From Eledone cirrhosa (lineage: Eukaryota), in NCBI GenBank assembly GCA_964016885.1, contig OZ024753.1, positions 36,952,001 to 37,016,000 on the forward strand: 64,000 nucleotides of DNA. The letters run 5' to 3'. How positions within the stretch are numbered: the first letter of the stretch is position 1; every line of letters starts with the position of its first letter. Positions 1 through 64,000 of this stretch are shown here, one piece after another. The translations under genes were made by a program, and so were the position numbers. The notes under the pieces are model-generated. The model was not told the origin of the DNA. It searched no databases and was given only the letters and a program-made list of their open reading frames with translations.

Positions 1-63
1 ATATGTATGTATATATATATATATGTATGTATATATATATATATGTATGTATATATATATATG

Positions 64-496
64 TACGGATAGTGGCTGCAAATTCACCCATTTACCTAGG
101 ACAAAACGATCTATCCCCACAAACAGCCACCACCATAATACATACTCTAATTTAACACCAACACAACCACCAATAACTCAAACAAGGAATCCACAAATCT
201 GCCGTTTTTCCCTGCGAGACAGATTGTGTTTAGACCGGGATTGTCCCTTTACCCATCTCCCGGGGACCCGTCGGATAAATGAAAATAAAATTAAAAATAA
301 AAGCAAAAACAAAAACCATAACCTACATAAAAATAACCACTACCACAGTCACCAACAGTCTTCTAAACAGGAAACTTCTTCCTCTTTTTTAGCCATAATG
401 AATCTGGCAAAAGAACTGGAAAAAAACATTCGAGCTATCACCCAGCACCACCCTCCACTATCACCCCACTGCACAAACTCCCATTGCTGCCATTAA
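64..496 (+). CDS. LINE ORF1 C-terminal remnant (CCCH zinc-finger-like)
   Basis: CTDSGCKFTHLP and CRFSLRDRLCLDRDCPFTHLP; overlaps the ORF2 start by 13 nt. The ORF-track start at 23 is microsatellite. Confidence 0.65.
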
Positions 497-3400
497 CAAA
501 CAAACAAATTAACAACACACCAAAACAATTAAAACCATCCACTCTCGCCTCTACATTTTTGCTTAACGCCCAAGGCATCAGCCCTTCCACCAATACTCAA
601 AAATGGAAGATCAAATTCCTGGAGGACTGGATTGATGTCCATCCAAACCACATCCCTTTCTTCGTCCTCACTGAAACCCATCTCAGTAACCTCCACTTGG
701 AAGCCGAGGTGAAAGTGAAAAATTTCAAAGCCATCCGTGCTGATCGCGCTGGCAGAAGAAAGGGCGGAACTGCCATTTATGTCCATAATTCTTTCTCAAC
801 AGAGGCTATGAACATATTCACTAATGGATACTGTGAGGCAGTCACTGTATTCAGTCAAACCAACAACCTATTAGTAGTTGGGCTCTATAGGCCACCCCAA
901 ACGCCTGTACCATGCTTCAAGGAATGCCTCAACAGCATAAAGTGTTTCATCCAAGAGTGTCACCCTGACAACATCTTAATGATGGGGGACTTCAACCTCC
1001 CCGGAGTTGACTGGTCCACAAACACCCTGCCACCAGGTTCTTCTGCCTCAACCTCTGACAGGGAAGCTGTGGAATCGCTTCTTGACTTCATGGATGATTT
1101 CTTCCTATCCCAACTAGTGCTCGAACCAACGAGGTGCCACAAAAACGTCCTAGACTTAATTTTCAGCAATCACACTGACAATATCCACAATATTGCAGTG
1201 GAGAAAACTCTACTCTCTGATCATGACATGGTTCTCTGTGATCTGAGATTCCACCGTCCAATATACAAACCCAATGTCATTTCTCCTGTCCATCCGTTTG
1301 ACGCTATGGATTTCCACAATGCAAACTGGGAAGCGATCAGTCATGATCTTGCACATGTCGACTGGTCCTTCACGCACACTCATACACCCACTAACATCAA
1401 AAAGTCCTGGCAGACATTTGTGGACACTGTTACAAACATATGTGCTAAACACACCCCATTAAGAACTATAAACAAATCTAAGAGCAGAATCCCTAGAAAT
1501 AGAAAAACACTCATCAGAAAAATTAAGAGAACGAACAAAAAAATCAACAAGCTGAAATACTGTCAGCAGCAACACATCAACTTGACTGCCATTTCATCAC
1601 TAGAGATTAAAAAACATAACCTCCAAAACAACATAATGTCCCTCATCAACAATCAGAGAAGAGCTGAAGAGGCCTGGGCCATTGAGAAGATCAAACTCAA
1701 TCCCAAAGTGTTCTTTTCATTTGCAAAAAAACACAAAATCACTGGCTCTACTGTTGGCCCTCTAATTGATGAAAATGGCACTCTTCAAGACAATGCTAAA
1801 ACCATGGGTGAGATACTGCAGAAACAATACTGCTCTGTTTTCAGCAATCCTGATATGGCCGATCTGGGCTGTATCGGCGATGTTACTCCCCATTACACCT
1901 TATCGGACATAACGTTTGGCGCCCCTGATGTCTTGGCGGCAATAAAGGAAATCAAGCATAATTCAGCAGTAGGTCCCGATAGGTTCCCTGCTTGTGTCTT
2001 GAAGGCGTGTCAACACCAACTTGCTTCTCCTCTTGCCAATCTGTGGCGGAACTCACTGGATGCTGGATATGTGCCAGAAAACCTTCTATCCCAGTCTGTT
2101 GTCCCAGTTTTCAAAAAGGGAAACAAATCCCTTGCCGTGAATTACCGTCCAATCTCACTCACCTCTCATATCATTAAGGTATTTGAGCGAGTGGTGAGAT
2201 CGCGAATGACCCACTTCCTTGAGAGTAACAATATGCTGAACTCCAACCAGCATGGATTCCGTAATGGAAGGGATTGCCTGACGCAACTACTGCATCACTT
2301 TGATGACATTTTGAGAGCCTTGGGAGAGGGTTCCAACACTGATGTTATCTACCTTGATTTCAGCAAGGCCTTTGACAGGGTTGATCATAACATTCTACTG
2401 AGAAAGCTGTCCAATATTGGTGTCACTGGAAAGCTGCTGCAGTGGATCAAGAGCTTCCTGTCAAACAGAACCCAACATGTTGTAGTTGAGGGAGTCAAAT
2501 CAAGCCCAGCCAAAGTCAGTAGTGGAGTCCCACAAGGCACTGTGTTGGGCCCACTTCTCTTCATCATCTATATTAATGACATCACTGACATCATCAAACA
2601 CAGCAACATTAAAATTTTCGCTGATGATTCCAAGCTCCAAAAGGTCATCAATGGCGTGGATGACCGGATAAGCCTTCAGTCAGACCTACTGGCTGTTACC
2701 CAATGGGCAGAAAAGAACAACATGTTACTGAACGAAGACAAATTCGAACTGATCCACTTTGGAAAAGAGGATGCTCTGAAACTCCCGTACTCCCTTCCCT
2801 CCGGGGAAACTCTCGTGGCATCTAACAACATCAGAGACTTGGGAGTAACCGTGGACAGCAACATAAGCTGGACCACGCATATAAGCAGCAAAGTTGACAT
2901 GGCCCGCAGAATGTGTTCCTGGATCCTCAGAACCTTCCAGTCGAGAGATTCCCGCACCATTATCCTTCTCTTCTCTACTTTCGCCCGACCACACCTTGAA
3001 TACTGTTGTCCACTGTGGTCTCCCCACACGAAACAAAGTATCATGAAACTTGAAGCTCCTCAAAGGGCAATCACGAAAAAGATAGATGGCATGTCAGACC
3101 TTGACTACTGGGGTCGATTGGAAAACCTGAAACTTTACTCACTCCAACGTCGCCGTGAGCGTTATATTATCTGCATGATGTGGAAAATGTTCCATCATCA
3201 CTGCCCAAATGATGTTGGCATCGCCTTCAAGATACACCCAAGGCTTGGGCCCCGTGCTATCCGTCCCATTCAAAAATCTAAATCGCAACTCATAACAACA
3301 ATACGGCACAATTATTTCACCTCAATCGGCCCTGCTCTCTTCAACATCACACCAGGACACGTCAAAACAGAAACTGACCACACAAAATTCAAGAAGTCTT

Positions 3401-3504
3401 TGGACAAATTCCTCCAAGTAATCCCGGACAAACCACCCACACCCGGATATGTCTCCGCAAACAGTAATTCTCTTCTCGAATGGGCCATGGTGCCCAAATC
3501 CTGA
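484..3504 (+). CDS. LINE ORF2: APE endonuclease + reverse transcriptase (1006 aa)
   Basis: APE motifs LTETHL, GLYRPP, MGDFNL, LDLIF, SDHD; RT motifs [35 protein letters not shown]; CR1-type C-terminus [11 protein letters not shown]. Confidence 0.95.
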
Positions 3505-3589
3505 ATTGAAAGACTTCGCCAGGTGGTGCTATTAAGTTAGACATGGCCTGGGCCAATACTGGCCAAAACATTTCAAAGTTATTCAAAGT

Positions 3590-3647
3590 TATATATATAT
3601 ATATGTATGTATATATATATATGTATGTATATATATATATATGTATG

Positions 3648-3682
<35 letters not shown>

Positions 3683-3683
3683 G

Positions 3684-3715
<32 letters not shown>

Positions 3716-3811
3716 TATATGTATGTATATATATATATATGTATGTATATATATATATGTATGTATACATATATATATGTATGTATATATGTATGTATGT
3801 ATATACATATA

Positions 3812-3885
<74 letters not shown>
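3590..3885. repeat. (TA/TATG)n microsatellite
   Basis: Read directly; similar runs at 5492-5966, 6145-6305, 20880-21063, 30708-30768 and 30954-31010. Confidence 0.95.
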
Positions 3886-3889
<4 letters not shown>

Positions 3890-4826
3890 CTTGCAAACAC
3901 ATACATCCATATGTGATAAAGAAATTATCTATTTGACCCACATGTTTGTGCAATGGAAATCATATTAAATACTAAGATATTCCAATAGTGGTTGACCTGA
4001 AATATTCCTGGAGTTGGATTAATAAGAACTGTGACATTCAGACATTTAGACATTTTTTTATAAGTGTATTTAGTGGATATGACAAAGGTATCTTAGATAT
4101 CATCAAAACCAAGAATTGAAGTTCTTGAAATTTAAGAACTCATCCAAATAAGTAGACTTACTAACCCTGCCAAAAGTAATTTAGATAGAATTAGTAACAT
4201 GATCCTAGATTGGAGGCTGACATAAAACTGTTTATGCATTAGTGGCTCTGTGGTTGGAGTATTTGGCTCACAATTACAAGGTTGTGGGTTCGATTCTCAG
4301 CGGTGCGTTTTGTCCTTGCGCCAGACACTTTATTTCACGTTGCTCCAGTCAATTCAGCTGGTAAAAATGGTACCTGTAATTGAAAGGGCCAGCATTGTCA
4401 TATTCTGTGTTATGCTGAATCTCCCTGAGAACTACATTAAGGGTATGCATGTATGTGGAATGGAATGCTCAAAGACATAACACATCACCCAGTCCAGGAA
4501 TTGAATTCGCAACCTCACAATGCACCTTCCCTAAGTAGTAAGTCGTTAAAATACATGAACTTAGTAATATTAATAATTGTTTCTACTTTTGGCCCAAGGC
4601 CAGCAATTACCTCAGTACATTACTGGTACTTTATTTTATCGACCCCGTAAGGATGAAAGGCAAAGTTAACCTCGGCAGGATTTGAACTCAGATCTTAAAG
4701 GGTCATAACTCTATGCTGCAAAGCATAGTGTCTGATGCTCTACCAATACTGTCAAGCCACCGCATAAATATTTAACTTATGTTGAGTGCGGTGAGCTAGC
4801 AACTGGTCGAATTGGCTGCCATTTCT

Positions 4827-5125
4827 AATGATGATGATGACAATGATGATGATGAAGATGATGATGACAACGAAGATGATAATGATAATGATGACAATGA
4901 TGAAGATGACACTCATGATGATGAAGATGATGACACTGATGATGATGAAGATGATGACACTGATGATGATGAAGATGATGACGACGAAGATGATAAAGAT
5001 GACAATGATGATGATGATGATGATAATGATGATGATAATGATGATGATGACGATAATGACGATGATGAAGATGATAATGACAAATGATGATGATGATGTT
5101 GACAATGATGAATATAATGATGATG
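4827..5125. repeat. (GAT)n-type trinucleotide repeat
   Basis: Read directly. Confidence 0.95.
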
Positions 5126-5310
5126 AATAAACAACATATTCAACAGAAGATAATTATTATTTATTGGGGGGAGGGTGGTATTTATTTTCATCTGCATGCA
5201 TGCGTGTTTGCATACGGGAATATATCTGTATTGCACGTGTTTTTGAGAGTGTATGGTGTGTATGGTGTGTGTTTGAAAGTTAAATTCATTTTATAAAAAA
5301 ATACAATGTC

Positions 5311-39498
<34,188 letters not shown>

Positions 39499-42400
39499 AA
39501 TAGGATTCTGAAATCTGAAACAGGAAAAATAGTATAAACTAAGGTGGAATATTGGTGGAGTCATGAAGGCAGAGGATTAAATGTCTTGGTATTCGATCTA
39601 TCTCACTACGATGTGAGTTCAAGTCCCACTAGGATCAACTTTGTCTTTCATCCTTTCGAGATAAAAAAAATACCAGTCCAACACTGGGGTTGATTTCTCA
39701 TTATTATTTTCTATCTCTGGAAGAAACCAGTTGTAGTCAGATATGAAGAGGGGATGAGCATCACCAACTGTTTAAAGAAATTCCCAAGACGCTCCTTCAA
39801 CTCTATCAGAAGTTAAAGATCCTTTCTTTTCTGCCTTTCTTATATTATTTCCTCATATTGCAATAAATTCTTGAGAATTATCATCATAGATTTTACATCC
39901 ATTCTTCCATACTAGCATGGATTTGATAAGTTAGATTTATGATCATAATGTCATGGGTTTGACTTCTGGACTGGGTTGTGTCTAACGTTCTTGAGCAAAA
40001 CTCTTCATTTCATATTGCTCCAGTATACTCAACTGAAAATGAGTACCAGCAATAGCTGGGGGTTTAACACTGTAATGGACTGCATCCAGTCCAGGGGGAA
40101 GTCTTGTACTCTCAGCCATGGAAACCAAGGTAACAACTGGCTTAATGAGCCTCTGGGTTTGAGGCAGACTTTTTTTCTCTTGTACAGCAGCTCTCCACTT
40201 GTCTCTTACCTTTGTCAACTTTGTGAGGTGTAGTTTCTCGAAGTCAGTTTTTACCAAATCTCCTCATGCCTTCCTCTTCCACATCTTACCACCACTTTCC
40301 CCCTACTTTTATTGTCTCCTTTGTGGGGTGTAGTTTCTTGAAGTCCACATCTTTCTTTGCCTTCCTTTTCTTCGTTTTTGGGGTTTCTTTCATGAAAATA
40401 GCATGTGTGTGTGTGAATACATACCTATAAATGTGTGTGTATGTTTGTGTCATCATCATTTTAAGTTCATTTTTGATGCTGGGGTAGGTCAACTTGATCA
40501 AAACTGGCCTAGGGCTAAAAAGCACAATCATTTCTGTAATGACTTTATTATGCCTCTTCTTTCCCCACGTTCACTATGAAAAGACAGGATGGTCATAGCT
40601 AGAATAGATCTGCTTGAACAGGACTGGCCTAGGGCTAAACAATAATGATTTGTTGACTTATTGTTATGCATTGTTTCTTTCTGGAGACTATGTTGAAAAA
40701 TAAACCTCATTTGGTCATTTCATGAGAGTATCTTGGTCAGCCTATGAACTTTTCAACTGAGTCTCGTGTTATGAATGAACATGTCTCACTAGTACACAGC
40801 TGTGTGTGTGTATGATTACTCTATGACTGTGTGTGTTACATGCACACACATACTTCTGTATACATATTTGTTCTATGAAACTCAAGCGGAGAATTTTTGG
40901 TGTCTTTTAAATCTTCACTGCAACTACTAATTGATTTGAAACACACACAGAGTAACATACACAGACACACACACGCTAACAAGCACAGACTAACACTGAC
41001 ACACACAGACAGGCACATACACACACAAACACAGTGTCTCTGTCATCATTGTCACACTCATGCTTATATTTGACCTTGAAAGCTGACCTTGCTGCACATT
41101 TTCTAAGTATCTTGGTGAGAGCAGCAACAGTAGTAGTTTTTAGTACCACAGGTTGGGCATACATTCCTAATATTAATTAACTTTTAACCAATAAAATTCC
41201 AAGACAGAGCAGTTGAGAGAAACATAGCAATTAAGACTGGACAATAAGCAAAAATAAACAAACAAGTTTGAATACTGTCAGACACTAATCTACCAATTCT
41301 ATTGTACTAATGAAGTAGACAACCTACTGACTGGTGACTCCAGGCCAACAAATGAAAAGAAAAGAAAACAAAAAAATAATAATATGCAACATATTTATCT
41401 AGGTCTTTCAGACTTATTTTAGTTTGTATGACCTATCTTAGTTAGTATAACCTTAATTCTAAGGGCTTATCTTAGATCTTATGACTTATCATAATTCTTA
41501 TCTTTGTTCTGACTTATCTTAGTTAGGAGGACCTATTTTTGTTCTAAAGACTTATCTAAGTTCAAGGACAATTTTTAAATCCTTTCATTACCATATTTCT
41601 AATAAAAGACACTATGAGGGTCAGCTGAAACCTTCACAGGCTCGCAATATTTCACAGCTCTAGCATCACTTTTTCATAGTCAGCCTATGAACTTTTTAGC
41701 CCACCCTCACACCTATGATTTGTGAATAATTTCGAAAATAATGAAGAATATAAGGGATTTAGTAATATGTCTAATGTTCTCATTATTGAGCTAGTGTTTG
41801 GAACATAACTTAAGGGATTTTACATAAATTTATGATGTAAGGTTTTTGAGATAAATATAAACACTTTAAAATAGTTTTGTATCATAGAACCAGGGGTAGT
41901 TTCAGGCATGTCGGTATGATTATTTGACCTTTAGAAGGGTGAGAAATTTTATGTAGAATAATTGCCAAGAATCAGATCAAACTAGTGACAAGAGACACCA
42001 CTACCACCATCACCACATATTTACAATATCAGATAAAATGCCTTGTGGTGTATAGTAATGGCATGTGATGGAAATGGAGTGTGTGTGTGTGGGGGGGGGG
42101 GGGGGGGCTTTGAGGAATGGTGCCCCCCACTACTTTGCAGTTTCTCACAGAACAATGCAGGTAGGGTTTTATAGCAGTAAACCACCTCCTCCCCTATCTC
42201 AGCCTCAGAGGTCCTTAGCATATAGCCATACTCTTAATTCATAAAAATTCCTTTCCACCACTGACAATGGCTCTTTACAGTTCATAGGCTAACCAAGATA
42301 CTCTTAGGGAATGACAAAATGTGTTTTTTTTTTTCAACATGGTCCCTGAAAATAAACAATGCAGATATTTGTATACTATATATAAAAAAAGCACCAAGCA

Positions 42401-42929
42401 AACACTGTAAATGTGGCTGGCATTAGAAAGGACATCCATCTGTTGAAATCTAGCTAGAAACAGTTCTGTATGAGCAGGACACGGTCACCTGACCCAACTT
42501 GCCTCAAATAGGACACCCCGTCTAACCCATACTAGCATAGAAAGTGGATGTTAAACAATGATGATGATGATGATAATATACTTGTTACCTAATTTTTTTC
42601 ATTTCTATGTAAACCCCCAAATTTGTATTGTAACTTATCTTTGTAATATCTCCTTCATATGTTTCCTTTGTGACAAATCAAATAAATTATAATTATTATC
42701 ATTATCCCTATAATTTTTATCATTCTTATCATCAACATCAGCTGAAATATTATCACAAATATTATCTCTAATATAACATTGTCTTTTTGTTAAATCAGAG
42801 GTCAACAGTAAAGAAAAAACAGACAATATTAAATATCATCCCCACACATGATGTCAAAAAAATCTCTGACCTGAGGCTGAGAAAAAAATATACCCCTTGT
42901 GCCTCCACACACTTAGTCTAGCAAACCTT

Positions 42930-43160
42930 CCACTGTTCAAAGCACATCTAGAATGTTTCTTTCAGAATGGCTCTCAGCTTTATCATCACAAACCATATGA
43001 TCTCCTCTCAGCTATCAAAGCAGAAACCTTTCCGTGGTATCTTTATTTTTAAGCATAACCAGAAGTCAAAAGGAACCATGTTTGGAGAGTACGGAGTTTG
43101 GCAAATGAATGAAATGCTTTTCTTTGCCAAGAAACCTTGGATCAGTAATATTCCACCAAA
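42930..43160 (-). mobile_element. Degenerate mariner transposase remnant
   Basis: A minus frame reads QTPYSPNMVPFDFWLCLKIK, matching the mariner YSPDLAPxDFWLF motif. Confidence 0.6.
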
Positions 43161-45259
43161 CCATTCTTATTTCTGTTCTTTCCAACCTTCTCTACTGCAC
43201 CATGTTCAAACATCCATGTCTCGGTTTCATAAATCAGAAGTATCCACATTCTTTTCCACCCAGAATTACTCTTTTGAAGACCACAAATACATTAATAAAC
43301 TGCTGGCCAATAGAATAATTATGCCTTCAAAGTCATCATGATACTCATAAGTTGTTGTGATCGACAAAAGACAAGTATAGCTGGTTGGTTTAGAAGTTTG
43401 GTTGTAAAACATGTCCTTTTGTGTTTGGTTGCATTGTGTGGCACCTTGAGCAAGTGTTTTCCACTATAGCCACAAGTTGACCAATACCATGTGAGAAGAG
43501 TTGATTGATGGATTCTATACAGAAAGCAGTCATTTGCACGTATTGTCAGAGGTCAACAACCTGTTTGATAGCTGCCCTAAATCTGTAGGCCTAACATTCA
43601 ACCCAAATACTTTATGTAGGTAAAACTTGTCATAATACAGACACTCTTCAAGATACAACCAACACAACTTACAGCTCCTGGGATTTCCATGCAATCATTT
43701 TCCCTTGGTATCCATAATCCTTCAGCAGTTAAATTCAAAAATATTTCTATGCTTGAATAAAACATACCGTATATCTTTAGATATATAAAATTCACATACA
43801 TATTTGTATACAGCTATGTCAAAGCAAAATTCTAATTATATATATATATATACACAAAGAGGTAAAAACCATGTATAATAATTCATAGAAAAAAACATAA
43901 AATAGACTGTATTACTTACGTAGTACACAGCCTCCGGACTAACACTTTATTTATCAACACCAAAACAAATAAAGACAAAGTTGGCCTTGACAGAATTCGA
44001 ACTCAGAGTGCAGAGAGCCAGAACTAATTAACCCCATGCTCTAATGACTCTGCCAATTCACCATTTATTTATATGTATATATGGAGCCATACCTCCTGGT
44101 GGAGTCATAGGGGCACTGTTGTGACATATGGTATATCTTGGGCATTTTAAATCTGATGGAGCCCATCCTTCTCCAGGTCTGAACATAGCCAATTACTTCT
44201 AGAAAAGGAGAGGGGGGAGGGTGAAGGAGAGGAAGTGAAAAAGAGAGAGAGTGGAAAGGAAAGAGAGGAAAAATTGACCCCAGTACTGGACTAATACTTT
44301 ATTGACCTGGAATGGATGAAAGGCAAAGTTTGACCTCGACTAGATTTGAACTCAGAGCACAGAGAGCTGGATTGAATACCAAAAAGCATTCTATCTGATG
44401 TTTTAGCAACCCTGCCAATTCGCCACTTTTGTCTTTTTTATAACACAGTTGCAAAGATTGGTGAAAATGATACAAATACATATATATTGCACAATTTGGG
44501 AGGAGGGTATGGATGATGTCAGTTTTGGGACAAAAGGTGATATGATGTGATTGAAATTTGAAGTCAGGAGGTTTTGTTTTTAAGATTTTATCTCTTTATC
44601 TTCAATAGATGAGAATTAATTCAGTTGAATATGGTACATTTTACATATTTTTTCTTTTATATTCTTTTTTGTACTTTGTTGATGTTTTTTTTTATTAGTT
44701 ACAGTCAATTTTAGAAAAATTAATATTGTAGTTTTGAAAATAAAAATATAAATTCATCTTTTAAGTACATTGACAAAACAAAACAAAAACAAAATTCAAT
44801 GCTGTTGTAGCTTATAAAAGACATGACCAACGATATATATATATTATATATTTAAAGCAAAATAAAATTATAATCATCAAAACATATGCCAGTTTGAAGG
44901 AGAAAAATAAACATTAATATAATTGAAAGACATGTTTAAGTGTTTTGTTTTATTTTGGGGGGGTGTTTTTTTTTTCATCTCTTTTTGAGCCAACAGTTAA
45001 TCATATTATCAAACAATGATAAACTGGTGAAACAATACTGTATTTCAATTTTACTGCAGTCAAGTGGATTTCCTGGGATATACTACCATTCCTCACTTAA
45101 TCACCACTCCTCATTTAACGACCACCTCATTTAATTGTAACTCCTCACGACCAATTATCATAGAACTGAAATGAAATGAAATTTACAGTTCACACCTCTG
45201 CAGGATTAGTTGGCCTACTACAAAGTTGTATCTCATAGGAGCTTTCTGGAGTGTTTTAA

Positions 45260-45439
45260 CCCTTTAGTAATCAAACTGGCCGAATTCAGCCAGAATTCTC
45301 TCTCCTTTTTCTGTTCAAACTGGTTGTAACTGGCTACTCATACTGATGTTAAGGTAAAATAAATAATATCAAAATCTCGTAGATTCAATATTATATGAAA
45401 ATATAATAGCAAATATGAAGTAATGTAAATGCTAAAGGG
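45260..45439. mobile_element. piggyBac-like MITE
   Basis: TTAA|CCCTTTAG...CTAAAGGG|TTAA. Related copies at ~13880-14030 and ~60853-61064. Confidence 0.7.
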
Positions 45440-45646
45440 TTAATGGTAAGGACCGCAGTCCTATCAAGAAAAACAACATCAAATGAAGTGTCTTACTCAA
45501 AAACACAATACGCTGTCCAAGAATCAAACCCACGACCTTCTGATCATCAGTACAACACACTGACCACTAGGCCATGCACCAGTTGTAGAGTGAGCAGTAG
45601 CTATACCAAAAATTACTTCAGGATAAGAATGGCATACCATTATCTA

Positions 45647-45852
45647 CCGTATATACTCGAATATAAGCCACCCCACCCCCACCCCCTATTTTATGTCTGA
45701 GAAATGGACAAATATCCAAACCTTGTTTAAAGTTGAGGCAGTTAACCAACACGTTTAATATAAGCCCCACCCCGCCTAATTTTACCATCGATTTTTTTTT
45801 TCAGGGAGGAGGGAGGTCGCATATTCCTCGGCCTATATTCAAATATATACAG
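45647..45852. mobile_element. Tc2/pogo-like MITE
   Basis: TA|CCGTATATACTCGAATATAAGCC...GGCCTATATTCAAATATATACAG|TA: imperfect 23-bp TIRs and a TA target-site duplication. Confidence 0.72.
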
Positions 45853-46489
45853 TAATGTCAACATGAGTTAATGAATACTGATGATGAAATAGATAACAAA
45901 GAAGAACAATGTCAAGTAAAAGTGGGTGAAAAGATGTGTAATTAATTCTCAACGTCCTATACCACATTAACAAGACATCCTTGAAACAAAACAGCACTAT
46001 GACTTCATCACAATAGAAATTAAAGCCATCTGTCTAATACTGCAACTTTTCACAACAATTTGTCCACTAGTAAAGTTACTATAAACATTTGAATTAATAA
46101 ATATGTTTTTAGACATTAGGATGTTAAGAGTTACAAACTGGGACAAGTAATAATGGTCTGGTCCGGTTAGGTCTCTTCCTATCCTCATTGCTGAGGGTCA
46201 GAGACCATTGACATGGCTCTCCACTGGCTCTTCTCCCCAACCATGACCATGCACACTGCCAGCATACTTCACATCTAATCTTTGAGGTTAAGAGTTCAGC
46301 CTTGCCTTGGTCTTCTTTTTGGTCTCTTGTCAGTGATGCATCATCCCTCCAGGATATGGGGTGCAGAGGTTAGTTATTCATTATCATCATTATGATTTAA
46401 CATTTGTTTTTCCATGTTAACATGGGTTGGACGGGTTGTCATAGACCAAGTTTGTACTTAGAGTGACAAGTTAACAGTAGAAATCATGT

Positions 46490-47450
46490 TATCTAATATG
46501 TCGTCAGCCTTTTGGTACCAGCGAACAGGATGAAGAAGACATTGGCCCAGAGGATGGCAAGGGAGACATGCTGGAACAGCCACTCCACCTCTTGGTACCA
46601 GTGGACAGGATGAAGAAGACATTGACCCAGAAGATGGCAAGGGAGACATGCTGGAACAGCCACTCCACCTCTTGGTACCAGCGAACAGGATGAAGAAGAC
46701 ATTGGCCCAGAGGATGGCAAGGGAGACATGCTGGAACAGCCACTCCACCTCTTGGTACCAGTGGACAGGATGAAGAAGACATTGACCCAGAAGATGGCAA
46801 GGGAGACATGCTGGAACAGCCACTCCACCTCTTGGTACCAGCGAACAGGATGAAGAAGACATTGGCCCAGAGGATGGCAAGGGAGACATGCTGGAACAGC
46901 CACTCCACCTCTTGGTACCAGTGGACAGGATGAAGAAGACATTGACCCAGAAGATGGCAAGGGAGACATGCTGGAACAGCCACTCCACCTCTTGGTACCA
47001 GTGGACAGGATGAAGAAGACATTGACCCAGAGGATGGCAAGGGGGATGTGCTGGAACAGCCACTGCACGTCGCACCTACATGCAACCAGCTCTACTCTGC
47101 TAGCAGTGAGCAGGGATGTGGACCATTGGCAAAGAAAGCCACATGTCTCCACTGCTGCAGGCTCTACCATAAACCTATCAGAGAGTGGTTGATACTTGGA
47201 CATTTTGCCCTCTACAGTCTGGCAGATAGCCTAACAGACAAGGTTGACACTAGAAAAGGTGTAACAGCATGTAGCCTTCCAGATGAGGGGACTACCCCCA
47301 CAGAACAGGAAGACCTGTCATACCGTCTGGCCTTTTGCCATACCCTCAGTTCAGTCCTGCTGGCTCGAGCTGGGAAAGGAAGCATGTGCCATCCAGGCCA
47401 GGCTTTATCTCAGATGTGCTCGAGGTGGAGGGTATACATCTTGCTTACAT
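46490..47450 (-). mobile_element. CRE-like non-LTR retrotransposon 3' fragment (restriction-like endonuclease), frameshifted
   Basis: Minus frames give GKRPDGMT / PLIWKATCCYTFS / KYQPLSDRFMVEPAAVETCG / WLFQHIPLAILWVN, typical of RLE C-termini. Confidence 0.7.
46511..47063. repeat. 80-bp tandem array, ~6.9 copies, alternating A/B variants
   Basis: Units start at 46511, 46591, 46671, 46751, 46831, 46911 and 46991. Confidence 0.95.
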
Positions 47451-48869
47451 ATATTTGAGTATTTCACAGATTGTACTGGGTGCATTTTATTGTGGCACCA
47501 GCACTAAGGCAGTTGTCATAACCTCGACTCAACTGAAAATTTCTTTCAAGCCATTTCAATAATTCAGGAATGCCAAGTTAGATTTTGTTACATTCTCCAT
47601 TATTGCTGGCCCTAATTGTAAGAACACCACCTTTACTTGTCCTAGATGCTTAAGATACATAGTTAAGAAGGAAGTTTTTTAAAGTCCTACATCTTTTTAA
47701 AGCCTGAGAAAATATGACTCATTGTTTGAATTAATGACAAGAGAGAAGATGAGAGACAAAATTGGAAATATCTAGATGGAATGTATAAAGGGGTATTGCT
47801 TAAAAGCAATGTTAGCCAAAAAAAAAAAAAGGCACAGAAAGAACTTAGAGTTTCAGGGGAAAAAAAAATAATGGCAATTAAAAAAAAAAAAATTCACCTG
47901 CAAGAGAATTTAAGACTAGGTTTTCTTAAATGTAAAACTGTTCTCTCTAAATTCCTTGATAGCTGCAAAGTTCTAATGCAAAGCAGAAGAAATCATGTTC
48001 TTTTGTAGTTAGAGCAAATATCTTAGTTTATCAGACGAAATAACTTCTTTTCTTGCAACAGCTATCTACCAACAAGATATAATTCACATATTAACTCTTA
48101 ACTCTCATACTTTTTTTATTTCATTACTTCATTACTTATTTCAATCTCAATAGGTGAGGCAGTGTATTTCTTTTCAAAATAATAATCACTATTATTATTA
48201 TATCTGCATATTCTTGTAAAAAAAAATGTTTAGGTTACATCAATGAAAAGAATGTTTAAGTTACAGCAATTGCAATGAAAAGAAACAACTTACATCTTAC
48301 AAAGAAGCTGTGTAAGCTGATTACTTGTATAAATATATACTCTATTTCAGTTAAACTATATGAGACAGCTCACACCTATGCAAGTTTAGCTGGCCTCCTA
48401 CAAGGTTGCATTTCATAGGAAGTTTCTCAGGTGTTTTAATGATAGGGTTTCCAATGCTATCATTAAGGTCACACGCCTTCACAATTCATATATTAACTTC
48501 CAGACCTTAAATGTTATTGCTTATTTCAATACCAATAGATGAATCTGCATATCTTTTCAAAATAATTACTATTACTTTTGCTTATCCTTAATCAGAAAAT
48601 AAAGGAAGTATAATTTACATCATTTTAAACAAAAACGAAATGATAATTTACATAATGTCTAACTTACAAAAGAGGCTTTGTAAGTTAATAATTGCTTGTA
48701 TAAATATACACTCGTTATTTCAGTTAAATTTTGTCAAGAACTTTAAGACAAATAGTTTCAATAAATATTCAGAGAATAAAATCAGTAACAAGTCAGTTTT
48801 TTCTTGTGGACCTTTCAATGAAGTACATTTAAGCTGCAATATAAAATTCATAGAGCTGTACCAATTGTG

Positions 48870-50018
48870 TCACAACACATGAATACTTTCAAAATTGTCT
48901 ACTGTAAATGTAGTTGTTTCCCATTGCAAGCCGTTCCCAGGAGGCTTGTGTCGAGATGGAAATAGAATGTGACGCCAAAAAGTTCTACCTTCAGTTAGGC
49001 CAAAGAATAATTTCCAGTTTTTGACAAAACCAAAATCATAAGGATTCACATAAGTCTGTCCTAATTTTTTAAGTCTTTTCCGTTCATTTTTATTAATGTG
49101 AACCTCAATGCTGGTCTCGGCACGGCTTATGAGACGTGCATGCCACAGAGAGAGAAGGCTAAGGGCTACAACACAACCAGATCCCAGGAAAAACACAAAA
49201 ATTATCGAATGATGATAAATCTGATCTGTAAGGGAGAGTTGGTTGAAAGCTTGGGTGGGAGGAGTTCGTTTCACAGAAGTTCCATTAGAGATAGCTATGT
49301 ATGTGTAACTTTTCTTTTTTGACACCCAGAACTGATAGGCGAGGTTAAGGGGATACAGTGCTCCGTGGAATACCACTTCCTTGCCGACATAGAAGTTATC
49401 GTAAAACAAAGGATAGAAGATAAAACATGCATACAGACAGCCAAACATCATGTAGGCCATATATAAAAAGAAATAACGATGATTGTAGTATCCAACACAG
49501 TTATTGAGCCACGGGCAATGGTGGTCCATTCGTAGAACACACTTCTTACAAACGCTGCAGTGGTGTGCTCTCGGAGGTTTCGGTGAAATACAACGCTTGC
49601 AGATGGATACCACTTCGGGCACAATTTGAGGTGGGTGACCCGGGTTCGTGCGGCACCCCATCACATAATTGAATACAGTGTTAATCAGCAACCAGTTCCC
49701 CAAAATAAAGTTCGGTAGGAACCAGTGCCAGCCATAAGAGAGGTAACGTGGTATCATGATAATATAAAATATGGCAAGACCTATGCTACACAAAACAAAA
49801 ACAACAAACATCAAAATGGGTCCCATGTATTTAGCAAAGTGGTCGACGATCCAGAATACAGGTTCCATGGCTGTTTCCAGAATTAGATTTGGGGAGGTGA
49901 AGGCGTTGTAACAGAAACTGAAATACATCAACTTGATAAGTTCGCATGTGGTGTTTAAAGAGGTTCCTAAGTTGGTTGCCCAGCGGCATATATTGATTCG
50001 CCATCGTAAGATTCTCAT
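48870..50018 (-). CDS. ZDHHC16: DHHC palmitoyltransferase, ZDHHC16-like, single coding exon (382 aa)
   Basis: DHHC-CRD CKRCISPKPPRAHHCSVCKKCVLRMDHHCPWLNNCVGYYNHRYF, hydrophobic segments, and ZDHHC16-typical EPVFWIVD, ETSIEVHINK and NPYDFG...NWKLF...FWRHILFPSRH. Confidence 0.92.
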   Translation of the reverse strand: MRILRWRINICRWATNLGTSLNTTCELIKLMYFSFCYNAFTSPNLILETAMEPVFWIVDHFAKYMGPILMFVVFVLCSIGLAIFYIIMIPRYLSYGWHWFLPNFILGNWLLINTVFNYVMGCRTNPGHPPQIVPEVVSICKRCISPKPPRAHHCSVCKKCVLRMDHHCPWLNNCVGYYNHRYFFLYMAYMMFGCLYACFIFYPLFYDNFYVGKEVVFHGALYPLNLAYQFWVSKKKSYTYIAISNGTSVKRTPPTQAFNQLSLTDQIYHHSIIFVFFLGSGCVVALSLLSLWHARLISRAETSIEVHINKNERKRLKKLGQTYVNPYDFGFVKNWKLFFGLTEGRTFWRHILFPSRHKPPGNGLQWETTTFTVDNFESIHVL

Positions 50019-53000
50019 ATTTGAAAGTTACGTTGACATTTAATATATAATAATACTAATGAAACGTTCATGACTACTCTGACAACCTCTAGTTAGAATC
50101 ATCGCCGTTTGCCATAACTGTTTTATTAAATTATTGCTTTGCTTTACTGTTATTGCTGCTGTTGTTGTTCGCATTATGTTCGTGTTTAAATTTAGTGCAG
50201 ATATTTTCCAATAGCTACTATTTTTTTCATAACTATATATATGTCCGTGTGTGTGTTTCTTTAAAGAAACTTGCAAATATCATTCACTGTATATATAATA
50301 GTCTCAAATTTCCGATATATTCACATCAAAAATAAATATAATAAAAAAAGAAACACCAGGAACTTATAGATAAACAAGCAGCTCAAGTTGCAATAGCAAA
50401 ATATATTTCATAAGAGAATCCTAAGTTCGATTACTTTCACCTTAAACATAAATCTTTCTTTTTCCCTTTTGTTAATAGGCGGTGGTAAGCATCCGAGTTG
50501 CTCGGATATGGATTCAACTGTCTCAACGTCCCTAATACAGAAACCATACTCACACAAAGATCTTAATTTCCAATATATAAATATATATATATATATATAA
50601 AGAATTCTTCGGTGGTTTTTGTTATCCAAATAAATTAATGGAATTGGTAGCAAGGCATCCGAGAGTCTGGAACATTTCTCAATAGAGAACAATTCTGGTT
50701 GCAGCCATTCAGTACAACCTTATCACAGTCCCCTCTACCGGCAACCACTCAAACAAGGCGGGTAACTCTAACAGAAATTCTTACTCTCAAAGTAGCGGTG
50801 TCGTCGTTGTTGTTGTTGCTATTGTTGGAAAAGACTCTCTGCTCCCGTATCAGGAGTTGTACTGTTTAGAATTTCTTCTTTTAGCTAAATCAGAGAGGAG
50901 GGTAGTATATACCATGTAGAGAAAGTAATTTGAAATCAGGTTTAAACAACAACCGAGGCGTAAAATGAAAATAATTTAAGATTACCGGAAGATAATTTTA
51001 AATAGGAGTTAGCGTGAAATCTTTACACCGGTGTATATGAAATTCACAACAACAAACATAGCATTGTTTCTAAATATCAATATTTCTTTAGCATAATAAA
51101 CTTACAAGAAATATTGAATCTTTAATCCTGCAATTGATTAATTAAAATTAATACACTTATAATCAGTGACACAAGAAAGACTATCCAACAAGAAATTGTG
51201 GAAGGGGAGAGAAAGAGAGGAGGATAAACAAACAGAAAACATTAAAGAGTGGACAGGCAAATCGTTAACTGAAATCTATAATCTGGCAAAGCAAACGCGA
51301 CATATGGAGAAGCCTGGAGCACAGTTTGTGATAACTGCGCTCCTATCAAGAACTGAAGGTCTACGATACGAGTCGTAAATTCCTGATCCATGAGAATAGC
51401 ATGAACGCCATGTAATCATAGTTGCTCCCCTCAACTAAACGTAGTCTTTATGCCTATCAACGAAACTATTAAATTCGAATAATAAACTACGATATATCAC
51501 TGCTTTTTACAAGAGCTGCGAAAGATTTATATATTTTTTAATTACTATCAACATTTATCAAGCTTTGTTATGTAAATAAAAACAAAACGAATCCTTGACT
51601 GAAAACTCAAGTAAACTATTGGGTTTATATTTTTAACTGTTTGTCATTGAATTCAATTTTTAATTATATAGCATTTGTAGTTGGTTTGTTTGTGTTTTTC
51701 TAACCAAAAATTGGTACAAAATTCATATTCAGGATCCCGCTTAATAATATAAAAGATGGTATATCTGTGTTTTGATAATAAATAAATGGATATGAATAAG
51801 AGAATAGTAAGTTCTTACCTTTATTCCCGTTGCTATTGATTGACCAAGAATTGATACCAATATATATATATATTTAGTTCTAAATGAAGCAATTGTGATT
51901 TAAAAACAATGCAAGCCCAGTAGAAGAAATAGTGTAAGACTATATGAATGTAAAAGAACGTTAAGGGTAGGTAACTGCTAATAACCCCAGTTAATTGTCC
52001 ATCCATTACATATATTGTTGAAGTTTTAACAATAAACACAACATTGGGCGTTCTTTCTGTTTTTAAGTAGGTAGCAATCGCACTACATAACGAAAATGAA
52101 GAGAGTTCTATACGTAAATTCCGAAAAAAAACTCTTAGACGTTCTTTCGTTTTCAGAAGACAGCAATCGCCGTACATAAAAACGTGCCACAGTTAGGCGT
52201 TCTTTCGTTTTAAGTAAATAGAAATCGTCATATATTCTAGAATGAAAATGAATTGTACCTGATTGATTTGTATAAAGTGAATTCGATTGATTTATTAGTA
52301 AGAGAACTAGCCCAATGGTTTTCAGAGACCCAGGTCATATTCCCTACATGCGATCCCAGATCTCCTCAAACACCGCCCGCTTTATTAAGTTAACACAAAA
52401 TGCATCAATCAGTCACATACTACAAGGGTTGCCGAATTCAATGCACTGGCAGCGTTACCGCTTTTGGGAGAGATTTAGGCGTTGGAACAACCAATCACCC
52501 TCGCGGACATCACTCGATACCTCGATAACGCGAGCCGCCAACGATGACAAGAGTTTCGTTGTCAGCGGCCCAACTCCTCTAAATATGATCTACTAGGTTT
52601 TCACTCTAGCATCATATTAACACGAACAAGCTTTTCAAACTTTATTCGGTGTGTAGTCAAGTGGTTTTCAGAGACCCAAGTCTCCCCACCCAGACAATTT
52701 TGAATTATCATTTAGTGATCTTTCACTCGAGCACCATAATAACTCTTACCTCAAGAAATCGCATTAGCAAGACTATACGACAGCACTACAGCTGACATTA
52801 TAATTTTGAGCCTTGAATTTAGTTTACTGTAAATGTTCACAACGAACTGTTTTCTAGTAAGGATCATTATTATTTTATTATTAAAAGTTTATTTAATAAT
52901 AAAATAATAATGAAATTATTGTGTAAAGTGCTCAGGTGCACTACAACTTTTGATTCACTAAACTTGGTTTTAAATATATATCTTTTTTAAATCCTAGAAT

Positions 53001-53835
53001 TATTTATTCACAATTGTATAAATAACATCACAAATTATTTATAATTCTTACAGAATGAAAATATAATAACATTTTTTTTTAGTATCTGAGAGTTTTATTT
53101 CTGGGATATAATTATATAAAAATGATTGAGCAGTATCTAATAAAAACAACGCACTATTAAACGGAACAAAAAAAAAGGAAATAAAGAGAAAAAAACAATA
53201 TACACTATAATTGGGTATATTGGTATTTCATTAAGATATATACACTGTCCTTTTCCAGTTTAGATATCTCCCTAATTCATCTCCTTGGAGCCAAATGCTT
53301 CCTGTAATACGACATTCTCTTTCTCTCTCCTATTACTCTGTCTTCCTCTCTCTGCAACAATTTACTGGTCAAAGGGAGGTAATTGCTTTTGTTGCCTTTT
53401 CTATTCAAACACCGGTTAAACGAAAAGCCGACTAAAAGCGGTCGTAAAACATATCCTAAATGAAATAACATGACGAAATCAATAATTTAATAATTAACAT
53501 GGATAAAAAAAGATTCCTTCAAATTATTGATAGCAAAATATTGATTTAATTATTTAAAATATACTTGATTTATATTTGATATTACGTTGTATGTTGCTTT
53601 TTGGCATCCATTTGTCTTGTAATTTGGACTATTTACACGTGTGTTTCGCAAATGCGTAGATTCGAAGCTTGCTTTTTGGCTCGTAATTAACTTCTATTTG
53701 GGGATTTTCTTATACGTTTGAATACTTTGACAAGATATATTAATTAAACGAACTGTTTTCCTGATAGTGTTTAAAACATTGTTTTACATACAATAACTTG
53801 ACTAAAAGTTTTCCGAGACGAAATCTAAAGCCATC

Positions 53836-53874
53836 ATGTCCAGTACTGGAACATCAACTCTTTGGATGGGAGAT
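53836..53874 (+). CDS. TRNAU1AP: TRNAU1AP exon 1
   Basis: [13 protein letters not shown]|gtaagt. Confidence 0.9.
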
Positions 53875-56606
53875 GTAAGTAACAGTTTTTTTAATTCATT
53901 TAAATATTCTGTTTGTTGGTTGGGCGGTTTCGGGTGAAAACTAACTTGGGTGTTGATGGAGAAATAAATATTAATTACGAAATGTCTTCGTAATCTTGTA
54001 TTTAACATACTGCTTGTTCTTACCTTAGTAGCGGTCCTGTCCCATTGTTTGCTATTTTGTAAATATATGATATATTAAGTTGTTTTGCAATTTCTTGTTT
54101 AGTTGTATAGAAGAAAATGTGTAACTGGCGGAAAGATATTAATTCATAGTTAATATTATGTTTATTAAAAGTAAATAAATAGAATAAGTAGGCTATATTT
54201 CGCTATAGATAAGAACACCAAACTATTTATTTCTCGAGAAACAAGTTTGTTTATCGTCCAATTCCGACAACCATTATGAGATCAAATCCCGCTGAGGTTA
54301 GCTTTGCCTTTCATCCTTGCGAGGTCGATAAAATAAAGTACCAGTAATACACTGGGGTAATTTCTGGCCTTGTGCCTAAAGTAGAAACAATTATTATTGT
54401 TTTAACCGTTTCTCTTGAGTTTTGAAACAAAGAAAAAAGAATAATATTCGCATAAAATTAATGTTTATAGAGTTGGTTTATGTATTCTATTTTTAGTAAT
54501 TGTTAATCTCTATTTCTATATTTAGCGATTTTTCAAAATATTTCTTTCATTGTTTTGTTCTGTCTGTTAGTTTGTTTAACCCGCGGTCAAACTCCGATAG
54601 AACACAGACAAACATGAGATCAAAGGATGAATATTTGACAATAGATATTGAAATTTAAAAAAAACCCGTCAGATTCACCAGCTTAATTGCCATATATACT
54701 GGTTGGTGTGTGTTTGAGCAGAGCATGCCAAGTGAATTCGGTAAATCTATCGGGATATTTTCATTTTTTTTATTTCGCGACCTATCAATTATAATGCATC
54801 TCGTTTCAGAAAATATCCCCCTGTCGGTCCGATTAACTGTTGTATATATAAAGTACCAGTAATGTACTGTGTTCGATTTAACCAACTTTCCCCTCCACTT
54901 CAAATTGTTGGTTTTGTGCCTAAGCTAGAAATCATTAATAATCTAAAAAACAAACAAACAAATTTATTCATTTATTATATATATATTTTTTTTTTTTATT
55001 TTCTTCTTTTTCTCTAACTGTAGCTGGAACCATATATGGATGAAGTGTTCATCACTCAGGCTTTCAGCTACTTTGGTGAAACAGTTGTCAATGTAAAGAT
55101 CATACGAAATAAACAGACTGGGTAAGTAAACCAAATGTGTTGACACAATTACTAATTTGTCTAAGCACCTGAAGATTAGGTCAAAATTTTGTTCCGTGTA
55201 TGAAAATAAATAAATAATATAATGTGTGTGTGTTTGTGGCTGTGTATATCCGGTTTAGAATAGGTATACTGTATCCCTGTATGTCTTAAGAAATAACTAA
55301 AAAGGTTGATCTGTAAAACATTACCGCCAAAAGTTCTTTCCAGCCCATTCCTCCTCATCCTTTCATATGATTTAGTTGAAAACATTTAAAAAAGGGTTTG
55401 ATAATTCAAATATTTATAGTATCTTTACTAGTGGAAGAATCATTGTGAAAGTAGTGTGTGGTATTTAAGTAATGACAACTATGTTTTAATATGCAATCAT
55501 AGTAGTGTTTTGTGTGGATGTTTTATTGAAGTGGTTTCATGTGATACAAGAATTAACTCTTTCTGTTCATTTCTTTTGCAGTGTGCCAGCTGGTTACTGT
55601 TTTGTTGAACTCTCTTCCCCAGAGATGGCCCACCGAGCTATGTTAAGACTTAACGGCAAGATTGTACCTAATAGCATACCTGTAATTATATCTTAACTTT
55701 CTTTTTACACATTTATAGTGAAAGTGCATGGCCAAGTGGTTAGGTTGATACACATTTGACTATAAAGTAATGGGTTTGATTCCTAGGCCAAGTAGTGTGC
55801 TTTTGAGCAAGACAGTTTCATATTAATTTTCATGAGGGGACTAGGGCTTCTATCATTAAAACAGCTAAGAAAACTCGAGGATGACAGCTAAACTTAAATA
55901 AGCATGAGCTGTAAATTTAATTTTTTTTATTTAATTTATTTTTTTTTTAATTTTCATTTATACATACTATACCTAAGTGAGATGAGTTTCGTTTAAATAA
56001 ATCTTTTGTTGTTTTTGATACTCTTGACTGTTGTTGTCTTGTCTTTTGCAGCCAAAACGTTTTAAATTAAATCGAGCTAGTTATGGAAAAGAACATTTGT
56101 CAACGTAAGTATTTTTGTATTTTTATATATATCTATATGAAGGAAATATGTTTGGAACGTGGTGAGCGAAGTTTAGAATTGAAATATAAATAGAAGCTTT
56201 GCTTTAATATCTTTTACTATAATACAGTCTAATAATGGGACCTATAAAACCACTGAATAGAAGATGGTATCAGGACACATCTTTTTCCATTATTGTTTAT
56301 TCACCTCATTATTAGACTATATTATAGTAAAAAATATTACTGCAAAGTTTCTATTTATATATCAGTATATGTATATATATATATTGCAAGCAGGGAAAAG
56401 CGGACGTAAAATGAATGATGATGATGATATATGTATAGAGTTTGCAGTGTTGAGATCTGAGAGTCTACTAATCATGGGAGAACTCAATGCATGGTGACAT
56501 GCAGAGTAAGTACAGAGATATGTAAAATCCCGACTGCGTTGACAAGCGGTTTCGGCTTGTGAGTCATACAAACTGAAACTGCTTGACGCCACAGTCAGGG
56601 TTTTAC

Positions 56607-56655
<49 letters not shown>

Positions 56656-58615
56656 ATGGAGGCAAATGGCTTAGTGGTTAGAGCATTGGCCTTGCAATCG
56701 AAAGGTTGTGAGTTCAATTCTCAGACCGGGTGATGTGTTGTTTCCTTGAGCAAGATACTTTATTTCACATTGCTCCAGTTTACTCAGCTGTAGAAATGAG
56801 ATGATAGGGACTGGGGTCTCTATCATTCCACTGCAAAGTGGTCGTGGAGGTGCCACGGCAAAAAAGCACCCAGCACTCACTGTAAATGAGGTTGGTGTTA
56901 GGAAGGGCATCCAGCTGTAGAAATCATGCCAGAATCAGTTCCCATCCCACCCTTGCAAGCAGGGAAAAGTGGACGTAAAATGAAATGATGACACATATAT
57001 ATGTATACCTGGCAAGAGGCTTCTTCACAGTTTTGACCAAGTTAGTATCAATAATAGTTAAGATGCTTGTTGTAGCCTCATTCCATGGTTCTTAACGTGT
57101 TTCTCTTCCATTTCACAGTCCTGAATACTCCTTATTTGTTGGAGACCTCTCTGATGATGTCGATGACTATGAACTCTACAGTGCTTTCTCTAAATGTTTC
57201 CGCTCCTGCAGTGCTGCAAAAGGTAAGAATTCATAGACCTTCCTTCCTCATTTATCACATACAACTTCCACTTCCAATATATATTACGCAGTAATACAGA
57301 AAACCCGTCTTGCCTAAGTACAAAGCGAAACTTACAGTCAGTAGGCACCTCTTAATCAAATATGCACCCCCTTCCCACTACCCCATCAACACCATCCCTT
57401 TCTCTGTAAGGTTATGTTGGTACCACAACATCGAGTCCTAAATAAATAAGGTTGTGTAGGTGTCACGACAAAAAAACACACAGTCCACGCTGTAATGTGG
57501 CCGTGTAGGTAACACGGTAAAAACCTCCCAGTTCACACTGTAAACGTGGTGGGTGTTAGGAAGGGCATCCAGCCATAGAAAACCCGCCAGACACTCCCAT
57601 ATGAACAAGACAACCATTCTTGCCTCAAGTGGGAAAATTCCCGTCTAAACCCATGCTAGCGTGGAAGATAGACGTTAAACGATGATGATGATGATGATAT
57701 GCCTATTTTCCATGCTAGCATGGAGAATGGATGTTGAACAGTAATGATGATGATATACCGCGAACTAGCTGCAATCGATTGTTTGTCAGAGATTTCCCCG
57801 TTAGAAAATTTATTCTTAAAGCTTGCTAGATTTGATTATGTATATGGTTAATTATGCTAATTAGAAGAAGAAATAGTATATATTTTAATATCTGATTGAT
57901 TCTATAGACATGATTTATGATATAATGCTCTGATTTTTTGATTTTAATTTATTAATTCTTCATTGAGCTTAAAAGTGAACAGTTGCAACACATATATATA
58001 TCTTTGATTTAATTTAATTTAATTTTATGTATGTGATAACCTCTATATTTAATAATCTCCCTATTGGTTGAGATTAAATTTGGCAATATATGGCTACGCT
58101 TTCTAGCAGTAAGCCTACCCGCCGTAAGCAACCAATCACACGCTTTCTCTCTGGCTGGTACACAGCTACATAGCGATCTTAGCCATTTTTGAATCTAAAT
58201 TTGGCTTGGTCGGTTTGAGAAATTAAATGTCTGATTCTGAGTTTGTCTCCTGATGATTCCTAACTCAAGGCAAATCCATATTATTTGGATGTCCTAAATA
58301 AGGAAGAAACCATGGTAGAGATATAATTACGGTATGTGCGCATTTCTTCTAAGTTTAATTTTACTACTAATTACGTGCGGTTGACGATATATTTGATCGG
58401 ATTCTGCATGCTGCCGAAGTATTTGATAAATAGTGGAACGGAGTTATCGCGAACTAGCTGCGATCGATTGTTTGTCGGAGATTTCCCCGTTAGAAAATTT
58501 ATTCTTAAAGCTTGCTAGATTTGATTATGTATATGGTTAATTATGCTAATTAGAAGAAGAAATAGTATATATTTTAATATCTGATTGATTCTATAGACAT
58601 GATTTATGATATATG

Positions 58616-58648
<33 letters not shown>

Positions 58649-61600
58649 GTGTGTGTGTCATCATCATCATCATCGTTTAACGTCCATGTTCCACGCTTGC
58701 ATGGGTTTGGACGGGAGTTTTCCCACTTGAGGCAAGAGTGGTTGTCTTGCTCGCATAGGACTGTCTGGTGGGTTTTCTACAGTTGGATGCCCTTCCTAAC
58801 ACCAACCACATTTACAGTGTGGGACTGGGAGGTTTTTACCATGTTGCCTACACGGCCACATTTACAGCGTGGACTGTGTGTTTTTTTGTCGTGACACCTA
58901 CACGATCTCATTTGTTTCGGCCTGGATGTTGTGGGACCAACATAACTTTATGTGTGTATGTGATTCAATAAGTATAATAATGTTTTTCTTGTTTTGTTTT
59001 AGTGGTACTTGACAACTACGGCCGCAGTAAAGGCTACGGGTTTGTTCGATTTACCGATGAAAGTGAACAGCAGAAGGCAATGTTTGAGATGCAACATGTC
59101 TCCATTGGTCGGAGACCAATCAGAGTTAGTTTAGCCACACCTAAAAGGTATGTTTCAACTGTCTATACACATCGTTATCATCATCATCAATTTACGTCCG
59201 CTTTTCCCCGCTTGCAAGGGTGGGACGGATCCTGTTCAGCGCAGCATCTCTCCACTTGTCATGGTCCTTCGTCATCTCCTCCATGAGCTTTAGCGATCTG
59301 AGGTCTGCTCTCACCACCTCCGCCCATGTTTTTTGTGGTCTTCCTCTACTGGGAATGAGTAGATATGTCATTAATGATGTAAAAAGGATGATGATGATGA
59401 TAACTTTAGTGATTGTAATTGAAATGAAAATTAAGGAAATATGTCTCTATTAAAAGTAAAATATTACTTCATGTTAATATAAAGAATGGTGTTCTCAAGA
59501 ACAGAGATGCTATAAAATAGCTTATAATTCATCTAATTTCTGTATATCATCATCTTCATCATTTAACGTCCTCTTTCCCTGTTAGTAAAAGTTGAACGGG
59601 TTTACGTTGACCAAGTCAGTACTGAAGTAGGGCTACTCTCCTCCCAGACAAGCTGAAGGGTCTGTATCCTGCCTAACATAAGTCATATTAAGTGTAGAGA
59701 TGATGTCTTTTGACACAAACTAAAAGGTCCTCTTAGCCCCTTGTTTGGCAAGCTTTCTACAGCTGGGTGGCCTGCCTAATACCAACCACTTTACAGGGTG
59801 TACTGGGTGCTTTTATTGTGTATATCACCAGCACTAGGAAGGTTGTCATGTCCTTGACACAACTAAAGGGTCTTCCCAACCCTATGTTTGGTAAGCTTTC
59901 TGGCTGGATGTCCTCACTATCACCAATCACTTAACAACATGTATATATTATATTAATTTATGTAATTTCTGTATTCTTCTCTCAGACCTCCTCCACCAGA
60001 CGTTCCTGGTACACAGAGTGCTCAACAGTACAGCCAGTATTACCAACAGTACCAACAATATCAGTATTACCAAAGCTGGTCAGCCTATTCACAGTATTAC
60101 AGTCAGTTCGGATACCCATATGCTGGAGGTTACACCACTGACCACGTACAAGTAAGTCACACATCTTACTTCTTCATGTAACAACCATAAGGTTGTGGGT
60201 TTCATTCAAGGACATTTTAGCATGTTGTTCTTGAAGCAAGATGCTTCATTTCACATTGAGGCTTATCATGATCAGATTAGGGCCCCCCAACCAAACTCAG
60301 TTTATAACAACCTGTCAAATCCATGTCAGAATGGAAAGTAGACCTACAATGATGGGGATGATGATGATGGTTATTGTCAGAATTGTTAGAGCTGACAAAA
60401 TATTGTCATTATCATAGGGTGGTGGATTTAACCAACTTCCCCCTTCCCTTCAAATTGCTGGCCTGGTGACAAATGTAGAAACAATGATCATTATCGTAAT
60501 CATCTTTATGGTCTGAGTTCAAATCCCGTTGAGGTTGACTTTGCCTTTCATCCTTACGGGGTCGATAAAATAAAGTACCAGTAATGTACTGGGTAATTGC
60601 TGGCCATGTGCCAAAAGTAGAAACAATTATCATAATCATCTTCATTATCATCATCAACATTATCATTACAATTGTTTTAAACCAAAGTTAACATCAGTAA
60701 TATTTTCTTCACTAGGACTATTATGATCAAGGCACAGATGAAGAGATGGAGATGTTAGAAGGTTATTATTATTATTTTATCTTTAATATTTTTTTAACAT
60801 TCAGTAATTATTTTATTCTACAAAGCAGTTTATACAAAAGCAAATCACATTATTAACTCTTTAGCATTTACATTACTCTATATTTACTATTGTATTTTTG
60901 TGGTAAAGGCTTTACCTCACATAATATTGAATCTATGAGATTTTGATATTATTTACTTTGAGAACAATACCTTAACACTAGCTTGAGTGGCCAGTTACAG
61001 CTGGATTGAACAGAAAGAGGTGAGGGAATTTTGGCTGGATACAACCAGTTTAAATGTTAAAGGGAAGAAAAAGAAAAAGAATTAAGCAATAAAAGAAAGG
61101 GAGATGTGAAAGGACAGTCCCTACATCTCTGTCTGAACGGTGTTTCAGCTGTGCCCCTCAAACCAAAATGGCAAAGGCATTACTGCAAAGAATGCTCAGA
61201 GACACCTGCTGTTGTAGCAGCCACCCCACCTAACAAGGCTCCTTATTTTATCTTTAATATTTTTAATGAAATACACTTTCTATGTTTTAATTATTTTGAA
61301 AATAATCATGAATTTGTGGGGGATTTAGTAAAAAAAAAATATATAATAAACAGTTTCATTTATTTTTATATCAAGCTGATGTTTAAAATATAATGTATTA
61401 GACAAAATGTATTTTTACATAGGATTTTGAGTGAAGATTTTAACTTTAAATATGAACACTTTAAAAGAGACAGTTCTGGATCCTAAAACCAGGGCAGTCT
61501 CAGGAGTGTTAATGTATGGTCATTGTTCATTGTTTTATTTACCATTTGTTTGTTTTGTTTTGTTTTACCTCAAACTGAAATTTTAGGGTGACTTTAGCAG

Positions 61601-62859
61601 TCAGCTTATCCAATTTAGTCCAGGGCCTTCTCACTCTTTTTTTAAATATTTTTTATTTAGATCCTATACTTGAAATCGATGTTGAAAAAGTCAATGGGGA
61701 ATTCATTGAACAGAGTGAAGTAAATAAAGATTTTTCTATCTATATGTATATACATACATACATTTTTTTTTTTTTTTTTGCTGCAAACTCTGCTAAGAGT
61801 ATTGCAATCGCTTGTCAGGTTACAGAAAATGGTGGACTTTTAGGCTACAGCCAGTCACACTAACCTGTAACATATCCTGAACAAGCAATGCCTGTGCTTT
61901 GAAGGTTTTTTAAGTGGGGAAAGGCCCTGCACTCGACCAATCCCACTCTCTGAGCATCGAAAACACCACCCGAAAAGGAGAACTGGTCAACATCATCGGA
62001 TGCTTCCGAAGCCGCAGGGTTTTCTTTTCAGAGTTGCCCTCTCTTAGAAAGGTGTTGTGACAACAACTTGGGGGCTTTTCACTACCAGGTTTTAAAAAAA
62101 AAAAAAAAGTACTATTTGGATGGCCGTTGACTCTGCTGAGTTCCTCCGCCTTTTGGTTGTGTCATCGGCAACTAAACCGGCAACCCGACCAAGCTTGCTT
62201 GGTGAGGAGGGTGATACTTGGACACCCTCATCATCATCTTCATCATCACTTTACGTCCGCTTTTCCCTGCTTGCAAGGGTGGGACGGGAACTGATTCTGG
62301 TTTGATTTCTACAGCTGGATGCCCTTCCTAACACCAACCTCATTTACAGTGAGTGCTGGGTGCTTTTTTGCCGTGGCACCTCCACGACCACTTTGCAGTG
62401 GAATGATAGAGACCCCAGTCCCTATCATCTCATTCCTACAGCTGAGTAAACTGGAGCAATGTGAAATAAAGTGTCTTGCTCAAGGAAACAACACATCACC
62501 CGGTCTGAGAATTGAACTCACAACCTTTCCATTGCAAGGCCAATGCTCTAACCACTAAGCCATGTGCCTCCCTGCGGGATGAAATACAAGACATACATAC
62601 ATACATGAAGTATTTATTCATAAATGGGCTGAGAATCTGTTGAAATTGACTTTCTATTGTATAATCTTTAATTTCTTTTCAGGAAATATTTGAAGCCCTG
62701 GATGATTCCCGTTGGCAGCCAATAGATAATGTAATGACAACACTGAGTCAGGCTGCTACTGCTGTTCTTTCTACATCACCTCCTTCCCCTACAGCTGATG
62801 GTACTACAACTACTACTACTACTACTATTACTGCTGTTGCTGCTCCGATTGTAGCCTGA
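53836..62859 (+). CDS. TRNAU1AP: tRNA selenocysteine 1-associated protein 1 (SECp43); 10 exons, 987 nt, 328 aa
   Basis: Exons: 53836-53874, 55024-55121, 55582-55681, 56052-56104, 57119-57222, 59003-59147, 59986-60151, 60716-60761, 61661-61719, 62683-62859. All GT-AG with matching phases. Two RRMs ([37 protein letters not shown]), a Tyr/Gln-rich region and the C-terminal [21 protein letters not shown]. Confidence 0.94.
55024..55121 (+). CDS. TRNAU1AP: TRNAU1AP exon 2
   Basis: [33 protein letters not shown]. Confidence 0.93.
55582..55681 (+). CDS. TRNAU1AP: TRNAU1AP exon 3
   Basis: [33 protein letters not shown]. Confidence 0.93.
56052..56104 (+). CDS. TRNAU1AP: TRNAU1AP exon 4
   Basis: [17 protein letters not shown](T). 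Confidence 0.92.
56658..56990 (+). mobile_element. tRNA-derived SINE copy (TRNAU1AP intron 4)
   Basis: Same family as 24123-24459. Confidence 0.85.
57119..57222 (+). CDS. TRNAU1AP: TRNAU1AP exon 5
   Basis: [34 protein letters not shown]. Confidence 0.93.
57290..57697 (+). mobile_element. RTE LINE 3'-end copy
   Basis: Matches ~8390-8869 of the RTE, including the (GAT)n tail. An inverted copy lies at 58659-58945. Confidence 0.8.
57759..58613 (+). mobile_element. Non-coding partial-tandem element (689-bp period, 166-bp direct repeats) carrying a hammerhead; retrozyme or non-autonomous PLE candidate
   Basis: Direct repeats 57759-57924 and 58448-58613 differ at 2 visible positions; hammerhead at 58244-58323; ends in (TA)n. 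Confidence 0.72.
58244..58323 (+). ncRNA. Type I hammerhead ribozyme fold with palindromic stem III
   Basis: TGTCTC-CTGATGA-TTCCT...AGGAA-GAAA-CCATGG-TA-GAGATA. Confidence 0.8.
59003..59147 (+). CDS. TRNAU1AP: TRNAU1AP exon 6
   Basis: [47 protein letters not shown]. Confidence 0.94.
59986..60151 (+). CDS. TRNAU1AP: TRNAU1AP exon 7
   Basis: [31 protein letters not shown]... (Tyr/Gln-rich). Confidence 0.9.
60716..60761 (+). CDS. TRNAU1AP: TRNAU1AP exon 8
   Basis: [15 protein letters not shown]; needed to reconcile phases. Confidence 0.82.
61661..61719 (+). CDS. TRNAU1AP: TRNAU1AP exon 9
   Basis: [20 protein letters not shown]. Confidence 0.9.
62228..62571 (-). mobile_element. tRNA-derived SINE copy (TRNAU1AP intron 9)
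   Basis: Reverse complement of the 56658-56990 family. Confidence 0.85.
62683..62859 (+). CDS. TRNAU1AP: TRNAU1AP exon 10 (stop TGA)
   Basis: [15 protein letters not shown]... with a Thr-rich tail. Confidence 0.9.
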   Translation, partial: EIFEALDDSRWQPIDNVMTTLSQAATAVLSTSPPSPTADGTTTTTTTTITAVAAPIVA

Positions 62860-63300
62860 AGAATGAAGCAAGATTTCTTGTTTTTTAAGATGACCTATCT
62901 CTTCAACAGTGTTTGAGGAAGCATTTCCTCTCATCCATAAAGACCAATGTTTGACCATTGTCTGGGGAATGAACCAGCCTGAAGAATGAAGCAAATCTTC
63001 TCTTTTAAAGTGACCAGTGTCTTGAATATTGTCTGAAGAATGAAAAAAATTTCCTCCTCTGACTACAGCTTGAAGAATGAAGCAAATCTTCTCTTTTAAA
63101 GTGACCAGTGTCTGATTATTGCTTGAGGAATGAAGCACATTTCTTCTCTTCTAAAGTGACCAGTGTTCTAAATATTGCCTGAGGAATAAGGCAAATTTCC
63201 CCTCTTCTAAAGTGACCAGTATCCAAACTTTGCCCGAGCAGTAAACCAGATTTACCCCATCCACCCTTTAAAATGACCAGTGTCTGACTATTGCCCAAGT
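62854..63300 (+). repeat. Degenerate ~55-bp tandem repeat in the TRNAU1AP 3' UTR
   Basis: Recurring GCCTGAAGAATGAAGCAAATCTTCTCTTTTAAAGTGACCAGTGTC, about 7-8 partial copies. Confidence 0.75.
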
Positions 63301-64000
63301 AACCTGTGCTAACTATTGCCTTATGAAAGCAAAGAGGTTTGGTCTCTCTTCTAAATTCACCAGTTATCTCTTTTAAGCTGGAAGACAAAGAAAGTAACTT
63401 AAGAACCTAAATAATAGCTGAAATTGTGACTATGTTAAGTTATGCTCCAAACATCAGATGAGAAAATGTTATATTATTAAACCCCTCAAGATTATTTGAA
63501 AATTATTGTTGCCTTTCATTATGGTAACGAACAGGAGAAAGTTGATTCTCCATCTACAAGTTAGAAAGATATTTAAGGTTCATGTATCAAAAGACTCAAT
63601 AAGGAATTGAAATGACATGGCAGCCTCTATGCGGTCACTTGACCTGCTAGAAATTGCCAAATCTCCCTCAAATTACACTCTACTGTCTTAAAAAGAGAAG
63701 GCCACATTGATGCAATATACCTGTAAGAAAAAAAAATTAAAAAATAAATGGCAAAGTTGACATTTGTGGGTTTTGAACTCTGAATGCACAGAATTGGAAC
63801 AGATACTGCCAGGCTTCCTGACCAACACTACTCATTCCTCCAAACCTCAGCAAGTTCAGTACAAAAGCTTCCACACCAAAGAAGACCACACTAAACTAAA
63901 CACATGAAATCCTTTATCTCCGTAACTGGGATACCTTGGAACTTCTTCCTGGCATGTTATGCTCACCCTTGCCTCTACCCTCATCAAAGCTTGAAGGTGC

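Follow-up and report, generated by a model that had tools for sequence, protein, structure and literature searches.

An 858-bp sequence in an intron of the octopus gene TRNAU1AP is most probably a single 1.24-unit insertion of a multi-copy, non-coding 689-nt family, and that family is likely to be a non-autonomous derivative of a Penelope-like element (PLE). It lies in a 64-kb stretch of DNA, hereafter the window. A sequence-only reading of the window had proposed a non-autonomous, hammerhead-bearing retroelement with a monomer of about 689 nt in a partial tandem of PLE type. Copies of the unit in public sequencing runs support that proposal, to which the present analysis adds a predicted rod hairpin, an 8-bp homology at the ends of the insertion and a candidate intron. 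Elements of this kind are already published (PMC7229834; bioRxiv 10.64898/2026.07.22.740005).

Structure of the insertion in TRNAU1AP intron 5

The exon upstream of the insertion matches SECp43/TRNAU1AP, and four coding exons precede it. The exon count and the protein match bear out the original placement of the element in intron 5 (57223–59002). The host features and the parts of the insertion are as follows.

57119–57222, plus strand: TRNAU1AP (SECp43) coding exon 5 (PDB 2dhg, E 1.5e-7; exon count; splice sites)
57424–57697, plus strand: common SINE-like repeat of about 300 bp with an (ATG)n tail, the left neighbour, outside the element (aligns with the right-hand copy and with a copy at 8590–8875; additional copies found)
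57750–57757, plus strand: ATGATATA, putative left copy of an 8-bp target-site duplication or priming microhomology (the 8-mer recurs at 58606–58613)
57756–57924, plus strand: repeat copy 1, a 5′-truncated upstream partial unit starting at the apical loop of the rod (repeats; family reads cross the junction)
57925–58613, plus strand: one complete 689-nt non-coding monomer (repeat spacing and frames; ring closure in run X4)
58445–58613, plus strand: repeat copy 2, whose end is the 3′ end of the insertion and the presumed starting point of reverse transcription (last 8 bases ATGATATA)
58614–58659, no strand: (TA)n/(TG)n target microsatellite
58658–58950, minus strand: second copy of the SINE-like repeat, inverted, the right neighbour (repeat alignment)
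59003–59147, plus strand: TRNAU1AP coding exon 6, RRM (Pfam RRM_1, E 6.3e-8, on frame 58981–59148; splice sites)

Direct comparison confirmed 166-bp repeats with two differences, 689 bp apart and amounting to about 1.24 monomers, as first described. Positions 57759–57924 correspond to 58448–58613, and the differences (57773 A/58462 G and 57788 A/58477 G) are both CG to CA in copy 1. With 3 bp added, the repeats measure 169 bp with three differences, and the whole element spans 1.245 units. The monomer is 32.5% GC (224 G+C of 689, counted on the equivalent interval 57756–58444), below 45%. Among the 36 stop-to-stop frames of at least 20 aa that overlap 57700–58700, the longest within the unit has 63 aa and no Pfam match, and the scan of ORFs and Pfam domains found in the unit no ORF for the reverse transcriptase (RT) and GIY-YIG endonuclease expected of an autonomous PLE. 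The earlier statement that no ORF is recognisable therefore holds. Promoters and splice sites were judged against the standard consensus motifs; a candidate promoter (CCAAT box at 58130, GC box at 58118) was dropped, the CCAAT consensus occurring 5 times in the window against 9.8 expected.

The two flanking repeats, which we take to be SINE-like, were considered as terminal repeats of a larger element and rejected as such, being copies of a common repeat of about 300 bp with a third copy at 8590–8875. At 57407–57697 and 58658–58950 they form inverted copies, about 90% complementary, that enclose the element; they would pair as a long double strand in TRNAU1AP pre-mRNA, making a candidate context for editing or back-splicing. 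Head-to-head with TRNAU1AP and about 3.8 kb away, a single uninterrupted 385-aa frame at 48870–50027 (minus strand) encodes the palmitoyltransferase ZDHHC16, 86% identical to Argonauta hians ZDHHC16, its best named match, which places the host among the octopod cephalopods.

No further copy of the element was found within the 64-kb window, which contains two other hammerhead inserts. An unrelated one at 8895–9310 lies between (TA)n tracts, directly behind a copy of the same SINE-like repeat, and has 152-nt inverted arms (95%) with two opposed type I hammerheads (cores at 8983, minus strand, and 9119, plus strand), an inverted 5′ structure typical of PLE insertions. The third motif (core 30086) lies on the minus strand at 29980–30310, in an insert of about 320 bp between (TA)n tracts, with AATAAA just past the cut site and no long ORF after it. 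Both are unrelated to the element and indicate that hammerhead inserts between (TA)n tracts are common in this genome; with three distinct ones in 64 kb, their total is likely to be very large. Two long LINE ORFs also lie in the window: at 367–3504 an endonuclease-RT frame stays open for 1045 aa, and at 6508–8418 a 636-aa RT frame has a weak match to a PHD finger. A tRNA-like match at 24131–24188 (Rfam tRNA, 31.2 bits) has similar letters at about 56690–56730; judged by these letters, both are probably heads of a tRNA-derived SINE.

Copies of the unit in public sequencing runs

Eight of the 11 listed public runs contain the stretch wholly or partly; three of the eight derive from a single sample and include roughly half of the 76 words. 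Four of the 11 runs (X1, X4, X5 and X9; not X2, X3, X6–X8, X10 or X11) were placed on 57716–58444 at 85% likeness, and small shares in X6–X8 (0.04–0.08) were left unused. The results below draw on the best 40 of 132 variants, 20 of 183 loose ends and 18 of 829 pieces. With a 40-nt SINE-like flank included in the counts, 789 of 16,285,364 contigs match in X1, covering all 30 bins, and 1991 of 12,467,656 reads match in X9, a run of RAD reads. The X1 contigs are spread over a wide range of likeness (160 at 99% or more, 170 at 95–99, 261 at 90–95 and 198 below 90). In X9, 326 molecules begin at 58407, a GCATGC site that is presumably the restriction site used for the RAD libraries.

Junctions between units were also recovered. 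In X9, 218 reads in 10 joint rows cross from 58435–58444 into 57756–57775, with at least 10 distinct junction strings (12 of 21 rows); since one diploid locus permits two, many loci must be represented. The element is thus a multi-copy family with divergent copies, although the sampled organism may differ from the species of the window. A simple single-copy local duplication, the counter-explanation raised alongside the original proposal, is refuted by this abundance of divergent copies, the X1 contigs and X9 junction forms alike. Family reads pass through 57756 as an internal position, which identifies the intron copy as 5′-truncated. Its description as young stands only in part: the repeats differ by just two CpG-type changes in 166 bp, but the copy departs from the X1/X9 majority at about 10 of 37 rows (among the best 40 of 132).

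In X4, contigs 9, 10, 13 and 14 (249, 276, 90 and 164 nt; depth 4.0–4.9) overlap by about 30 nt and close into a ring whose length is about 659 nt and for which 43 letter differences are listed. Closure at this size leaves no space for an ORF and places an ORF-less unit in an independent sample. A ring of 31-mer contigs arises from any partial tandem and proves neither arrays nor circular RNA; given short contigs and 150-nt reads, the X4 closure and the X9 junction reads fit arrays and partial tandems alike. X5 contributes two contigs, of which a 151-nt one spans 58279–58413, including the cleavage site, with 15 differences.

Hammerhead motif, predicted rod hairpin and candidate intron

Three further features overlap within the monomer.

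58244–58323, plus strand: type I hammerhead motif of dimer type (motif scan; intermolecular stem III of 8 bp, −13.2 kcal/mol)
58319–58582, plus strand: predicted imperfect rod hairpin of about 265 nt, 99 pairs (21 G.U), apical loop 58447–58454 (folding)
58332–58596, plus strand: candidate retained spliceosomal intron, G/GTATGT ... TCTATAG/ACATG (sequence only)

Stem I of the hammerhead pairs TGTCTC (58244–58249) with GAGATA (58318–58323) over 6 bp including one G.U, the core consists of CTGATGA (58250–58256) and GAAA (58306–58309), and stem II is formed by the 5-bp TTCCT/AGGAA (58257–58261/58301–58305). Stem III is the palindrome ACCATGGT (58309–58316), followed by a GUA site with a predicted cut at 58317/58318. 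None of 3000 dinucleotide-shuffled monomers produced an equal motif on either strand. The stems, core and GUA site are as first described, with qualifications: pair 10.1-11.1 is a non-consensus U-A in place of the conserved G-C (Cervera & De la Pena 2014, PMC4209133), and Rfam gave no hammerhead match at gathering score, and among 14 matches at E ≤ 10 no ribozyme.

Stem III is predicted to have only 2 bp within the monomer as against 8 bp between two copies. A short palindromic helix III marks dimer-type hammerheads (PMC4209133), and the motif was assigned to that type on these grounds. A lone intron copy with a single dimer-type hammerhead is unable to release a monomer by itself; with 1.24 units and one hammerhead, the locus falls short of the two complete units of the 'active' rule in bioRxiv 10.64898/2026.07.22.740005. 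Elsewhere in the family, A prevails at 58257 (5291 of 5874 in summed X1 contig depth, which is not a copy number, and 79 of 136 X9 reads), and A>C at 58301 is common (3025 of 6953 in summed X1 depth and 46 of 155 X9 reads). Both would disrupt stem II pairs unless variants beyond the best 40 of 132 compensate for them. The hammerhead fold lies 3.0–4.2 kcal/mol above the predicted minimum. Eight of nine Xenopus retrozyme dimers assayed showed no cleavage (bioRxiv 10.64898/2026.07.22.740005). Together, the missing Rfam match, the U-A pair, the stem II variants, the fold penalty and the non-cleaving Xenopus dimers make function of the hammerhead doubtful.

The rod, a single long imperfect hairpin in prediction, starts at the predicted cleavage site. 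On the plus strand it folds with −80.8 kcal/mol (z −5.58, 0 of 150 shuffles) and on the minus strand with −35.7 kcal/mol (z −0.59, 37 of 150 shuffles). Folding on one strand only led us to reject a decayed DNA inverted repeat (MITE). When the arms were aligned without a preference for G.U, 24 G.U faced 7 A.C (p 0.003), the middle of the alignment being out of register. Among the best 40 of 132 variants, 11 of the 37 in the element fall in the rod, eight at paired sites, and seven of these eight keep or restore the pair, 57838 A>T being the one listed variant that breaks one. The seven transitions at paired sites in that set all retain pairing, with a chance p of only about 0.03. These results point to a real, strand-specific RNA structure that the models predict to be maintained across the family, most likely a structured 5′-UTR or intron region of the ancestral PLE pseudo-LTR (pLTR).

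Substitutions in the family are asymmetric. A>G exceeds T>C at 20 places to 7 in X1, 16 to 5 in X4 and 31 to 10 in X9 (p 0.003, 0.007 and 0.0001; the runs share places and are non-independent), and G>A against C>T is non-significant across runs (p 0.13–0.33). Coleoids show heavy ADAR editing, and ADARs have a neighbour preference. The preceding letter in 17 purine-transition rows is C in 5, T or A in 9 and G in 3, with no ADAR-like bias, and the 21 G of the rod G.U pairs show no 5′-G depletion. ADAR editing as a source of the G.U pairs or the A>G bias is accordingly unsupported, and since the neighbour context lacks the ADAR pattern, the asymmetry is explained more simply if a conserved RNA hairpin tolerates exchange between A-U and G.U.

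The base of the rod can, in prediction, sequester the 3′ strand of stem I. A strong switch between rod and ribozyme was nonetheless discarded, because including the rod adds little to the hammerhead fold penalty, which goes from 3.0 to 4.2 kcal/mol. The 5′ end of the insertion (57758) coincides with the start of the apical loop (equivalent to 58447–58454). Clustering of 5′ ends at the rod apex is not visible in the placed reads, X9 RAD reads starting within the 5′ arm and being blind to the apex.

The candidate intron is nearly coextensive with the rod, its donor being paired inside the rod in the predicted fold, and it is followed by an ATG at 58599, 14 nt ahead of the 3′ end of the insertion. 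As the monomer holds four donor-like sites, the intron is a lead only; no spliced joint occurs among 10 joint rows, from runs not recorded as RNA. A retained 5′-UTR intron is known at the pLTR in Penelope and Chlamys-3 (PMC8557442). Read in host sense, the acceptor candidate at 57907 and the donor candidate at 58332 would delimit a 424-nt cryptic exon (57908–58331) with the whole hammerhead inside. A sense-strand ribozyme motif and cryptic splice sites within the intron might affect TRNAU1AP, a gene of the selenoprotein pathway; an effect of a lone dimer-type hammerhead copy is unlikely, and the insertion is probably a dead end with small influence on the host gene.

On a bolder reading, which we consider unlikely, the family would be an active octopod PLE passenger that forms circular RNAs of about 689 nt, its G.U-rich rod of 265 nt acting as a spliceosomal intron that masks itself. 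Equally speculative is its mechanism, in which the rod would bury the 5′ splice site and the stretch before the branch point and acceptor, compete with stem I and offer its apical loop as a stop to copying. If true, the family would be a small, testable model for PLE intron retention through an RNA intermediate and for switching between cleavage, splicing and copying on one RNA.

Proposed insertion mechanism and relation to known elements

The ends of the insertion suggest how it arose. ATGATATA occurs at 57750–57757 and 58606–58613 and once inside the monomer at 57917, and (TA)n follows directly on position 58613, where the insertion has its 3′ end. Among the 20 of 183 X1 loose ends, 13 contigs carry a variant that enters ATATATA directly after ...GACATGAT, and one variant ends about 10 nt upstream; like a peak of summed depth at 57816–57990, it bears on whether copies share a 3′ end with an optional short tail, and both permit other interpretations. 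We take the matching ends to reflect target-primed insertion where (ATG)n meets (TA)n, with 8 bp duplicated or serving as microhomology; against this reading, the 8-mer occurs 11 times on the plus strand of the window. The partial tandem with its 5′-truncated upstream copy and the AT-rich, (TA)n target are features of the Penelope-like pattern.

We propose that a PLE reverse transcriptase and endonuclease, whose involvement is presumed, would copy the family in trans into TA-rich DNA. Tandem source loci would be transcribed into multimeric RNA, in which the hammerhead, with its 2-bp palindromic stem III, would cut chiefly as a dimer, a lone copy cutting poorly or not at all. The PLE endonuclease would nick where (ATG)n borders (TA)n, releasing an end that could prime at a matching AUGAUAUA, 296 nt 3′ of the cut site. 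Copying would then run through one full unit across an uncut or re-ligated hammerhead site and continue for 166–169 nt more, stopping at the apical loop of the rod. For the cDNA to pass that site, the template must have been an uncut multimer or a ligated circle, or the enzyme must have jumped between templates. We favour an uncleaved multimer, at roughly even chances, over a circular monomer, which takes a smaller but substantial share, and a template jump, which has an outside chance; the preference follows from the weak appearance of the ribozyme and from the use of unprocessed RNA by an anole PLE in vitro.

PLEs already described provide precedents: they show partial tandems, 5′ truncation, (TA)n bias and non-autonomous head-to-tail elements (PMC8557442). 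The anole PLE cuts AT-rich DNA, begins reverse transcription within the RNA 3′ of the hammerhead, uses chiefly unprocessed RNA as its in vitro substrate and can insert without hammerhead cleavage; it primes at a site non-homologous to the cut DNA, unlike the microhomology proposed here (PMC11167929). Penelope LINEs are abundant in coleoids (PMC8967140).

The strongest rival is a classical non-LTR retrozyme cycle, in which array multimers are cut to 689-nt monomers and ligated into circles that undergo rolling-circle reverse transcription. It shares the family identity with the preferred explanation, differing in its requirement for a circle, and we hold it to be possible, if tentative. The passage of the cDNA across the cut site fits such a cycle, as does the possibility that the repeats were identical at insertion, both differences being CG to CA in copy 1 and G standing at 57773 in 398 of 406 X9 reads. 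The circle is predicted to fold well (−171.7 kcal/mol, z −4.3, 0 of 60 shuffles), and circles have been demonstrated for coral, mussel and axolotl retrozymes (PMC7229834). However, the monomer exceeds those demonstrated circles (about 170–400 nt; PMC7229834), the hammerhead is weak and possibly decayed, an uncleaved multimer accounts for the same DNA, and anole PLE insertion in vitro is independent of hammerhead cleavage (PMC11167929).

The likeness to animal non-LTR retrozymes is otherwise close, and these have themselves been claimed to be non-autonomous PLE sequences (Li, Clavereau & Pollet 2026, bioRxiv 10.64898/2026.07.22.740005). In both, the unit is non-coding, low in GC and multi-copy (PMC7229834; bioRxiv 10.64898/2026.07.22.740005), each monomer carries a single type I hammerhead whose stem III is short and palindromic, self-pairing is extensive and a dependence on PLE enzymes is proposed. 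Non-LTR retrozymes are known from a mollusc, the mussel (PMC7229834), and 689 nt, although larger than the mussel paper's circles, lies inside the 51–972 bp consensus range (bioRxiv 10.64898/2026.07.22.740005). Unlike retrozyme dimers and multimers, the octopus locus has 1.24 units and one ribozyme motif, and its rod base is predicted to compete with stem I, whereas most metazoan retrozyme circles are predicted with a free ribozyme (PMC7229834).

EN+ PLE pLTRs (Penelope/Poseidon, Neptune; PMC4209133, PMC8557442, PMC11167929) share with the octopus element a 5′-truncated partial tandem, a hammerhead in the repeated region, a 3′ end inside the unit 3′ of the hammerhead, an AT or (TA)n target and a possible retained 5′-UTR intron. 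In contrast to EN+ PLEs, the unit lacks an RT/GIY-YIG ORF, the 8-bp priming-site homology is absent in the anole element, and the candidate intron lies 3′ of the hammerhead, whereas in D. virilis Penelope the intron extends only as far as helix I, on its 5′ side. No autonomous PLE with matching sequence turned up in the viral, metagenome and prokaryote collections searched. The unit could also be a mere pLTR remnant of a 5′-truncated autonomous, ORF-bearing PLE, with no non-autonomous family of its own; the order of hammerhead, candidate intron, ATG and 3′ end resembles a PLE pLTR followed by an ORF start, and PLE copies are mostly truncated (PMC4209133). We think this quite unlikely, since past the ATG the sequence goes directly into the AT-rich region before the next hammerhead, with record 1 of X1 and records 10 and 11 of X4 running unbroken across 57924/57925, and ORF-bearing truncated copies cannot close into a ring the size of that in X4 without internal deletion. 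Non-autonomous Chlamys elements such as Chlamydomonas MRC1 (PMC8557442) are likewise ORF-less PLE passengers with pLTRs and head-to-tail insertions. Chlamys elements are green-algal, mostly without canonical hammerheads, and tied to autonomous families by 3′-end similarity (PMC8557442).

Highly unlikely, in our estimate, is an origin from an endogenised viroid-like replicon, or from an RNA intermediate whose ADAR A-to-I edits reverse transcription fixed in the G.U-rich rod. The long rod, the hammerhead, the closed unit and the predicted sequestering of the stem I 3′ strand by the rod base would suit it, as would the significant excess of A>G beside the non-significant G>A. The unit, though, has no minus-strand hammerhead (other ribozyme classes were checked via Rfam only), the rod is unstable on the minus strand, so that structure is not found in both polarities, and the A>G asymmetry lacks ADAR-like neighbours and is equally predicted by tolerance of A-U and G.U exchange. 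Pattern and exact-word scans of viral, metagenome and prokaryote collections found no relative of the unit: a gapped core pattern gave 10 metagenome and 8 viral matches, none with hammerhead stems (by eye) or wider similarity to the unit, and exact 23- and 21-mers of the element had 0 matches in prokaryote genomes and viral contigs.

Least probable of all is DNA-level spread of a hammerhead satellite (by unequal crossover or circular DNA), or a 169-bp local duplication, with no RNA step: local amplification of pLTR-derived units to tandem repeats is allowed for in bioRxiv 10.64898/2026.07.22.740005, but this is a lone 1.24-unit intron copy set between an (ATG)n tail and (TA)n with 8-bp end homology, the start of its repeat is an internal position in family reads, and both the strand-specific fold and the surplus of A>G relative to T>C suggest that a single RNA strand is under constraint.

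We found no description of a cephalopod or octopod family of this kind in a literature search whose bounds left most subscription papers, Repbase, Dfam and supplements outside, and the accessible portions of the two retrozyme papers (PMC7229834; bioRxiv 10.64898/2026.07.22.740005) cover no cephalopods. As the likely derivative of a PLE, the family chiefly extends hammerhead-bearing PLE passengers to octopods. Its value is that of a compact natural substrate: the ends are clean, the priming site is defined, the ribozyme motif is of dimer type and the long hairpin is strand-specific. With such a substrate one could test directly whether circles or multimers serve as templates and how introns are retained when PLEs retrotranspose.
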